From Thiotrichaceae bacterium UBA4486 (GTDB taxonomy: Bacteria > Pseudomonadota > Gammaproteobacteria > Eutrophobiales > Eutrophobiaceae), in NCBI GenBank assembly GCA_002389045.1, contig DGNS01000015.1, positions 196,217-260,216 on the forward strand: DNA of 64,000 nucleotides. The letters run 5' to 3'. The notes beneath the pieces were generated by a model, which ran no database searches, was not told the origin of the DNA, and saw nothing but the letters and a program-made list of their open reading frames with translations. How positions within the stretch are numbered: the first letter of the stretch is position 1; every line of letters begins with the position of its first letter. A program made the translations under genes and the position numbers. Below, one piece after another: positions 1-64,000 of this stretch.

Positions 1-1566
1 AATTAATAATTTTTTATCAATGTGATCTGAGTCTGCCAGTGCAAGTTTAATGGAATAAAGATAGTCTGAGGAATCACGTTCAAATATATTTTCGTCTTGA
101 AGAAAGTTCTCAACGTGCTTACGTATTTTATCATTAATTTCATGGGGCAATTCGATAAGATTTCTAGAAACATAGTCTTTAATTGCATCATTGATTCTTA
201 TAAATTCACCTTCGTTACCAAAGTATTCAGCTATATTTTCTACAACTAAATTATCTATGATTGGAAAATATTTATTTTCATCGAGGATATCAAATACAAA
301 ATCTAAACTTATCAAGTCAAACTGAGATAATAATACTATTAATAAGTAAATTTCTTTATCATCCTCATAATCTTTTATAAATTTAGAAACCTTTTCTTCA
401 TTAAATTCAGCTAACTGAAATGACTCTTTTTTCGCTTGATGTAGTTTTAGCTCGCTTATTAGAGATACACAAAATAGAATTTGATCTGGGAAGCCAGTCA
501 GTTGTGCTGCAAAATATTCAAAGTCATCCCTTGTTAATGATATGTCTTCAATTTCTAGAAGCTTTGAGAAAAGTCTTTTTCTCTCAGATACTGTAAATTC
601 TGGTATACTAATACAAAATATATGATCATAGTTATATTTTCTATTGAATTTTAGATTTCGTCTGCTGGCTACACATAAAATAATATGATTAGGGATCTTG
701 CTGCTTACAATAGACTCATAAAACCATGCGGCTACTTCACCTCTATAGTCCACCACGCAACCATTGTCTAAGATCAGAATTATTTCATCGTTATCACATA
801 CGGATTTTAGTAGTTTTACAACGATTTTCTTTTTGTCTTCTATATCCTTTTCTAATAAGTTTTCTAGTCCAGCGCCAAGATCAATAAGACCAAGATCATT
901 TAATTTTAGTATAAAATCTTCAATGCTATCGTTTCTGTCTAGATAAATAGTCGGAAAAACATACGACTCTCTAACCGCATGTGTTTTTGAAAGTGCATTC
1001 TTTAAAAATGTTCGACGTCCAATTGATTGCAGTCCTGACGTGAAAATACAATTAGGTTTTGGAAGCTCATGGTCGTCAATCCGTATTTCAAACTCCTCTA
1101 ATTTGTCGTTTCTTCCAATAAAAAGCTTTTTTCTTTCATCAAGTTTTGGATGATGAGCTAAAGAAATTTGGCGTAGTTTTCCATGTATTCGCCTCGCAGC
1201 AACACTTGGCCTTGATATCTTTTTCAAATTATATTCATCCCTCATCCATTGAGGGATCCGGCCATCAGAATAATTTGTGTCATCGATTATTATGGGATAT
1301 ATCTTTTTCCTTAGATCTTTCTCCAATATTTTTTCAACGGCTAATATTTCTTTTTTCACCCATTCTGACTCAAGAGAGGCTTGAGATATGAAAAAAACAA
1401 ATAACTGCGTTTGGTCAAGTCCCCTTAATATTTCTTCAATTGTTTTGCATCCTTCTTCAAACGTAATTTCATCATACTCAATATTATCTTTGCCTAAATT
1501 GTTCGCAACTATTCTCACATATGATTCTTTATCTTTACTAGAATGAGAAAGAAAAGCTCGAATCAT
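1..1566 (-). CDS. TIR domain::STAND (NB-ARC-like) NTPase, 5'-partial relative to the window (the C-terminal part runs off the left edge). ATG at 1566, no stop through position 1, at least 522 aa.
   Basis: I translated the minus strand by hand from the ATG at 1566..1564 to position 1 and found 522 sense codons with no stop. The ORF is missing from the supplied track because it has no in-window stop. The N-terminus reads MIRAFLSHSSKDKE...FFISQASLESEWVKKEIL, which is the TIR hallmark (FxSHSxxDK start, SxWxxxEL motif with the conserved glutamate). Downstream there is a degenerate P-loop TSGLQSIGRRTFL, a Walker B-like EIILILDNG, an hhhCVASRR sensor motif and a GFPDQ GxP-like motif, i.e. a STAND NTPase. 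The island is about 35% GC against about 60% in the flanking core. Confidence 0.65.
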   Translation of the reverse strand, partial: MIRAFLSHSSKDKESYVRIVANNLGKDNIEYDEITFEEGCKTIEEILRGLDQTQLFVFFISQASLESEWVKKEILAVEKILEKDLRKKIYPIIIDDTNYSDGRIPQWMRDEYNLKKISRPSVAARRIHGKLRQISLAHHPKLDERKKLFIGRNDKLEEFEIRIDDHELPKPNCIFTSGLQSIGRRTFLKNALSKTHAVRESYVFPTIYLDRNDSIEDFILKLNDLGLIDLGAGLENLLEKDIEDKKKIVVKLLKSVCDNDEIILILDNGCVVDYRGEVAAWFYESIVSSKIPNHIILCVASRRNLKFNRKYNYDHIFCISIPEFTVSERKRLFSKLLEIEDISLTRDDFEYFAAQLTGFPDQILFCVSLISELKLHQAKKESFQLAEFNEEKVSKFIKDYEDDKEIYLLIVLLSQFDLISLDFVFDILDENKYFPIIDNLVVENIAEYFGNEGEFIRINDAIKDYVSRNLIELPHEINDKIRKHVENFLQDENIFERDSSDYLYSIKLALADSDHIDKKLLI

Positions 1567-1627
1567 TTTTTAAGAACCTAGTGTTAGAAGCTGTTTAGTA
1601 TATGTTGGATTATAAATAAATTACCTG

Positions 1628-1662
1628 TCAGAAAAAACCGCAGTGATATTTCCCCCACTGCG
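1628..1662 (-). terminator. Rho-independent terminator of the molybdopterin oxidoreductase gene, sitting at the island/core boundary.
   Basis: An 8-bp inverted repeat CCGCAGTG(1637-1644)/CACTGCGG(1655-1662) with a 10-nt loop is preceded on the plus strand by AAAAAAA (1630-1636), which reads as a T-run after the hairpin on the minus strand. It lies immediately downstream of the minus-strand stop at 1711. Confidence 0.6.
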
Positions 1663-1710
1663 GCCCTTTACCCTTAACTGCGTTCTCCCTTCTGTTGTTT
1701 CATAGTTCTC

Positions 1711-3834
1711 CTATGTGGCAGCTTCCACCTGCACCAGGTTATCGAAGAACGACGGGGCGTTGCCCATTTCGATAAACTCGGCGGAACTGGTGATGTTTAC
1801 CGTGCCCTTGTTGAGTTGGCGCCAGTAACCGAGTGTGGCAACTACCACGCCGGGGTTGGTGTCGTCGGTGACATGGGCCACGCCTTCAAATGTGCCGCGG
1901 TCGTTGAACACCTTGACGTTGTCGCCTTCTTTCACGCCTCTCGCATCGGCATCTGCCGGGTTGATTAGCACGAACTGTGCGCCCTGCTCTTTCTGCTTGC
2001 CTTCCATGTTCGCGTAGCACGAATTCAGGAACGCGTGGCTCTTCGGTGTGACGATGTTGAGTGGATATTTCTTCGCCAGTTCCGGGTTGGTTTCCGGGCG
2101 TTCGTTCGGCGGCAGGTAATCCGGCAGTGGATCGATGTCCTGGCCCGGTTGCATGCCCTCGTACATCTGCCGGAACGGCGGGGCGACGAAGTTCTTCGCG
2201 CCGTCGACTCGGAAGTGGCACTTGCCGGTTTCCGTCGGGAAGTTGCCTTCCTTGTGCGGGCAACGTTCGTCCTTGCTGCCAACGTTCAAGCGGGCAAAGC
2301 CGTCTTCACGCAGGGAGTCCAGCGTGATGCCTTCACAGGCCGGGGCGTCCCAGTCGATGAAGTTTTCCAGGCATTCGGAGTCGGACCATTTCAGGCGCTC
2401 CTCGTCGTAGCCCATCTTCTCGGCCAGGCGGCGGAAGATCTCGTTGTTGGACAAACATTCGCCGGGGGCGTCGGTGCACTTGGTGTTGTAGGTCAGGTAC
2501 AGGTGACCCCAGGAGAGGATGATGTCTTCCATCTCCGCGCCCATGGTCGCCGGCAACACGATGTCGGCATAGGATGCGGTGTCGGAAATGAAATGTTCCG
2601 CCGCGACGTGGAACAGGTCTTCGCGTTCCAGGCCTTTCACCACCTTGTCGGCCTCGGGCGATTGCGTCACCGGGTTGGAGTTCCAGGTCATGATGGACTT
2701 GATCGGTGTCTTCAGTGGCAACTCACCGGTCAGGCCGCGGCCCAGTTGTAATATGTTGACCACCTGCGTGCCTTCGGGGATCCAGTCCGGGCGGCAGATG
2801 ACGTCGAACTTGTAGGGATGTTCCCACACCGGGAACTGGGTAACGCCGCCGCCGACGTGACGCCAGGCGCCGGTCAGTGCCGGGATGGAGGTGACGGCAC
2901 GGATGGTCTGGCCGCCGCCCTGATGGCGTTCCAGTGCCACGCCCATGCGGATGGCCGCCGGTTGTTCGGTGGCCAGTTCCTTTGCGAATTGTCGGATGTC
3001 ATCGGCAGGTACGCCGGTGATGTCCTCGGCCCATTCCGGGGTGTGTTTTTTCACGTGCTCGGCCAGGTCCTCGTAGCCGACGGTGTAGTTGTCGACGTAG
3101 TCCTTATCGACAAGACCCTGTTCGATGATGCTGTGGATCACCGCCATGGCCAGTGCGCCGTCGGTGGCCGGTTTCGGGGCGATGTGCCAGTCGGCCTGCT
3201 TGGCGGTGCGCGACTTGTAGGTATCGATGACCACCACTTTCGCACCGCGTTTTTTCGCATCCATGACGATATGCCAGTGGTGCAGGTTGGTGCTCATGGA
3301 GTTACACGCCCAGATGACGATGTATTTGGAATGAATGTAGCTTTCCGGATCGACGCCGGCAGTGGGGCCGACGGTTAATAACCATGCCGTGCAGGAACCT
3401 TCACCGCAGTAGGTGCGCTCGCACACCGTGGCGCCCATGCGGTTGAAAAAGGCGTCGCCGCCGTTGAGGCCGTGCACCAGGCCCTGGTGGCCAAGGTAGC
3501 TGGCCGGCATGATGGCCTGCGGGCCGTCTTCTTCTATGATCTGTTTCCACTTCGTGGCGATGGTGTCCAGCGCCTCGTCCCAGGTGATTTGTTCGAACTG
3601 CTTCGAACCCTTGGGGCCGACCCGCTTCATGGGATGGTGGATGCGGTCGGCATGGTAGTGGCGTTTTTCGTAATCTTTCAGTTTGACGCACAGGCCTCCG
3701 CGCGTCATGGGGTGTTCTTTATTGCCGCGAACGCCGGTCAGTTTGCCGTTCTCCACCTCGAAGACCATGGAACAGGTGTCGGGACAATCATGCGGGCAAC
3801 CGCCGTGGAATTCTTCTTTGATTACTGCAGCCAT
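1711..3834 (-). CDS. Molybdopterin (bis-MGD) oxidoreductase family catalytic subunit, cytoplasmic type, with an N-terminal Cys cluster consistent with a 4Fe-4S site.
   Basis: 707 aa. The N-terminal Cys cluster is GGCPHDCPDTC...C. Overall similarity is to the DMSO reductase / formate dehydrogenase / assimilatory nitrate reductase superfamily. A GAGGAG Shine-Dalgarno lies 8 nt upstream of the ATG. No Tat signal is present. Confidence 0.7.
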   Translation of the reverse strand: MAAVIKEEFHGGCPHDCPDTCSMVFEVENGKLTGVRGNKEHPMTRGGLCVKLKDYEKRHYHADRIHHPMKRVGPKGSKQFEQITWDEALDTIATKWKQIIEEDGPQAIMPASYLGHQGLVHGLNGGDAFFNRMGATVCERTYCGEGSCTAWLLTVGPTAGVDPESYIHSKYIVIWACNSMSTNLHHWHIVMDAKKRGAKVVVIDTYKSRTAKQADWHIAPKPATDGALAMAVIHSIIEQGLVDKDYVDNYTVGYEDLAEHVKKHTPEWAEDITGVPADDIRQFAKELATEQPAAIRMGVALERHQGGGQTIRAVTSIPALTGAWRHVGGGVTQFPVWEHPYKFDVICRPDWIPEGTQVVNILQLGRGLTGELPLKTPIKSIMTWNSNPVTQSPEADKVVKGLEREDLFHVAAEHFISDTASYADIVLPATMGAEMEDIILSWGHLYLTYNTKCTDAPGECLSNNEIFRRLAEKMGYDEERLKWSDSECLENFIDWDAPACEGITLDSLREDGFARLNVGSKDERCPHKEGNFPTETGKCHFRVDGAKNFVAPPFRQMYEGMQPGQDIDPLPDYLPPNERPETNPELAKKYPLNIVTPKSHAFLNSCYANMEGKQKEQGAQFVLINPADADARGVKEGDNVKVFNDRGTFEGVAHVTDDTNPGVVVATLGYWRQLNKGTVNITSSAEFIEMGNAPSFFDNLVQVEAAT

Positions 3835-3939
3835 CGTAAAGTCTCCTCATTCTCAGCTCATCGGTAAAGTGATGGTCTCACGACCCGAGTCGTCGGCAGG
3901 TGATTACGTCGGCTTGGTTCCGGTTGTGTTCTGCTGGTG

Positions 3940-4600
3940 ATGACTGGATTCCGGTCTCCGCCGGAATGACGTCAAAGAACACCGGGTTGACGTCAAAGAA
4001 CTTGCCTGCCGAACTCTCGACCCTGAGACCTGTTCTTTGAAATAGTTATGGGCCCTAGACTAGTCCTTTTTGGGATAAAGGTCGACAGACATTGGCGGGA
4101 AAAACGCTTGTTTGACTGGATTCCCGCCTTCGCGGGAATGACGAATGGGGAGATTTCAAAGTCGGATGTCGTCATGCCAGACTCGTTCTGGCATCCAGTC
4201 AATTCATGTCACTCTCGCAGAGTCGCAAAGCCCGCCAAGTAACCATTTCATCTACTTCGCGCCTTGGCGCCTTGGCGAGAATACCGTTATTGAAAGGTGT
4301 TTCGTCTATCGGGTAAGACTGGATTCCGTGTGTGCGAAGCCTGCCCTTGGGGTGCAAGCCCGGAATGACGAATGGGGAGATTTCAAAGTCGGATGTCGTC
4401 ATGCCAGACTCGTTCTGGCATCCAGTGAAAGAATGCCCGCCGCAGGCGGGACTTGTAATACTGGATTCCCGCCTTCGCGGGAATGACGAAGGTTTGTCAT
4501 TTCGAGCGCAGCGAGAAATCTGGTCTGTCCGTGCCAGATCCCTCACCAGCTCCCTCGCTACGCTTCGGGACAAGGCTCGGGATGACAGTTGAGGCGAATG
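3940..4600. repeat. Cluster of REP/MITE-like palindromic intergenic repeats. A ~70-bp unit (...GGAATGACGAATGGGGAGATTTCAAAGTCGGATGTCGTCATGCCAGACTCGTTCTGGCATCCAGT) is present twice at about 4126-4200 and 4361-4430, with further palindromic units around it.
   Basis: Direct sequence comparison shows two near-identical ~70-bp copies. Palindromic units of the type CTGGATTCCCGCCTTCGCGGGAATGACG occur several times, plus a GTCATTTCGAGCGCAGCGAGAAATC unit and a CCCTCGCTACGCTTCGGGACAAGGCTCGGGATGACAG unit related to the palindrome at 43207. The ORFs in this region (4048..4242, 4145..4486, 4199..4573, 4332..4592) are repeat-encoded artefacts. Confidence 0.6.
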
Positions 4601-4606
4601 ACCGGT

Positions 4607-5137
4607 TCAGCCGTCCTTGCTCACGCTACCCGGCTTTTTCAGCTTGCGGGTTTTCTTGCGCGATTCGGCGGACATCTCGTCCTTGTAGGCGCTGAGCTTG
4701 TCCTGCAGTTTTTTATCGTTGGTAGCGAGGATCTCCGCGGCCAGCAGCCCGGCGTTCTTGCCGCCGCCGATGGCGACGGTCGCAACCGGAACGCCGCCCG
4801 GCATCTGGGCGATGGAAAGCAGCGAATCGAGACCTTTCAACGCCTTGCTTTCAATGGGCACACCGATCACCGGCAGCACGGTGTGGCTGGCGACCATGCC
4901 CGGCAGGTGCGCGGCGCCGCCGGCACCGGCGATGATGACTTTCAATCCCTTCTTTAATGCACCGCGTGCGTAGCGGCTCATGTCCATGGGCGTGCGGTGG
5001 GCGGAAACCACTTTTACCTCGTGCGGGATGTTGAACTGCTCGCAGACTTTCGCGGCCTGTTCCATGGTCGGCCAGTCGGAGTCCGAGCCCATGATGATGC
5101 CGACAAGAGGCGTTTTCTTACTGGTTGCCATATTCAT
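4607..5137 (-). CDS. purE: N5-carboxyaminoimidazole ribonucleotide mutase (PurE)
   Basis: 176 aa. The motifs [13 protein letters not shown] and [12 protein letters not shown] are typical of class I PurE. Its start overlaps the purK stop (ATGA). Confidence 0.9.
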
Positions 5138-6384
5138 TAGTCCCCGAACTGTATCAGGCCGGCGGCGCGGGTGGCGAGACTTTCCGCCGTGCCGAGATCA
5201 TCGGCCGTGACGGTGAGGTGGCCCATCTTGCGGCCGGGGCGGCTTTCGCTTTTACCGTATATGTGCACGTGCGTGCCCGGGATCTCCAGGGCCTTGTCGA
5301 TGCCGTGCGGCGTACCGCTGCCGCTGCCCTCGCCGAGCAGGTTGACCATGACGGCGGCCGGGGTTTTCATCTGGGACGAACCCAGTGGCCAGCCGAGTAC
5401 GGCGCGGACGTGATTTTCAAACTGCGAACAGTCGCAGGCCTCGATGGTGTAATGGCCGGAGTTATGCACGCGCGGCGCCATTTCGTTCAACAGGATTTCA
5501 TTGTTGTCAGTTAAAAACATTTCCACGCCAATGGTACCGGTGCCATCGATGGCTTCCACGGCGCGAATGGCAAAGTCGCGTGCGGCGTCCTGCAGTTCCT
5601 GCGGTATCGCGGCGGGCGCGCGCACGATGTGGCAGATGTGATCTTTCTGGATGGATTCCACCACCGGGTAGGTGGCGGTCTCGCCCGTGCGTGAACGGGT
5701 CACCATGATGGCCAGTTCCATGGTGAAGGGACAAAACGCCTCGACGTATAAATCGCGGTTATCGCCGTCGAGCTTGTCCCAGGCCGCATCGATATCGGCG
5801 ACGCCGTTGAGGGTGGCATTGCCCTTGCCGTCATAAGCGTTGCGGCGTGCTTTCAACACCAGCGGCCAGCCGAAGTCAGCGGCGATGGTTTCGATCTCGG
5901 TGCGGTTCGTGACACTGCGGAATTGCGGCATGGGCAGACCGGCGGCGGACAGGGTTTGTTTCTGGATCAGCTTGTCCTGCACCAGGCCGATGGATTTCGA
6001 GGACGGGTACAACGCGTGCCCGGCGTCTTCCAGTCTGGCCAGGGCGTGGGCATCGACGAACTCGTTTTCCAGTGTCAGGTAGTCCACAACCACGGCCAGT
6101 TTCAGCAGTTCGTCGGGATCGTTCCAGTCACCGGTTAGCGCCGTGCTGGCCAGTGGTGCGGCGGGACAATCGGCGCTTTTTTCAATAAGGCTGACATCGC
6201 AGCCGAGTTGCCGGGCCGACACGGCGGTCATCTTGGCGAGCTGGCCGCCGCCGATGATGCCGATGCGCGGGCACACGGCAGGTCTGGCTACTGCCCCGGG
6301 TGATTCGATGATTGTCGGTGATGTGCTGTTCATGGTTGATGCTAATCTGACAGCCGTTGGCCGGAAAACCGGCGATTTTAGCAC
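5137..6384 (-). CDS. purK: N5-carboxyaminoimidazole ribonucleotide synthase (PurK, ATP-grasp). The start is uncertain: a GTG at 6384, or an ATG at 6333 giving about 398 aa.
   Basis: The [13 protein letters not shown]-loop-like N-terminus and ATP-grasp body match PurK. Translational coupling with purE. Confidence 0.85.
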
Positions 6385-6491
6385 ATTGGTGGCTGATTAC
6401 AGGTGCGTAAAGGCGCTTTTTTGACAGGATTTCAGCTTGCCCCGCGCTGAAATGACATCAAAAAGTGGGTTCAGATCTGACTTATCCCCGC

Positions 6492-8054
6492 TCAGGCGGC
6501 GCTGGTGGTGGCTTCGAGCTCCGAGACGCACCTGTTGCGGCCCATGTTCTTGGCTGAATAAAGGGCCATGTCGGCGCGGTGGAAGACCTCATCGGCGTGT
6601 TCATTCATCTTGAATTCGGCGTAACCAATGGAAATGGTAATGGGTACGGACTGGTTATGATGATGGAAATTGCAACGCTCGACCACGTGGCGCAGGTTCT
6701 CGACGGCGATGGCGGCTTCCTCACCGTCGGTTTCCGGCAGTAGCAGCGCAAATTCCTCGCCACCGTAGCGGGCCAGGAAATCCGCTTCGCGGACGTTTTC
6801 ATTGCACACCGTGGCCACGGCCTTGAGGACCTTGTCGCCGGCCTTGTGACCGAACCGATCATTGACCTTCTTGAAATCATCGATGTCGATCAGGGCCAGG
6901 GTCAGGGGTTGACGGTAACGCTGGCTGCGTGCGATTTCCTTTTTCAATTGTTCATCGTAGGCGAGTCGGTTCGGAATGCCGGTGAGGGCGTCACGGTGGG
7001 CATTGAGGTGTACCTCGTTGAGTTTTTCCTTGAGGTTGAGGCTCTCGGATTCCATTTCCTGCAACCGGTGTTTCAACTGCGCAGCCCGCTGGTCGGCGGC
7101 CTCCTGGCGCTGGCGTTCGGTAGTCAGATGCTCATCGAGCGCGGTTTCGAGTTTCGCCATCTGCGCATCGACGCAGGCTTTCAGTTCATCCAGGCTCTGC
7201 GCCTCATCCATTTTCTGATGCAATAAATCGTTTTGTTGGTGGAAATCCCTGTTCAGGGCTTCAGCCTCCATGCAGGAGATCCCCTGCTCCCGTTGTGTGG
7301 CTTCCAGGTGCCGGTACAGTGCACTCAACTGGGCAATAAGCTTGTTCAGATAACGCTGGATGTCATCCAGTTCCTTTTGTAATTGCTCGTGTACGCCGTT
7401 GATGATACTGGTGATCTTCTGGTTGACCGACTTCATGGAGCTGATCTGGTTGAGGCTGATTTGTTCACGAACACGATTCAGCTCCTGCATGGCTTCCCTG
7501 GGCAGCACCAGATGTTCGAGCAGGTTGATCAGGTATTTGTTGCTGTCCTCATCCGTTTGCCGCGCTGTGCATATCAGTTTGACGGTTTTATCTATCAGCT
7601 CCAGGTATTGCTGTTGCTGCTGGTTTTTTTGCGCCTGTTCACGGATAGACAGGATTTCATCATTCAGGTCATCCGGCAATGACAGCCGGTTGAGGAATTC
7701 GGGAAAATAATCGGTGGTTTTTGAGTTCGCTGAGGTAAAACCCGCACGAAGTTTCTCTGAACGTGTGAGGATGACCTCAACGGATTTCTCGATGATGATA
7801 CGGCGTTCATCTTCGCTGCCGGCATGACGCAGGTTGTTTTTCAGTTTGGCGATTTCATCGTCAATATCAGGATCGATGCCGGCAAATGAAAACACCAGTT
7901 TGAGGATGGTTTTTTTCAACTGGTTATGAATCCTGTTCAACTCTGTATCCCGTCTAGATGATTGAATGAGGTTGTCCCGTGCCGGGCTGTTCTCCGGCGC
8001 GCCCTCCGCGTTGCCGGCGTTACCGGACATGGCGGCTTCCCCTGGCGACTGCAT
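6492..8054 (-). CDS. Diguanylate cyclase: N-terminal coiled-coil sensor region plus a C-terminal GGDEF domain with GGEEF active site and RxxD I-site.
   Basis: 520 aa. The motifs LTGIPNRLAYDEQL...RYGGEEFALLLPE are present and an READ I-site lies 5 residues upstream of GGEEF. The N-terminal half is Q/E/L-rich coiled coil. Confidence 0.85.
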   Translation of the reverse strand: MQSPGEAAMSGNAGNAEGAPENSPARDNLIQSSRRDTELNRIHNQLKKTILKLVFSFAGIDPDIDDEIAKLKNNLRHAGSEDERRIIIEKSVEVILTRSEKLRAGFTSANSKTTDYFPEFLNRLSLPDDLNDEILSIREQAQKNQQQQQYLELIDKTVKLICTARQTDEDSNKYLINLLEHLVLPREAMQELNRVREQISLNQISSMKSVNQKITSIINGVHEQLQKELDDIQRYLNKLIAQLSALYRHLEATQREQGISCMEAEALNRDFHQQNDLLHQKMDEAQSLDELKACVDAQMAKLETALDEHLTTERQRQEAADQRAAQLKHRLQEMESESLNLKEKLNEVHLNAHRDALTGIPNRLAYDEQLKKEIARSQRYRQPLTLALIDIDDFKKVNDRFGHKAGDKVLKAVATVCNENVREADFLARYGGEEFALLLPETDGEEAAIAVENLRHVVERCNFHHHNQSVPITISIGYAEFKMNEHADEVFHRADMALYSAKNMGRNRCVSELEATTSAA

Positions 8055-8102
8055 CGAATCCGTTGATTCCTTTTCTCATAATCAACATAAATTCCATTCG
8101 TA

Positions 8103-8150
8103 TTTGAAAAATGACTTACCGGGGATTGCCGCGCCTTACAGCATTATTCC
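8103..8150. repeat. Palindromic hairpin (GGGATTGCCGCGCC...GGCGCGGAATCCC) between the two GGDEF genes. It is REP-like and a possible terminator.
   Basis: A ~13-bp inverted repeat with a ~17-nt loop. It is compositionally related to the GGATTCCCGC...GCGGGAAT units at 3940-4600. Confidence 0.4.
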
Positions 8151-8254
8151 GGGCGCGGAATCCCATTCACAACAGGGTATCGACAGCCGGTGTAAAACCT
8201 TGAGTGTTGTGCGTCAGTTTGGAAAGCTGCCCGGGCGGGACGGTCTGGTGGCAA

Positions 8255-9820
8255 TCAGGCTGCTGATTGCAGGCACTGTTCGGTCTTGCAGCGGTTGCGG
8301 CCGTCGCTTTTGGCAGCGTAAAGCGCCTCATCCGCGCGCTTGAATACCGTTTCAGTGCTGTCTTCCCCACGAAATTCGGCCATGCCGATGGATATGGTGA
8401 TGGGCACGGACTGGTCGCTGTAGTGAAAATGACACTCCTCGATGATGCCGCGCAGGTTTTCAAGGGCCTTCAGCGCCTGGTCGAGCCGGGTATCAGGGAG
8501 CAGCAGCACAAATTCCTCGCCACCGAATCGGGCGAGAAAATCCGCGCTGCGGATGTTGTTGCCACAGACCTCGGCAACGGCTTTCAGAACCTTGTCGCCG
8601 GCCTTGTGCCCCCAGGTGTCATTAACACTCTTGAAATGATCGATGTCCAGCACCGCCAGTGTCAGCGGGTACTGGTTGCGCCGGTAACGCTGCACTTCGT
8701 CCGCGAAGCGTTCATTGAAAGCCAGGCGGTTGGGCAGCCCGGTGAGGACATCGTGCATGGCCTCTTTTCTGGCGGTGACGAGTTTTTTTTCCAGGGTGTT
8801 GCAGTGTTTCTGCATGCCGGTGAGTTCGCGGCGCATGGCCATGAGGCGTTGTTCCGATTTGGCATGCTGCCGTGACTCCATTTCGATGTGGGCCTTGAGG
8901 TTTTCATTCACCGTGCTGATATGGGCGTTGACGCAGGTCTTGATCTCCTCGATATCGCTGGTCGAATCGATCTTCATTTGCAGTGATTCGTTGCGCACCA
9001 GAAAGTCCTTTTTCAGGTTCCTGGAATCGGTGAAGGCCTGTTTGTGGTCGTTGATACTGCCGGTGATGTAAGAGTTGAGTTCACCCAGCTGGCCGATGAC
9101 GCCGGAAATATACTGGCGAATATCACGAAACTCGTGCTGCAGTTTTTCGCTGCTCTGATTGATGATTTCCGAGATGTTTTTAACCAGGCTGACCAGGCCG
9201 GCGCTATCCTTGCTGCGATGGATTTTTTGCTTGATGTTTTCGAGTTCGCCGGCGGCTTCGGCGGGTAGACGGATATATTCGATCAGGTTCAGCACCAGTT
9301 CCCGGTTACAGGAACGCCCGGATTCGGAGCCGGCCGTTAACAGGTGGATGGTTTCATTGACAATTTCCAGGTGATCCTGCTGCGCCTTTATGCTGCGGAC
9401 ACGGTCCTTGAGCCTGATGAATTCATCGGCCTGTTCGTGACTGAGCGCCAGCTTGCTGATCAGTTCCAGGAACAACTCCGGTTTATCACTTGTGTCCTGT
9501 TTGCGCGCCAGGTCGCGGGCGTCTGTGTAGTCGAGGACGTCATTGATGGCCTCCTCTATCAGTGTGTCGCGCTGTTCCTCGCTGCCGGCATTGCGAATCG
9601 ACGTTTTGAAGGTCTTGATGATGTTGTCGAGCTCTTCGCTTTCACCCAGATGGGAGAAGATCAGTTTCAGGATATTCTTATTCAGGCGGGTGCGTGTTTC
9701 CCGCCACTGCTCTTCCATATCGCCGGAATGCCCGGTTTTGGACTGTCCACGGTGCTGATCTGGTTTACGGTTGTCTGACATGAGTTTCCCGGGTCCTGGT
9801 TCCTGCACCGGCGGGATCAC
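8255..9820 (-). CDS. Diguanylate cyclase, a paralogue of the upstream gene: coiled-coil N-terminus plus GGDEF with GGEEF and RxxD.
   Basis: 521 aa. The motifs LTGLPNRLAFNERF...RFGGEEFVLLLPD and an RSAD I-site are present. The N-terminal region (LNKNILKLIFSHLGESEELDNIIKTFKTSIRNAGSEEQR) aligns with that of the neighbour (LKKTILKLVFSFAGIDPDIDDEIAKLKNNLRHAGSEDER). Confidence 0.85.
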   Translation of the reverse strand: MIPPVQEPGPGKLMSDNRKPDQHRGQSKTGHSGDMEEQWRETRTRLNKNILKLIFSHLGESEELDNIIKTFKTSIRNAGSEEQRDTLIEEAINDVLDYTDARDLARKQDTSDKPELFLELISKLALSHEQADEFIRLKDRVRSIKAQQDHLEIVNETIHLLTAGSESGRSCNRELVLNLIEYIRLPAEAAGELENIKQKIHRSKDSAGLVSLVKNISEIINQSSEKLQHEFRDIRQYISGVIGQLGELNSYITGSINDHKQAFTDSRNLKKDFLVRNESLQMKIDSTSDIEEIKTCVNAHISTVNENLKAHIEMESRQHAKSEQRLMAMRRELTGMQKHCNTLEKKLVTARKEAMHDVLTGLPNRLAFNERFADEVQRYRRNQYPLTLAVLDIDHFKSVNDTWGHKAGDKVLKAVAEVCGNNIRSADFLARFGGEEFVLLLPDTRLDQALKALENLRGIIEECHFHYSDQSVPITISIGMAEFRGEDSTETVFKRADEALYAAKSDGRNRCKTEQCLQSAA

Positions 9821-9903
9821 CTGGTACGCCGACGCGGCAGCGTCGGTTCAGGCATGAACGAGAATACCCCGGGCTATAAATCCGGGGCGGGTGTGAAAAC
9901 CGA

Positions 9904-10512
9904 CTACTGTGCAGATTCCTTATCGACCAGGGCGTTGGTGGCCTTTAGCATGTTTTCAAAGCTGCCGGCGATGGAAGGGCCGGTGAGGTACTTGCCATTG
10001 ATGATGATGGAAGGCACGCCGCGGATCTGGTAGCGGCGGCCCATGAGCAGGGCTTTTTTGATCTTGTCATTGACGGCGTCGGACTCATAGGCCCGATCGA
10101 AGGCGCTTTCATCGATTCCGTTATCGGAGAACAGTTTTCGTAATTCGGCCTGGCTGCCCAGTCGCTGGCCTTTTTTATGGATGGCGTCAAACATGGGCTG
10201 GTGGACGCTATCCAGCACACCCAGTTCCAGTGCGGTGTAGTAGGCGCGGGCATGAGGAATCCAGGATTCCCTGAAAATGCCGGGCATGCGTTTGAATTCC
10301 ACCTGCTCGGGTTTGTTTCTGATCCATTCCTCAAGGTGCGGTTCGAAGTCGTAGCAGTGCGGACAACCGTACCAGAACACTTCCAGGACCTCGATCTTGC
10401 CAGGGGCGACATCCGTGGGTTGCGGGGTGTCCAGGGTGACGTAGGTATCGGCGGCGAGTGCCGGCGCGCCGAGCAACAGCAGGAAGGTAAAAAACAGCTT
10501 CTTCAATAACAT
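9904..10512 (-). CDS. dsbA: Periplasmic thiol:disulfide interchange protein DsbA
   Basis: 202 aa with a signal peptide, a CPHC active site (WYGCPHCYDFEP) and a thioredoxin fold. Confidence 0.85.
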   Translation of the reverse strand: MLLKKLFFTFLLLLGAPALAADTYVTLDTPQPTDVAPGKIEVLEVFWYGCPHCYDFEPHLEEWIRNKPEQVEFKRMPGIFRESWIPHARAYYTALELGVLDSVHQPMFDAIHKKGQRLGSQAELRKLFSDNGIDESAFDRAYESDAVNDKIKKALLMGRRYQIRGVPSIIINGKYLTGPSIAGSFENMLKATNALVDKESAQ

Positions 10513-10704
10513 GGTTCTAATCCTTGGTAAATTATGTGTTCGCTGACCGGATACGGGTGTTCATGTCGCAGGAGTTGCCTGTATGGCGGTGTTGCGCCTG
10601 GGCCCGCTTTGCATGCATTAATTGATTCGCCCGCATTGATATGGTTTCACTGCCGCGGCCGGTGCGTGCATTTTGTCACAGTAATGACGGGACCGTAGCA
10701 GTGA

Positions 10705-11304
10705 TTAATGCAAGCCCTGGACGTATTCGGAGACCGCCTTGATTTCCTCGGCGCTCATTTTGTTGGCGATGGTCCGCATGATCATGTTAACCCGTGTGCC
10801 GGCGCGGTAGGCATTCAACTGGGTCTCGACGTATGCGGCATGCTGACCGCTGAGCGCCGGGTACTGTGCGGGTGCATTACCTTCACCGGCGGGACCGTGG
10901 CAGGCCATGCAAGCCGGGACTCCGGTGTCCGCGTTGCCCGCCCGGTAGACTTTTTCGCCGCTGACGACATATTCAGGCGGGGTCTGGCCGATACGGCCCT
11001 TGCGCGTACTGTACCAGGCGGCGAGATCCTCGATATCCTGGTCACTGAGATTGGCAGCCATGGGTGACATCTGTGCATTCTCGCGTTCGCCGTTTCTGAA
11101 AAAATGCAATTGTGAGATCAGGTACCCTTCTCCCTGTCCGGCCAGATTGGGCCAGACCGGGTTGCTGCTGTTGCCATCGGCGCCGTGGCAGGCCGCACAG
11201 ACCTGTGACTTCTGCTCACCGGCCTTGATATCTCCGGCAGCGAGGCCGGTACGAATCGACAGTATTAAAAAAAAGGCACACAAAAATAACAGGACTCGCT
11301 TCAT
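10705..11304 (-). CDS. Cytochrome c4 (dihaem c-type cytochrome)
   Basis: 199 aa with a signal peptide and two CxxCH haem-binding motifs (CAACHG, CMACHG). The cc4-dsbA-engB neighbourhood follows the Pseudomonas arrangement. Confidence 0.85.
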   Translation of the reverse strand: MKRVLLFLCAFFLILSIRTGLAAGDIKAGEQKSQVCAACHGADGNSSNPVWPNLAGQGEGYLISQLHFFRNGERENAQMSPMAANLSDQDIEDLAAWYSTRKGRIGQTPPEYVVSGEKVYRAGNADTGVPACMACHGPAGEGNAPAQYPALSGQHAAYVETQLNAYRAGTRVNMIMRTIANKMSAEEIKAVSEYVQGLH

Positions 11305-11530
11305 TTTTGGTTTTTTCCGGTATTGAATTCAAGACAGGGGCAGCTTAAATCCGCTTGCCGGGCAAGTAAAGAACACAAGTTGCGCCAGATCATGGGATAT
11401 TCACATTCTTTGCCGTCGCGATGCTTTACAAGCCCGCGAATTTAACGTTTCATCCCGGCATGCATGGTACGACTTACGGACGCGACACAGACACGACAGA
11501 TCGCCACAACTACAGGCCTCTGAGGCAACC

Positions 11531-12121
11531 ATGACGGATCGCTATGCGCAGACCCGTTTCCTGATTTCGGCCGCGGAGCTGTTGCAGTTACCGGCGGATA
11601 CCGGTACGGAGGTGGCTTTCGCCGGGCGCTCCAATACCGGTAAATCCAGCGTCATTAATGCACTCACCCGTCAAAACGCACTGGCGCGAGTCAGCAAGAC
11701 GCCGGGGCGCACCCGCCTGTTGAACTGTTTCGAGGTTATGCCCGGGCAGCGCATTATCGATCTGCCGGGCTACGGTTATGCAAAAGTACCCGAGCGCATC
11801 CGATCGCATTGGGGCGAAGTGCTGGAAGGCTATTTCCAGACCCGCGATTCACTCAGGGGGTTGATCCTTATCGTGGATATTCGTCATGGGCTGAAGCCCA
11901 CGGATCGCCAGATGCAGGCCTGGTGTGAAAGTCGTGATTTGCCCCTGCATATCGTTTTGAACAAGGCTGACAAGCTGTCCCGCGGGGCAGCCGCCGGGCG
12001 TAAGCAGGCGCTTGAGACCGAACCCGGTCATTACGGCAGTGTCCAGGTGTTTTCCGCCCTGAAAAAAACCGGGCTGGAGCAATTGACTGCCAGGCTGGAT
12101 GAGTGGTTCGACGTGAAATAA
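11531..12121 (+). CDS. engB: Ribosome biogenesis GTP-binding protein EngB/YihA
   Basis: 196 aa with the G1 motif GRSNTGKSS and a DxPG motif. Canonical EngB. Confidence 0.9.
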   Translation: MTDRYAQTRFLISAAELLQLPADTGTEVAFAGRSNTGKSSVINALTRQNALARVSKTPGRTRLLNCFEVMPGQRIIDLPGYGYAKVPERIRSHWGEVLEGYFQTRDSLRGLILIVDIRHGLKPTDRQMQAWCESRDLPLHIVLNKADKLSRGAAAGRKQALETEPGHYGSVQVFSALKKTGLEQLTARLDEWFDVK

Positions 12122-12463
12122 GCGGCCATCAGGCAAAAAAAAATGGCCCCGGGTTGTCAAGGGGAGGTAGGCATTCCGGGGCCTAATCATACCCGGCTGG
12201 GGAGACCGGGTTCGTTAGCTGTCCAGGGAGGGGGACAGCAACTTTCTTGCGTTAAATATTAGAACGCATCATGTTGTAGTAAGTTCACAGCCATGCTATC
12301 GATTATGCCAATTCACGGCTTTTATACACAATATATGGCATAAACCGACGTCATGCAGATTTTCTGCTTTCAGGATACCTCTGGAGGCCGCATTGAGCCG
12401 TGTAACTATATGTTATTTATAGTAAATAGTCCAACTGGTTAAATTTTAACAGATCTGTAATAC

Positions 12464-12484
12464 AAGGCTTAAAAAAAGCCTTTT
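12464..12484. terminator. Hairpin plus T-run (AAGGCTT-AAAAAAA-AGCCTTTT) in the 520-bp AT-rich spacer between the convergent engB and M48 peptidase genes.
   Basis: A 7-bp stem with a following T-run. Possibly a bidirectional terminator. Confidence 0.4.
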
Positions 12485-12641
12485 ACCATTATCCAGACGA
12501 TTTAATCCACAATGTTGTCCACTGATTTTGTGGATAAATATCAATCCGTTTTTTTGCAGTGAGTTAAGCAAAATTAATAACAGAAAGTGTTAAGCACGGC
12601 GTCTAAGTCTATGATGGTGCATCGCAACAGATCGCGGTTTT

Positions 12642-14105
12642 TTACTCCACGATTTTGATGAGTGAACCCGGCTCGGGTTCACCGTCGGGGTATAACGCGT
12701 TCAACAGCCGGAGTTGCTCCACGGCGTATTGCTTCAACGGGGATTGTTCAGCCAGGGCGGCGAAGCTGGTGTCTACCACTTCAGTGATTTTCAGTCTCAA
12801 CGGCCGGGCGAGGATGCGTTCATTCGGGGTCATGGCATGAAAACTTTTCATACTGTCGAGAAAGACCGTGTCGTAGCGGGCGATGGCTTGCGGATCTTTT
12901 GTGATCCCGGCGAGGATGAAGGCCCGGTTGTTGAAATATATCACCGTCAGCCGGGCCAGGCGCTGACCGAAGCTGGTGTTGATGGTGGAGGTGCCCGTGT
13001 GGGCCTCGTTGCCATGAATATTCAGTACGCTGTCGTTGCCGAGGTTGTTTAGACCCAGGCGCTCGATCATGAATTGTCGTGGCGAGATACGCTTGTTCAG
13101 ATCCTCGGTGGACAGTTGCAGCACGGCCTCGCCGCCCGGCGCCGTGATCAGCAGCCGGTCCGGCCGGTTGGTCATGTTCCAGCCACGTGGAAAGCTGAAC
13201 GTGAATCCCAGATCCTCGTGATAGAAATTATTGCCGCGGGTAATACCCTCTTTGGGACTGTCACCGAAAACCACGCCGTCAAGCTGGTCCAGAAAGACTT
13301 CCTTGCCAACGTAGGATGTGTCGCCGGTTTTCAGGGCATCGGCGAGCCCGACCACTTCCTGCAAACGCGTGTCATTATCGGGATGGGTGGAGAACACGCC
13401 GTGGTAAATACGCGGTTCCCGTCCCTCTGCTTTCGCACGCTGGCTTTCGAAGATTTCCTGGTTTTTCAGCACCCCGATCACATCCAGCATGGCTTCGGGT
13501 TCATAACCGGTGGAGGCCAGGTATTCGGCGCCGAGGCGATCGGCTTCCAGCTCATGTTCACGCCCGTAGCCGCGCAGGAGGGCGGTGCCGAAGATGTTGA
13601 CCAGTTGGTTGGCGGCGGCGTTATTCATGCCGGGAATAAAAATGGCGCCGAGTGTCGCGCCGATATTCGCCATCTGGGTGGCGCTGTACTGGCGCACCGA
13701 GTGCCGCGCGGTGACATGACCGATTTCGTGGCCGAGTACGGCGGCCAGTTCCGCCTCGCTGTTCAGGTAGGCCATGAGGCCGCGGGTGATGTAGATGTAT
13801 CCACCCGGCAGGGCGAAGGCATTGACCTCGTCGCTGTCGAGCACGGTAAAGCGATAAATCAGGTTGTTGCGGTGGCTCTTTCGGGCCAGGCGCTCGCCGA
13901 CCTGCTGGACGAAGACCTGTAATTCCGGATCGTCGTAAACGCCGTACTGGTCCAGCACCTGTTGATGGGTCTGGCGGCCGAGGGTGATTTCCTGCTGCTC
14001 GGACATGAAGACGATATCCTGTTCGCCGGTGACCGGGTTGGTGGCGCAGGCACCGAGTTGCAACAGGGCCGTTAACAGAAGCGGTAGTCGTAGGGGTTTC
14101 ATCAT
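12642..14105 (-). CDS. M48-family zinc metallopeptidase lipoprotein (BepA/LoiP-like)
   Basis: 487 aa. It has an HEIGH zinc-binding motif plus a downstream EHELEADR, and a lipobox LQLGAC in the signal peptide. Confidence 0.7.
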   Translation of the reverse strand: MMKPLRLPLLLTALLQLGACATNPVTGEQDIVFMSEQQEITLGRQTHQQVLDQYGVYDDPELQVFVQQVGERLARKSHRNNLIYRFTVLDSDEVNAFALPGGYIYITRGLMAYLNSEAELAAVLGHEIGHVTARHSVRQYSATQMANIGATLGAIFIPGMNNAAANQLVNIFGTALLRGYGREHELEADRLGAEYLASTGYEPEAMLDVIGVLKNQEIFESQRAKAEGREPRIYHGVFSTHPDNDTRLQEVVGLADALKTGDTSYVGKEVFLDQLDGVVFGDSPKEGITRGNNFYHEDLGFTFSFPRGWNMTNRPDRLLITAPGGEAVLQLSTEDLNKRISPRQFMIERLGLNNLGNDSVLNIHGNEAHTGTSTINTSFGQRLARLTVIYFNNRAFILAGITKDPQAIARYDTVFLDSMKSFHAMTPNERILARPLRLKITEVVDTSFAALAEQSPLKQYAVEQLRLLNALYPDGEPEPGSLIKIVE

Positions 14106-14173
14106 GACAAATCTTATGACAGCCTTTTTATAAAATCATTGCATTCGTGTCTGATCCCGGCGTGACGGGTGCA

Positions 14174-14203
14174 TAAAAAAAGCGCCGCTGGGGCGCTTTT
14201 TTC
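14174..14203 (-). terminator. Rho-independent terminator downstream of rpmE
   Basis: GCGCC-GCTGG-GGCGC hairpin flanked by an A-run and a T-run (AAAAAAAGCGCCGCTGGGGCGCTTTTTT). Confidence 0.7.
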
Positions 14204-14225
14204 AAGTAACCATGGCCTGGATGTA

Positions 14226-14426
14226 TTACATCCCGTATTTGCGGCGGAACTTGTCCACGCGGCCGGCGGTATCGAGCATTTTCTGTTTGCCGGTGTAAAA
14301 AGGATGACACTGGGAGCAGACGTCGATGTGCAGGTCCCTGGTGTGCGTGGAGCGGGTTTTGAAGGTGTTGCCGCAACTGCAGGTGACGCTGATTTCTTCG
14401 TAGGCGGGGTGGATCTCTGCTTTCAT
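14226..14426 (-). CDS. rpmE: 50S ribosomal protein L31 (zinc-ribbon type A)
   Basis: 66 aa. [12 protein letters not shown]...CSCGNTF...[12 protein letters not shown] is the classic L31 sequence with CxC...CxxC. Confidence 0.9.
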
Positions 14427-14516
14427 GGTGCTTGCCGTCGTTAAGTGGGGTTAACTGTGGGCGGCGAGTGTATTCGAATCGGGGGGCGGAATCAATTGCT
14501 TCCGGGCGAAATCGGC

Positions 14517-14885
14517 TCAATCAGCATCTCCGCCGGGTTTGTCGAAATGTATGACCGTGGCCTCCCTGCGCGCCCGTGTATTTCGGGTTTCCGGGCTCTT
14601 GCCCAGATCCTCGATGGTCTGCACCAGGCCATCCTCGCCCAGCACCGAATCCCACATCATGGAGGAAAGTCTCAGGCAGGAGGCCATGGGATTGTTCGCG
14701 GTCTGGCGAATCCGGTCGATCCGCCATTGCAGACCCTGCATGCGCTGGCGCATGTTTTCCGGTACGGCCGCGATCATGTCGCGGATTTTTTCCTCGCGCA
14801 GGCGTTCGAACCGTTCCGGATCTTCCCTGGCAAGAGTAACCCATTCGTCAAAATCGAAATTTGTGGATTGGTCCTTTTTGCTCAT
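14517..14885 (-). CDS. Conserved hypothetical protein (DUF3135-like)
   Basis: 122 aa, acidic and helical, with no assignable motif. The call is by weak recollection only. Confidence 0.3.
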   Translation of the reverse strand: MSKKDQSTNFDFDEWVTLAREDPERFERLREEKIRDMIAAVPENMRQRMQGLQWRIDRIRQTANNPMASCLRLSSMMWDSVLGEDGLVQTIEDLGKSPETRNTRARREATVIHFDKPGGDAD

Positions 14886-15002
14886 ATATCTGGAGTATCC
14901 CGCGTTGTGAGAGCGTATGTATTATTATCGTTGACCGGCCTCGACATTGCATGGCTGAAATGTCGCCCCTGATCTTTATTTCGGGCGCGGGAAGGAAAAT
15001 CT

Positions 15003-15788
15003 TTAAGGCTGGCGGATATCGATATCGAAACTGGCCACGACCGGGGTATGATCTGACGGCCTTTCCAGGGTTCTCGGTTCGGTATCGATACTGCAGGCGA
15101 CGAGCTGTTGGCCGAGGGCTTTATCGGCAAGAATGTGATCGATACGCAGGCCGCGGTTGCGACGGAACGCCGCGGCACGGTAATCCCACCAGGAATAGGC
15201 GCCGGGGTTGCTGTCCAGCATGCGGTAACAGTCGACCAGCCCGTGGTCGATAAGCTTCCGGAACTCGGCGCGCTCGGCATCGCTGACGAGTACCTTGCCG
15301 GCCCACTCTTCCGGGTCGTGTACATCGATATCCGCCGGTGCGACGTTGAAATCGCCCACTATCACGAGATGCTGTTTTTCTTTCAGCAATTGCCGGATAT
15401 ACGGATGCAGGCGATCGAACCAGTCCAGCTTGTAGAGGTATTTTTCCGAGCCGACCTCGGAACCGTTCGGCACATACAGGTTCAGCAAGGTGACCGGACC
15501 GTAGTCGGCGGCGATGACCCGCTGCTGCGGATCGCTGTAGTCCGGGATCCCGCATTGTGGCGAAGCAGGCGGGATCCGGCTGAGAATGGCCACGCCATTG
15601 TAGGTTTTCTGGCCGCTGACGACGGCGTGGTAGCCGAGTTCCAGGAAGTCATCCGCCGGGAACTGCTCGCTGGTCATCTTGATTTCCTGCAGCGCCAGCA
15701 AATCCGGCTGGTGATTTTGCAGCCAGGCGACGACGTGCGCTTGCCGTACCCGCAGCGAGTTAACGTTCCAGGTGGCGACGGTCAGCAC
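15003..15788 (-). CDS. xthA: Exodeoxyribonuclease III
   Basis: 261 aa. The N-terminus MLTVATWNVNSLRVR...LALQEIK matches the XthA/APE1 family. Confidence 0.9.
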   Translation of the reverse strand: MLTVATWNVNSLRVRQAHVVAWLQNHQPDLLALQEIKMTSEQFPADDFLELGYHAVVSGQKTYNGVAILSRIPPASPQCGIPDYSDPQQRVIAADYGPVTLLNLYVPNGSEVGSEKYLYKLDWFDRLHPYIRQLLKEKQHLVIVGDFNVAPADIDVHDPEEWAGKVLVSDAERAEFRKLIDHGLVDCYRMLDSNPGAYSWWDYRAAAFRRNRGLRIDHILADKALGQQLVACSIDTEPRTLERPSDHTPVVASFDIDIRQP

Positions 15789-15843
15789 GGGTACATCAGG
15801 TGGACATTAGCAGGCAGACATCGAGTTACGGGACACGCCGGAA

Positions 15844-16608
15844 TCAGACCCGGAAGCCGCTGTGTTTGCGGCGGTGGAATATGTCGTAAATCAACAGACC
15901 CAGGATCAGACCGATGGCCAGTGCCACGAGGATGTAGACGAGGTGACGCTTGAGATCGCCACTGCGGCTTTTCAGGGCCAGAATTTCCTGCTTGATGGAA
16001 CCCTCGTCGGGCGGGTTACGCAGCAGGGCCAGTTTGTCCTCGAGTTCGATGTTTTGTTGTTCGAGTTCGGAAATGCGCTGGTAAAGCGCCTGGTTGTCCG
16101 CGCCGGCATCACCGCTGACGGGCGCCGCGGTCTTGCGCAGTTTGGAGATTTCAGCCTGTAATTCGCCGGCCTGCAAGCGAACAGATTTGATTTCCTGTTG
16201 CAGTTTGCTGTTTTCTTCGCTGAGGGCCTGCAGTTGTGGCTGATCCTGCTGTTGCTGCAGGCGGGCCTCGAGCTTGCTGATCTCGTTTTTCAGCTGTGTA
16301 TTGCGGCTGCTGACTTCCTCGAACAGGCGGCGGGTGGGTTTTTCCGGTTGCAGGTATTCGTTCTTGATCCAGCCGGTGACATCGGCCTCGTCACGTACCT
16401 GGGCCAGTTTGTCGTCCCGGGCCAGGATCTCCAGTTCATCTCCGGTGGCCAGCAACTTGATGATGGGACTGTCGAGGCTGTTTTCCTGGTGCAGCCCGAC
16501 CTCGATCCGGTCGATGACATAGGCGACCTCGGCAGCCACCGTAAGCGGCGCCATGAGCGTGACTGCCAGGCAGACCTGGATGATTTTCCCCGTATCGATT
16601 CCGTGCAT
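15844..16608 (-). CDS. SH3-domain / coiled-coil protein with a C-terminal TM anchor (YgiM/TIGR04211-like)
   Basis: 254 aa with a signal peptide, an SH3b-like segment (VIDRIEVGLHQENSL...GWIKNEYL), a long Q/E-rich coiled coil and a C-terminal TM helix. Confidence 0.5.
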   Translation of the reverse strand: MHGIDTGKIIQVCLAVTLMAPLTVAAEVAYVIDRIEVGLHQENSLDSPIIKLLATGDELEILARDDKLAQVRDEADVTGWIKNEYLQPEKPTRRLFEEVSSRNTQLKNEISKLEARLQQQQDQPQLQALSEENSKLQQEIKSVRLQAGELQAEISKLRKTAAPVSGDAGADNQALYQRISELEQQNIELEDKLALLRNPPDEGSIKQEILALKSRSGDLKRHLVYILVALAIGLILGLLIYDIFHRRKHSGFRV

Positions 16609-16665
16609 GTGCTGGATTATATCGTTTCCATGCTTTGGTGAATGTTATTTCCCTGAAGATATGGA

Positions 16666-18708
16666 TTATGCCGTAATTCCACTGTGTCTTAACAGGGGTT
16701 CGACACTCGGCTCGCGGCCGCGGAACTCGATAAACAGCTCCAGCGGATCGCGGGACCCGCCCTGCTCCAGGATGCTGTGCAGGAATGCCTTGCCGGTCTC
16801 AGTGTTAAAGATACCCTGTTCTTCAAACCTGGAAAAGGCATCCGCTGACAGCACCTCGGCCCACTTGTAGCTGTAATAACCGGCGGCGTAGCCCCCGGCG
16901 AAGATGTGCGAAAAGCCGTTCTGGAAGCGGTTGAAGACGGGCGGCTGAATCACCGCCACCTTTTCGCGCACCTCGTCGAGCAGTTTCTGGATGTCTTCGG
17001 CCGAGTCGATGTGCGGTTGCATGTGCAGGCGGAAATCGAACAGGGAGAATTCCAGTTGCCGCACCATCTGCATACCGGACTGGAAATTCTTCGCCGCCCA
17101 CATTTTCTCGAACAGGTCCGCCGGGATTTTCTCACCGCTTTCGTGATGGCGGGCGAACAGATCCAGCGCCTCGCGCTCCCAGCACCAGTTTTCCATGAAC
17201 TGGCTCGGCAGCTCGACGGCATCCCAGGGCACACCGTTGATGCCGGATACACCGGCGTAGTCGACCTTGGTCAGCATGTGGTGCAGGCCATGGCCGAATT
17301 CGTGGAACAGGGTGATGACCTCGTCGTGGGTGATCAGCGCCGGCTTGCCGCCCACCGGCGGTGTGAAATTACAGGTCAGGTAGGCAACCGGTGTCTGGAT
17401 TGCCGAGTCCAGTTTGCGCCGGACCACGCATTCATCCATCCAGGCGCCGCCGCGTTTGTGCTGACGCGCGTACAGATCGAGATAAAAGCTGCCCTGCAAC
17501 TCGCCGCTGCTGTTGTAGATATCGTAAAACATCACATCGTCGTGCCAGGTGGTGACACCCTCGCGCGGCCGGATATCAAGTTCATAGAGTCGCTGGACCA
17601 CGGCAAACAGGCCCTGCAGCACGTTCGGCACGGAAAAATACGGGCGCAGATCCTCGTCGGAAAACCGGAACATGGCCTGCTTCAGTTTTTCCGAGTAGTA
17701 AGCAATATCCCAGGCATCGAGCGTGTCGATGGTGTATTTTTCACGGGCATGGCGATTGATCTGTTCCAGGTCCGACTGTGCCACGGGCGCTGATTTGTCG
17801 GCGAGCTCGGTGAGAAAATCCAGTACCTGCCGCGGCGTGGCGGCCATCTTTTTCGCCAGCGATAAATCGGCGTAACTGGCGAAGCCCAGCAGCCGTGCGA
17901 CTTCCTGGCGCTTGTTGAGAATATCCACCATCACCGCGCTGTTGTCCCACTGCGGATCGTTGCCGGCTTCGGCCGAGGCGCGCGTGTTGTAGGCCGTGTA
18001 CATTTCCCGGCGCAGTCCGGCATCGTCGGCGTACTGCATCACCGGCAGGTAACAGGGGAAATCCAGGGTCAAAAGCCAGCCCTCGTCAAAACCATTCTCA
18101 CGCGCCGACTGCTCCAGGTAACCGAGCACCGATTGCGGCAGGCCGGAGAGCATGTCCTGATCGGTCACGTGTTTTTTCCAGGCCTGGGTGGCGTCGAGCA
18201 GGTTTTCCTCGAAGTGTGTTTGCAGCTTCGTCAGTTCCTGTTGCAAGCGCCGATAGGTGGCGCGGTCCTCGCTGTTCAGTTCGATCCCGGAGAGGCGGAA
18301 ATCGCGCAGGGCGTTGTCGATGAGCTTTTTCTGTGCCGGTACAAGGCGCGCGTATTCGTCACTTTCGGCCACCGCCTTGAAGCCTTTATAAAGGCCTTCG
18401 TGCTGTCCCATCTCGGTGGCGTAGTCGGACAATTTGCCGATGCATTCGCTGTAGGCTTTTCTGAGCGCCTCGTTGTCGCGAACGCTATGCAGGTGACTGA
18501 CCGGTGACCAGGCGCGATTGAGGCGATCATCCATGTCTTCCAGCGGCTGGACAAAGTTATCCCAGGTGAACCCGGTCGTTGTCGAGACCAGGTGTTCGAC
18601 GGTTTCGCGGTTCTCTTCGAGTAATTGATCAATGGCGGGGACGACGTGTTCGGGTTGAATGCGATCAAACGCGGGCAACGTATGATTTTCAAGTAACGGG
18701 TTATTCAT
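16666..18708 (-). CDS. prlC: Oligopeptidase A (M3 family)
   Basis: 680 aa with an HEFGHGLHH zinc motif. The length and layout match M3 thimet/oligopeptidase A. Confidence 0.85.
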   Translation of the reverse strand: MNNPLLENHTLPAFDRIQPEHVVPAIDQLLEENRETVEHLVSTTTGFTWDNFVQPLEDMDDRLNRAWSPVSHLHSVRDNEALRKAYSECIGKLSDYATEMGQHEGLYKGFKAVAESDEYARLVPAQKKLIDNALRDFRLSGIELNSEDRATYRRLQQELTKLQTHFEENLLDATQAWKKHVTDQDMLSGLPQSVLGYLEQSARENGFDEGWLLTLDFPCYLPVMQYADDAGLRREMYTAYNTRASAEAGNDPQWDNSAVMVDILNKRQEVARLLGFASYADLSLAKKMAATPRQVLDFLTELADKSAPVAQSDLEQINRHAREKYTIDTLDAWDIAYYSEKLKQAMFRFSDEDLRPYFSVPNVLQGLFAVVQRLYELDIRPREGVTTWHDDVMFYDIYNSSGELQGSFYLDLYARQHKRGGAWMDECVVRRKLDSAIQTPVAYLTCNFTPPVGGKPALITHDEVITLFHEFGHGLHHMLTKVDYAGVSGINGVPWDAVELPSQFMENWCWEREALDLFARHHESGEKIPADLFEKMWAAKNFQSGMQMVRQLEFSLFDFRLHMQPHIDSAEDIQKLLDEVREKVAVIQPPVFNRFQNGFSHIFAGGYAAGYYSYKWAEVLSADAFSRFEEQGIFNTETGKAFLHSILEQGGSRDPLELFIEFRGREPSVEPLLRHSGITA

Positions 18709-18754
18709 AACGGCTTATGGTCTTCTGTAATGGGAATGGAAATGGCGTCGCAGC

Positions 18755-19708
18755 TTATCCCGTCAGCCGCAGGCTAATCAACCATGTGGCCAGCGCGCCG
18801 CTGATAAAAAACGCAACCAGGCCGGCGCGGTAATAAAGCCGGTAGCGTTTGACCAGGTCCGATTCCGGAAGTGCGGAAAGAATAAAGGGTCGCCGCCGAT
18901 CGCAGGTCTTGCCCATCAGATTCGTCGGCATGGCGACTTTTTCACTGGCGTGCCGTTGCCGGACTTCCTTGTACGCGGCCTCGCGCACGGCCTGCCATTC
19001 CTGCATGCAGATCTCGCCGTCCCGGTTCTGATCGAACCGTGCCAGCAGGGCGTCCGCGTTTTGTTTCCATTCGCGCAGCAGTTCGCGCACATCCTCGTTC
19101 ATATCGAAGTTACCGCCCGCGCCGCCCTCGGTGCGAAACAGGCCGATGGCGTAGAGTGGATCGCCGGGACGCATGCGCTCTTCCGTATAGCGGTAGCGGC
19201 CGAAACCACGGCTGAATCGCGTGAATAAAGAGTGGCGGCCCGAAGTACTGCCGCCGGGCTGTTGTGACGGTGTTGCCGAGTGGCCGCGCCAGACATTCTT
19301 GACGGCGGGCGTGACCCTGGCGCCATCGGGATCGATCACGCACAGCCCGGTATCGTCGCGGAGCAGGAACAGATCGTCACTGGTACCCTTGCGCAAGGTA
19401 ACCCACCTGGAATTCTTGCCCGAGCCGCGGTGTTCCTCGACGCGGAAGCGGTACCAGGTGCAGGTGGTGCCGGTGAGAGGCGCCATAATGGGCGGGCCAT
19501 CGAGTAACTCCCCGGTGCCGTTCAGTTCAACATAGCCCTGGGCCGCGGAACGAATGCGGGAGGTCGGCGTGTCTTCAAACAGTCGCTTGCGGTAGAAGAA
19601 AATAAATGCGGCGATGAAACCGGCCACGGCCAGCACGGCCAGACCGATGGCCCAGAACCAGAAATCATCGCCCGGGCTGGTGCGGGCCCACTGGGTGATG
19701 CTGCTCAT
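18755..19708 (-). CDS. Membrane protein with a GIDE-like domain flanked by TM helices and carrying an EF-hand Ca-binding loop. It is the partner of the upstream LemA gene.
   Basis: 317 aa with an N-terminal and a C-terminal TM helix. The canonical EF-hand loop DQNRDGEICMQE is present. The LemA + GIDE-domain gene pairing is recurrent in bacteria. Confidence 0.45.
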   Translation of the reverse strand: MSSITQWARTSPGDDFWFWAIGLAVLAVAGFIAAFIFFYRKRLFEDTPTSRIRSAAQGYVELNGTGELLDGPPIMAPLTGTTCTWYRFRVEEHRGSGKNSRWVTLRKGTSDDLFLLRDDTGLCVIDPDGARVTPAVKNVWRGHSATPSQQPGGSTSGRHSLFTRFSRGFGRYRYTEERMRPGDPLYAIGLFRTEGGAGGNFDMNEDVRELLREWKQNADALLARFDQNRDGEICMQEWQAVREAAYKEVRQRHASEKVAMPTNLMGKTCDRRRPFILSALPESDLVKRYRLYYRAGLVAFFISGALATWLISLRLTG

Positions 19709-19773
19709 GCGCGCCGACGTGCCGTTTTTATTTCAGAAATACATCCTGCATGGATATCTCCCCGGGCAAGCGT

Positions 19774-20346
19774 TCATTCAAATAACTGCTTCATGTTGAC
19801 GTCTTTCTTTTCTTCCTCGCTGAACTCCAGCAACTCGCGCGGCCCGAAATTGAACATGCGGGCGATGACGACATCGGGGAACTGTTCGATGCGGACATTA
19901 TTATTGTTGACGCTTTCGTTATAGAACTCGCGGCGATCGGCAATGCTGTTTTCCAGGCCGGAAATACGGTTTTGCAAATGCATGAAGTTATCGTTGGCTT
20001 TCAGGTCCGGGTAGGCTTCGGCGACGGCGAAGAGATTGCCCAGACCCATGCGCAACTGGGTTTCCGCCGGTCCCAGCGCAGCGACATCGCCCTTCTCGCG
20101 GGCGTTGAACACGGCGCTGCGTGCCTGCATGACTTTATCCAGCGTCTCCTGTTCGTATTGCATGTATTGCTTGCAAGTCTCCACCAGCTTCGGCAGTTCA
20201 TCGTGACGCTGTTTCAGCAGGACATCGATGTTTGCCCAGGCTTTGTCGACATTGTGTTTGAGTGAAACGAGGTTGTTGTAGAGAGTGATGCCGTAAATAA
20301 CGACGGCCGCCAGCAGACCCCAGAAAATGAATGTGGATACGTCCAT
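19774..20346 (-). CDS. lemA: LemA family protein (the ATG at 20346 is preferred over the upstream GTG at 20415)
   Basis: It has an N-terminal TM helix followed by the conserved LemA core (NNLVSLKHNVDKAWANIDVLLKQRHDELPKLVE...). A GAGGA Shine-Dalgarno lies 8 nt before the ATG at 20346. Confidence 0.75.
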   Translation of the reverse strand: MDVSTFIFWGLLAAVVIYGITLYNNLVSLKHNVDKAWANIDVLLKQRHDELPKLVETCKQYMQYEQETLDKVMQARSAVFNAREKGDVAALGPAETQLRMGLGNLFAVAEAYPDLKANDNFMHLQNRISGLENSIADRREFYNESVNNNNVRIEQFPDVVIARMFNFGPRELLEFSEEEKKDVNMKQLFE

Positions 20347-20528
20347 AACTCTGTCCTCTAAGATGAATGGGCGCCGCGGCCCGGGAACGCTCACAACGAT
20401 TTGAACAAGCACCACATGCTAATGTAAATGAAAACAATTTTCAATTGTAAATCAATTACTTATTGCTTGACCCAGGTCAATCCCTGAGCTAGCTTAGCCT
20501 TTATCTAAAACCCGTCCGAGGAACGATC

Positions 20529-20993
20529 ATGCAAGGCGATAAAAAGGTTATCGAACTACTGAACAAGGTGCTGAAAAATGAGCTGACCGCCATAAACCAG
20601 TACTTTTTGCATGCGCGCATGTACAAGAACTGGGGCTTCAAGGAACTCGACGAACACGAGTACCACGAGTCTGTTGACGAAATGAAGCACGCCGATCAAC
20701 TCATCGAACGCATACTTTTCCTTGAAGGGCTGCCCAACCTGCAGGATCTCGGCAAATTGCGCATCGGCGAGAACCCGAAGGAAATGCTGGAAGCGGACCT
20801 GGCCCTGGAACGCGAAGCTCTGCCCGATCTGAAACAGGCCATCCAGTATTGCGAGGAATGCCGCGATTATGTGTCACGAGAGCTGTTTGAGAGCATCCTG
20901 GAGAGTGAGGAAGAGCATATCGACTGGTTGGAAACCCAGCTCGAGTTGATGGAAAAAGTCAGTATGGAGAACTACTTACAGTCAAAAATGTAA
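20529..20993 (+). CDS. bfr: Bacterioferritin
   Basis: 154 aa. [36 protein letters not shown] is the hallmark Bfr N-terminus. Confidence 0.9.
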
Positions 20994-21033
20994 ATTTATT
21001 GGGGATCAGGCCGGAGAATTGAAATTTTCTATT

Positions 21034-21050
21034 GAAAATGATTCTCATTA
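21034..21050. promoter_or_regulatory. Putative Fur box upstream of bfd
   Basis: GAAAATGATTCTCATTA matches 13 of 16 positions of the GATAATGATAATCATTATC consensus. Bfd is classically Fur-repressed. Confidence 0.45.
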
Positions 21051-21101
21051 GTACTATCTTTACTCTTAACGATAGCTACTTATGACCCGGTTTGATGCCC
21101 C

Positions 21102-21284
21102 ATGTTTGTATGTGTTTGTAATGCTGTAACCGAGAATGATATCCGCAGCGCCGCTTCGCGCGGCGTGGATTCACTCGAAGCCCTGACCAGTGAACTCAAC
21201 GTTGGTGGTTGCTGCGGCAGTTGCTGCGAAATCGCCACGGAATGCCTGAATAACGCACTGGTCACGGCACAGCCCGCCGCCTGA
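21102..21284 (+). CDS. bfd: Bacterioferritin-associated ferredoxin (2Fe-2S, BFD-like)
   Basis: 60 aa. MFVCVCNAVTE...CGSCC matches the BFD-like [2Fe-2S] domain. Confidence 0.7.
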   Translation: MFVCVCNAVTENDIRSAASRGVDSLEALTSELNVGGCCGSCCEIATECLNNALVTAQPAA

Positions 21285-21384
21285 TTTAACTGTCCCGCCT
21301 TTCGCTGCCGCAGTTGATTGCGGCAACGATCACCGCTTTGTTTCAAGAATAACCAACGCCGATGAGACGTTAATACATGACGTC

Positions 21385-21621
21385 TCAGTGATACCGGGTA
21401 TGGTTTGCCTCAACTGCCACATTCGACTCGTTTCTCAACACGCGTATACGATGCGCCGCTTCCAGCAGCGTCTCCACCACCGCGAAAAAGTGCGCCATTT
21501 TCAGGCGCAGTGATAGCGGGCCAATGCCCAGGTGCACGGTATTGCAGTCTTCGCACATCCACACATCACAGGCCCGGGTACGGCTAATGGCCAAGAGCTC
21601 ACACGGTTTATCCATGATCAT
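21385..21621 (-). CDS. Small hypothetical Cys-rich protein, third gene of a 3-gene operon
   Basis: 78 aa with CxxxxxxxxxxCDVWMCEDC Cys spacing suggesting a possible metal site. Its start abuts the stop of the upstream ORF. Confidence 0.3.
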   Translation of the reverse strand: MIMDKPCELLAISRTRACDVWMCEDCNTVHLGIGPLSLRLKMAHFFAVVETLLEAAHRIRVLRNESNVAVEANHTRYH

Positions 21622-21624
21622 TCC

Positions 21625-21924
21625 TCAGTGCAGGGTGGAGCCCGCCAGGGGCATCCGGGTGGATTGCTGGCCGTGGTCGGCGCTATGCGCGGCAATCGCC
21701 AGCCATTGATCCATGACTCGTTCGCTGGTGCGAATCATGAAACCGGAATCCTGGTCCGGATGGCGGGCGAGCCGCTGCAGATGATCGCGGATCCCCCTGA
21801 GTACGCTCGGATCCGGTTGCCGGGCATACCGTGTCATCAGGAATAACAATGAAGCGAGGACGACTTCGTAGCTCGTTGGACCGCCTTCTGCGGTTGCGTT
21901 GTGTTCTGGCTGTTCAGTTTTCAT
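21625..21924 (-). CDS. Hypothetical protein, middle gene of the 3-gene operon
   Basis: 99 aa with no recognisable motif. It overlaps the upstream ORF by 11 nt. Confidence 0.3.
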   Translation of the reverse strand: MKTEQPEHNATAEGGPTSYEVVLASLLFLMTRYARQPDPSVLRGIRDHLQRLARHPDQDSGFMIRTSERVMDQWLAIAAHSADHGQQSTRMPLAGSTLH

Positions 21925-22288
21925 GGGAGCTCCTTGACTTCACTTGGTTTGACTTCACGTGGCTTGATTTCATGTGGCCGAACCGGGGCGTGAAACGCCA
22001 GTCGCCGGCCGGGTTGGCTTTATCTGTTGAGTAGGTCGCGTCATTGCGTGCATCGCCGGACCGGGAGACCAGACTTTCACCGCAGGCAATCAGGAACAGG
22101 TTTTTAACCAGCAGCTTCATGCCGTATTTATCCGGTTGCAGAAATTCTTCTGGCTTAATCTCACCGTTCTCGAACATTTCCTGGATTTTCTCCATGCGCC
22201 AGCGCAAGCGTACACGGCCGGTTCCCTGTTCGATGACACACAGTTGTGGCTTCCCATCAACGAAATTGGCATGAACGATATATTGCAT
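21914..22288 (-). CDS. Hypothetical protein, first gene of the operon. Its 3' third is encoded by three 15-bp tandem repeats.
   Basis: 124 aa. The N-terminal ~70 aa look globular (MQYIVHANFVDGKPQLCVIEQGTG...). The C-terminal tail is low-complexity (HVKSNQVKSRS) and is coded by the tandem repeats at 21948-21992. A divergent Fur-box promoter lies upstream. Confidence 0.3.
   Translation of the reverse strand: MQYIVHANFVDGKPQLCVIEQGTGRVRLRWRMEKIQEMFENGEIKPEEFLQPDKYGMKLLVKNLFLIACGESLVSRSGDARNDATYSTDKANPAGDWRFTPRFGHMKSSHVKSNQVKSRSSHEN
21948..21992. repeat. 3 x 15-bp tandem direct repeat (TGACTTCAC[T/G]TGG[T/C]T) overlapping the junction of two small ORFs
   Basis: The sequence reads gacttcacttggtt tgacttcacgtggct tgatttcatgtggcc. 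Confidence 0.6.
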
Positions 22289-22329
22289 TGCAAATAATTC
22301 TCCCTTACGTATTATATTGCCTGATTGTA

Positions 22330-22348
22330 AATGATAATTATTATCATT
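22330..22348. promoter_or_regulatory. Canonical palindromic Fur box (AATGATAATTATTATCATT) in the divergent promoter between the 3-gene operon and the porin / FMN-binding / PepSY operon
   Basis: A perfect 19-bp palindrome matching the Fur consensus core, located about 40 bp upstream of the porin ATG. Confidence 0.7.
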
Positions 22349-22384
22349 TGTAATACTTTTTAGTTTAATCCAGGGAGAAAAAAA

Positions 22385-23731
22385 ATGAGCTTTTTAACTT
22401 TTGATAGCAAAATTTTATCAAAAACAATAGGTTGTATTTTCTTTAGCAGTATGGTGGCCTTACCGGCGAGTGCCGAAGCCCCTTCCAGCGAGGAAATGTG
22501 GCGTATGATCCAGGAGCAGCAAAAGCTGATTGAGGAGTTGAAAGCCCGGCTGGAAGAGACAGATGGAAAGGTCGAAGTCGCCAAGAAAGAAGTGAATGAG
22601 GCAAAACAGGAAGTCGAGGCGGCTACGGAAGCCATGGCGGTGGCCCAGGAAACCCGCTCTCAAGGCGCCTCATGGGCGGACAAAACCAGCATCGGCGGTT
22701 ACGGGGAACTGCACTACAACAACCTGAACGATCAGAATGAAAATGACGGTACAGGCGCCGATGATGTGGATCGTGTCGACTTCCACCGTTTTGTGATCTA
22801 TCTGGCCCATGAATTCAATGACGATATTCGTTTCTTCTCTGAACTGGAGGTTGAACACGCCCTCGCCGGCGATGGCCAGCCAGGGGAAGTGGAACTGGAA
22901 CAGGGCTGGATCGAAATGGATATCAATGACCATCACCGGGTTCGCGCCGGCCTGGATATACTGCCCATCGGCCTGATCAACCCGACGCACGAACCGGATA
23001 CGTTCTACGGTGTTGAGCGCAATCGTATTGAATCGGAAATCATACCGGCCACCTGGTGGGAAGCCGGGATCAGCGTCATTGGCGAATTCGCACCGGGCTG
23101 GAATTATGATGTGGTCGTGCATTCCGGTCTGGATGTGCCCACTACCGGTGGCAGTGCATTCCGTCCCCGATCCGGGCGCCTGAAAGTGGCCAATGCCGAT
23201 GATACCGAACTGGCGACAACGGCACGTTTGCGTTACACCGGTATCGCCGGCCTGGAAGTGGGTATCTCGGGCCAGTACCAGCGCGATATCACCGCCGGCG
23301 ATGACCTGTTCGATGTTCCGGCGACGCTGTTCGAAGGCCACGTCGACTACAAGCACAGCAGCGGTTTGGCTGTCCGCGCCCTGTATGCACGCTGGGACCT
23401 GGACGATGACAACCTGCCCCTGCCCGGCGCCGGCGTGGATGCCGTCAATGCCGACAACCTGGTGGGCTGGTATGTGGAACCTGCGTACCGGTTCAAGGCG
23501 CCCTTCAACATTCCGGGCGATATCGGCGTGTTCGCACGCTACAGTGAATGGGATCAACGCAACCAGCTTGGTACACACCGGTTTGAGGAGTTCTCAAGTA
23601 TCGTAACCGGTTTTAACTGGTGGCCGCATGAAAACGTGGTGTTCAAGTTCGATTACCAGAACGAGGATGCGGACGCCCCCGTGGACCGGGTGCTGGACGG
23701 CGTCAACCTCGGCCTGGGCTATCAGTTCTGA
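22385..23731 (+). CDS. Outer-membrane beta-barrel porin with an N-terminal coiled-coil extension
   Basis: 448 aa with a signal peptide, an E/K-rich coiled coil and alternating beta-strand patterns ending in a C-terminal ...GLGYQF (terminal aromatic Phe typical of OMPs). It sits in the iron-uptake locus. Confidence 0.5.
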   Translation: MSFLTFDSKILSKTIGCIFFSSMVALPASAEAPSSEEMWRMIQEQQKLIEELKARLEETDGKVEVAKKEVNEAKQEVEAATEAMAVAQETRSQGASWADKTSIGGYGELHYNNLNDQNENDGTGADDVDRVDFHRFVIYLAHEFNDDIRFFSELEVEHALAGDGQPGEVELEQGWIEMDINDHHRVRAGLDILPIGLINPTHEPDTFYGVERNRIESEIIPATWWEAGISVIGEFAPGWNYDVVVHSGLDVPTTGGSAFRPRSGRLKVANADDTELATTARLRYTGIAGLEVGISGQYQRDITAGDDLFDVPATLFEGHVDYKHSSGLAVRALYARWDLDDDNLPLPGAGVDAVNADNLVGWYVEPAYRFKAPFNIPGDIGVFARYSEWDQRNQLGTHRFEEFSSIVTGFNWWPHENVVFKFDYQNEDADAPVDRVLDGVNLGLGYQF

Positions 23732-23760
23732 TTATCCGGACCATGCGTTGTGATAAACTC

Positions 23761-23783
23761 CGGGGCGTTTTTTTACGCCCCGG
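23761..23783 (+). other. GC hairpin with a T7 loop (CCGGGGCG-TTTTTTT-ACGCCCCGG) between the porin and FMN-binding genes. Possible intra-operon attenuator or partial terminator.
   Basis: An 8-bp perfect stem located 8 nt upstream of the ATG at 23791. Confidence 0.4.
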
Positions 23784-23790
23784 TATTGTT

Positions 23791-24312
23791 ATGAAAACAA
23801 GTCTGTGCCGATATCTTTTTTCAGCATTGCTGTGTACCTCATTCATGGTTGCTGCAACAGGTGTATATATGCAGCCGGAGGAATTCATCAAGTCGGTGTT
23901 TGCCGGCAATCCTCCGCAGGCGGAGCGACTGTGGATCACCCGGGAACTGAACGAGGACATACGCCGCATCCTGGAACGTGATCTCGGCATGATGCGCCTG
24001 CGCTACTGGCAACGTGACGGGCGCACGGCCTGGATTCTGGAAGAAGTGGGCAAGGAAAAACCCATTACCACCGGCTGGGTAGTCAATGACAGTGGCATCG
24101 AACAGCTCGAAGTGCTCATTTTTCGCGAGAGCCGGGGCTGGGAGATCCGTTATCCGTTTTTCACCGATCAGTTCAAGGGGTTACAACTGAAACAGAACCT
24201 GGAACTGGACGGACATATAGACGCCATATCCGGGGCCACGCTGTCGCGCAACGCTATGCTCAAGCTGTCGAGGCTGGCGCTGTTTCTGCACGACCGGGTG
24301 ACGGGGCAATGA
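23791..24312 (+). CDS. FMN-binding domain protein (FMN_bind / NqrC-RnfG-like). The start is reassigned to the ATG at 23791.
   Basis: It has a signal peptide and a C-terminal HIDAISGATLSRNAML motif (the SGAT-S flavin attachment motif of the FMN_bind domain). Confidence 0.55.
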   Translation: MKTSLCRYLFSALLCTSFMVAATGVYMQPEEFIKSVFAGNPPQAERLWITRELNEDIRRILERDLGMMRLRYWQRDGRTAWILEEVGKEKPITTGWVVNDSGIEQLEVLIFRESRGWEIRYPFFTDQFKGLQLKQNLELDGHIDAISGATLSRNAMLKLSRLALFLHDRVTGQ

Positions 24313-25028
24313 CCTGGAAAATTCTCCAGCGCTGGCACCGGCGCATCGGTATCACGGCCGCCATTGTCGTCGTCCTGTTATGTGTCAGCGGAATTTTACT
24401 GAACCATACCACTGAGCTGAAATTGTCTGAACGCTACGTCGGCGTGGGCTGGATGCTCGACTGGTACGATATTCACCCGGCACAGCCACCGCTCAGTTAC
24501 CGTGTCGGGCAAACACACATCACCCGGGTGGGTGATCGGCTTTACTATAACGACGAGGAGGCGGCTACCGCAGTTACGCAATTGCACGGTGCCGTTGCCT
24601 ACGGCGATTGGGTCGTGGTTGGCGTGGATGCTCGCCTGCTGGTTTTCGATGGCGGCGGGCAACTGGTTGAACAACTGGATGGCATGGATGGCGTTCCTTC
24701 CGGTATGCGGGAGTTGGGAGTGGATGACCACGGCCAAATCATCATCCGCGCCGCGCATGGCGATTACCGTCTCGATTTCAGTTCGATTCACTGGGAGGAA
24801 GAGGATGAAATAGCGGCGGCATGGAGCGAGCCGGTCGGGATCAACCCGGCGCTGGAGCAGAGATTGCTCGAGCGTTACCGTGGCCGCGGATTGCCCGTGG
24901 AGCGTGTCCTGCTTGATTTGCATTCCGGCCGCATACTGGGGAACCAGGGTGTCTGGCTGATGGACCTGTTCGCGGTGCTGTTCCTGGTGCTGGCGGTGAC
25001 AGGCATCTGGATGTGGCTGAAGCGTTAG
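24309..25028 (+). CDS. PepSY-associated TM helix protein
   Basis: 239 aa. An N-terminal (WHRRIGITAAIVVVLLCVSGILLNH) and a C-terminal TM helix flank a periplasmic domain. It is typically co-encoded with an FMN-binding protein in iron-responsive clusters. Confidence 0.6.
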   Translation: MTWKILQRWHRRIGITAAIVVVLLCVSGILLNHTTELKLSERYVGVGWMLDWYDIHPAQPPLSYRVGQTHITRVGDRLYYNDEEAATAVTQLHGAVAYGDWVVVGVDARLLVFDGGGQLVEQLDGMDGVPSGMRELGVDDHGQIIIRAAHGDYRLDFSSIHWEEEDEIAAAWSEPVGINPALEQRLLERYRGRGLPVERVLLDLHSGRILGNQGVWLMDLFAVLFLVLAVTGIWMWLKR

Positions 25029-25170
25029 CGCGCATTTCTCACCATAAATGACTGGGTTGGCCCAGTGGGCCATCGATCACAGGGAAATTATCCGTAATTG
25101 CAGATGACTCGTTGGATATTGTATACGGATTTTCCTCCACGTTTGATCGAGCGCAAATCATTCTTTAAAT

Positions 25171-25197
25171 AAATGATATAAGTTATCATTATCATTC
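25171..25197. promoter_or_regulatory. Putative Fur box (tandem TTATCATTATCATT) upstream of the Fe3+ ABC transporter operon
   Basis: AAATGATATAAGTTATCATTATCATTC contains a reverse-complement match to the GATAATGATAATCATT consensus. Confidence 0.55.
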
Positions 25198-25220
25198 AAT
25201 TTGTGGTTAGGGTTTACCGA

Positions 25221-26225
25221 ATGCGTTTATACTTTTTGTTTTTCATTGCATTATTCATTTCTACGGCCGTCTCGGCGGAAGTGAACATTTACTCAGCCCG
25301 CAAAGAGGCGCTCATCAAACCGCTGTTGCAACGATTTACCGAGGCGAGCGGAACACGTGTCAACCTGGTCACCGGCGATGCCGATGCACTGATCAAACGT
25401 CTTGAAATCGAGGGTAAAAACAGTCCGGCTGACGTGCTGTTGACCGTGGATGCCGCCCGCCTGTACCGCGCCAAAACCCGGGGACTGTTCCAGAAGATCC
25501 CGTCCGAAATGGTTTCTGCGCGGGTGCCGGCCAGGTACCGCGATGAGGATGGCTACTGGACAGGATTGTCACTGCGCGCCCGGGTGATCGCCTATGCCAC
25601 CGACCGGGTCAATCCGAATCAACTGACCACCTACGAGGACCTCGCTGATCCGAAATGGCGGGGCCGGATCTGCGTGCGATCCTCGTCCAACATTTACAAC
25701 CAGTCTCTGGTGGCCGGCCTGGTGGCGCATCTCGGTATCGAGAAGACCGGGACCTGGGCAAATGGTCTGGTTGAAAATTTTGCCCGCGCGCCCAGGGGCG
25801 GTGACCGTGACCAGATCAAGGCCGTGGCGGCCGGTCAATGCGACCTGGCGCTGGTCAATACCTATTATATCGGCGGCATGCTGACTTCCAGTATTGAAGC
25901 GGAGCGCAATGCGGCCCGGCACATCGGCGTGTTCTGGCCCAACCAGCAAGGCCGTGGCGCGCATATCAATATCAGTGGCATCGGCATCACGGCGGCGTCG
26001 AAAAATACCGAACAGGCAAAGCGGCTGATCGAGTTTCTGCTCTCGGACGAGGCCCAGCACTGGTACGCCGAAACCAACTTCGAGTACCCGGTAGTCGATG
26101 GCATCAGGCCCAGTGAGACCCTGCAACAGTGGGGTGACTTCAAGGCCGATGAACTGCCCATGAACAGGCTGGGCGAGTTTAACTCCGAGGCCCTGCGTAT
26201 CATGGATCGGGCGGGCTGGAAGTAA
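25221..26225 (+). CDS. fbpA: Fe(3+) ABC transporter periplasmic substrate-binding protein (FbpA/AfuA family)
   Basis: It has a signal peptide and the SBP_bac_1/FbpA-like fold. It sits next to the two-domain permease and the ATPase. Confidence 0.75.
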   Translation: MRLYFLFFIALFISTAVSAEVNIYSARKEALIKPLLQRFTEASGTRVNLVTGDADALIKRLEIEGKNSPADVLLTVDAARLYRAKTRGLFQKIPSEMVSARVPARYRDEDGYWTGLSLRARVIAYATDRVNPNQLTTYEDLADPKWRGRICVRSSSNIYNQSLVAGLVAHLGIEKTGTWANGLVENFARAPRGGDRDQIKAVAAGQCDLALVNTYYIGGMLTSSIEAERNAARHIGVFWPNQQGRGAHINISGIGITAASKNTEQAKRLIEFLLSDEAQHWYAETNFEYPVVDGIRPSETLQQWGDFKADELPMNRLGEFNSEALRIMDRAGWK

Positions 26226-26233
26226 GCCGGGAC

Positions 26234-27925
26234 ATGCCCAGTTCCGCCACCACGGTCACCGGCTATTCGGCGCCGGCCGGGTTCCCGGTGCTGAAACCGT
26301 GGACTGTGCTGGTCCTGTTCCTGGTAATGATTTTCGCGGTGCCCCTGATCACCGTAATCAGCAGTGTCTTTGTCCCCAACGCGGAAATCTGGCGACACCT
26401 TCGCGAGACGGTACTTGCCGATTACATCACCAATTCCTTGCTGCTGATGTTCGGGGTCGGCGTTATTACTCTCCTGATCGGGGTGATAACGGCCTGGCTG
26501 GTGACCATGTTCCGCTTTCCGGGCAGTCGCCAGTTCGAATGGGCGCTGTTGTTGCCCATGTCCATCCCGGCCTACATCATTGCCTATACCTACACCGGTG
26601 TTCTGGATGTCGGTGGTCCGTTGCAGATCTGGATCCGCGAGTACTTCGGGATCGGCTACGGCGATTACTGGTTTCCCGAAATACGTTCCCTCGGTGGCGC
26701 CGTGTGCATGCTCAGCCTGGTGCTGTATCCCTATGTTTACCTGCTCACCCGTGCCGCGTTCGTGGAGCAGTCGGTGTGCGTGCTGGAAGTCTCGCGCACC
26801 CTGGGTTGCGGACCCCTGCGTTCCTTTTACCGTATAGGTATCGCACTGGCGCGCCCGGCCATTATCGTCGGCTTATCCCTCGTGCTGATGGAAACCCTGG
26901 CCGACTACGGCACCGTGCAGTATTTCGGCGTCGCCACGTTTACAACGGGGATCTTCCGCACCTGGTTCGGGCTCGGTGACAGCGTCGCGGCGGCGCAGCT
27001 TTCCGCCCTGATGATGTTTTTTGTCATCATCCTGCTGTACCTGGAATATCATTCACGCCACCGCTCACGGTTTCATCACACCAGTACACGCTACCGCAAC
27101 ATCCGCAAACTGCCGCTCACCGGTTCATCGGCCTGGCTGGCGACGTTCGTTTGCGCCCTGCCGGTGTTGCTTGGATTTATTGTACCGCTGTTTTTTCTGA
27201 TGCAATGGGCGCGACAGACCTGGGGTATCGTTATTAGTGAGGATTTTTTCCAACTCATATACAACAGCATGGTGCTGGCCAGTATCACGGCCGTGGTGGC
27301 CATGATCCTGTCCATGGTCATGGCCTACGGCAAACGCCAGAGCGGCAGTCGCACCATCCGCCTGGGCACACGTTTCGTCGGCATGGGTTATGCCATACCC
27401 GGAACGGTCATTGCCGTTGGCGTGCTGCTGCCCTTTGCCTGGGTGGACCGGCATATCGATGTGTTCTTTAGCACCCGTTTCGGTATCAATACCGGGCTGC
27501 TACTGAGTGGTACGCTGGTGGCGCTGGTGTTCGCCTACCTGGTGCGCTTTATGGCGGTTTCATTAAATACCGTGGATGCCGCGCTGATGAAAGTAAAACC
27601 GTCGATGGACGAAGCGGCGCGATCCATGGGCATGAAGGATCTCGCCATTCTGAAAAGAATTCATATTCCTATGATCCGCGGCAGCCTGCTTACCGCAACC
27701 TTGCTGGTATTCGTGGATGTGCTGAAGGAACTGCCGGCAACCCTGATCCTGAGGCCATTCAATTACAATACGCTGGCAATCCGCACCTATGAACTCGCCA
27801 ACGAGGAACGACTGGCGGAAGCGGCCTGTCCGGCGCTGGCCATCGTGCTGGTGTCCATCATCCCCGTGGTTCTGCTCAGCCGTTCCATTTCCCGTTCCAG
27901 ACCCGGTAGTCATGCACTCGGTTAA
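26234..27925 (+). CDS. fbpB: Fe(3+) ABC transporter permease (duplicated two-domain FbpB type)
   Basis: 563 aa with about 12 TM helices and two ABC TMD domains. Confidence 0.8.
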   Translation: MPSSATTVTGYSAPAGFPVLKPWTVLVLFLVMIFAVPLITVISSVFVPNAEIWRHLRETVLADYITNSLLLMFGVGVITLLIGVITAWLVTMFRFPGSRQFEWALLLPMSIPAYIIAYTYTGVLDVGGPLQIWIREYFGIGYGDYWFPEIRSLGGAVCMLSLVLYPYVYLLTRAAFVEQSVCVLEVSRTLGCGPLRSFYRIGIALARPAIIVGLSLVLMETLADYGTVQYFGVATFTTGIFRTWFGLGDSVAAAQLSALMMFFVIILLYLEYHSRHRSRFHHTSTRYRNIRKLPLTGSSAWLATFVCALPVLLGFIVPLFFLMQWARQTWGIVISEDFFQLIYNSMVLASITAVVAMILSMVMAYGKRQSGSRTIRLGTRFVGMGYAIPGTVIAVGVLLPFAWVDRHIDVFFSTRFGINTGLLLSGTLVALVFAYLVRFMAVSLNTVDAALMKVKPSMDEAARSMGMKDLAILKRIHIPMIRGSLLTATLLVFVDVLKELPATLILRPFNYNTLAIRTYELANEERLAEAACPALAIVLVSIIPVVLLSRSISRSRPGSHALG

Positions 27926-28970
27926 GGTCGAGAAGGTCAGTATCGGTTTCGATGGCGTCCCTGTCGTCAGGGATTTGTCCATCGCCATAGACCCCGGGGA
28001 GATCGCCTGCCTGCTCGGACCCAGTGGTACCGGCAAGACCACACTGTTGCGACTGATTGCCGGTTTTGAAAAACCGGATACCGGCGAGATCTGGATCAAT
28101 GGCGTCAAGTGCAGCGATCCCGCGGGCATGCTGCCGGTGGAAGAGCGTGGTATCGGCATGGTCTTCCAGGATTTTGCCCTGTTCCCGCACCTCAGTGTCG
28201 AGGACAATATTCTGTTCGGGCTGCGCAACAAGCCGGCAGCAAAACAGCGGGGCCGGCTCACCCAGCTTTGCGACCTGCTGCGCATCCGTGAACTGCTGGA
28301 CAAGTTTCCACATCAGCTCTCCGGTGGCCAGCAACAGCGTGTGGCCGTTGCCCGCGCACTGGCTCCGGGCCCCCGGGTCATGTTGCTGGATGAACCGTTT
28401 TCCAACATCGATGTGGAACTGCGCGAGGAACTGGCCGAAGAAGTCCGCGCCACCCTGAAGGAAGAGGGCGTCACAGCCATAATAGTCAGCCACAACCAAC
28501 TCGAGAGTTTTGCCGTCGCAGATCGTATCGGAGTGATCTATAACGGCCGCCTGTTGCAATGGGATTCCGCCTTTAATCTGTATCACCGTCCGCTGGACCG
28601 ATACGTTGCGGATTTCGTCGGCCAGGGTGTGTTCATGCCCGCCCGGGTTGTCAGTGCTACGAGTGTCGAAACCGAACTCGGTATCATCAGTGGTTCCGGG
28701 CCACATAACTTTGCCGAAGGTGAAGCCGTTGAGGTATTGATCCGACCTGATGACATTATTCACGATGATGACAGTGATATGACCGCCGTGGTTGAGCACA
28801 AGATCTTCCGCGGGGCGCAATTTCTTTATACTTTGGTATTGAAGAGCGGTCAGCGTGTGCTCAGCCTGGTGCCCAGTCATCACAACCACCCGGTCAACCA
28901 GCCTATCGGTATTCGCATGGAAATCGATCACCTTGTGGTTTTTCCCACCGGGGCCGGGCGCGGTGTCTGA
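27912..28970 (+). CDS. fbpC: Fe(3+) ABC transporter ATP-binding protein (the start is at ATG 27912, overlapping the permease stop)
   Basis: Walker A GPSGTGKTT, signature LSGGQQQRV and Walker B VMLLDEP, plus a C-terminal TOBE-like domain. Confidence 0.85.
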   Translation: MHSVKVEKVSIGFDGVPVVRDLSIAIDPGEIACLLGPSGTGKTTLLRLIAGFEKPDTGEIWINGVKCSDPAGMLPVEERGIGMVFQDFALFPHLSVEDNILFGLRNKPAAKQRGRLTQLCDLLRIRELLDKFPHQLSGGQQQRVAVARALAPGPRVMLLDEPFSNIDVELREELAEEVRATLKEEGVTAIIVSHNQLESFAVADRIGVIYNGRLLQWDSAFNLYHRPLDRYVADFVGQGVFMPARVVSATSVETELGIISGSGPHNFAEGEAVEVLIRPDDIIHDDDSDMTAVVEHKIFRGAQFLYTLVLKSGQRVLSLVPSHHNHPVNQPIGIRMEIDHLVVFPTGAGRGV

Positions 28971-29055
28971 ATTACCGCGCCCGGATGATGTCGTGTCGTA
29001 ATGTGCAGTTGAAATTACTATACTAGGGCAAAGAATAACGAGTGAGTTCTGATGT

Positions 29056-29445
29056 ATGAATGACTTACCTGAAGATCTGCAGTATTCCGTTAATCACACC
29101 TGGATCGAAGTCCAGAGTGACGGTTCCATGCGCGTCGGCATCACGGATTTTGCCCAGGAACAACTGGGTGATGTGGTCTTTGTCGAATTGCCCGAAGTGG
29201 GCAGAACCTATGCCGCGGATGAGGAGTGCGGACTGGTGGAGTCGGTCAAATCGGCTTCCGATATTTATTGCCCGGTGTCCGGCGAGATCATGGCGGTCAA
29301 CGAGGACATTGAAGACAATCCCGAAAAAATCAACACCGATCCCTACGGTGATGGCTGGTTGTTCCAGATCATGCCGAAAGACGATAGCGAAACGGATGCA
29401 TTGATTGACGTGGAAGAATACCAGGAACACATAAAAGAGGAGTAG
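29056..29445 (+). CDS. gcvH: Glycine cleavage system H protein (lipoyl carrier)
   Basis: 129 aa. LVESVKSASDIYCPVSGEI contains the lipoyl-lysine motif. Confidence 0.85.
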   Translation: MNDLPEDLQYSVNHTWIEVQSDGSMRVGITDFAQEQLGDVVFVELPEVGRTYAADEECGLVESVKSASDIYCPVSGEIMAVNEDIEDNPEKINTDPYGDGWLFQIMPKDDSETDALIDVEEYQEHIKEE

Positions 29446-29448
29446 AAC

Positions 29449-29949
29449 ATGGCAACAGTTACCTTACAGGGCAATGAATTTCATACCTGCGGCGAATTGC
29501 CTGCAGTGGGCAGCAAGGCCCCGGATTTTGTACTGGTGGACGGTGATCTGAATAACGTTTCGCTGGCAACCTACGCCGGAAAAAAGAAGCTGCTGAATAT
29601 CGTCCCGAGCCTGGATACACCGACCTGCGCGTTATCGACAAAGAAATTCAATGAGAAGGCCGGCGATTTCGATAATACCGTTTTCCTCATGGTGTCGGCT
29701 GACCTGCCATTCGCCATGGGACGCTTCTGCAAGGCGGAAGGCACAGACAATGTTATTCCGCTGTCGATGATGCGTTCACGCAATTTCGCCAAGGATTACG
29801 GCGTGCTCATCGAGGACGGCCCGCTCGCCGGCATCACCTGTCGGGCTGTTGTGGTTATCGATGAAGACGACAACGTTGTCTACACTGAACTGGTCCCGGA
29901 AATTGCAAACGAACCGGACTATGATCGGGCACTTACAGATCTCAGATAA
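29449..29949 (+). CDS. tpx: Thiol peroxidase (Tpx, atypical 2-Cys peroxiredoxin)
   Basis: 166 aa. PSLDTPTCA holds the peroxidatic Cys and the family is Tpx. Confidence 0.85.
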
Positions 29950-29982
29950 CAGATAACAGACAACAGATAAAAGATAACAGAT
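29942..29982. repeat. Short tandem repeat, about 5 x AGATAACA octamer, at the tpx 3' end
   Basis: The sequence reads agataacagataacagacaacagataaaagataacagatc. Confidence 0.6.
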
Positions 29983-30033
29983 CTTTGAATCTGAACATCT
30001 AACCGGCAACGAACTTCCAGGAATCTTCAATCT

Positions 30034-30396
30034 GTGGCACAACAGGGTAACGCGGGTTTGACCCGTATTTTCAAGGCGTTTTTTTATTCCATGAACGGCA
30101 TCAAGGCCGCCTTCGTCAATGAAGCGGCCTTTCGCCAGGAAGTGTTTCTCACCGTGGTGTTGTTGCCCGTTGCTCTGTGGTTCGGCGAGACCGGTGTCGA
30201 GAAGGCATTGCTGGTCACCACGTTGTTACTGGTATTGATCGTCGAGTTGTTGAATACCGGTATCGAGGCCGTGGTTGACCGGGTGGGCACGGAACATCAT
30301 GAACTCTCCGGCATGGCCAAGGACATTGCATCAGCCTCGGTATTTCTATCGCTGCTGAACGTGGTCGTGGTTTGGGGACTGGTGCTGTTTCTGTAG
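30034..30396 (+). CDS. dgkA: Diacylglycerol kinase
   Basis: 120 aa with 3 TM helices. Matches the DgkA family. Confidence 0.8.
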   Translation: MAQQGNAGLTRIFKAFFYSMNGIKAAFVNEAAFRQEVFLTVVLLPVALWFGETGVEKALLVTTLLLVLIVELLNTGIEAVVDRVGTEHHELSGMAKDIASASVFLSLLNVVVVWGLVLFL

Positions 30397-30433
30397 CATT
30401 CAAACCTCTCCCATTCGTGCCCATGAGTATGAG

Positions 30434-31387
30434 TTAATCTTTCCCGTATTGTAGCGAGGCAAAGCGGGCGGCGCCGGCAAGACCGATGTTCTCGTCGGTA
30501 TTCAGTAGCACGGTGATGTTTTCCAGGGCCGGAATGTAGGCCGGGGAAGCAGTGTTGAGAAACTCGTCCATGAAGGCAGGCGATGTGACGACCTCGGGAT
30601 GCTTGATGGCGATGCCGCCGGAGATGACCAGCCTGTCGATCATATTGATCAGGCAGTAGTTACGGCATACACGTCCATAGAAACGTGAGAACAGTGCCAG
30701 TGTTTCGGCATTAGCGGTACCAAACACTGTCTCGGCGGATACCGCCTCACCGGTCAGAAACTCATGCAGCAGGGTCAGTCCGGTTCCGGACACCACCACA
30801 TCATTGACCATGTACGGCAGGCCGAGCCGCGCCAGCATGAATTGTTCGAGGTTTTTTTCCTGTTCACCGTTGAACGCGAAGCCGGCATAGCCTGCTTCCG
30901 AGGGTACGGCAATACATCCCGTTTCATCTTCAACCAGGCAACAGTGGCCGAGACCGGTGCCGGCGCCGATGACAGCCATGCGCCGGTGCCGGTCCGTTTT
31001 TCCCGCCCTGATTTTACGGAATTGTTGCATGATATCGACAACGGTACAGCCGTAGGCCTGCGCCGTGAAATCGTTCAACATTATAATATGCCGGAACGGC
31101 ACCTCATCGAGATCGATATCCCAGCACACATTCGGTAACAGACAGCGTTGACCAGTGACCGGTCCGGGCACGGCCAGAACGATACGGTCCACGTCCACGA
31201 AGCAGGGCAGGGATGCCGGTTTATGGGCGTGATAGTGTTCGATGAATTGCAGAAAAGATCCGATGCTGTTAGCTTGCGTGGCAAAGGAGAACACAGTCGA
31301 AGTGCGCAGGGGTTGCTGATTTTTTGCAGTGTAAAGCGCAAACCGTGTCGTGGTGCCGCCGATGTCCACTGCCAGGGTTTCGGTCAT
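30434..31387 (-). CDS. glk: Glucokinase (the ATG at 31387 is preferred over the upstream TTG)
   Basis: LAVDIGGTTTRFAL matches the Glk phosphate-1 motif. Glk family. Confidence 0.75.
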   Translation of the reverse strand: MTETLAVDIGGTTTRFALYTAKNQQPLRTSTVFSFATQANSIGSFLQFIEHYHAHKPASLPCFVDVDRIVLAVPGPVTGQRCLLPNVCWDIDLDEVPFRHIIMLNDFTAQAYGCTVVDIMQQFRKIRAGKTDRHRRMAVIGAGTGLGHCCLVEDETGCIAVPSEAGYAGFAFNGEQEKNLEQFMLARLGLPYMVNDVVVSGTGLTLLHEFLTGEAVSAETVFGTANAETLALFSRFYGRVCRNYCLINMIDRLVISGGIAIKHPEVVTSPAFMDEFLNTASPAYIPALENITVLLNTDENIGLAGAARFASLQYGKD

Positions 31388-31401
31388 GGCGCCTTGCCGG
31401 T

Positions 31402-32148
31402 TTATCTGGCTGCACACACCGGGCAATGCGGATCGCGGTTGAGTTTAGCCTGGTGAAATTCCATGGACAGGGCGTCAAAGAGTAACAGTTTGCCGACCAT
31501 GGACTGGCCGATACCCATGATCAGTTTCATGGCTTCCAGCGCCTGCATACTGCCGATGATGCCCAGCAAGGGGGCGATAACGCCATTGGCGGTGCAGGTC
31601 TGTTCGACATCGGCGTTGTCACCGTACAGGCAACGGTAGCAGGGTGATTCTTCCATTCTCGTATCAAAGACGCTGAACTGCGCCTCGAAACGAATGGCGG
31701 CGCCGGAAATCAGCGGTTTTTTGTGGAGCACACAGGCGCTGTTGATGGCAAAGCGGGTGTCGAAGTTATCACAGCAATCCAGTACCACGTCGGCCTGTTT
31801 CACGGCAGCTTCCAGTTCTTCCCGATCGAGTTTGTGGTCAAGGCTGACGATGCGGGTGTCCGGGTTGATGGCCGCCAGTGTTTCACCGGCCGAATCGATC
31901 TTGGTGCGGCCAATGTCCGCGGTGCCGTGCAGAATCTGCCGTTGCAGGTTGGACAGGTCGACCTTGTCGTAATCAACAATCACCAGTTCGCCGACACCGG
32001 CGCTGGCCAGGTACATGGATGCCGGTGAGCCAAGTCCGCCGAGTCCGATGATGAGGGCCGTGGCATCGCCCAGTTTTTGCTGACCGGCAGCATCGATCTC
32101 GGGCAACATGATCTGGCGACTGTAACGCAGGAGTTGTTCGTCGTTCAT
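31402..32148 (-). CDS. moeB: Molybdopterin-synthase adenylyltransferase MoeB (ThiF/HesA family). The start is reassigned to ATG 32148, which is coupled by ATGA overlap to the upstream ORF.
   Basis: YSRQIMLPEIDAAGQQKL...GLGGLGSP is the nucleotide-binding motif, and C-terminal CYRC...CPVC forms a Zn site. The listed 307-aa ORF carries a 59-aa spurious N-terminal extension. Confidence 0.8.
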   Translation of the reverse strand: MNDEQLLRYSRQIMLPEIDAAGQQKLGDATALIIGLGGLGSPASMYLASAGVGELVIVDYDKVDLSNLQRQILHGTADIGRTKIDSAGETLAAINPDTRIVSLDHKLDREELEAAVKQADVVLDCCDNFDTRFAINSACVLHKKPLISGAAIRFEAQFSVFDTRMEESPCYRCLYGDNADVEQTCTANGVIAPLLGIIGSMQALEAMKLIMGIGQSMVGKLLLFDALSMEFHQAKLNRDPHCPVCAAR

Positions 32149-32522
32149 GAACGGAAGTAACGTGAAGGCGGTTGCTGTTGCTCCATCGTATAACAGTACA
32201 GATATACTTTCTGTAACTCGCTTTCCAGCCCGAATGGAGTGGCGGCATGGTCGCGCATATTGTGATCCATGCAGGTATACAGCCGGTTTTTCAATTGCAT
32301 GAAGAGTCCTGTTGACGGCCTGCAATCCAGATCCTCGAGGATCGCAAGTATTGCCGGGTAATCCAGCAAGCAGGGATCATAACGCACGGACAGACGATTT
32401 CCCCGCCGTGATATGGAGTCAAAACCTTCGTAGCCCTTGATGGCCTGCAACAGCTTTTCAGCGTACGGCTGTGTCAGCGGTTCGGCCAGTCTGACAGTGC
32501 GGGAGACGATCATGGTTGCCAT
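32145..32522 (-). CDS. Hypothetical protein between prmC and moeB
   Basis: 125 aa, translationally coupled on both sides, with no recognisable motif. Confidence 0.3.
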   Translation of the reverse strand: MATMIVSRTVRLAEPLTQPYAEKLLQAIKGYEGFDSISRRGNRLSVRYDPCLLDYPAILAILEDLDCRPSTGLFMQLKNRLYTCMDHNMRDHAATPFGLESELQKVYLYCYTMEQQQPPSRYFRS

Positions 32523-33367
32523 TGTGCACCGGTTCCCCGGTGATGTCCCGCCAGGTCATCAAAACATTCGATCGAGCTGAAGCCGCGTTGCCGCAGCAGT
32601 GCCTTGACCGTATCGCCCTGGTCAAAGCCGTGTTCGAGAAACAGGTATCCGCCCGGGCACAGATGATCCGGAGCGCCGTCAATAATTGTTCTGATCATGT
32701 CCAGACCATCGGCGCCGCCTGCCAGGGCGAGCCTGGGTTCGAAACGCACGTCGCCCTGATCAAGGTGCGGGTCTGCATCGGGGATGTACGGTGGGTTACT
32801 GATAATGACGTGAAATACATATCCGCCGAGATTCGTGAACCAGTCACTGGCGATCAATTCAACATTATCGAGGTCGTGCCTGTCCCGGTTATGTTCGGCG
32901 GTGGCGAGTGTCGCGGCGTCGATATCCGTGGCCACGATGTGGCACCGGGGACGCTCGCTGGCGATGGCGAGTGCGATGGCGCCACTGCCGGTGCCCAGAT
33001 CCGCTATGCGCAGCGATTCCCGCACGGGAATATGCGCCAGCGCGGCGGCCACCAGGCATTCGGTGTCCGGGCGTGGGATCAGGATTCCGTTATTGACCTT
33101 GAGCGCCAGCGACCAGAATTCGCGTTCGCCGGTGATATAGGCTACGGGCTCGCCGCCGAGGCGCTGTTGCAGGTGTTGATCGAATTGCCCGCGTATTCCA
33201 TCAGGCAATGTCTCCGCGCCCCGCGTATAGATCGCGGCGCGGTCACAACCCAGTGTTCGGGCCAGTAAAATTTCCACATCCAGGCGTGGTGAATCGGATT
33301 CTTGCAGTTTCAGTGCGGATGACCGCAGCAGTTCAGTAATGGTGGAAGAGGGCACGGTCACGCTCAC
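32510..33367 (-). CDS. prmC: Release factor glutamine N5-methyltransferase PrmC (HemK)
   Basis: An NPPY motif (IISNPPYIP) and a class I methyltransferase GxGxG (DLGTGSG) are present. Confidence 0.85.
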
Positions 33368-34446
33368 CCATTAATGGCCGCGAGCAAATCCGCGTGGTAT
33401 TCGTTGTTCAGTGGTTCGATCACCATGTCCAGATCGCCGGCCAGGAATTCATCCAGCTTGTACAGCGTCAGGTTGATGCGATGATCGGTGACACGGCCCT
33501 GGGGATAGTTGTAGGTGCGGATGCGTTCTGACCGGTCGCCGCTGCCGACCAGGTTGCGCCGGCTCTCGGCGCGCTCACTGTTTTGCTTTTCCCGTTCTGC
33601 GTTCAGCAGTCTGGCCTTTAATAATGACATGGCGCGGGCGCGGTTCTTGTGTTGTGAACGTTCATCCTGGCATTCCACCACGGTGTTGGTGGGCAGGTGG
33701 GTGATGCGAATGGCAGAGTCAGTCTTGTTGACATGCTGGCCGCCGGCGCCGGAGGCGCGAAAGGTATCCACCCTCAGGTCCACCGGGTTGATTTCGATCT
33801 CTTCCACTTCCTCGAGTTCCGGCAACACCGCTACCGTGCAGGCCGATGTGTGTATGCGGCCCTGGGATTCGGTCTCCGGGACGCGCTGGACGCGATGAGC
33901 GCCGGATTCGAATTTCAGTTTCGAGTAGGCACCTTCGCCGATGATGCGCATGATGATTTCCTTGTAACCTTCCATCTCACTGAGTGTTGCACTCATGATT
34001 TCAACCTTCCAGTGGTGGCGTTCGGCATAGCGCATGTACATTTTCATCAGATCGCCCGCGAACAGGGCGGCTTCCTCGCCGCCGGTGCCGGCCCGTATTT
34101 CAAGATAGATGTTGCTCTTGTCGGCCGGGTCTTTGGGCAGCAGCAGCTTTTGCAGTTCGGCTTCCAGATCCCGGTTTTTTGCCTCGGCTTCCTGCAGTTC
34201 CTCGCCGGCCAGGGTACGGATTTCCGCATCGGTGTCGGACTGCATGTCGCGGGCTGACTGCATGGCATCGAGATTATGCCTGTATTCAGTGTACTTGCTG
34301 ACCAGGGGCTGGATCTCGGCGCGCTCCATGGACAGCTCCCGAAACCGGTTCTTGTTGCTGATGGTCTCCGCGTCGGACAGCAGCGCATCGATCTCGACCA
34401 GGCGATCGCTCAGCTTGTCCAGTTTTTCCAGTAGACTTTCTTTCAT
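33364..34446 (-). CDS. prfA: Peptide chain release factor 1
   Basis: 360 aa with a GGQ motif ([11 protein letters not shown]) and a PxT-type region. It is in the hemA-prfA-prmC operon. Confidence 0.95.
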
Positions 34447-34472
34447 GACCGGCGCCGGGAGTTACAGCGGGA

Positions 34473-35744
34473 CTACTTCTTCGGGATGTCCTGCTCTTTC
34501 AGATCAAACAATTCGTGGGTAGCGGAGAGTAAATCGATTCGACCGTTAACTCCAGCGTTTCTGAGCTGGCTGCTGGGGGTGTGAATGAGTTTGTTAGTGA
34601 GGGTATGGGTGACTTCCTTGAGGACGACCGCCGGATCGGCGCCGTTTTGCAGTTTCAACAACGCGCCCTGGAGTACTTCATCCTGGATACTGCCGGCATG
34701 GCGGCGCAGTGCGCGGATCGTGTCGACGGCATCCAGCGAGTTCAGCCATTCCATGAAGTTGAGGACCTGGGCTTCTATGATTTCCTCGGCTTGCAGGGCG
34801 GCCTGCTTGCGGTTGTTCATGTTTTCCTGGATGACGTCCTTAAGGTCATCCACGGTGTACAGGTAGATATCGTCCATGTCACCGACTTCGGGTTCGATGT
34901 CGCGAGGTACGGCGATATCGACCATAAACACCGGTTTGTGTTTGCGTTGCCGGATGGCGCTTTCCATGGCGCCCTTGCCGAGTATGGGCAATTGGCTGGC
35001 GGTGGAGGAAATGACGACGTCGGCCTCGGCGAGGTGGTCCGGAATGCCGGACAGGGCGATGGCATAACCCGAAAATTCATCGGCCAGTTTGCGCGAGCGC
35101 TCGACGGTGCGGTTGGCGATGATCATTTTTTTCAGGCCGTTCTCGTGCAGATGACGCGCGACCAGCTCGATGGTTTCGCCGGCGCCAATCAACAGGGCGG
35201 TTTGCTGCGAGAGGTCGCCGAATATCTGCTGCGCCAGCCGTACCGCGGCGAAGGCCACGGAAACCGGATGCGAACCGATGGAGGTGTTGCTGCGAATATC
35301 CTTGGCGACATGAAAGCTGTGCTGGAAAAGCCGGTTTAGCAGTTTGCCGATGCTGCCGGTTTCCAGCGCCACCTGGTAGGCTTCCTTGAGTTGTCCCAGC
35401 ACCTGTGGTTCACCAAGGACCATGGAATCGAGGCCACTGGCGACGCGCAGCATGTGTTTGACCGCGTTGGCGTCGGGATGCGTGTACAGGTAGGGTTGTA
35501 CCTCGTTATGACGGATACCGTGAAAACCCGACAGCCACTGTACCGGCCGGGTGCTGGTATGATCATCGACACTGCAGTAGACCTCGGTGCGGTTGCAGGT
35601 GGAGAGAATGGCCGCTTCCTGGACTTCACCCATGCGCGTCAGATCCTTGAGGGCATCGGTCATGATTTCGCGGGCAAAACACAGCTGTTCACGCAATTCC
35701 AGTGGCGCGGTGGAATGGTTCAAGCCGTATGCCAGAATACTCAT
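34473..35744 (-). CDS. hemA: Glutamyl-tRNA reductase
   Basis: 423 aa. It has the HemA N-terminal catalytic Cys region (AILSTCNRTEVY) and an NADPH-binding domain. Confidence 0.9.
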   Translation of the reverse strand: MSILAYGLNHSTAPLELREQLCFAREIMTDALKDLTRMGEVQEAAILSTCNRTEVYCSVDDHTSTRPVQWLSGFHGIRHNEVQPYLYTHPDANAVKHMLRVASGLDSMVLGEPQVLGQLKEAYQVALETGSIGKLLNRLFQHSFHVAKDIRSNTSIGSHPVSVAFAAVRLAQQIFGDLSQQTALLIGAGETIELVARHLHENGLKKMIIANRTVERSRKLADEFSGYAIALSGIPDHLAEADVVISSTASQLPILGKGAMESAIRQRKHKPVFMVDIAVPRDIEPEVGDMDDIYLYTVDDLKDVIQENMNNRKQAALQAEEIIEAQVLNFMEWLNSLDAVDTIRALRRHAGSIQDEVLQGALLKLQNGADPAVVLKEVTHTLTNKLIHTPSSQLRNAGVNGRIDLLSATHELFDLKEQDIPKK

Positions 35745-35972
35745 AAAAACAGTTTACCCGTGTTCTTTTGACCACTCTAGTGAACAAATTATGCAAAATC
35801 CACACACATTTTAGCCGCTTTTGATCCAGATCACCGCGGATTCAGCTAGAATCGGCCAGGATTTCGCCCGCGTCGAGGCTGACAGTCTGCATTGATCGGG
35901 TTCAACGAAAGTACAGAACTGACGTTAATTATATATTGTCAAAAACAGTAGTTCCCCGTTAAGGTAATATTC

Positions 35973-37760
35973 ATGAGCCAGCCTAAGGCAACCCTTCGCG
36001 CCAGAATCCCGGGTTATTCACTGATGTGTCTGTTGCCCCTGTTTCTCGGCGCCTGTACTACCGTGCCACCCCGGGACACGGATCTGACCGATATCGAACC
36101 CGACAAGCGGGTTGAGGTTTACGACCAGGCGGATGCGGAAGTCACGCCGGACTCTATTCCCCCGAGCCGGCCTGCCCTGGAACTGACCGATGAAATCCTC
36201 TACAAGCTGCTGCTCGCCGAAATCGCCGGGCACCGGGGCATGCTCGATATTGCCGTTGAAAACTACCTCGATCTGGCCCGTTCCACACAGGATCACAAGG
36301 TCGTGGAGCGGGCCACCCGCATCGCCGTTTATGCGCGAGATGATATGGCCACACGCGAAATGGCCGAACTCTGGATCAAAATCGACCCGAACAGTACCGA
36401 TGCCCGCCAGGTACTGGCAATCATGGCCGTGCGTAGCGGCAACATCGACGCGGCACTGGAGCATCTGAATATCCTCATGGATAGCAGCAGCGGCAAAATC
36501 GATCAGAAGTTATGGATGATTGCCAACATGCTTGGCCGTGAGGAGGACCAGGAGGCGGTGCTGGCCGTTATGGAACAACTCATGGCCGACCGGGCGGACG
36601 ATCCGCAGGCGTTATTCGCCTATTCGCATGTGGTGGCGAGACTGGGTGATCTGGAAAGGGCCCGGGAGTTGCTGGAACGGGTACTGGTGTTAATGCCGGA
36701 CAATACCAATGTGGCGCTCAGCTACGTGTCTATACTGCAGCGCCAGGACAAAACGGATGAAGCCATTCAATGGCTGGAAGAAAACCTGAAGACCAGGGAA
36801 GATGATTTCAATCTGCGCCTTATCTACGCTCGCCTGCTCGCCGACGTTAAACAGTTTGAAGCGGCACGCCGTGAATTCGAACTGCTTGCCGCGCAGGCGC
36901 CGAACAATCCCGATGTGCTTTACGCGCTGGGCCTTTTATACCTGCAATCGAGCCGTACTGATGATTCGGAGCGTTATTTCAAACGACTGACCGAAACCGG
37001 CAAACACGTGGACGAGGCCAATTACTACCTCGGCCGTATCGCCGAGGAACGCAATGAACTAGACAGCGCGGGCAGCTGGTACCAGGGTGTCCAGAAAGGT
37101 GAAAATTATTTCGATGCGCAGATCCGGTTCGGGCTGATCCTGGCACGGCAGGACCGGATTGAGGAGGCGCGTGATCATTTGCAGAATGTGCGTGCCGACA
37201 CCCGGCGTGAAAAATCCCTGCTGGTACAGGCCGAAGGTGAACTGCTGGCCGGTGAAGAGCGTTACGAGGATGCCATGACGGTGTATACCGAGGCCCTCGA
37301 TGAGCAATACGATGCGGACATTCTCTATTCGCGCGCCATGCTGGCGGAAAAGATGGATCGTCTTGATATTCTCGAGAGAGATCTGAAGGAAATTATTGAA
37401 AATGATCCGGAGAATGCCCAGGCTCTGAACGCGCTGGGCTACACCCTGGCGGATCGCACGAATCGCTACCAGGAAGCCTACGAATACATCAAACGCGCCC
37501 TGGAAGCCAGTCCGAACGACTTTTATATACTCGACAGCATGGGCTGGGTGTTGTACCGGCTCGGCCGGCTCGACGAATCCGTCAAATACCTGCAACGTGC
37601 CCTGGAGATACGCAACGATCCCGAAATAGCCGCACACCTGGGTGAGGTGTTGTGGGTCATGGGAGACAAGGAACGTGCCCGTGATATCTGGGAAACCGCG
37701 TTACAGGAAACACCGGATGACTCGCGTTTGCTGGACGTGATCAACAGGTTCCAGAACTGA
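35973..37760 (+). CDS. TPR-repeat lipoprotein (orthologous in position to Pseudomonas PA4667, upstream of lolB)
   Basis: 595 aa with a lipobox LFLGAC and multiple TPR-like repeats. Confidence 0.6.
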   Translation: MSQPKATLRARIPGYSLMCLLPLFLGACTTVPPRDTDLTDIEPDKRVEVYDQADAEVTPDSIPPSRPALELTDEILYKLLLAEIAGHRGMLDIAVENYLDLARSTQDHKVVERATRIAVYARDDMATREMAELWIKIDPNSTDARQVLAIMAVRSGNIDAALEHLNILMDSSSGKIDQKLWMIANMLGREEDQEAVLAVMEQLMADRADDPQALFAYSHVVARLGDLERARELLERVLVLMPDNTNVALSYVSILQRQDKTDEAIQWLEENLKTREDDFNLRLIYARLLADVKQFEAARREFELLAAQAPNNPDVLYALGLLYLQSSRTDDSERYFKRLTETGKHVDEANYYLGRIAEERNELDSAGSWYQGVQKGENYFDAQIRFGLILARQDRIEEARDHLQNVRADTRREKSLLVQAEGELLAGEERYEDAMTVYTEALDEQYDADILYSRAMLAEKMDRLDILERDLKEIIENDPENAQALNALGYTLADRTNRYQEAYEYIKRALEASPNDFYILDSMGWVLYRLGRLDESVKYLQRALEIRNDPEIAAHLGEVLWVMGDKERARDIWETALQETPDDSRLLDVINRFQN

Positions 37761-37997
37761 ATGGCTGTTTCGACGTATCGATCAATCAACAACCCGCCAG
37801 GGTTGTGACTGACCGTCGGCCGCCTCCCACTGCCGACGGTTCCTTAACATGATGTCCACCTGCCAGTGAACTCTTTGGTACTATCCGCGGATGGCGGAAC
37901 ACAGTGACAGTGATGTGCCGGCGACTGTTCCCGATAGCGGCTGGCTGTTAAGATGACGTTATTCTGATCCCGACTGCCGGACGATTCGCAAACTCCC

Positions 37998-38627
37998 TTG
38001 AAACTATCCTGTTCATATCTGCTCCGCTGGATACTTGCCTGTCTGGTCGTCTCCATTCTGGCGGGTTGCGCAGGGATGGCGGTGGATGAAGCGGCAACCG
38101 GCCCGCAAGCAGAGGCGCTGTGGCAAACGCGGGAAATTGCCCTGCGGGGTATCAATGGCTGGGCGGTGAAGGGCCGGCTGGCCATAAAAACCAGTGACGA
38201 AAGCTGGACAGCCAGCCTGCACTGGGCACAGAAAGCCCGTCTCTACATGATGCGCATCATTGCTCCTTTTGGACAGGGTACGTACGAAATCAAGGGTGGG
38301 CATGGCAAGGTCAGTTTGCTGACCGATAAGAACGAAGTCTTCGAGGCCACTGATCCGCATACACTGATGACTGAAAATCTTGGCTGGAGTGTGCCGCTTC
38401 TGGGTATGCAGTACTGGATTCTGGGTGTGCCCGAACCGGACCTTGCCGTTGAAGGCAGGGACATCGATTCCCTGGGGCGTCTGATCCGGCTCGATCAGTC
38501 CGGCTGGACGATACAACTGACCGACTACAGGCAGGTGGGCAAGTACGAACTGCCCGCGAAGATCAGCATGGAAAACGACCTGGTCAGGGTCAGGTTGGTG
38601 ATCCATGAGTGGGTTCGGGTCATATGA
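37998..38627 (+). CDS. lolB: Outer-membrane lipoprotein LolB
   Basis: 209 aa with a lipobox ILAGC. It is positioned immediately upstream of ispE as in other gammaproteobacteria. Confidence 0.7.
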   Translation: MKLSCSYLLRWILACLVVSILAGCAGMAVDEAATGPQAEALWQTREIALRGINGWAVKGRLAIKTSDESWTASLHWAQKARLYMMRIIAPFGQGTYEIKGGHGKVSLLTDKNEVFEATDPHTLMTENLGWSVPLLGMQYWILGVPEPDLAVEGRDIDSLGRLIRLDQSGWTIQLTDYRQVGKYELPAKISMENDLVRVRLVIHEWVRVI

Positions 38628-39469
38628 ACAGCAATGGCTGGCCGGCCCCGGCAAAACTGAACCTGTTTTTGCACGTCACCGGCCGTCGTGATGACGGTTA
38701 TCATTTGCTGCAGACGGTGTTTCAGTTTCTCGATTTTCAGGATGAGCTGGCTTTTGATGTTCATCGGGACCCGGCCATCCGGCGCGTCGGTGATTGTCCG
38801 GGTGTTGCCGCCGACTCCGACCTGGTGGTCAGGGCGGCGCGTGCCCTGCAGTCGTACACCGGCAGCCGCCTTGGTGTGGATATCCATATCAGCAAACACA
38901 TCCCCATGCAGGCAGGCCTGGGCGGCGGCAGTTCCGATGCGGCGACCACATTACGGGCGCTGAATCGCCTCTGGGGCCTGGAATTGCCACTCGGTGAACT
39001 GGCTGCTATCGGTGTCAAACTGGGAGCGGACGTCCCGGTTTTCCTGCACGGGCATGCCGCCTTTGCCGAGGGTGTGGGGGAGGAACTGACGGACCTGGAA
39101 CCGGCGGAGGAATGGTACCTGATCATCCGTCCGGACTGCAGCGTAAGCACCGCCGAGATCTTCAATGACGCCGATTTGACACGTCATACCCCACCTATCA
39201 CAATACGCGACTTTCTGGCAGGGAGAGGGCACAATGACTGCCTGCCGGTCGTGTTGCGGCGCTATCCACAGGTCGCCGAAGCAATTGATTGGCTGGGGAA
39301 TTTTTCAGAAGCCAGAATGACGGGCACCGGTTCCACCGTGTTTGCCGCTTTCGCGAACAGGGCGGCCGCCGAAACGGTTCTCGAGCAGGTTCCCGCGCAC
39401 TGGTTTGGCCAGGTTTGCCGGGGACAGAATCAATCCCCCTTACTGCAACGATTGCGGCAACCGGACTGA
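38624..39469 (+). CDS. ispE: 4-diphosphocytidyl-2-C-methyl-D-erythritol kinase
   Basis: PAKLNLFLHVTGRRDDGYH is the GHMP kinase N-terminus and an ATP-motif (GLGGGSSDAAT) is present. Its start overlaps the lolB stop (ATGA). Confidence 0.85.
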   Translation: MNSNGWPAPAKLNLFLHVTGRRDDGYHLLQTVFQFLDFQDELAFDVHRDPAIRRVGDCPGVAADSDLVVRAARALQSYTGSRLGVDIHISKHIPMQAGLGGGSSDAATTLRALNRLWGLELPLGELAAIGVKLGADVPVFLHGHAAFAEGVGEELTDLEPAEEWYLIIRPDCSVSTAEIFNDADLTRHTPPITIRDFLAGRGHNDCLPVVLRRYPQVAEAIDWLGNFSEARMTGTGSTVFAAFANRAAAETVLEQVPAHWFGQVCRGQNQSPLLQRLRQPD

Positions 39470-39607
39470 GATCGGTCAGGATGGTTTATCGACAACAGAA
39501 TTGAACAGCAAGCACGGTGAGCTGGACCGCCAGGGTGGAGCGCAAGGGATATGCGTAACAACCCCGGCAGAGCAGTGACAGGACGAGAACGCAGTACTGA
39601 TTTTTGA

Positions 39608-39684
39608 TGGGGTGTGGCCAAGTTGGTTAAGGCACGGGGTTTTGATCCCCGCATTCCCAGGTTCGAGTCCTGGCACCCCAGCCA
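39608..39684 (+). tRNA. tRNA-Gln (anticodon TTG)
   Basis: 77 nt. TGGGGTGTGGCCAAGTTGGTtAAGGCACGGGGTTTTGATCCCCGCATTCCCAGGTTCGAGTCCTGGCACCCCAGCCA aligns closely with E. coli tRNA-Gln(UUG), has an anticodon loop TTTTGAT, and ends in CCA. Confidence 0.9.
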
Positions 39685-39744
39685 TATCACCCATACCAGC
39701 GGATAACATTGGCGGATCAGAATTTAACAGGTAACGCGAAAACC

Positions 39745-40698
39745 ATGTCACTGGAAAATGTGATGCTGTTCAGCGGTAACGCCAATCCGGATCTGGCGTC
39801 CTGTATCAGCAGCCACCTGAGTATTCCACTGGGCAAGGCCATGGTTGATCGTTTCAGTGACGGTGAAATCATGGTGGAGATCGCCGAGAACGTACGCGCG
39901 CGCGATGTCTACATCATCCAGTCCATCTGCGCTCCGGCCAACGAGAACCTGATGGAACTCCTGGTCATGGCCGACGCCTTGCGGCGGGCTTCCGCCAACC
40001 GGGTGGTTGCCATCATCCCGTATATGGGATACGCGCGCCAGGACCGGCGCACACGATCGGCGCGGGTGCCGATCACCGCCAAGCTGGTGGCCGACATGAT
40101 TTCCGCCGTGGGTATTTCCCATGCGCTGACGGTGGACCTGCACGCCGATCAGATCCAGGGTTTTTTCAATATACCGCTGGATAACGTGTACGCCTCGCCG
40201 GTGTTGCTCGGCGATATCTGGAAGCAGCCCTACGAGGATTTGATGGTGGTTTCGCCGGATGTCGGCGGTGTGGTCCGGGCCCGGGCCCTGGCCAAGCGTC
40301 TCGATGACACGGAACTGGCCATTATCGACAAGCGCCGTTCGAAGGCCAATGAGTCCGAGGTGATGAACATCATCGGTGATGTCGAGGGACGTACCTGCGT
40401 GATCATCGATGATCTCGTGGACACGGCGGGGACGCTGTGTAATGCCGCCGGCGCACTGAAAAGCCACGGCGCGCTCAAGGTGGTGGCCTACTGTACCCAT
40501 GCCGTACTTTCCGGCAGGGCGATCACGAACATCAGCAACTCGAAGCTGGATGAACTGGTCGTCACCGATACCATCCCGCTGGGAACAGCGGCAAGAGAAT
40601 GTGAAAAGATTCGCCAGCTCAGCGTCGCCGCCATGCTGGCTGAAAGTATTCGCCGAATCAGTATCGGCGATTCATTGAGTTCAATGTTCATAGACTAG
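39745..40698 (+). CDS. prs: Ribose-phosphate pyrophosphokinase
   Basis: [12 protein letters not shown] is the Prs N-terminus and [11 protein letters not shown] is the PRPP-binding region. Confidence 0.9.
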
Positions 40699-40795
40699 TG
40701 ACTCAATGCTGATGATTCCGCCTGGTCGCGGGCGGGATCCTGTTATGAAAGCCCTGGCAGACAGGGTTTTCTCATCCATAAACGGAGTAATTACG

Positions 40796-41470
40796 ATGAA
40801 AAAATTTGAACTGGTTGCCGAGTCGCGCAGCGATGTGGGGAAGGGTGCGAGCCGCCGCCTGCGTCGTAGCAATAAAATACCCGGCGTTGTCTACGGACAG
40901 GGGCAGGAGGCACTGTCCATTACGCTGGGTCACGATGATGTGTTCCATCAACTGGAGAATGAGGCTTTTTATTCCCATATCCTGACACTGAAACTCGATA
41001 ATAATCCGATCAAGGTAGTGCTCAAGGATTTGCAGAGACACCCTTACAAACGCCGCCTGTTGCACATTGACCTGCAGCGTATTAACGAGTCAGAAGCCCT
41101 GACCATGCGCGTGCCGATTCACTTCATCAACGAGGCCAAGAGCGTGGGTGTGAAAAGCGGCGGCATGGTCAACCACGTCATGAACGATGTGGAAATTTCC
41201 TGCCTGCCCGGTAATCTGCCGGAATACATCGAGGTCGATCTGCTGAATCTTGAACTGGGTTCTTCCATTCATCTCAACGAGCTGAAACTGCCGGAAGGTG
41301 TGGAGCTGTACGCGGCCCTTCATGATGAAAACCTGGATGCGCCGGTGGTTTCCATCGTCATGCCCAGAGCCGTCGAGGAGGAAACCGACACCGAGGCTGA
41401 AGAGGCCGAGGTTAAGGCTGCTGCCGCTGCGAAGGCTGATGAAGATGAGGAAGATTCCGACGACAGCTGA
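40796..41470 (+). CDS. rplY: 50S ribosomal protein L25 / general stress protein Ctc
   Basis: The start is reassigned to MKKFELVAESRSDVGKGASRRLRR. It has an acidic C-terminal tail typical of the Ctc form. Confidence 0.85.
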   Translation: MKKFELVAESRSDVGKGASRRLRRSNKIPGVVYGQGQEALSITLGHDDVFHQLENEAFYSHILTLKLDNNPIKVVLKDLQRHPYKRRLLHIDLQRINESEALTMRVPIHFINEAKSVGVKSGGMVNHVMNDVEISCLPGNLPEYIEVDLLNLELGSSIHLNELKLPEGVELYAALHDENLDAPVVSIVMPRAVEEETDTEAEEAEVKAAAAAKADEDEEDSDDS

Positions 41471-41495
41471 TCCCGCCTGATACCGAGCCGTCGCT

Positions 41496-42107
41496 GTGCC
41501 GGATCCGTTTCAACTGATCGTGGGCCTGGGCAATCCGGGCCCCGATTACGCCCGTACCAGGCACAATGCCGGTTTCTGGTGTATCGACCGTCTGGCGCGG
41601 AAATACGCTTGCCGATTTCGTAGCGAAACACGATTTGCCGGCGACCTGGCCCGCCTGTCCGATGGCGACCTTGATTGCTGGTTGTTGAAGCCTGCCACCT
41701 TCATGAATCACAGCGGCCGCGCCGTGCAGGCCTTGCTGTCCTTTTACAAACTGGATATCGAACAGACACTGGTGTTGCATGATGACATTGATTTGCCTCC
41801 CGGTACCGTGCGCCTGAAAACCGGCGGTGGACACGGCGGTCATAACGGTTTGCGCGATCTCATTCAACAGACCGGCAGTAACGCTTTCAGCCGTGTACGC
41901 ATCGGTGTCGGGCATCCCGGACATCGCGACCGGGTGATCGATTCCGTGCTCGGACGCGCGGGAGCCGAGGAACAGCGGCTGATCGACGAGGCCATTGACG
42001 ATGTGCTGGTATTGATGCCGGATATACTCAGGGGTCGTATGCAAAAAGCCATGACGGTTCTGCATACGGTCGCGCCCGTGGATACCGATTCCACGGACGG
42101 GGACTGA
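41496..42107 (+). CDS. pth: Peptidyl-tRNA hydrolase
   Basis: LIVGLGNPGPDYARTRHNAGF is the Pth signature. Confidence 0.9.
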   Translation: MPDPFQLIVGLGNPGPDYARTRHNAGFWCIDRLARKYACRFRSETRFAGDLARLSDGDLDCWLLKPATFMNHSGRAVQALLSFYKLDIEQTLVLHDDIDLPPGTVRLKTGGGHGGHNGLRDLIQQTGSNAFSRVRIGVGHPGHRDRVIDSVLGRAGAEEQRLIDEAIDDVLVLMPDILRGRMQKAMTVLHTVAPVDTDSTDGD

Positions 42108-42110
42108 AGC

Positions 42111-43196
42111 ATGGGATTCAAGTGCGGTATCGTCGGCTTGCCCAATGTCGGCAAGTCCACTCTCTTCAACGCCCTGACCAATTCCGGCATTGATGCCGCC
42201 AACTATCCGTTCTGCACCATTGATCCCAACATCGGCGTGGTGCCGGTACCGGACCCGAGGCTCGATGCCATCGCCGCCATCGTACAGCCGAAACAGGTGA
42301 TCCCCGCACACATGGAGTTTGTGGATATCGCCGGTCTGGTCGAGGGCGCCTCCAAAGGCGAGGGACTCGGTAACCAGTTTCTGTCGCATATCCGGGAAAC
42401 CCACGCCATTGCCCAGGTGGTGCGCTGTTTCGATGATGACAACATCGTGCACGTATCCGGGCGCGTGAACCCCCTGGAAGACATCGAGGTGATCAACACC
42501 GAGTTGTGCCTGGCTGACCAGGAAACCGTGGACAAGGCGCTGCAAAAGGTGCTGAAAACCGCCAGAAGCGGCGACAAGGACGCGCGTAAACAACAGGTGG
42601 AACTGGAACGCATCGCCGCGCACCTGAACGAGGGCAGGCCGGTGCGCACGCTGGCGGATCTCGCGGAGGAGACGCTGCGGCACCTGCACCTGTTGACCGC
42701 CAAGCCGTCGTTTTATATCGCCAACGTGGAAGAGGAAAAACTCGAGGGCAATCCCTGGCTGGAAAAACTGCAAACACTGGCATCCGCGGAAGGCACGGAA
42801 GTGATCCCGGTCTGCGCCGCCATCGAATCGGAAATGTCGGAACTCTCGCTGGAAGAGAAAACCGAGTTCCTGCAGGACCTGGGGCTAAAAGAGCCCGGCC
42901 TTAACCGCATCATTCGCGCCGGTTACAGGCTGCTGGGCCTGCATACGTATTTTACCGCGGGACCGAAGGAAGTCCGCGCCTGGACCATTCCCAAAGGTGC
43001 CACCGCGCCGCAGGCGGCGGCCGTGATCCATACGGACTTCGAGCGTGGTTTTATACGCGCCGAGGTGACCGCGTACGAGGATTTCATTGCCTACGGTGGT
43101 GAGCAGGGTGCGAAGACTGCCGGCAAGTGGTGGCTGGAAGGCAAGGAATATGTCGTAAACGACGGTGATGTTATGCTGTTCCGATTCAACGTTTAA
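42111..43196 (+). CDS. ychF: Ribosome-binding ATPase YchF
   Basis: [18 protein letters not shown] is the G1 motif. It has a TGS C-terminal domain. 361 aa. Confidence 0.9.
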
Positions 43197-43206
43197 ATAA
43201 ACGGAT

Positions 43207-43259
43207 GTCATTCCGAGCCTTGTCCCTCGCTACGCTTCGGGACAAGGCTCGAAATGACA
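43207..43259. repeat. Perfect 53-bp palindromic element (GTCATTCCGAGCCTTGTCCC-TCGCTACGCTTCG-GGACAAGGCTCGAAATGAC). It is a REP-like unit also found, more diverged, at about 4548-4588, 51775-51830 and 55826-55856.
   Basis: Direct inspection shows 20-bp perfectly complementary arms. It lies downstream of ychF and may double as a terminator. Confidence 0.6.
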
Positions 43260-43272
43260 GGTACTTGTCATT

Positions 43273-43911
43273 ATGGATCCAACCCGGCTTTGCAACGAAC
43301 TGATCAACACCGTCCGCTCCTTCCACGGCAGCGGACTCAGTACCGGTACGTCCGGTAACGCCAGCGTACGTAGCGAAGCCGGGTTCATCATCACGCCGAC
43401 CGGCGTGGACTACGATGATTTGCAGAGCGAGTCCCTCGTAGAAATGGATTTGAACGGTACTGTTGTGAACGGTGCATTAAAACCTTCCAGCGAGTGGCGT
43501 TTCCATCGGGCGATTTACACCTCCCGCCCGGAGACCAACGCGGTGGTTCACGTGCACTCACCCTATGCCACCGGCATCGCCTGCACCCGCAAGGGAATAC
43601 CGGCGTTTCATTACATGATTGCACTGGCCGGCGGCGATTGCATACGCTGCGCCGAATACGCCACTTTCGGTACGGAAGCATTATCCGACAATGCTCTGGC
43701 GGCCCTGCAGGACCGCAAGGCCTGCCTGCTGGCCAACCACGGCCAGATCGCCGTGGGCGGGGATTTGCAGGAGGCGCTGACACTTGCCGAAGCCGTGGAA
43801 AATCTCGCGCAGCAATACTGGATCAGTACTGTTTTCGGGGAACCCGAACTGCTGGATGCGGACGAAATGCGTGTGAATCTGGAAAAATTCAGGCACTACG
43901 GTGAGCAGTAA
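43273..43911 (+). CDS. Class II aldolase/adducin family protein
   Basis: 212 aa. [12 protein letters not shown] holds the Zn-binding His pair. The size matches fuculose-1-P aldolase / MtnB-like proteins. Confidence 0.6.
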
Positions 43912-43916
43912 AACGT

Positions 43917-44345
43917 ATGCCATTATCTTTACAACCGTTTCATCTGGCCATTCCCGTTGACGACATTGCAGCGAGCGAGCGCTTTTATGTCGACACCCTG
44001 GGTTGTACGCCGGGACGGCGCGGCGAACGCTGGATCGATTTTGATTTTTTCGGTCACCAGCTTTCCGCGCATCTAACGGCCCGGTCAGACAATCCGGTGC
44101 CGACCAATCCTGTTGATGGTGAGGATGTGCCGGTGCGTCACTTCGGCGTCGTTCTCGACCGGAATGACTGGCAGGCTTTGCAGCAACGCCTGCTCGATGC
44201 CGGTGCGGAATTTTTGATCAAGCCCACGATCCGCTTTGCCGGGCAGCCCGGCGAACAGGCCACGTTTTTTCTCCGCGATCCTTCGGGTAATGCTCTGGAA
44301 TTCAAGTCGTTCCTATCCCCCGAACAGTTGTTTGCCGGAGCATAA
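43917..44345 (+). CDS. VOC (glyoxalase/bleomycin-resistance/dioxygenase) family protein
   Basis: 142 aa. [17 protein letters not shown] matches the N-terminal beta-alpha-beta-beta-beta motif of VOC proteins. Confidence 0.5.
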
Positions 44346-44352
44346 TGGCGGC

Positions 44353-45465
44353 ATGGCGATACGTATCCCTCCCGCTGCCGAGCTGATTACCGTGCCCGGT
44401 GAAGTGTCGCTGGAGTACGGCGGGACACTGAAAAGCCCGGTCGTGGCCATGGAACGCCTGGGCCAGGTACGCGACGATTCCGCGCCGGTGGTACTGATCT
44501 TTACCGGCATCTCTCCGGATTCGCACGTAGCCTCCTCGGCGCTCGACGCATCCACCGGCTGGTGGGAATACATGGTGGGCAGCGGTTTGCCCGTAAACCT
44601 GGATGAATGCCAGGTGATCTGCATCAACACACCGGGCGGTTGTTACGGCTCGACCGGACCGTTGTCTATCAACCCGGATACTCATCAAGCTTACGGCCCG
44701 CAGTACCCGCCGCTGAGCCTGTGGGACATTGCCCGCATCAGCGGCATGGCGCTGGAACAGATTGGCATTGACAACATTCATTGCGTTATCGGGCCATCCA
44801 TGGGCGGCATGGTCGCGCTGGCCTGGTTGCTGACCTGGCCGGGCCGTAGCCGCCACATGGTCAATATTTCCGCGACGCTGGAGGCCGGCACCTTCGCCAT
44901 TGCACTGCGATCCCTGCAACGCGAGATCATCCGTTCGGATCCCGGATTCAACCAGGGTAACTACCATGACAGGCGGGCACTGAGGCAGGGTATGACCCTG
45001 GCGCGCAAACTGGGAATGATCACCTATCGATCGGCGGATGAATGGCGACAGCGATTCGGCCGCTCGCGTGACAGTGTGGGAGAGCACGGCGGTCGTTTCG
45101 TGATTGAATCCTACCTGACCCTGAATTCGGAAAAATTTGCTGACAGTTTTGATCCCAACAGTTACCTGATTCTGTCGCAGGCCATGGACTGGTTTTCAGT
45201 AGCGGAGACAACGGCTGATCCGGTGCGGGCGTTTTCAGAGTGCGGGCTTGAATCGGCGCTGGTCATCGGGGTAAATTCAGACTTCCTGTTCCCGGAATAC
45301 CAGCAACGGGAATTGGCGCAATGTCTGCAGGCGGCCGGGATCCACTGTGACTATGAATGTGTAGCATCACATTACGGACACGATGCCTTTCTTATCGACG
45401 AGGAAAATTTCTCTCCCCTGGTACGTGCGTATCTTGGCCGGACTATGGAAAACGCGGAGTCATGA
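44353..45465 (+). CDS. Homoserine O-acetyltransferase (MetX)-like alpha/beta hydrolase. The start is reassigned to ATG 44353.
   Basis: GPSMGGMVALAWL is the nucleophile elbow and CINTPGGCYGSTGP is MetX-like. It is about 370 aa. Confidence 0.6.
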   Translation: MAIRIPPAAELITVPGEVSLEYGGTLKSPVVAMERLGQVRDDSAPVVLIFTGISPDSHVASSALDASTGWWEYMVGSGLPVNLDECQVICINTPGGCYGSTGPLSINPDTHQAYGPQYPPLSLWDIARISGMALEQIGIDNIHCVIGPSMGGMVALAWLLTWPGRSRHMVNISATLEAGTFAIALRSLQREIIRSDPGFNQGNYHDRRALRQGMTLARKLGMITYRSADEWRQRFGRSRDSVGEHGGRFVIESYLTLNSEKFADSFDPNSYLILSQAMDWFSVAETTADPVRAFSECGLESALVIGVNSDFLFPEYQQRELAQCLQAAGIHCDYECVASHYGHDAFLIDEENFSPLVRAYLGRTMENAES

Positions 45466-46061
45466 TCGATACCTATAACGACTTTGGTGAATTGTCAGCG
45501 TATCACCTCGAGGAGGTGGATTACCGTATCCACAGGCGCGAGGTCGATTCCCGCTACGCGATCATGGCCATTCATGGCGGCACTATCGAACGCGGCACCA
45601 TGAAAATTGCCGATCTCATCGCTGCCGACGATTATGCTTATTACTGTTTTGAAGGCATCCACAACGCTTCCCGGCATCTGCATATTACCTCCAACCGTTT
45701 CAATGAACCCCGCGCGCTGGAAGTTGCGCGCAGTGTCGACACCGTGATCACGGTGCACGGCGCTTACGGCCAGGCCCGGGAAGTGTATCTTGGAGGACTG
45801 GACGAGGAACTGAAAAGCCGGTTTATAGAGGCGCTGCTGTCTGCCGGGTTCGCGGCGCGGCCGGATCCCAGTCCGACACGCCAGGGCCGCGGTAAATCCA
45901 ACATCTGCAATCGCGGCCGCTCGGGCCGGGGCGTGCAACTGGAATTACCGCGGGGTTTGAGAAAGTCGCTGTTTATCAAGCCCTCATTCAGGGACAGTAC
46001 CTGGCAGCCCGGTGAACGCTTGCAGGATTTTGTCGCGGCAATTCGCACAGCGCTGGATTAG
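45462..46061 (+). CDS. Poly-gamma-glutamate hydrolase family protein (DUF867). The start at ATG 45462 overlaps the MetX-like stop.
   Basis: IMAIHGGTIERGT and LHITSNRFNEP resemble the Zn-binding HGG...E...H motifs of the PghP/DUF867 fold. The call is by recollection and is moderate. Confidence 0.45.
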   Translation: MIDTYNDFGELSAYHLEEVDYRIHRREVDSRYAIMAIHGGTIERGTMKIADLIAADDYAYYCFEGIHNASRHLHITSNRFNEPRALEVARSVDTVITVHGAYGQAREVYLGGLDEELKSRFIEALLSAGFAARPDPSPTRQGRGKSNICNRGRSGRGVQLELPRGLRKSLFIKPSFRDSTWQPGERLQDFVAAIRTALD

Positions 46062-46741
46062 CGAGACTGTTTGAAAACCAGGTATTGCATGGCCAGGGAA
46101 TTGATCCATGTGGCCAGTTGGTCTGTCCACCCGGGCGCCTGCGCACAGGCCCGCGAGATCTGTATCGACAGCATGCCGTCATCCCGCGTTGCCGGTTGTT
46201 CCCGGGTTTTTACGATCAGGGCATCCTCGGTTTTGTAGATAATATATTTTTTGCCGGTATCGATATCGTGATACACCGACGAGCCGTACTGTGTATCCAC
46301 CAGCCAGTGGCCCGCATTCAACAAAGCAGATTCGAACGGGTCAAACCAGAGCTCGGGCCTGAGATCGTGTGACAGCTTGCGCCGCGTGTTCTGCTCACGC
46401 ACATCGGTATAACGCCCGGAAAGCCGGTCCAGCCGGTACAATGATTCAAAACCCAGGGTCACGGCCGGCCCTTTCCATTTCAGAAAGCTGGCATCCAGTT
46501 GCCACTGATCGCCATAAACCGGGAATTCCTCCGGGAAACAGAAGTCACCGCTACGGAGCACGGCGATGTAAACATCATCGGCAAAGGCCTTGAATTCGAG
46601 TTCGGCCACCGGCTGTTCGATGTTGAAGCGGTCGTAAAGCCAGTACGAGGAAAAGGACAGCAGGGCAACCAGTACCAGCACAAACGGAAAGCCGATGACA
46701 AGTATGAATTTAAGCAGCCTGCGCAGCATGTGATCTTCCAT
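46058..46741 (-). CDS. Hypothetical N-terminally anchored membrane protein. The internal ATG at 46741 or 46729 is preferred.
   Basis: It has a TM helix (LLKFILVIGFPFVLVLVALLSF) followed by a ~200-aa domain with no recognisable motifs. It is the only minus-strand gene in this cluster. Confidence 0.3.
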   Translation of the reverse strand: MEDHMLRRLLKFILVIGFPFVLVLVALLSFSSYWLYDRFNIEQPVAELEFKAFADDVYIAVLRSGDFCFPEEFPVYGDQWQLDASFLKWKGPAVTLGFESLYRLDRLSGRYTDVREQNTRRKLSHDLRPELWFDPFESALLNAGHWLVDTQYGSSVYHDIDTGKKYIIYKTEDALIVKTREQPATRDDGMLSIQISRACAQAPGWTDQLATWINSLAMQYLVFKQSR

Positions 46742-47055
46742 TCTACAGTCTATCCGGAGATACAGGATTGTACCGGACCCGGACATGGCAGGCACGGTTT
46801 CGTGTACTGCCACGGCATCGGGTCGTGATGCGCTATGGACGGCGTATGAGGCCGGCTCAACGCTAACGCATACCGGCATTGCCCGTCACACGCCGCCGGC
46901 CGGGTCCTGCTCCCGATAATAATACTTTACTTCGCCCAAACGCTGACTATAGTTACGCACATTACAGCAGCGGTGCAAACAATGTATCGTAACAAAACAG
47001 TATCGGCCGGAGTGCATCCGGCAACCACTCCCGGTGTGCCTGCAGCGGCGCCCTC

Positions 47056-48144
47056 ATGGACAACCATGCCTGCGGCGCACGCCGGCCGCGGACACGCCTG
47101 AGTTTTACCCCGCTTAACCCCGTCATGTCCGATCCCATACCTGCGCGGAAGGCCGCTGCAGTCAGGCTCCGCTATTCGTTCAGGAAAATAATGACCGGCT
47201 CGGATCTGTCGCGGCGGCGCTTGCCGCTGATGTCCGCGATCAGCGAGGTTCCGGGTCCCGTGGTCTGGCTGACCGCCTGTGGACACGGCGATGAGGTCAG
47301 CGGCATCGTGGTCATTCAGGAAATTTTCAGACACATTCGCCGGCGCCTGTGCTGCGGATCCATTTTTGCGTTCCCGCTGATGAACCCGTTCGGTTTCGAG
47401 ATGGTGTCCCGGAACATCACCATGAGCAGTGAGGATCTGAATCGCTCTTTCCCGGGCAATCCTGACGGTACCCTGGGTGAACGTATTGCCGATCTCATCT
47501 TTACCAGCATTATCGATACCCGTCCCGACCTGGTTCTGGATCTGCATAATGACTGGATCGAATCCATTCCCTATGTATTGTTGGATCACCCGCCCGCTCA
47601 TGCGCACAGACAGGCTTACCGTGACGCCCGTTCCGCCGCGCGGCAATCGGGCATGTGCGTGGTCGTTGATGATGAAGAACTGCACAGCAGTTTGTCGTTC
47701 AACCTGCTGCTGAATGATGTCCCGTCGCTGACGCTGGAACTGGGCAAGTCGTATGTGGTCAGTGAATCGAACGTCAAACACGGTGTCGAGGCAATCGGTA
47801 ACATACTGGCTTCGCTGGGTCTGTTCGATGAGCGGAAAACGCCTGTCATGTATCCGTTGCCGGAGTGTTATGGCAAGGGCAGGTTACTTCGCTATAGCGA
47901 CAAGCCCTATGGTTCCAGAACCGGCATCATCCGTTTCCTGACCAGGCCCGGCGAAGTGGTCAGTTTCGGTCAGCCACTGGCCCGGATCGTCAATGCCTTC
48001 GGCCGTCACCAGGAAACCGTCACGGCCAATCACGATGCCCTGGTGCTGGGTCTGGCGGACTCATCCGCGGCATTCCCGGGCATTCCCATCATGTCTTTCG
48101 GTGTCCCTGAAGTTTCCGGCCGGAACGGCGTGGCCAGGGGCTAA
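47056..48144 (+). CDS. Succinylglutamate desuccinylase / aspartoacylase (AstE/AspA) family zinc deacylase. The start is uncertain.
   Basis: VWLTACGHGDEVSGIVV is the family's N-terminal H-x-x-E zinc motif. Confidence 0.6.
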   Translation: MDNHACGARRPRTRLSFTPLNPVMSDPIPARKAAAVRLRYSFRKIMTGSDLSRRRLPLMSAISEVPGPVVWLTACGHGDEVSGIVVIQEIFRHIRRRLCCGSIFAFPLMNPFGFEMVSRNITMSSEDLNRSFPGNPDGTLGERIADLIFTSIIDTRPDLVLDLHNDWIESIPYVLLDHPPAHAHRQAYRDARSAARQSGMCVVVDDEELHSSLSFNLLLNDVPSLTLELGKSYVVSESNVKHGVEAIGNILASLGLFDERKTPVMYPLPECYGKGRLLRYSDKPYGSRTGIIRFLTRPGEVVSFGQPLARIVNAFGRHQETVTANHDALVLGLADSSAAFPGIPIMSFGVPEVSGRNGVARG

Positions 48145-48148
48145 TCCC

Positions 48149-49213
48149 ATGTACCGGCAGGATCCATTCATAGATTTATTAAAAGCACTCATCCGCCAAC
48201 CCAGTGTTGTTGCCGCGGAGCATTCGTTTTTCAGGGTTCTGCAAAGAGAACTCGAGGAACGCGGAGCGAAGGTGACGTGGTACGAAGGGCTGCTGGTGGC
48301 CCAGGGGCGGCGGCCCGATTCGGCCCAGTTTTCCGCACATATCGATCGTCACGGTCTGGTTTGCACGGGGCCGAATGAATTCCAGTATGCGGCGTTCGTG
48401 GCCGGGCACCGCTCCGACCTGCTCGGCAACTCGGTTTCGGAAAAAATGATGATGAAGATTGTTGACCGGTTCCGCTCGGTGCCGGTTATGGCCTACGAGC
48501 CGTGGTCGGGTACGTATCGCGGCGCCGGTATCATTACCCGTGCCTATGTCTGCGAATACCGTAAGAACCTGATATTCGAGGTCGAAGGACTCGAACACCT
48601 GGTGGCGGGAACGCCGGTGGCGTTTACTGATCGGCTCAGTCTGACCGACGGTTACCTGAGCGGCCAGCTCGATAACGTGCTTACCGCGGCCCATCTGGTC
48701 AATCTGTTCAGCCAGGGATTCGAAGGCACGGCTTTTTTCACGGCGCAGGAAGAAACCGGCAGCAGCTGGCGCTTCCTGCTGGAATGGTTCCGGCGATTCG
48801 GCGGCTCCACGGAGCGGTTGATCGTGGTTGATACCAGTCCCTACCCTGACCGCGAATCTGCCGGCCGGCAACAGGTCGTGCTGCGCCGGCGCGACGTCAA
48901 CGCCGGATTCCATCCGCAGACCACCGAATGGCTGGAGTCACTCTGTAGAAACAGTGGTATCAGCTATTCTTTCAAGGACGCCTGGATAGAGGCGAGGAAT
49001 CTGGAAGCGGCACGGTCCGGCAATGATATACAGTCACTGGGAAGCACCGAACTCGGTCGCATTGTCCAGGCATCGAACGGTTTCGTGCAGGGTGCAACGC
49101 TGCAGATCCCGACCACCGGTTATCACACCATGCAGGAGTCCTGCAGCCTGGAATCCTGTGAAGCCTTTAACCGATTGCTGTTAATGATCGCCGGGCTCGA
49201 GCGTGCTATCTGA
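48149..49213 (+). CDS. M20/M42-family metallopeptidase or deacylase-like protein. The start is reassigned to ATG 48149.
   Basis: 354 aa. DLLKALIRQPSVVAAE resembles the N-terminus of M20/M42 aminoacylases. The family assignment is tentative. Confidence 0.4.
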   Translation: MYRQDPFIDLLKALIRQPSVVAAEHSFFRVLQRELEERGAKVTWYEGLLVAQGRRPDSAQFSAHIDRHGLVCTGPNEFQYAAFVAGHRSDLLGNSVSEKMMMKIVDRFRSVPVMAYEPWSGTYRGAGIITRAYVCEYRKNLIFEVEGLEHLVAGTPVAFTDRLSLTDGYLSGQLDNVLTAAHLVNLFSQGFEGTAFFTAQEETGSSWRFLLEWFRRFGGSTERLIVVDTSPYPDRESAGRQQVVLRRRDVNAGFHPQTTEWLESLCRNSGISYSFKDAWIEARNLEAARSGNDIQSLGSTELGRIVQASNGFVQGATLQIPTTGYHTMQESCSLESCEAFNRLLLMIAGLERAI

Positions 49214-49348
49214 GCAGGGAATTCCGGAAGCACTGAACAGGTTCATCCAGGGCTTGTCCGGGCACGGCATAAAAAAGGTGATTTTATGTGTCTCCGGGAA
49301 TCAATCAACAATCTGGCCGCCAGGCCAAATCCATAAAGGGTAATAATT

Positions 49349-51256
49349 ATGAGTAGCAAATCAGCAAACAGGAATTCGTCACTGGTCAAGGTGCTGGGTC
49401 CGGTCGAAAATCTTGAGAACTATGTCAGTGCGGACTGGTGGCGGCATATCTTCAATGCCAACTATCTGCGCACCGATGGCGATGTGGTCGAGGATCCGGA
49501 AATCACTGCCAGGGAAATTGACGTGTTTATCGAGGCACTGGCACTGGAGCCAGATTTACAGATACTGGATCTGTGTTGTGGCCAGGGCCGGCATGCACTG
49601 GAACTCGCCCGGCGCGGTTATCAACATGTGTTCGGTCTGGACCGTTCCCATTACCTGATCAACCGTGCCCGCAAGCTGAACCGGCAGGTCGGCGCCAGCG
49701 TGCAATTCAGGGAGGGTGATGCCAGGAAGATGCGATTCAAACGCGACATGTTCGACGTTGTGATCATCCCCGGTAACAGTTTCGGATATTTTGAATCCCT
49801 GAAGGAAGACCGTCGTGTGCTGGAAGAGGTCAAGCGTGTGCTGAAACCCGGTGGCCGGTTGCTGGTGGATGTGACCGACGGTCAATACATGCGTGAGAAT
49901 TTTGAGCCGCGCAGCTGGGAATGGATCGACAAGAACTATTTTGTCTGTCGTGAACGCTCTCTTTCCAAAAGCGGTGATCAACTGGTGTCCCGGGAAGTGA
50001 TCACGCATGTCACCAGGGGTGTGATCGCCGATCAGTTCTATGCCGAACGGCTCTATACGCAGCAGGAACTGACCCGGCTGCTGAGCGACATCGGCTTCAG
50101 TGATGTTTCGGAACATACCAACCTGATGTCGGAGTCCAAGCGCAACCAGGATCTGGGCATGATGGCGCGTCGGATCATCATGACGGCGCGCATCGACAAG
50201 GACTGGGCGCCGGTCAGGGGCATACGCTCCGCTGAAACTGTCGTGGTCCTGCTCGGTGATCCGGGAAGAACGGATCGCGTCAAACCCAACGCCACGTTCG
50301 ATGAAGATGATTACCGGACCATTGACCTTCTGAAACAGGCATTATCCAGGGTCAAACAGTTTGATTTTATCTATCTCAATAACCACCAGAGCCTGTTCGA
50401 GGATCTGCAAAAACAACGCGGCAAATGCGCCTTTGTCTTCAATCTCTGTGATGAGGGCTATAACAACGAGGCATCGAAGGAACTGCACATCAGTGCCCTG
50501 CTGGAAATCCTGGATATTCCGTACACGGGCGGAACGCCGCAGTGTCTTTCCTACTGCTATGACAAATCACTGGTGCGGGGTATTGCCAACGAAATGGATG
50601 TGCCGGTTCCACGTGCGTTTACCATCAAGCCCGAAGATGTCAATTTTATCGAGTTCCCGCTGAGTTTCCCGGTCATCGTCAAACCGAACTTCGGTGATTC
50701 CAGTTTCGGGATCACTGCCAGCAATGTCTGCTATGACATACAGGCACTGGAGAACGCCATCATCCAGGTGCGTGATCGCTTCGGTTACGACAAACCGATT
50801 CTTGTCGAGGAATTTCTGTCCGGCAAGGATCTCAGTGTCGGCATTATCGGCAATCCCACTGTGGGGTATACGGTGCTGCCCATTATCCATGAAGACTATT
50901 CCGCACTGCCCGCGGGGCTGCCGCAGATATGCGGTTACGAGGCCAAGTGGGATCCGTCATCGCCTTACTGGAATATCAAATCCGTACCGGCCAATCTGCC
51001 CGAGGACGTTGAACGGTTTATGGTAGCCAGTTGCCTGAAACTGTTTGAACGTCTGGACTGCCGTGATTACGCGCGATTTGACTGGCGACTGGATGCCGAT
51101 GACGATCCCCGTCTGCTGGAGGTTAACCCGAATCCCGGCTGGTGCTGGGACGGCCACCTGGCCAAGATGGCGGCATTGCAGGGGATCGACTACAACGACA
51201 TGCTGAAAATGATCCTGGAAGCCTGCAAGGATCGTCTGGAGTATCAGAAAAACTAA
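49349..51256 (+). CDS. Fusion protein: an N-terminal class I SAM-dependent methyltransferase joined to a C-terminal ATP-grasp ligase (D-Ala-D-Ala ligase / RimK-like)
   Basis: 635 aa. Methyltransferase motif I is ILDLCCGQGRHALELARRG and the post-II motif is VLKPGGRLLVD. The C-terminus has ATP-grasp motifs (VIVKPNFGDSSFGI, and DYARFDWRLDADDDPRLLEVNPNPGW matching the Ddl E-x-N-x-x-PG motif). Confidence 0.6.
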   Translation: MSSKSANRNSSLVKVLGPVENLENYVSADWWRHIFNANYLRTDGDVVEDPEITAREIDVFIEALALEPDLQILDLCCGQGRHALELARRGYQHVFGLDRSHYLINRARKLNRQVGASVQFREGDARKMRFKRDMFDVVIIPGNSFGYFESLKEDRRVLEEVKRVLKPGGRLLVDVTDGQYMRENFEPRSWEWIDKNYFVCRERSLSKSGDQLVSREVITHVTRGVIADQFYAERLYTQQELTRLLSDIGFSDVSEHTNLMSESKRNQDLGMMARRIIMTARIDKDWAPVRGIRSAETVVVLLGDPGRTDRVKPNATFDEDDYRTIDLLKQALSRVKQFDFIYLNNHQSLFEDLQKQRGKCAFVFNLCDEGYNNEASKELHISALLEILDIPYTGGTPQCLSYCYDKSLVRGIANEMDVPVPRAFTIKPEDVNFIEFPLSFPVIVKPNFGDSSFGITASNVCYDIQALENAIIQVRDRFGYDKPILVEEFLSGKDLSVGIIGNPTVGYTVLPIIHEDYSALPAGLPQICGYEAKWDPSSPYWNIKSVPANLPEDVERFMVASCLKLFERLDCRDYARFDWRLDADDDPRLLEVNPNPGWCWDGHLAKMAALQGIDYNDMLKMILEACKDRLEYQKN

Positions 51257-51268
51257 CGCCGGGAAAAA

Positions 51269-51586
51269 CTAACGGCGGGAATCGGGCCGCCACTGAAAGC
51301 GGGATAACGGCACCCGGCCGTTGTCATCGAAGACAATGCCTTCGTCCTCGAGCAGTATGCGCTGGTATTCTTCGGCGCCGGGTTCGCGACGTGAGCTGAT
51401 CATACCGCGGGCGTTGATCACCCGGTGCCAGGGTAGCTGAAGATCCCCGGCTGCAGACAGAACCTGACCCACCAGCCGCGCCTGTCGCGGCAGGCCCGCG
51501 AGTGCGGCGATCTGTCCGTAGGTTGCCACCTTGCCGCGCGGGATCTGTTTAACGGCAGTGAGGATGTCGCGATATGAATCCTTCAT
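51269..51586 (-). CDS. Alkyltransferase-like (ATL) protein: an MGMT-family DNA-binding domain lacking the acceptor Cys
   Basis: 105 aa. It has PWHRVI where O6-methylguanine methyltransferases have PCHRV, and the rest matches the MGMT C-terminal HTH domain. Confidence 0.7.
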   Translation of the reverse strand: MKDSYRDILTAVKQIPRGKVATYGQIAALAGLPRQARLVGQVLSAAGDLQLPWHRVINARGMISSRREPGAEEYQRILLEDEGIVFDDNGRVPLSRFQWRPDSRR

Positions 51587-51600
51587 GGGTCGCGGACGGA

Positions 51601-51717
51601 TTCAGGGCAGGATCAATAGCCGCAGGCCATAGGCAAGAAGTGCGGTGACAACCAGGCCGGCGACGTACAAGCCGATGAACCAGAGCCATCGGGATTTGCG
51701 GTTTTCCTGATCCTGCA
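51601..51717 (-). CDS. Small hydrophobic protein (38 aa) downstream of cioB, a candidate cyd-operon accessory peptide (CydX/DUF2474-like). It is below the 60-aa ORF-track cutoff.
   Basis: Hand translation of the minus strand gives MQDQENRKSRWLWFIGLYVAGLVVTALLAYGLRLLILP followed by a stop: a basic N-terminus plus one TM helix. Its position after cioAB mirrors cydX / ybgT-type peptides. Confidence 0.35.
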
Positions 51718-51858
51718 TGTTGATTAGTTGTGATTCAGTAGTGAGGATATTGTTACTCTGTTATCCCGAACGGTGTCAAAATGACAGGATCGTGTCATCC
51801 CGAACCCGTTCGGCGATGGCCTCAGGGTAAACTCCGTGAGGGATCTTCTTCGAGACAT

Positions 51859-52896
51859 TCAATGTGAATATCCGGAGTCCATGCGCACCTTGCCGCGAAA
51901 TACCCAGTACACATACACAGTGTAGGCGAGAATGGTGGGCAACAGGATCACTGCCCCGGCCAGTAACAGAGCCTGTGCATTCGGCGCCGCCGCGGCTTCA
52001 TAAAGTGTCAGTGAATAGGGAACCAGGTAGGGAAACAGGCTGATCGCGAGGCCTATGTAACCGAGCAGAAACAGCAGCACGGCGCAGAAGAAGGGTTTAT
52101 GCACGGTGTCGCTGCCGCGAATGGCCCTGAACATGGTCATACCGGTCACGGCGACGAGGATCGGGATGGGCGACAATGGCAGCAGCCGCGACCAGTCGAT
52201 ATGCGGATAATCTATGCCCCAGCGCATGGCGGCATTGGCATCCAGTAACGGCACCCAGAGACTGACGATGATCATGCACAGCAAGACCACAAACATTGAA
52301 ACCAGGGCCAGTTGCCTGGACCATTGCTGCAGACCGTTTTCAGTTTTGATGATCAGCCAGGTGCTGCCGAGCAGTGCATAGCCCCAGACCAGCGCACAAC
52401 CGGTAAAGAAGCTGAACGGCGTCAGCCAGCCGTACATATCCCCGGCAAAACGGCCGTTCTCCAGTTCAATACCCTGAACGAGCGCTCCGAGGATCAGGCC
52501 CTGACTGAAAGCGGCAACCACCGAACCCCAGTGAAAGGCCTGGTCCCAGACCCGTTTCAGGATGCCTTCGGACTTGAAACGAAACTCGAAAGCGACGCCG
52601 CGGAAGATCAGCGCCACCAGCATGAAGCCGATGGGCATGTATACGGCGGGTAACAGTGCGGCGTAGGCCTTGGGGAAAACCGCGAACAGGCCGCCGCCGC
52701 CAAGCACCAGCCAGGTCTCGTTGCCGTCCCACACCGGTGCCACCGAGGTCATCATGACATCACGATCATGATCGGAAGGCGCAAAGGGAAACAGAATGCC
52801 GAGACCGAGATCGAAACCGTCCAGCAGTACGTACATGAAGACGGCGAGGGCCAGCAGGCCGGCCCAGATCAGGGGCAGATTGAGTGATTCCATCAT
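51859..52896 (-). CDS. cioB: Cytochrome bd-type (cyanide-insensitive) ubiquinol oxidase subunit II
   Basis: 345 aa polytopic membrane protein of the CydB family, directly downstream of subunit I. Confidence 0.8.
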   Translation of the reverse strand: MMESLNLPLIWAGLLALAVFMYVLLDGFDLGLGILFPFAPSDHDRDVMMTSVAPVWDGNETWLVLGGGGLFAVFPKAYAALLPAVYMPIGFMLVALIFRGVAFEFRFKSEGILKRVWDQAFHWGSVVAAFSQGLILGALVQGIELENGRFAGDMYGWLTPFSFFTGCALVWGYALLGSTWLIIKTENGLQQWSRQLALVSMFVVLLCMIIVSLWVPLLDANAAMRWGIDYPHIDWSRLLPLSPIPILVAVTGMTMFRAIRGSDTVHKPFFCAVLLFLLGYIGLAISLFPYLVPYSLTLYEAAAAPNAQALLLAGAVILLPTILAYTVYVYWVFRGKVRMDSGYSH

Positions 52897-52897
52897 G

Positions 52898-54319
52898 TCA
52901 GGTTTCCGCCGGGCGAGGTTTTTTAATCAGTGAATGCTCGTAGCCGGAAATGGTCAGGTTGCTGGCCATAATGGGTTCGGCTTCAAGACCATCATCCGGG
53001 TCCGGTTCCAGCGGACCTTTCCAGGCCAGCTTGAACAGGTAATAAACGCCGGCGGTGAATATGATGGCATAGACGAAGATAAAAATAGTCAGGGACATAC
53101 CTACGGCCCCGGCGGTCACCGGTGAGACGGAATCCGCGGTCCGCAACAGGCCGTAGACGGTATACGGCTGCCGTCCCACTTCCGCGGTAAACCAGCCGGC
53201 GATGACGGCAACGAATCCCGAGGGGCCCATGACGAAACAGGCCTTCTGGTAAATGATGTTGTCGGTCAGCCTGCCGGTACGCATCAGGTACAGACCTGTA
53301 AATGCAAGCAACAGCATGAGCATACCGATCCCGACCATGATGCGAAAACTCCAGAATACCGTGGCCACCGGTGGCCGTTCTTCCCGCGGCCATTCTTTCA
53401 GGCCCTTGATCTCGGCATTCAGATCATGAGCCACCACCAGGCTGCCCAGCTTGGGAATGGCAATCTCGTAATCATTGGTTTCCTTTTCCTCGTTCGGGAT
53501 ACCGAACAGGATCATCGGCGCGCCCTGATGCGTTTCCCAGTGACCCTCCATGGCGGCCAGTTTGACGGGTTGATGTTCATGAACGTTCACGCCATGCGAA
53601 TGTCCGGCTGCGATCTGCAGGGGCGTGACGATGGCCGTGAAAACAATGCCCATCCGGAACATGAGCACATTGGCCGGTGTCTTGTTGTTTCTCAGTAATT
53701 GCAGTGCCGCGACCGAAGTTACCACGAAGCCGGTGGTCAGGTACGCAGCCAGCACCATGTGTACTAACCGGTAGGGAAAGGACGGATTGAAGATCACTTC
53801 CATCCAGCTGGTGGCGTAAAAGATGCCGTCACGGATTTCGTAACCGGCCGGTGTATGCATCCAACTGTTGGCGGCCAGGATCCAGAAGGCCGAAATCAGG
53901 GTACCGACGGCAACGATGCAGGTCGAGGCAAAATGCAGTTTACGCCCAACGCGGTTCCAGCCGAACAGCATGATGGCCAGAAACGAGGCTTCCAGAAAAA
54001 ACGCGGTCATCACCTCGTAGCCAAGCAGCGGGCCCAGCACGTTGCCGGTTTTCTCGGCGAACAGGCTCCAGTTGGTGCCGAACTGGTAGCTCATGACCAC
54101 GCCCGATACCACGCCCATGCCGAAGGATATGGCGAAAATCTTTACCCAGAAGCGGTAGAGATTGAGGTAGATGTCCTTTCCGGTTTTCAGCCACAGGCCT
54201 TCCAGGAAAGCCAGGTAACTGGCAAGGCCGATGGTGAAGGCAGGAAAGATAATATGAAAGGAGACCACGAATGCGAACTGGATCCGCGCCAGCATGAGCA
54301 TGTCGAGTGTCCCGGTCAT
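52898..54319 (-). CDS. cioA: Cytochrome bd-type ubiquinol oxidase subunit I (short Q-loop, CioA-type)
   Basis: 473 aa with the CydA conserved N-terminus (FAFVVSFHIIFPAFTIGLA) and haem-ligand region. The length indicates the short Q-loop Cio subtype. Confidence 0.85.
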   Translation of the reverse strand: MTGTLDMLMLARIQFAFVVSFHIIFPAFTIGLASYLAFLEGLWLKTGKDIYLNLYRFWVKIFAISFGMGVVSGVVMSYQFGTNWSLFAEKTGNVLGPLLGYEVMTAFFLEASFLAIMLFGWNRVGRKLHFASTCIVAVGTLISAFWILAANSWMHTPAGYEIRDGIFYATSWMEVIFNPSFPYRLVHMVLAAYLTTGFVVTSVAALQLLRNNKTPANVLMFRMGIVFTAIVTPLQIAAGHSHGVNVHEHQPVKLAAMEGHWETHQGAPMILFGIPNEEKETNDYEIAIPKLGSLVVAHDLNAEIKGLKEWPREERPPVATVFWSFRIMVGIGMLMLLLAFTGLYLMRTGRLTDNIIYQKACFVMGPSGFVAVIAGWFTAEVGRQPYTVYGLLRTADSVSPVTAGAVGMSLTIFIFVYAIIFTAGVYYLFKLAWKGPLEPDPDDGLEAEPIMASNLTISGYEHSLIKKPRPAET

Positions 54320-54379
54320 AGTCGTTACCTCGTCCTCTGCCTGTTGTATCCGCCTGTTGCAGCGGGTCTGGCCCGACGG

Positions 54380-55243
54380 TTACCGTACCCGGTAACCGAG
54401 CAGGGTATTGTTGTTCATCATCGGCAATACTATCACCGAGTCATTTTCCATGTATTCATGATCGGCCATGCCCTGTTCCAGTTCGAGCAACAGCGTGGCA
54501 TTGCCTGCGCGATCGATGCGATAGAGTTTACCGGCCATCCAGTCGGTTACATAGAAATCACCGCCCACCGGTTCGACGCCGTCAAGGTTGCCGACAGGGC
54601 TACCGCTGCCAAGGCTGTTGATGCTTTTATCCTCGAGGTTAACAGTTTTCAGGTGTCCCGGCACTTCGGTGGCAAAACCATCGGTCATGACGCCCCAGGC
54701 GCCGACGATCAACTGACCGTTTTCGGCATGCAGGCCGTTGGGATTTTCCAGCGCGGCATCCTCCAGCCAGACGCTGAAACTGCCGTTATCGAGCACATGG
54801 ATGCGGTTGGTGACCATATCGGAAACGAAGACCCGGCCGTCCGCGGCAGCGGTAACATCGTTGAGAAATTGTGCATTGCTGTCGGTCCAGGTGTTGCTGA
54901 TCACGGCGCCGGCGATATCAATTTCCACCAGGCTGTCGATGTCGGCCACGTAGAGGCGGCCATTGTGCAAGGCCAGACCCTTGGGCGCATCCAGGCCTGT
55001 AACCCAGTTCAGTTCAAGCATCTCGCCCGTGGGTGAGACTCTGGAGATAAAGCCGTTGCCGTCTTTGGCATCCGCGGCGCCGTTGACGTTGGAGACGTAG
55101 AGTGCTTCGCCGGCCGGATCATAAACAACGGATTCGGGATTGCTCAGTCCTGCCAGTTCCCAGATCCTGACCGGTTCCGCGGCCTGTACTGTGGCAGGGA
55201 GGATGCCGAGTATCAGAATAATGTTGTAGATAAATCGTTGCAT
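54380..55243 (-). CDS. Secreted beta-propeller protein (SMP-30/gluconolactonase/LRE-like or NHL-type repeats)
   Basis: 287 aa with a signal peptide and repeated L/V-x-V-x-D...G-x-hydrophobic blade patterns. Confidence 0.4.
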   Translation of the reverse strand: MQRFIYNIILILGILPATVQAAEPVRIWELAGLSNPESVVYDPAGEALYVSNVNGAADAKDGNGFISRVSPTGEMLELNWVTGLDAPKGLALHNGRLYVADIDSLVEIDIAGAVISNTWTDSNAQFLNDVTAAADGRVFVSDMVTNRIHVLDNGSFSVWLEDAALENPNGLHAENGQLIVGAWGVMTDGFATEVPGHLKTVNLEDKSINSLGSGSPVGNLDGVEPVGGDFYVTDWMAGKLYRIDRAGNATLLLELEQGMADHEYMENDSVIVLPMMNNNTLLGYRVR

Positions 55244-55356
55244 GGTAGTGGCTCCTTTGGGTTACAGCTTCAAATCGTACTACTGTTCCTTTACCAAGGG
55301 AAGGGGTTCATTAGTAGTTTGTTACTTCAGTGTGAATCGAGTTCATGGACTTCCGG

Positions 55357-55731
55357 TTAACGGATTGTTTCCTGACCGGGATGTTCCAGGGTTTCCAGTA
55401 CAAAATTATAGATGAATGCCGGCAATTCCTGGCCCGTATCACGAATGATCTTCTGCACACCACTGTAATCGACCCGACCGTTCTGCACCAGGATGGGTGA
55501 TTTTTTCATCTTCATGACCTTCTCCTCGCCGTCGTCCACCGCGTGATGTGACAAGCCTTGATCGCGCGTCCACGTGAGGGCATGTTCGTTCTGGCCCTTG
55601 TTATAGCAAAGCTGGAAACGGAGAATGGATTCATCCTCAGCCAGCCATACAAACAGGTCCGTATTGTGATCCGTGAACCAGCGCTTCACAGGTTCGTTTT
55701 CTTCACTGATGACCGGTATTTCTTTGAGCAT
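55357..55731 (-). CDS. Hypothetical protein
   Basis: 124 aa with no recognisable motifs. Confidence 0.3.
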   Translation of the reverse strand: MLKEIPVISEENEPVKRWFTDHNTDLFVWLAEDESILRFQLCYNKGQNEHALTWTRDQGLSHHAVDDGEEKVMKMKKSPILVQNGRVDYSGVQKIIRDTGQELPAFIYNFVLETLEHPGQETIR

Positions 55732-55861
55732 GGTTGTTCTCGTCCGGGAATCCCTGCCTGGAAATATGATGTCTTGTCGGGGCCAATCGGTTTAACCTGG
55801 AGAGATCAATAGAGAGATCCCTCATGTTCATTCGGGACAAGGTCCGAAATGACAAGCCGCA

Positions 55862-56659
55862 TTATCCAAACAACTCTTTCAGTTTCTCACCCGGGTCATC
55901 GGCACTCAGGAAGGCTTCCCCGACCAGAAAGGCATTGACGTCGCGCTTTCGCAGTAACTGTACGTCCTTCGGCGAGTGAATACCACTCTCGCTGACCACG
56001 GTACGGTCGGGAAAGACATCGGTCAACAGTCCCAGCGTGGTTTCGAGGCTGGTTTCAAAGGTGCGCAGGTCGCGATTGTTGATGCCGATGAGCGGGGTAC
56101 GCAGCATCAGGCCGCGTTCCAGTTCCTCGCGGTCGTGAACTTCGATGAGGGTATCCAGTCCGCATTCGTTCGCTACCCCGACCAGGTCCTGCATCTGCAG
56201 GTCGCTGAGAGCCGCCACGATAATCAGCACGCAGTCGGCGCCGAGGGCGCGCGATTCGTAGATCTGGTAAGGGTCGATCATGAAATCCTTGCGCAGCACC
56301 GGCAGTTCGCAGGCGTCCCGGGCTTGTTGCAGGTGTTCATCCGTGCCCTCGAACCAGGTGATATCGGTCAGCACCGACAGGCAGGTAGCGCCGGCGTCTG
56401 CGTAGGAACGCGCGATCTCCGCCGGCTGGTAGTTATCACGGATCAGGCCTTTACTCGGCGAGGCTTTTTTGCATTCTGCGATCACGGCGGCATTGCCCGC
56501 ATCGATTTGCCGGCTGATGGCCTGGAAAAAACCGCGTTGCGGTTCACGGTCATCGGCGGCACTGCGCACGTGCTGAAGATTTTTTTTACGGCGCCGGTGC
56601 TCGAGTTCTTCCCGCTTGGTTTTCAGGATCTGTTCAAGAATGTCCGGTCTGTCCTGCAT
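55862..56659 (-). CDS. trpC: Indole-3-glycerol phosphate synthase
   Basis: 265 aa with IAECKKASPSKG and VLTD...FEG motifs. Confidence 0.9.
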   Translation of the reverse strand: MQDRPDILEQILKTKREELEHRRRKKNLQHVRSAADDREPQRGFFQAISRQIDAGNAAVIAECKKASPSKGLIRDNYQPAEIARSYADAGATCLSVLTDITWFEGTDEHLQQARDACELPVLRKDFMIDPYQIYESRALGADCVLIIVAALSDLQMQDLVGVANECGLDTLIEVHDREELERGLMLRTPLIGINNRDLRTFETSLETTLGLLTDVFPDRTVVSESGIHSPKDVQLLRKRDVNAFLVGEAFLSADDPGEKLKELFG

Positions 56660-56661
56660 GT

Positions 56662-57690
56662 TCAGTTCACCTGTTGTTGCGTGAATGCCGCCAGTGCATC
56701 GAATTTTTCCCGGGCCCGGCCCTGGCTGATGACGTCGTCAGCGAGTTGTACACCGGCCTTCAGATCCGCGCAGACATCGGCGGCATACAGCGCCGCGCCG
56801 GCGTTGAGACAGACAATATCGCGGGCCGCTCCCGGTGTGTCATCGAGCACCGACTGCATCAATGCCAGGCTTTCCTCGATACTGGAAACTTCGATCGATT
56901 GCAGGCTGCCGGTTTCGAAGCCCAGGTCTTCCGGTGCGATGGAATAACTGTTGATCTGTCCGTCTTTCAATTCGCAGATGTGGGTACGGGCGGCAAGACT
57001 GATTTCATCGAGGCCATCCTCGGAATGCACGGCGAGCACATGACGGCTGCCGAGTCGTTGCAGCACTTCCACCATGGGTGTGAGCCAGTGGCGATCGAAT
57101 ACGCCAAGTACCTGGTTCGGCGCGGCGGCCGGGTTGGTCAACGGGCCGAGCAGGTTGAACAGGGTCCGTGTGCCGAGTTCCCTGCGCGGTCCGATGGCGT
57201 GTTTCATGGCACTGTGATGCAGCGGTGCAAACATGAAACCGATACCCACGGTGTTTATGCATTCAGCCACCTGTTCCGGAGTCAGTTCAAGTTTAATGCC
57301 GGCGGCTTCCAGCAGATCGGCGCTGCCGGAGTTGCTGGAGACCGAACGATTGCCGTGTTTGGCGACGCGGGCGCCACCGGCCGCGGCGACGAACGCCGAA
57401 GTCGTGGATATATTGAAAGTACTGGCGCCATCGCCGCCGGTGCCGCAGGTATCCACCAGGTGTTCCGGATCGGCTTCGACGCGGGAGCAAAGCGCGCGCA
57501 TGACGCCGGCCGCGGCGCTGATTTCCTCAACCGATTCCCCTTTCATTCTCAGGGCGACGAGAAACCCCGCGACCTGCGCATCACTGCATTGCCCGGTCAT
57601 GATGGCCTGCATGATCGTTTGCATGGACCCGTAGTCAAGGTCCTGCCGGTTGATGACGGTATTGATCGCCTGCCTGATATCCATCATCAA
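56662..57690 (-). CDS. trpD: Anthranilate phosphoribosyltransferase
   Basis: 342 aa with the GTGGDG PRPP-binding motif ([13 protein letters not shown]). Confidence 0.9.
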
Positions 57691-58274
57691 CCCTGTGACC
57701 GGTCAAGAAAATTTTCCAGCAATTCGTGGCCGTAGGCAGTGAGGATGGACTCGGGATGAAACTGCACGCCGCTGATGGGTAACTCGCGGTGGCGTATACC
57801 CATGATCTCATCCATCCCGCCATTGTCATTCAGTGTCCAGGCGGTGATCTCGAGGCAGTCCGGTAACGAGGCCGGTTCGATAACCAGTGAGTGATAACGG
57901 GTGGCGGTGAAAGGACTGTCAAATCCGCGAAACACATCCTCGCCACGGTGATGAATTTCCGAGGTTTTACCGTGCATGATGCGGTTGGCGTGAACGATAT
58001 TGCCGCCAAAAACCTGGCCGATACACTGGTGGCCGAGACAAACGCCGAGGATCGGGATCCTGCCCTTGAAGTGATCGATCAGTTCCATGGAAATCCCTGC
58101 CTCGTTGGGCGTGCAGGGTCCCGGCGAGATGACAATGTGTTCCGGGGACAGCGATTCAATGGTGTCAATATCGATGGCATCGTTACGGTAGACGCTGACT
58201 TCCTGACCCAGTTCGCCCAGGTACTGGACCAGGTTGTAGGTGAAGGAATCGTAGTTGTCGATCATTAACAGCAT
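57687..58274 (-). CDS. trpG: Anthranilate synthase component II (glutamine amidotransferase)
   Basis: 195 aa. GVCLGHQ holds the catalytic Cys and the class I GATase triad is present. Confidence 0.9.
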
Positions 58275-58292
58275 GTTATCTATACCGTTTGC

Positions 58293-59771
58293 TCAGTTTT
58301 CAAGGCCCTGTTCGGCCATGGCCACGGCGCGGAATATGGCCCGGCCCTTGTTCATGGTCTCTTCCCATTCGCTGGCCGGTATGGAGTCGGCGACGATACC
58401 GGCACCGGCCTGTATATGTAATGTGTGATCTTTAATGACCGCGGTGCGAATAGCAATGGCCGTGTCCATGTTTCCGGTCCAGGATAAATAGCCTACGGCC
58501 CCGGCATAAACACCGCGTTTGACCGGCTCCAGTTCGTTGATGATCTCCATGGCGCGGATCTTGGGCGCGCCCGACACGGTGCCTGCCGGGAAGGTGGCGC
58601 GCAGGGCGTCAATCGCGGTCTTGTCGACGGGGAGTTTGCCGGTGACATTGGAGACGATGTGCATGACATGGGAATAACGTTCAACGATCATCTTGTCGGT
58701 CAACTCGACGCTACCCGTTACAGCCACGCGGCCGATATCATTGCGGCCCAGATCGATCAGCATCAGGTGTTCGGCCAGTTCCTTGGGATCGTTGAGCAAT
58801 TCCTCTTCCAGTTGCCGGTCTTCCTGCTCGTTGCGTCCCCGCGGCCGGGTGCCGGCAATGGGCCGCACGGTGACTTCGTCATCCTCCTTGCGCACCAGGA
58901 TTTCGGGCGAGGACCCGACAATGTAGAAATCGTCGAGGTTCAGGTAATACATGTAGGGTGACGGGTTCAAACAGCGCAGCGAGCGGTAAAGATTGATGGG
59001 CGGCGCCTCGAAGGGTATGGACAGCCGCTGTGACAGCACCACCTGCATGGTGTCACCATCAACGATGTATTGTTTTATGCGATCCACGGCCGCCTCGAAA
59101 TCCTCGCGGCTGAAACCGGAGGTGAAATCCGTTTCCGACACCTGCCGTGTCGTTTGCGTGGTAGTGTCAGGCAGCTTGCCGATTTTCAGCTTGCCGGCGA
59201 TCTGGTTCAGTTGATCATTGGCCTTTTCCCAGGCGCCGGTTTCTTCCGGGTTGGCCAGCACGATGATGTAAAGTTTGCCGCCCAGGTTATCAAACACAAT
59301 CACCTGTTCGGAAACCATCAGCAGAATGTCCGGGCAATCAATAGGGTCGGGCTTGTCGCCGGCCTCGAGACGTTCTTCAATATACTGGATGCACTCGTAG
59401 CCGAAGTAGCCAACCAGACCGCCGTTAAAGCGCGGCATGTGTTCGATATTCGCTACCCGGAAATCCCTGTGCAGGGATTCGATCTCCGCCAGCGGATCCG
59501 CGGCGGTGAACTCATCGATGATCTCGCCATCCTGTTCCAGGGTGATGCGGTGGCCATGCACCTTGATGATGGTCGTGGCCGGCAGTCCGATGATGGAATA
59601 ACGTCCCCATTTCTCGCCGCCCTGAACCGATTCTAGCAGGTAGGAGTACGGACCGTTAGCCAGCTTCAGGTAGGCGCTGAGCGGTGTTTCCAGATCCGCC
59701 AGTACTTCGCGCATCAACGGGATACGGTTATAGCCCTCGGCGGCGAGTTGTTGAAACTGCTCAGGCGTCAT
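58293..59771 (-). CDS. trpE: Anthranilate synthase component I
   Basis: 492 aa of the chorismate-binding enzyme family ([20 protein letters not shown]). Confidence 0.9.
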
Positions 59772-60445
59772 GATGCCTGCAGATGCCGTGGCAGTTCAGC
59801 CAGGGAATCCACCACTGCATCGGGATTGGCCGCGTTGATATCCATGCCGCGATTATAACCGTAAGAGACGCAGAGAATGTTGAATCCGGCCGCCCGTGCC
59901 GCACCCACATCATTGATGGAATCACCCACCATCAGTGAGACTGCCGGCGACACCGAAAAATACTCCGCCGCGTGCAGTAGCGGCAGCGGATCGGGTTTGC
60001 GTCGGGGCAGGGTGTCGCCGCAAATAACGATGCCGAAATCATCATAGATTCCCAGTGTCTGCAGCAGGATTTCGGTGAAGCGGGTGCGCTTGTTGGTGAC
60101 GCAACCAAGTTTGTAGCCAGCCGATTTGAGATAGTGCATTCCGTCCTCCACACCCGGATAGAAACGGCTGTGACGGGCCGCGTTATCGGCATAGATGTCC
60201 ATGAACAGGGGGAAAGCGTGTTCGAACAACGCCGTGTCGGGTTCGCCGTCGTCGTCATCGGTGAGTGCGCGTTTGACCAGCGTCTCTATACCGTTACCGA
60301 CCCAGTTCCGTATCTTGTCCTCGCCCCGCTGCGGGAGGCCGATTTCCTGCAGCATGGTGTCCACCGAGTAGGCCAGATCCGGCACCGTATCCACCAGTGT
60401 GCCATCGACATCAAGCAGGACCATTTCTGTGCGGGTGAATGCCAT
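59768..60445 (-). CDS. gph: Phosphoglycolate phosphatase (HAD superfamily). The start is reassigned to ATG 60445.
   Basis: [12 protein letters not shown] is HAD motif I. It sits between rpe and trpE as in Pseudomonas and E. coli. The listed ORF's first 70 residues are Pro/Ser-rich nonsense. Confidence 0.8.
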
Positions 60446-60464
60446 CGTCTGCCAATCAACCGGT

Positions 60465-61127
60465 TTATGCCGCCAGTTGCTTGCGCATGGCCGAGATGGT
60501 GGCGGCGTAGTCCTTACTGCCGAAAATAGCGGAACCGGCGACAAAGGTGTCGGCGCCGGCGGCGGCGATTTCAGCGATGTTGTCGATCTTGACGCCACCA
60601 TCGATCTCCAGGCGGATGTCGCGGCCGCCGGCATCGATGAGTTTGCGGGCCTCACGCAGTTTCTCCAGGCTGGAGGGAATAAAGGACTGGCCGCCGAAGC
60701 CCGGATTGACCGACATCAGCAGGATCATGTCCAGCTTGTCCATGACATGCCGCAGCACGTCCAGCGGCGTCGCGGGGTTGAACACCAGCCCGGCCTTGCA
60801 ACCATTGTCCCGGATCAACTGCAGGCTGCGATCGATGTGCTCGCTGGCTTCCGGATGGAAAGTGATGTATGTGGCGCCGGCGCGGGCGAATTCGGGGATA
60901 ATGGCGTCCACGGGCTTGATCATCAGGTGCACATCCAGCGGGGCGCTGATGCCGTGTTTGCGCAGGGCCTCAACCACGATGGGACCGAAGGTCAGGTTCG
61001 GTACGTAGTGGTTATCCATGACGTCGACATGGAGAAAATCGGCCCCGGCGGCGAGGACGGCTTCGGCTTCTTCACCCAGTTTCGCCATGTTGGCCGAGAG
61101 GATGGATGGTGCGATGACGTAGTCCAT
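60465..61127 (-). CDS. rpe: Ribulose-phosphate 3-epimerase
   Basis: 220 aa with the [17 protein letters not shown] signature. Confidence 0.9.
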
Positions 61128-61192
61128 GGAATGCGTGGTATTGTTCCGGAAAAGAAGCGCAACTTTACCTGATCAGGTGGCGGGGCGCCAGA

Positions 61193-61258
61193 TTGCAGAC
61201 TTCAGATTTCAGACATCAGACATCAGACTACAGACTACAGACGACAGATTACAGATGG
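61193..61258. repeat. Heptameric simple-sequence repeat array, about 9 x CAGAC(T/A)(T/A)-like units (cagacttcagatttcagacatcagacatcagactacagactacagacgacagattacag)
   Basis: Direct inspection shows degenerate 7-mers with a CAGA core. Confidence 0.7.
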
Positions 61259-61318
61259 CAGGGAACAGGTAACTGGGAACAGGGATTTGTGAATCGTGAC
61301 TGGATCGAGAATACTATT

Positions 61319-61398
61319 TACCAATCACCAATCACCAATCACCAATCACCAATCACCAATCACCAATCACCAATCACCAATCACCAATCACCAATCAC
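61319..61398. repeat. Perfect octameric SSR: about 9.5 x ACCAATCA (ccaatcaccaatcacc...)
   Basis: Direct inspection of lines 61321-61400. Confidence 0.85.
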
Positions 61399-61402
61399 TG
61401 TC

Positions 61403-62230
61403 GTGAAAAAATACTGCATATTCTCAATCTATCTGTTCGCCTTTCTGGTCTCTATGCCGGCCCCTGCCTATGACAACAGCCGGGAGACGCTCATCGCCGA
61501 GCGTCTCGAGGAACGTATCAAGTTGGGCAAACCCATGTGGCTGGAGTCCGCCAACGGCGATTTTTTTGTCATCCGGACAGAGCAGATGACCCGTGAACCG
61601 CAGGGCGTCGCGGTGTTGCTGCACGGTATCGGCGCGCACCCCGACTGGCCGGTGGTCATTTCCCAGTTGCGCAAGTCACTGCCCCAGCAGGGCTGGTCCA
61701 CGTTGTCGGTACAGTTACCGGTGCTGCCGCCGGAACACGCCATTGCCGACTATGGCAAAACACTGGATGAGGCCCGCCGGCGTATTGGCACAGCCCTCGA
61801 ATATCTGCGAGAACAGCAAATTGAACCGGTCGTCATCATCGGTTACAGCTTTGGCGCGGCAACGGCCTTCAGCTACAGCGCCAACCTGCAGGAAACGCCT
61901 TCGGATCTGCTCGGCGTGGTCGGGATCAGCGCCGTGGCCCAGCCCTTCATGCGACCCCCGGTGGATCTGCTGGCTGAAATCGAGGGGGTTAAAATACCGG
62001 TGCTGGATATTTACGGCAGCCGCGATTTTCCGGAAATCGTTAACGGCGCAGCCGATCGCCGGCTGGCCGCGCGCAAGGGCGAAAATCCCTGGTATCAGCA
62101 GATTGAAATCGAGGGCGCCGATCACAATTATTCCGGCCTCGGCAACGTCCTCAGCAAACGCATCAGCGGCTGGTTGAAAAAGCTGATAGAAGATTACCGG
62201 ATCCGGCAATCACAGGACGCAGTTGACTGA
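61403..62230 (+). CDS. Secreted alpha/beta hydrolase (a GTG start at 61403 is proposed; the listed ATG at 61193 would translate the SSR arrays)
   Basis: The signal peptide VKKYCIFSIYLFAFLVSMPAPA begins right after the SSR array. The nucleophile elbow GYSFGA and the alpha/beta hydrolase fold follow. Translating from 61193 gives QTSDFRHQTSDYRLQTTDYR...QSPITNHQSPITNH repeats, which is implausible. Confidence 0.55.
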   Translation: MKKYCIFSIYLFAFLVSMPAPAYDNSRETLIAERLEERIKLGKPMWLESANGDFFVIRTEQMTREPQGVAVLLHGIGAHPDWPVVISQLRKSLPQQGWSTLSVQLPVLPPEHAIADYGKTLDEARRRIGTALEYLREQQIEPVVIIGYSFGAATAFSYSANLQETPSDLLGVVGISAVAQPFMRPPVDLLAEIEGVKIPVLDIYGSRDFPEIVNGAADRRLAARKGENPWYQQIEIEGADHNYSGLGNVLSKRISGWLKKLIEDYRIRQSQDAVD

Positions 62231-62255
62231 CTTCACATCATAAAGGTGTCTGGCT

Positions 62256-62356
62256 TCAGCCAGACACCGCGAACCACGCCACGTCACACAGGTATCTGCC
62301 TTTAATGCAGGTGTCTGACTTCAGTCAGACATCGTGAACCACACCTCCCAGGTATC
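62256..62356. repeat. Two tandem copies of a ~65-bp unit, each holding a 9-bp-stem hairpin (GGTGTCTGGC-TTCA-GCCAGACAC...GAACCAC), at the core/island junction
   Basis: Copy 1 starts at 62256 (ggtgtctggcttcagccagacaccgcgaaccacgcc) and copy 2 at 62321 (ggtgtctgacttcagtcagacatcgtgaaccacacc). Both are followed by ...caggtatc. Confidence 0.6.
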
Positions 62357-62724
62357 CAGGCCGTGTTTGCCCCGTTCAATAATGCAGAGTTATACTCAGC
62401 TCACTTGCATAACGGCATGAATGCAATGGAAAACACCGGCATATTCCACCTCGCCTATCTGCGCGATATACGGCCTGCCACGCCGGATAAGAATCTTATA
62501 CCGGCCACAATGTCCGTATTTGCTGCTTTCAATAATACCCGAATCCAATAAAGAACGGACACTAACGACATGAAATAAAACGGAACAGGCAGGAGCGGGA
62601 GAACAGAAATCACTGTTCCCCCTGCGTCATATCCGGCGTGTGGTCCATATATTAACTGTTGGGCGGCACAGAAGGACACTTCATGCAGAATTCACGATAG
62701 ATAATACATTTTAGCAAGAAGATC

Positions 62725-63003
62725 ATGGCAAGACATATTGAAGAACAGCTTTATTCATCACTCATCGATGCAAAGTTTCGTTTTATGGCGAGAGGTGAAC
62801 ATCACATCGATGATATTTATGCACGTGTTAAAACAGAGTTTCCCCTCTTATGTGACGACCAGTATTTCTGCTCAGAAAACTGCAATGCCGGCAATAATCA
62901 GTCTGAGTGGAAACACACAGTTCGTAACGCATTGCAGAGACTTAAGAAATTAGACCAAAACATAGCCTTTACAGGCAAACGAGGATACTGGTCTTTTGGC
63001 TAG
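62725..63003 (+). CDS. Small Mrr_N-like winged-helix protein, first gene of the AT-rich cassette
   Basis: 92 aa. The C-terminal SEWKHTVRNALQRLKKLDQNIAFTGKRGYWSFG resembles the N-terminal winged helix of Mrr-type restriction proteins (NRAGWAHDRLKRAGL...RGKWCLT). GC is about 38%. Confidence 0.45.
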   Translation: MARHIEEQLYSSLIDAKFRFMARGEHHIDDIYARVKTEFPLLCDDQYFCSENCNAGNNQSEWKHTVRNALQRLKKLDQNIAFTGKRGYWSFG

Positions 63004-63041
63004 TATGGAACAACAGCTCAACTGATTGATAGAAACCAACA

Positions 63042-63353
63042 ATGATTTCACGACATATAATAATGATAGCTGTAGGAATACTTCTCAAAAATATTTTTAT
63101 ACTTACCTACTTAGGCATTGCTCAGGCGCTATTTTTATCGGCCATTGTAAATGGTATTGATATGAAATTTGTAGTAAAAGATGCCGATATGCGAATGAAA
63201 AATCTAATCGATCAGAATTCAGCTGATGAAGGTGCAAGACAATGGCTAGATCGGTCATCTAGAACAAAATCTACTATATTTAATTTATGGTTATGTAAAT
63301 CTATATGGTATGGGGCAGTTGTTTTGGTTGCAGCCTATATTACAAGATCATGA
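63042..63353 (+). CDS. Small membrane protein (N-terminal and C-terminal TM segments), second gene of the cassette
   Basis: 103 aa with hydrophobic segments IIMIAVGILL...IFILTYLGIAQALFLSAIV and IWYGAVVLVAAYI. It starts 38 nt after the previous gene. Confidence 0.4.
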   Translation: MISRHIIMIAVGILLKNIFILTYLGIAQALFLSAIVNGIDMKFVVKDADMRMKNLIDQNSADEGARQWLDRSSRTKSTIFNLWLCKSIWYGAVVLVAAYITRS

Positions 63354-63423
63354 TGCCGCCTAACCAGCGCATCCAGGTGACGCCAAAAAGCGGCGCACCT
63401 GATACATTACGTTATGTTGCATT

Positions 63424-63936
63424 ATGACTCGTAAACAACGTCTTCGCAGGGTAGGAATACTTTGCTGCCATTGCCTACGGAATCTTGCCTTCTACAAAGC
63501 AGGTTGGCGGAACGGTAAGCTTATATTCCACGATCAATTTTGGGTAAACGCCAATGGTAATTTTTTAGATATTTGTGTAATGGAATGGTGCAAGCTCTTC
63601 GGTGAAGTACGTGGCGCACATTATTGGAAGAAAGTGATATCTACACCAGATGAATTTTTTGGTAGTTTATTGAACGAGGCCAAAGTAACGGAAGCAGAGC
63701 TTGATGATTATATAAAAGAAATGCGCACATATCGAGATAAATTCGTCGCTCACCTAGATTCTGAAGAGACAATGCACATTCCGAAACTTGATGTCGCGCA
63801 TAAGACTGCGTCGTATTTGTACGACTATCTTCTGGCGAATGAAGATGAGGGCGGCTACTTTGCCGACGCGCCAAGAAAGGCTTCAACTTTTTATCAAAAG
63901 TATCTGAAGGAAGCAAAGTCGGTATACGACCAATGA
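63424..63936 (+). CDS. HEPN-like protein (Rx4-6H motif, DUF4145/Abi-like), third gene of the cassette
   Basis: 170 aa. YRDKFVAHLD contains R-x5-H, the HEPN RNase signature. The protein is helical and K/E-rich. Its stop overlaps the next start (ATGA). Confidence 0.4.
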   Translation: MTRKQRLRRVGILCCHCLRNLAFYKAGWRNGKLIFHDQFWVNANGNFLDICVMEWCKLFGEVRGAHYWKKVISTPDEFFGSLLNEAKVTEAELDDYIKEMRTYRDKFVAHLDSEETMHIPKLDVAHKTASYLYDYLLANEDEGGYFADAPRKASTFYQKYLKEAKSVYDQ

Positions 63937-64000
63937 ACATGCAACATAACAAGGCAAATTCACTCGGACGTCAAAAAGCGGCGATCCTCGTTCCTCGTCG
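63933..64000 (+). CDS. Fourth cassette gene, 3'-truncated by the window edge
   Basis: An ATG at 63933 overlaps the upstream TGA (caATGAac) and opens a frame MNMQHNKANSLGRQKAAILVPR that runs to the end of the window. Confidence 0.3.
   Translation, partial: MNMQHNKANSLGRQKAAILVPR

Follow-up and report, generated by a model that had tools for sequence, protein, structure and literature searches.

The 64,000-nucleotide stretch of DNA analysed here (the window) begins inside an open reading frame, which raises the question of whether a working gene lies at its left edge and, if so, what that gene encodes. An earlier note had described an uninterrupted minus-strand frame of 522 codons from an ATG at position 1566, and had taken it for a hidden TIR–STAND defence gene that was absent from the ORF track only for want of a stop within the window. 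Indeed, translation of positions 1–1566 (minus strand) gave 522 sense codons and no stops between the ATG at 1566 and the edge of the window. The frame is missing from the mechanical ORF list because ORFs running off the source are left out of that list; genes cut by a window edge are in this way missed by ORF tracks.

An exact-sequence look-up of the neighbouring molybdopterin oxidoreductase gene identified four metagenome contigs that share this gene order. One of them, L003 (ENA ERZ3820734 NODE_75, 95 kb), matches the reverse complement of window positions 1–12000 at 100% identity over 12,000 bases, and so extends the window leftwards. The leftward extension proposed as a check yielded a complete gene: on L003 the frame runs on to a stop codon and encodes a protein of 820 amino acids (L003:12269-14731), which is identical in all four metagenome contigs and whose N-terminus coincides with the N-terminus of its relatives. 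The window carries codons 1–522, the 5′ 64% of the gene, while the remaining 298 codons, encoding the end of a linker and the sensor, lie beyond the left window edge (L003:13835-14731). The word "hidden" is thus correct for the window's own track but not for public assemblies, where the 820-aa gene has already been called as a "hypothetical protein".

To assign the protein to a family, we compared it with domain and defence-system models. Residues 5–98 match Pfam TIR_2 (E = 9.9e-13; 49.1 bits against a curated cut-off of 28), and the Pfam scan of the protein returned nothing significant besides this domain. The match to the PADLOC model PDLC03015, "TIR-NLR", covers the whole protein: residues 1–522 of the in-window fragment align to positions 1–524 of the 824 in the model (E = 3.5e-152), and residues 1–818 of the 820 in the full protein align to positions 1–818 (E = 5.6e-233, 774 bits). 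The protein is also collinear with the 824-aa protein of PDB entries 9m0n/9umd, which bear the title "Tetratricopeptide repeat protein" (E = 1.7e-138, in-window part). A database search identified more than 600 homologues, nearly all of 815–830 aa, in Gammaproteobacteria, Campylobacterota, Deltaproteobacteria and Bacteroidales, and most of these are labelled only "TIR domain-containing protein". A scan of genome contigs returned just two distant loci, plasmids gave only five distant matches to the protein, and tblastn against phage records returned no homologue of the gene. TIR-NLR is a single-gene anti-phage system of E. coli P4-like satellites that was tested in E. coli (Rousset et al., 2022; PMC9122126). 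It appears as Rst_TIR-NLR in defence-system surveys, and a system named "TIR-II", composed of TIR and TPR (PMC11350192), may belong to the same family. Judged by its sequence, the gene is a divergent, previously unlabelled member of this known anti-phage family.

The earlier note had compared the architecture with Avs, bNACHT and NLR-like proteins. The order of TIR, STAND module and repeat sensor stands, but the family is TIR-NLR rather than Avs1-5 or bNACHT. At E ≤ 1, PADLOC returned no Avs or other STAND defence model besides TIR-NLR, and membership of Avs1-5/AVAST was rejected for the lack of a match to the Avs models. The other PADLOC matches at this threshold (PDC-S66, ThsB, RT-TIR and SAVED_TIR) are at the level of the TIR domain only. 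A bNACHT of the NACHT type was rejected because no NACHT profile matched (Pfam NACHT, PF05729, and NB-ARC gave no match at E ≤ 1) and the best fold matches are of the NB-ARC/Apaf-1 and MalT types. Lastly, Thoeris was also rejected. The TIR fold and the catalytic Glu motif are common to ThsB and this protein, but the match is limited to the domain level (PADLOC 8e-6; Pfam ThsB_TIR 16.6 bits, below its cut-off of 21.2). No Thoeris effector model matches any neighbour and, whereas a ThsA-type effector adjoins ThsB in Thoeris, none adjoins the TIR-NLR gene here.

In order to define how far each motif is conserved, we used an alignment of 118 full-length family members. The motifs quoted in the earlier note are all in place: FLSHSSKDK (residues 5–13), SEWVKKEI (67–74), GLQSIGRRT (178–186), ILILDNG (263–269), CVASR (298–302) and GFPDQ (358–362). 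Within the TIR domain (about residues 1–135; window 1162–1566, minus strand), the N-terminal F5-L-S-H-S9 is invariant in the alignment. The putative catalytic glutamate of the TIR NADase site, E73 (S67-x-W69-x3-E73; codon at 1348–1350, minus strand), which the note had reported as intact, occurs in 118 of 118 sequences, with W69 in 117 and S67 in 116. The E73 site is also kept in relatives at 25–41% identity.

The Walker A motif was described in the note as atypical, and it does carry arginines: the P-loop G178-LQSI-G183-R184-R185-T186 (1009–1035, minus strand) has Arg at the canonical Lys position. However, this is a family-wide trait and not a lesion or peculiarity of this copy. Both G183 and R184 are present in all 118 sequences, G178 in 117, R185 in 105 and T186 in 99. 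PDB 9m0n reads GLIGVGRRS at the P-loop position, and G-x4-G-R is also found in plasmid relatives from Phocaeicola, Zymomonas, Enterococcus and Photobacterium (25–41% identity). Relatives L013-L016, at 25–41% identity and from four phyla, have Arg for the Walker A Lys and keep the Walker B Asp. A TIR-STAND-TPR lineage with an Arg P-loop reaches down to relatives of ~25% identity in Bacteroidota, Alphaproteobacteria and Bacillota. Because the Arg-for-Lys exchange is fixed across the family, it is no argument against this copy being functional. Elsewhere in the module, the Walker B strand I262-ILILD267-N268 (763–783, minus strand; beta strand 263–267 in the AlphaFold2 model) has D267 in 117 of 118 sequences, and position 268 is D in 58, N in 32 and E in 23. 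The sensor-1-like position 302 is K in 67 and R in 44 of the 118, and the GxP-type motif of the helical domain, G358-F-P360 (487–495, minus strand), has both G358 and P360 in 118 of 118.

A STAND/NB-ARC-like NTPase had been proposed to follow the TIR domain, and fold comparison bore this out. Searches with Pfam, with NCBIfam and with the family profile against the PDB gave no NACHT, NB-ARC or STAND match except 9m0n, so the STAND call rests on the fold. An AlphaFold2 model of residues 1–522, built from a 46-sequence alignment, had a mean pLDDT of 85.3 and a pTM of 0.88. When this model was submitted to Foldseek, the plant TIR-NLR RPP1, Apaf-1 and CED-4 came out on top, and NLRP14 only at rank 35, these ranks being taken over fold libraries that do not contain 9m0n. 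As modelled, a nucleotide-binding domain (NBD), helical domain and winged helix of the STAND/NLR type are present at residues about 148–522 (window 1–1125, minus strand). The family profile, which includes this protein's fragment, matches designed and natural TPR proteins at positions 593–745, so the out-of-window sensor is a TPR array; the full protein additionally has a weak match to Pfam ARM_TT21_N. Thus, the C-terminal sensor repeats that had been expected past the window are TPRs (L003:13835-14731), and a TPR array was likewise described in the E. coli TIR-NLR protein by Rousset et al. (PMC9122126).

Comparison with known systems supports this assignment. Like the E. coli P4-satellite TIR-NLR and 9m0n/9umd (a close relative that, at 824, is as long as the PADLOC model), the protein consists of TIR, STAND and TPR parts and is collinear over its whole length. 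It has the same invariant E73 and P-loop G-x4-G-R-R-[ST] as the family and, as in the family, it is encoded by a stand-alone gene in mobile or variable DNA. Unlike the E. coli gene, it lies in a chromosomal AT-rich island rather than in a P4 satellite hotspot, and it departs from the consensus at 14 conserved columns. Every trait of TIR-NLR that could be tested is found here: the profile match, the TIR domain with its catalytic Glu, the STAND fold, the TPR C-terminus and the lack of a conserved partner.

The Avs/AVAST proteins (Gao 2020, 2022), including TIR-bearing Avs and SIR2-Avs5, share the logic of effector, NOD and sensor, and a TPR-type sensor combined with an NAD+-consuming effector is found among them, as it would be here. 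However, their NOD has no detectable sequence similarity to that of this protein, and the relationship is at the fold level only. Some Avs proteins, KpAvs8 among them, are reported to carry degenerate Walker motifs (PMC13581612). The plant TIR-NLR RPP1 (7dfv), the helper NLR NRC2 (8rfh) and Apaf-1 are ~11–14% identical to this protein, which differs from them in its TPR, as opposed to LRR or WD40, sensor and in the Arg, as opposed to Lys, of its P-loop. In contrast to the plant TIR-NLRs, it is a bacterial system of one gene, and no pathway of the EDS1 type acts downstream of it. The protein resembles plant TIR-NLRs and Avs in its logic and is a member of neither family. The prokaryotic STAND-TPR proteins MalT (8bob) and PH0952 (6mfv) lack a TIR effector; the P-loop of MalT, a transcription factor, is a canonical GK[ST].

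We then asked in what surroundings the gene is found. The frame lies in DNA of about 30–36% GC, which gives way to ~60% GC: the GC content is 0.23–0.37 across window positions 1–1600 and 0.55–0.66 from ~1700, with the switch at ~1620–1700. The abrupt change at about 1620, which the earlier note had placed at the terminator of the neighbouring gene, was confirmed by the GC profile and by folding. This intrinsic terminator (1632–1665, minus strand) reads CCGCAGTGGG / loop / CACTGCGG followed by T6, and folds into a 10-bp GC-rich stem with U6 (dG -22.4 kcal/mol, z = -3.3). A simple promoter/terminator scanner returned nothing between 1400 and 1900; the terminator was recovered by folding. It belongs to the molybdopterin oxidoreductase gene (1711–3834, minus strand; 707 aa; Pfam Molybdopterin, Molydop_binding and Molybdop_Fe4S4), a flanking core gene outside the system. 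Lying just downstream of the oxidoreductase stop, the terminator forms the right-hand boundary of the AT-rich island.

The island spans ~5.4 kb (L003 ~12,200 to ~17,650; GC 0.25–0.40) and is headed by the TIR-NLR gene, which is followed by a 289-bp gap before the next ORF. That ORF (L003:15020-15616, 198 aa) has no PADLOC match and matches positions 97–280 of the 281 in Pfam DUF4238, and is on this account N-terminally truncated; it is probably a truncated remnant of another defence-associated gene. Next come an 86-aa ORF without a family, a DUF4365 protein and a 279-aa ORF, also without a family, all on the same strand as one another (L003:15689-17501). The DUF4365 protein (239 aa) has a weak PADLOC match to a restriction-endonuclease-like domain (3.6e-8), and this nuclease-like protein, together with the 86-aa and 279-aa ORFs, might be an undescribed defence module. 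After the island, an ABC exporter gene, a 284-aa ORF and parDE lie in DNA of intermediate GC. Two inverted-repeat pairs with GGGG-type ends were also observed. One pair, of 17 nt and 25 nt apart, occupies L003:14901-14959 in the gap between the TIR-NLR and DUF4238 genes. The other, of 15 nt and 93% complementary (L003:15668-15682 and 17703-17717), brackets the 2-kb segment that holds the DUF4365 gene and reaches the far boundary of the island. These small inverted repeats may be mobile-element remnants. As to marks of mobility, the island showed neither a tRNA nor flanking direct repeats, and none of the called genes encodes an integrase.

The oxidoreductase is 86–91% identical to proteins of MAGs named "Gammaproteobacteria" or "Thiotrichales" and 76–77% identical to those of Methylophaga. 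Its closest orthologues on long contigs (88–89% identity) have nrdAB upstream and a nap operon downstream, so the closest relatives differ on both sides and synteny cannot demonstrate the insertion. On the other side of the oxidoreductase gene, REP-like repeats fill the spacer towards purE (window 3935–4490). A 39-nt hairpin-containing unit, CTGGATTCCCGCCTTCGCGGGAATGACGAA, is present there in three copies (at 3935, 4107 and 4452), and a 68-nt direct repeat in two copies that are 99% identical (4135–4202 and 4362–4429). No Rfam family matched the repeats of this spacer. Farther along, two tandem paralogous GGDEF diguanylate cyclase genes (6492–8054 and 8255–9820, minus strand; 520 and 521 aa) both carry a DGC-associated coil domain, and no RNA gene other than a tRNA-Gln (anticodon TTG; 39608–39684, plus strand) was detected in the 64-kb window.

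The homologues of the gene lie in quite different surroundings. One (P0001) is beside a racemase gene and an ISL3 fragment. Another (P0080, 825 aa; L019-L022) stands at the end of an element with integrase, YhcG, ParB, DUF932 and DUF736 genes. Past the integrase of this element the four genomes carry groEL/groES, purN/purM, ETF genes and cobW, respectively, and since these all differ, the element occupies four different chromosomal sites. In one of these genomes (L021), a CAP12-PCTIR TIR gene was seen near the element. Other TIR-NLR homologues are on plasmids. None of the other genes of our island accompanies the homologues in the small sample inspected (P0001, P0080, L001/L002 and the plasmid copies), the comparison with loci L001/L002 having been made by tblastn. 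Homologues in unrelated neighbourhoods, sharing no genes, fit a single-gene system.

We consider it very likely that the locus is an intact, horizontally acquired, single-gene TIR-NLR anti-phage system in an AT-rich island of an uncultured gammaproteobacterium; the horizontal acquisition is judged jointly with this explanation and is held to be probable to the same degree. The E. coli homologue has anti-phage activity as a single gene, and in the model proposed by Rousset et al. its TPRs detect a component of the phage while its STAND domain makes it oligomerise (PMC9122126). By homology, the C-terminal TPR array would recognise a phage-derived ligand. Autoinhibition of the STAND nucleotide-binding module would then be released and the module would oligomerise, so that the N-terminal TIR domains meet and composite active sites arise around E73. 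Cleavage of NAD+ by these domains would stop the infected cell and, with it, phage replication (abortive infection). TIRs that are fused to Avs/STAND proteins, or that stand alone, are regarded in the field as effectors that deplete NAD+ rather than generate signals (10.64898/2025.12.03.692087). We infer the trigger, the oligomeric state, the depletion of NAD+ as opposed to its conversion to a signal, and the part played by the invariant Arg P-loop. In the searchable literature we found no paper on the 9m0n/9umd structures, or on the enzymology, NADase activity or trigger of the family.

An alternative that we regard as unlikely is that the TIR domain makes a cADPR-type or ADPR-derived messenger which switches on a separate effector, on the model of Thoeris or plant TIR-NLRs. 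The DUF4238 fragment, the DUF4365 protein or the 279-aa ORF could be that effector, as same-strand island genes lie downstream of the TIR-NLR gene. The weak TIR-level similarity to ThsB would agree with this possibility, as would the diversity of signals made by bacterial TIRs (10.64898/2025.12.03.692087). However, homologues elsewhere occur without the island genes: tblastn detected none of these genes in L001/L002, and the other neighbourhoods differ. Additionally, the candidate effectors are set apart from the TIR-NLR gene by the 289-bp gap with its inverted-repeat pair, the first of them is N-terminally truncated, and the E. coli homologue acts as a one-gene system (PMC9122126).

We also considered whether the gene might be a relic, with its frame intact yet no longer functional or expressed in the host. 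Full-length identity to any relative is at most 47%, and is ~45% to the 824-aa enterobacterial members. At 14 of the 168 columns with a conservation of 90% or more the protein departs from the consensus, against a median of 4 for its relatives; it has more departures than 88% of them, the other 12% departing as often or more. Non-conservative departures include R276G, Y303R, L582P and P806S. As for expression, a candidate promoter read from the sequence has a perfect -10 hexamer, TATAAT (1609–1614, minus strand), 42 nt upstream of the ATG, but no good -35 lies near it, and a consensus scan of 1400–1900 found no complete sigma-70 site. The Shine-Dalgarno sequence is a weak AGG only. With no good -35 and a weak ribosome-binding site, expression of the gene is inferred, and the truncated-looking DUF4238 neighbour suggests some decay of the island. 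Against this stand several observations. Most of the departures are conservative (E/D, L/F/I/Y, R/K and A/S/V), and the catalytic and nucleotide-binding motifs are untouched by them. The sequence is identical in several assemblies, the AlphaFold2 model is confident, and 820 stop-free codons at ~32% GC would be very unlikely to persist without selection. A pseudogene was rejected on the same evidence. We thus read this copy as a divergent but functional member of its family, and find it highly improbable that it is a relic.

It is more improbable still, to the point of being nearly negligible, that this is a STAND-regulated TIR protein outside defence, either a host-directed effector like TcpB/TirS or a regulator like MalT. 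The protein has neither a secretion signal nor a DNA-binding domain, it matches over its full length a family whose anti-phage activity has been demonstrated, and the gene is carried by islands that are mobile or AT-rich. That the frame is open by chance in AT-rich DNA, for which nothing more than the low GC content speaks, is refuted by the complete gene on L003, by the TIR_2 match above its cut-off, by E-values from 1e-152 to 1e-233 against the family model and by hundreds of full-length homologues.

The main value of the result is for annotation: public records give the gene only as "hypothetical protein" or "TIR domain-containing protein", although the anti-phage family of which it is a member has been validated. 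The TIR-NLR family is extended to an uncultured gammaproteobacterium of ~60% GC with kinship to Thiotrichales and Methylophaga, in which the gene lies within a small foreign island. The only point of wider interest is the Arg-for-Lys P-loop, which is a property of the family and not of this locus. Lacking the canonical Lys in its P-loop, the protein may not hydrolyse ATP. It is conceivable, although rather doubtful, that the lineage-wide Arg P-loop marks a nucleotide switch that binds ATP without hydrolysing it, or that another ligand is sensed; this judgement is a joint one for the P-loop reading and for the reading of the downstream island genes as a defence module. If true, it would be a mode of NLR activation undescribed for STAND proteins, and the solved structures 9m0n/9umd may already settle the P-loop question. 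The exchange bears on nucleotide use by this branch of bacterial NLR-like proteins.

Follow-up and report, generated by a model that had tools for sequence, protein, structure and literature searches.

The AT-rich segment at the 3' end of the window, the 64,000-nucleotide stretch of Thiotrichaceae bacterium UBA4486 DNA (GCA_002389045.1, DGNS01000015.1:196217-260216) analysed here, is very probably an array of independent integron cassettes and not one system; the array would be of the CALIN type, since no integron integrase occurs in the window or in the 10 kb downstream of it. The array would be inserted between two core genes, those of a DUF3530 hydrolase and of a GCV_T-family protein, and would comprise four cassettes, each terminated by an attC site: gene 1 with gene 2, gene 3 alone, higB-higA, and the gene of a Gp49/RelE-like toxin with that of an HTH_31 antitoxin. 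This analysis directly observed the attC sites and the framing of the cassettes, found no IntI, and showed that in other genomes the genes are distributed independently. An initial annotation had taken the segment for a four-gene operon acting as one defence system, a reading broken by the attC that splits gene 2 from gene 3.

Organization of the locus

Three complete ORFs, all on the + strand, were confirmed at 62725-63003, 63042-63353 and 63424-63936. They have the sizes (92, 103 and 170 aa) and the common direction initially described, and the spacings of 38 nt and 70 nt and the ATGA overlap, at 63933, are present as well. The sequence beyond the window was obtained by searching for exact copies of the 170-aa protein, which led to the 482-kb metagenomic contig Ga0247263_00011 of JGI 3300035331. 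A stretch of this contig, L001, reproduces the window's final 10,577 nt with zero mismatches and runs 10 kb further. The downstream sequence that the initial annotation had called for is thereby available through an identical copy, but it does not continue the operon and brings the higBA and Gp49/HTH_31 cassettes instead. The features of the region, in window positions unless L001 is named, are as follows.

62231-62657, no strand: leader, from the stop of the core DUF3530/hydrolase gene to the first cassette
62658-62664, + strand: GTTGGGC, candidate R'-type core and candidate 5' end of cassette 1 (weak evidence)
62725-63003, + strand: gene 1, 92-aa winged-helix protein, first gene of cassette 1
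63042-63353, + strand: gene 2, 103 aa (96 aa from M8, the start chosen by gene callers), near-ORFan, cassette 1
63358-63417, + strand: attC closing cassette 1, with R'' GCCTAAC, L'' ATCCAGG, L' CCTGAT and R' GTTATGT
63424-63936, + strand: gene 3, predicted 170-aa all-helical HEPN-like protein, sole gene of cassette 2
63933-64000 in the window, + strand: the "fourth gene", an ORF of 29 codons (L001 10510-10599)
63944-64037 in window-equivalent numbering (L001 10521-10614), + strand: attC closing cassette 2, its 5' part lying in the window
L001 11220-11355, + strand: attC after higA, matched by model R2
L001 11908-11968, + strand: attC over the end of the HTH_31 gene, matched by model R2

The upstream side is occupied by core genes (DUF3530 hydrolase, rpe, HAD phosphatase and trpEGDC). 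Downstream of the window genes follow, in order, a HigB-like toxin with HigA, a Gp49/RelE-like toxin with an HTH_31 protein, and the core GCV_T-family gene. As core genes flank both sides, the accessory segment is just ~3 kb long. The description of this DNA as AT-rich and accessory was borne out by its position between core genes, but the proposed GC content of about 38 % from 62360 onward was too low and its start too early: positions 62360-64000 measure 41.9 %, against 55.9 % for the remainder of the window, and the clear drop begins near 62650 (47.7 % for 62360-62657, 40.6 % for 62658-64000). Gene 2 is at 33 % GC. Searches of the region for tRNA or Rfam features marking another kind of island found none.

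The leader has a GC content of 47.7-52.7 % and contains a hairpin repeat in two copies, at 62246-62267 and 62311-62332 (2 occurrences per strand versus 0 expected). Neither model R1 nor model R2 (see below) places an attC in it, and tblastn finds no IntI remnant there. At its end, the GTTGGGC at 62658 fits GTTRRRY and pairs at 6/7 positions with the R'' box GCCTAAC of the attC closing cassette 1. It would mark the start of that cassette, or could be a chance match, since no full attC was detected upstream; neither attC nor attI was detected upstream of gene 1.

The attC sites

The attC sites were searched for with covariance models that had been built without the window lineage. Model R1 was made from 15 attC-like sites taken only from unrelated genomes, at loci with gene 3 homologues, and its consensus structure pairs R'' with R', leaves the spacers unpaired and has bulges in the L helix. 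RNAalifold returned no structure on the MAFFT alignment of the attC seeds, and the consensus structure was taken from individual folds, then checked by pair counting: 79.8 % of the cells of the seed structure are paired versus 24-44 % in slid-partner controls, and 14 of its 19 pairs show compensatory changes. Model R2 was rebuilt from the 42 foreign sites of R1, with the window lineage still left out. Both models were run with filters off over the window and L001 together (84.5 kb). An ad hoc scan for R''/R' complementarity of at least 6/7 was discarded, having missed real sites and given 9 chance matches in the window. A relaxed scan relying on folding energy gave much noise where the DNA is GC-rich, and it served only for picking seeds by eye.

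The top R1 match across the window and L001 is at 63358-63417 on the + strand (30 bits, E 1.3e-4), and the same site is the best R2 match of the window (38.9 bits, E 1.1e-7). It lies in the spacer between gene 2 and gene 3, so that what had been described as a simple intergenic gap of 70 nt is, for 60 of these 70 nt, an attC. The site starts with GCCTAAC (RYYYAAC) and ends with GTTATGT; its L'' box carries one bulged base, the crossover G|TT is at 63411-63413, and the bottom-strand DNA fold has z = -2.4.

All four inter-cassette positions are matched by R2, all on the + strand and within a span of about 2.1-2.7 kb, and beyond them no further site with E < 1 occurs in the 84.5 kb. The scores at the other three positions are lower: 9.2 bits (E 6.5) after gene 3 at L001 10521-10614, 19.5 bits (E 0.013) after higA at L001 11220-11355, and 15.6 bits (E 0.14) over the end of the HTH_31 gene at L001 11908-11968. 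The R2 E-values are rough, and most foreign R2 matches are the model's own training set; the independent foreign evidence consists of the 27 additional matches of R1. On its own score, one of the four attC sites only is strong.

The canonical architecture R''(RYYYAAC)-spacer-L''...L'-spacer-R'(GTTRRRY), forming an imperfect hairpin whose recombinogenic strand carries extrahelical bases, is complete at 63358-63417 and at L001 11908-11968, the latter with a bottom-strand fold of z = -3.4. The site after higA possesses the attC boxes and folds poorly, no better than shuffles (z = -0.6). On the bottom strand, the site after gene 3 folds into a single bulged hairpin that the R boxes close (-21.8 kcal/mol, z = -4.0). 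Its R'' box is ACATAAC and its R' box ATTATGT, giving a degenerate crossover triplet (ATT, not GTT), and it aligns over its full length with the attC behind the gene 3 homologue of locus L049, which has GTTGAGT versus ATTATGT here. The hairpins of the array carry no T-tracts.

The 70-nt spacing is therefore read as an attC and the "fourth gene" as an ORF running through the next attC. Indeed, this supposed overlapping gene is complete in L001 as a 29-codon ORF that gene callers leave uncalled and that overlaps the attC.

The ends of the cassettes agree with this framing. For the gene 3 cassette, the 5' end GTTATGTTGC and the 3' sequence GCAACATAAC, just past the stop codon, are exact reverse complements (10/10), and in cassettes 1 and 4 the 5' end is complementary at 6/7 positions to the cassette's own R'' box.

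Genes of the first cassette

The gene 1 protein is a winged helix with a Cys-rich insert in which C43, C49, C53 and H64 are invariant. The winged-helix part of the initial assignment stands, as a generic fold, whereas the likeness to Mrr does not: membership in Mrr_N (PF14338) was rejected, the protein scoring 16.9 bits versus a gathering threshold of 29.5 and only one of five family members giving a match. Four relatives of gene 1 were found among 5.8 billion proteins, and the neighbours differ in each. At one of these loci, L087, the gene 1 homologue is a single-gene cassette, with an attC 12 nt past its stop codon (26.4 bits, E 1e-5).

The hydrophobic N- and C-terminal segments reported for the gene 2 protein were recovered as hydropathy windows of at least 1.6 at residues 1-40 and 82-100. 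A word-indexed search gave no homologue, and an exhaustive search of 1.84e9 representatives gave one distant relative, P0128, with 33 % identity over the full length, a library E of 8.6e-4 and a shared TM-polar-TM layout. Because of this single distant relative, gene 2 is taken to be probably a genuine gene, though a very rare one. Genes 1 and 2 are placed in one cassette since the 38-nt spacer between them holds no attC. No function can be assigned to them beyond a probable nucleic-acid binding and a probable membrane insertion. The PADLOC run suggested for genes 1-3 returned no matches, and NCBIfam and PHROGs gave nothing significant for them either.

Gene 3 homologues in other genomes

The gene 3 family counts more than 600 proteins in the protein database, all unnamed, of ~170 aa and with 57-84 % identity. 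Its range covers Beta-, Gamma-, Delta-, Alpha- and Zetaproteobacteria, Nitrospirae, Acidobacteria and Nitrospinota. A genome scan retrieved 79 foreign loci with a gene 3 homologue, and at none of them (0/79) does a relative of gene 1 or gene 2 lie within 8 kb, so the trio is not conserved as a unit. Nor is there any other consistent partner gene at the foreign loci.

What recurs there is the attC. In the 79 foreign loci and three short gene 1 contigs, R1 finds 42 sites, all within the 79, and 40 of the 42 are on the strand of the gene 3 homologue. Overall, the attC matches across the 79 loci number 42 to 49, with 47/49 co-oriented with the gene. An attC abuts the homologue at no fewer than 16 loci, on both sides in five, and at least 11 loci have an attC ending within about 30 nt upstream of it. 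At 13 foreign loci, the 5' GTT box and the 3' AAC box of the cassette show exact or near-exact complementarity. A true IntI (TIGR02249, 436-496 bits) is encoded divergently upstream of the array at four loci (L013, L014, L027 and L050), and intI fragments occur at two others (L010 and L033).

These loci bear on the other ways in which the window genes could be understood. It is highly improbable that gene 2 (2-TM) and gene 3 (HEPN-like) constitute a functional pair that works from adjacent cassettes despite the attC between them. Such a pair is suggested by locus L091, where a helical ORF, at least 172 aa long, begins 81 nt downstream of P0128 with no attC in between and gives a faint match to a generic HEPN profile (PF05168, E 0.032), and by distant gene 3 relatives of Burkholderia (L058, L059), each followed by an overlapping gene with an N-terminal hydrophobic segment. 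However, the adjacency of a 2-TM and a HEPN-like protein is seen in two cases only, the window and L091, the L091 ORF was rejected as a gene 3 homologue (hhalign probability 0.8 %) and its HEPN match is sub-threshold. Moreover, gene 2 relatives are missing from all 79 gene 3 loci, and at no fewer than 11 loci an attC ends within about 30 nt upstream of the gene 3 homologue. With two cases and sub-threshold scores, the adjacency is treated as probably due to chance.

Still less credit is given to the original proposal that genes 1-3 and the fourth gene form one operon and together make up a defence or abortive-infection system of a new kind, in which a winged-helix sensor and a HEPN effector would act with a membrane protein. 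The genes do share one direction and lie near each other in accessory DNA that is AT-rich, their folds would suit sensor and effector roles, and no contig of the lineage differs in the trio. These contigs are 100 % identical copies of one lineage and thus give no independent information. Against the operon stand the high-scoring attC between gene 2 and gene 3, the foreign gene 3 loci, none of which has gene 1 or gene 2 relatives, the different neighbours of the gene 1 relatives, the mere 29 codons of the fourth gene and the failure of PADLOC to match any of the proteins. Least probable of all is a generic genomic islet not derived from an integron, with ordinary terminators or REP-like hairpins as spacers: the REP-like repeats just upstream, the weakness of two of the four proposed attC sites and the missing integrase would fit it, but the model trained on foreign attC sites recognises 63358-63417 at E~1e-7, and this site shows a bulged base and the R''/L''/L'/R' order of boxes, the 10/10 complementarity of the gene 3 cassette ends fits cassettes and is unexpected for terminators, the hairpins are without T-tracts, and elsewhere the gene 3 family sits between attC sites adjoining true IntI genes.

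The gene 3 protein

Under the preferred reading, that of an array of independent cassettes, gene 3 has to be considered by itself. Its protein, for which a very confident structure is predicted, is helical and HEPN-like. The R-x5-H HEPN signature pointed out initially, YRDKFVAHLD, holds with R104 and H110: R104-x5-H110, which agrees with the conserved Rx4-6H motif of the HEPN superfamily, is invariant in 73 sequences, within an invariant block Y103-R104...H110-L111-D112, and an N-terminal CCHxLRN is also invariant. The recurrent matches to the AbiU2 profile (PF18734, HEPN_AbiU2) stay sub-threshold. Gene 3 itself scores 17.3 bits (E 0.0035) versus a gathering threshold of 26.8; 32 of the 73 family members match at E <=0.01, the best at 1.1e-5, and none of the scanned members reaches the gathering score. 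A database member of the family, P0067, has a precomputed PF18734 match. PADLOC has no match for gene 3, Foldseek against the PDB returned nothing significant and profile searches against PDB sequences gave no match.

A role as a HEPN-MNT toxin was rejected, as no MNT nucleotidyltransferase gene is adjacent and gene 3 stands alone between two attC sites. By analogy with Abi-type HEPN proteins, which arrest growth on phage infection, gene 3 may tentatively be regarded as a lone HEPN-type RNase, with R104 and H110 as its active site, that would act as an abortive-infection effector. Integron cassettes are rich in compact phage-defence genes, some with a HEPN-like domain as their sole recognisable feature (bioRxiv 10.1101/2024.07.02.601686; 10.1101/2024.07.02.601719). 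The HEPN-type proteins reported from validated integron defence cassettes include Esos and Taranis (bioRxiv 10.1101/2024.07.02.601686) as well as AbiV/brcN (bioRxiv 10.1101/2024.07.02.601719). More doubtful is the proposal that the gene 3 family represents a HEPN-type module for abortive infection or defence that consists of a single gene and has gone unrecognised; it would travel chiefly in integron cassettes and would differ from AbiU2, from AbiV and from the defence cassettes of integrons that have been named. Since the compact phage-defence genes of integron cassettes include HEPN-like ones, the family, with its 513-bp gene and invariant putative catalytic dyad, makes a cheap, testable phage-defence candidate, and it is the only item of the locus worth following up.

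Promoters and toxin-antitoxin cassettes

The -10-like element TAGATAAT proposed ahead of gene 1 does exist, at 62698-62705; as a promoter it does not hold, having no acceptable -35 and going unreported by the promoter scan, the total count of which is no higher than in shuffles. On the + strand, TTGACA-16-TACACT, which lies directly 5' of higB, is the sole sigma-70 promoter close to consensus. The higB product, of 92 aa, matches PF05015, and HigA matches TIGR02607 with 108.9 bits versus a cut-off of 47.7; the two genes constitute a HigBA type II toxin-antitoxin pair, with the HigB-like toxin followed by the HigA antitoxin.

Maintenance and origin of the array

The integrase was looked for in two ways. 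No tyrosine-recombinase motif is present in the 64-kb window or in L001 (10 kb downstream), and tblastn with four bona fide IntI queries gave zero matches in either. The locus is not a complete integron, which would have intI with an adjacent attI and Pc. An IntI could be encoded elsewhere in the genome, outside the 64 kb and 10 kb examined.

An integron cassette is an independent mobile unit that IntI, acting in trans, excises by attC x attC recombination on the folded bottom strand; the excised cassette is then re-inserted by IntI at an attI site. Toxin-antitoxin cassettes have their own promoters and stabilise the arrays. Most other cassettes are promoterless and depend on Pc (bioRxiv 10.1101/2024.07.02.601686). 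As neither IntI nor Pc is found here, the cassettes would represent a stored reservoir that is probably poorly expressed, with genes 1-3 presumably poorly expressed or silent. With its crossover triplet mutated from G to A at the first base, the attC after gene 3 probably no longer permits excision at the gene 3/higBA junction, which would lock gene 3 to the higBA cassette, and higBA in turn probably stabilises the array by addiction, as other toxin-antitoxin cassettes do. Part of the array may be decaying, because one attC has an ATT triplet and another folds poorly. The array would have arisen either through loss of intI or through off-site insertion of cassettes, the latter a process that has been demonstrated experimentally (bioRxiv 10.1101/2022.09.11.507474).

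The locus illustrates that small AT-rich genes can owe their tight spacing to recombination sites and not to operon structure, and what appeared to be a novel four-gene defence system turns into an element of a known kind, a CALIN. A decaying attC, with GTT changed to ATT, would fuse two cassettes, which bears on the fixation of CALINs in chromosomes.

Comparison with known systems

The gene 3 protein differs from AbiU2-type HEPN proteins (PF18734) and from the HEPN-MNT toxins (PDB 7ae2, 5yep) by the lack of an MNT partner gene and by its extra invariant N-terminal CCHxLRN. With Vpc_cass2, an integron cassette protein (PDB 3JRT; PMC3548836), it shares 10 % identity, and a sequence relationship is not detected.

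CALINs have been defined together with their abundance and their ORFan-rich cassettes (PMC4889954). The present array resembles them in having several co-oriented attC sites, here called with custom covariance models and not with those of IntegronFinder, and short promoterless ORFs between them, mostly without database homologues. Similarly, no intI or intI pseudogene lies within 10 kb, and its four cassettes are in keeping with the CALINs reported so far, the majority of which have fewer than six attC sites (PMC4889954). It differs in its undefined first boundary, in its ATT attC and in its poorly folding attC. Compared with sedentary chromosomal integrons, such as the Vibrio superintegron, the array is without IntI, attI and Pc and has four cassettes only, whereas the chromosomal location, the related attC sites within the array, the toxin-antitoxin cassettes with their own promoter and the small single-gene cassettes are common to both.

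Promoter-like site and translation starts of the cassettes

The sole strong promoter-like site on the + strand of the array is placed within the higBA cassette, immediately 5' of higB, on L001, the contig stretch reaching 10 kb further than the window.

L001 10618-10645, + strand: predicted near-consensus sigma-70 promoter TTGACA-16-TACACT, shortly past the window end

In cassettes of the gene 3 family, encoding the 170-aa HEPN-like protein, the ATG stands 6-9 nt past the 7-nt R' box, that is, 10-13 nt past the GTT crossover triplet, as defined at window positions 63411-63426 and the equivalent positions in the loci L008, L010, L011, L013 and L014. No Shine-Dalgarno sequence precedes this ATG in the window or in these loci. 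Translation would have to be leaderless-like, coupled or reliant on the context of the upstream attC.

Repeats in and after the DUF3530 gene

Directly past the DUF3530 stop codon, a hairpin is repeated in direct orientation, its two copies lying some 65 nt from each other.

Window 62246-62267 and 62311-62332: perfect hairpin GTGTCTGRCTTCAGYCAGACA

It gives four matches over both strands, against none expected, and is absent from the remainder of the window; possible readings of the pair are a REP-like element and a tandem terminator. The translated 5' region of the DUF3530 gene (window ~61190-61410) contains four copies of the tandem heptad NHQSPIT as well as QTSDYR-like repeats. Over this stretch, GC locally drops to 44% and GC skew is strongly negative.

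Relatives of the three genes in other contexts

Distant relatives of gene 3 (about 40% identity) are found outside integrons in Burkholderia.

L058 7971-8974: distant gene 3 relative with the gene after it
L059 141-1207: distant gene 3 relative with the gene after it

Both relatives are followed, with an ATGA overlap, by a 145-aa gene whose product carries a hydrophobic segment at its N-terminus, and in L059 a 508-aa AAA-ATPase-like gene lies immediately downstream. The further distant relatives in L062, L066 and L069 have neighbours differing from these.

For gene 1, encoding the 92-aa winged-helix protein, the homologue in L088 and its 197-aa upstream neighbour are bracketed by the inverted repeats CTCGGCGGCGCACAGGGG / CCCCTGTGCGCCGCCGAG (1-25 and ~1190-1210), which suggests a mobile context other than an integron cassette. 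Another homologue, in L087, is preceded by a short attC-like site, scored with R2, the covariance model built from 42 foreign attC sites.

L087 826-857: 32-nt "mini-attC" CTCTAAC...GTTAGCC, upstream of the gene 1 homologue (12.8 bits, E 0.05)

It resembles an attC that has lost its central part by deletion.

The only distant relative of gene 2, itself encoding a 103-aa 2-TM protein, is P0128.

L091 79-417: P0128, 2-TM protein
L091 499-1014: helical ORF, at least 172 aa

The two are separated by 81 nt with no attC between them. The helical ORF, unrelated to gene 3, has a faint Pfam HEPN match (E 0.03), and L091 shows, at the level of prediction, a second, non-homologous adjacency of a 2-TM gene followed by a HEPN-like one.
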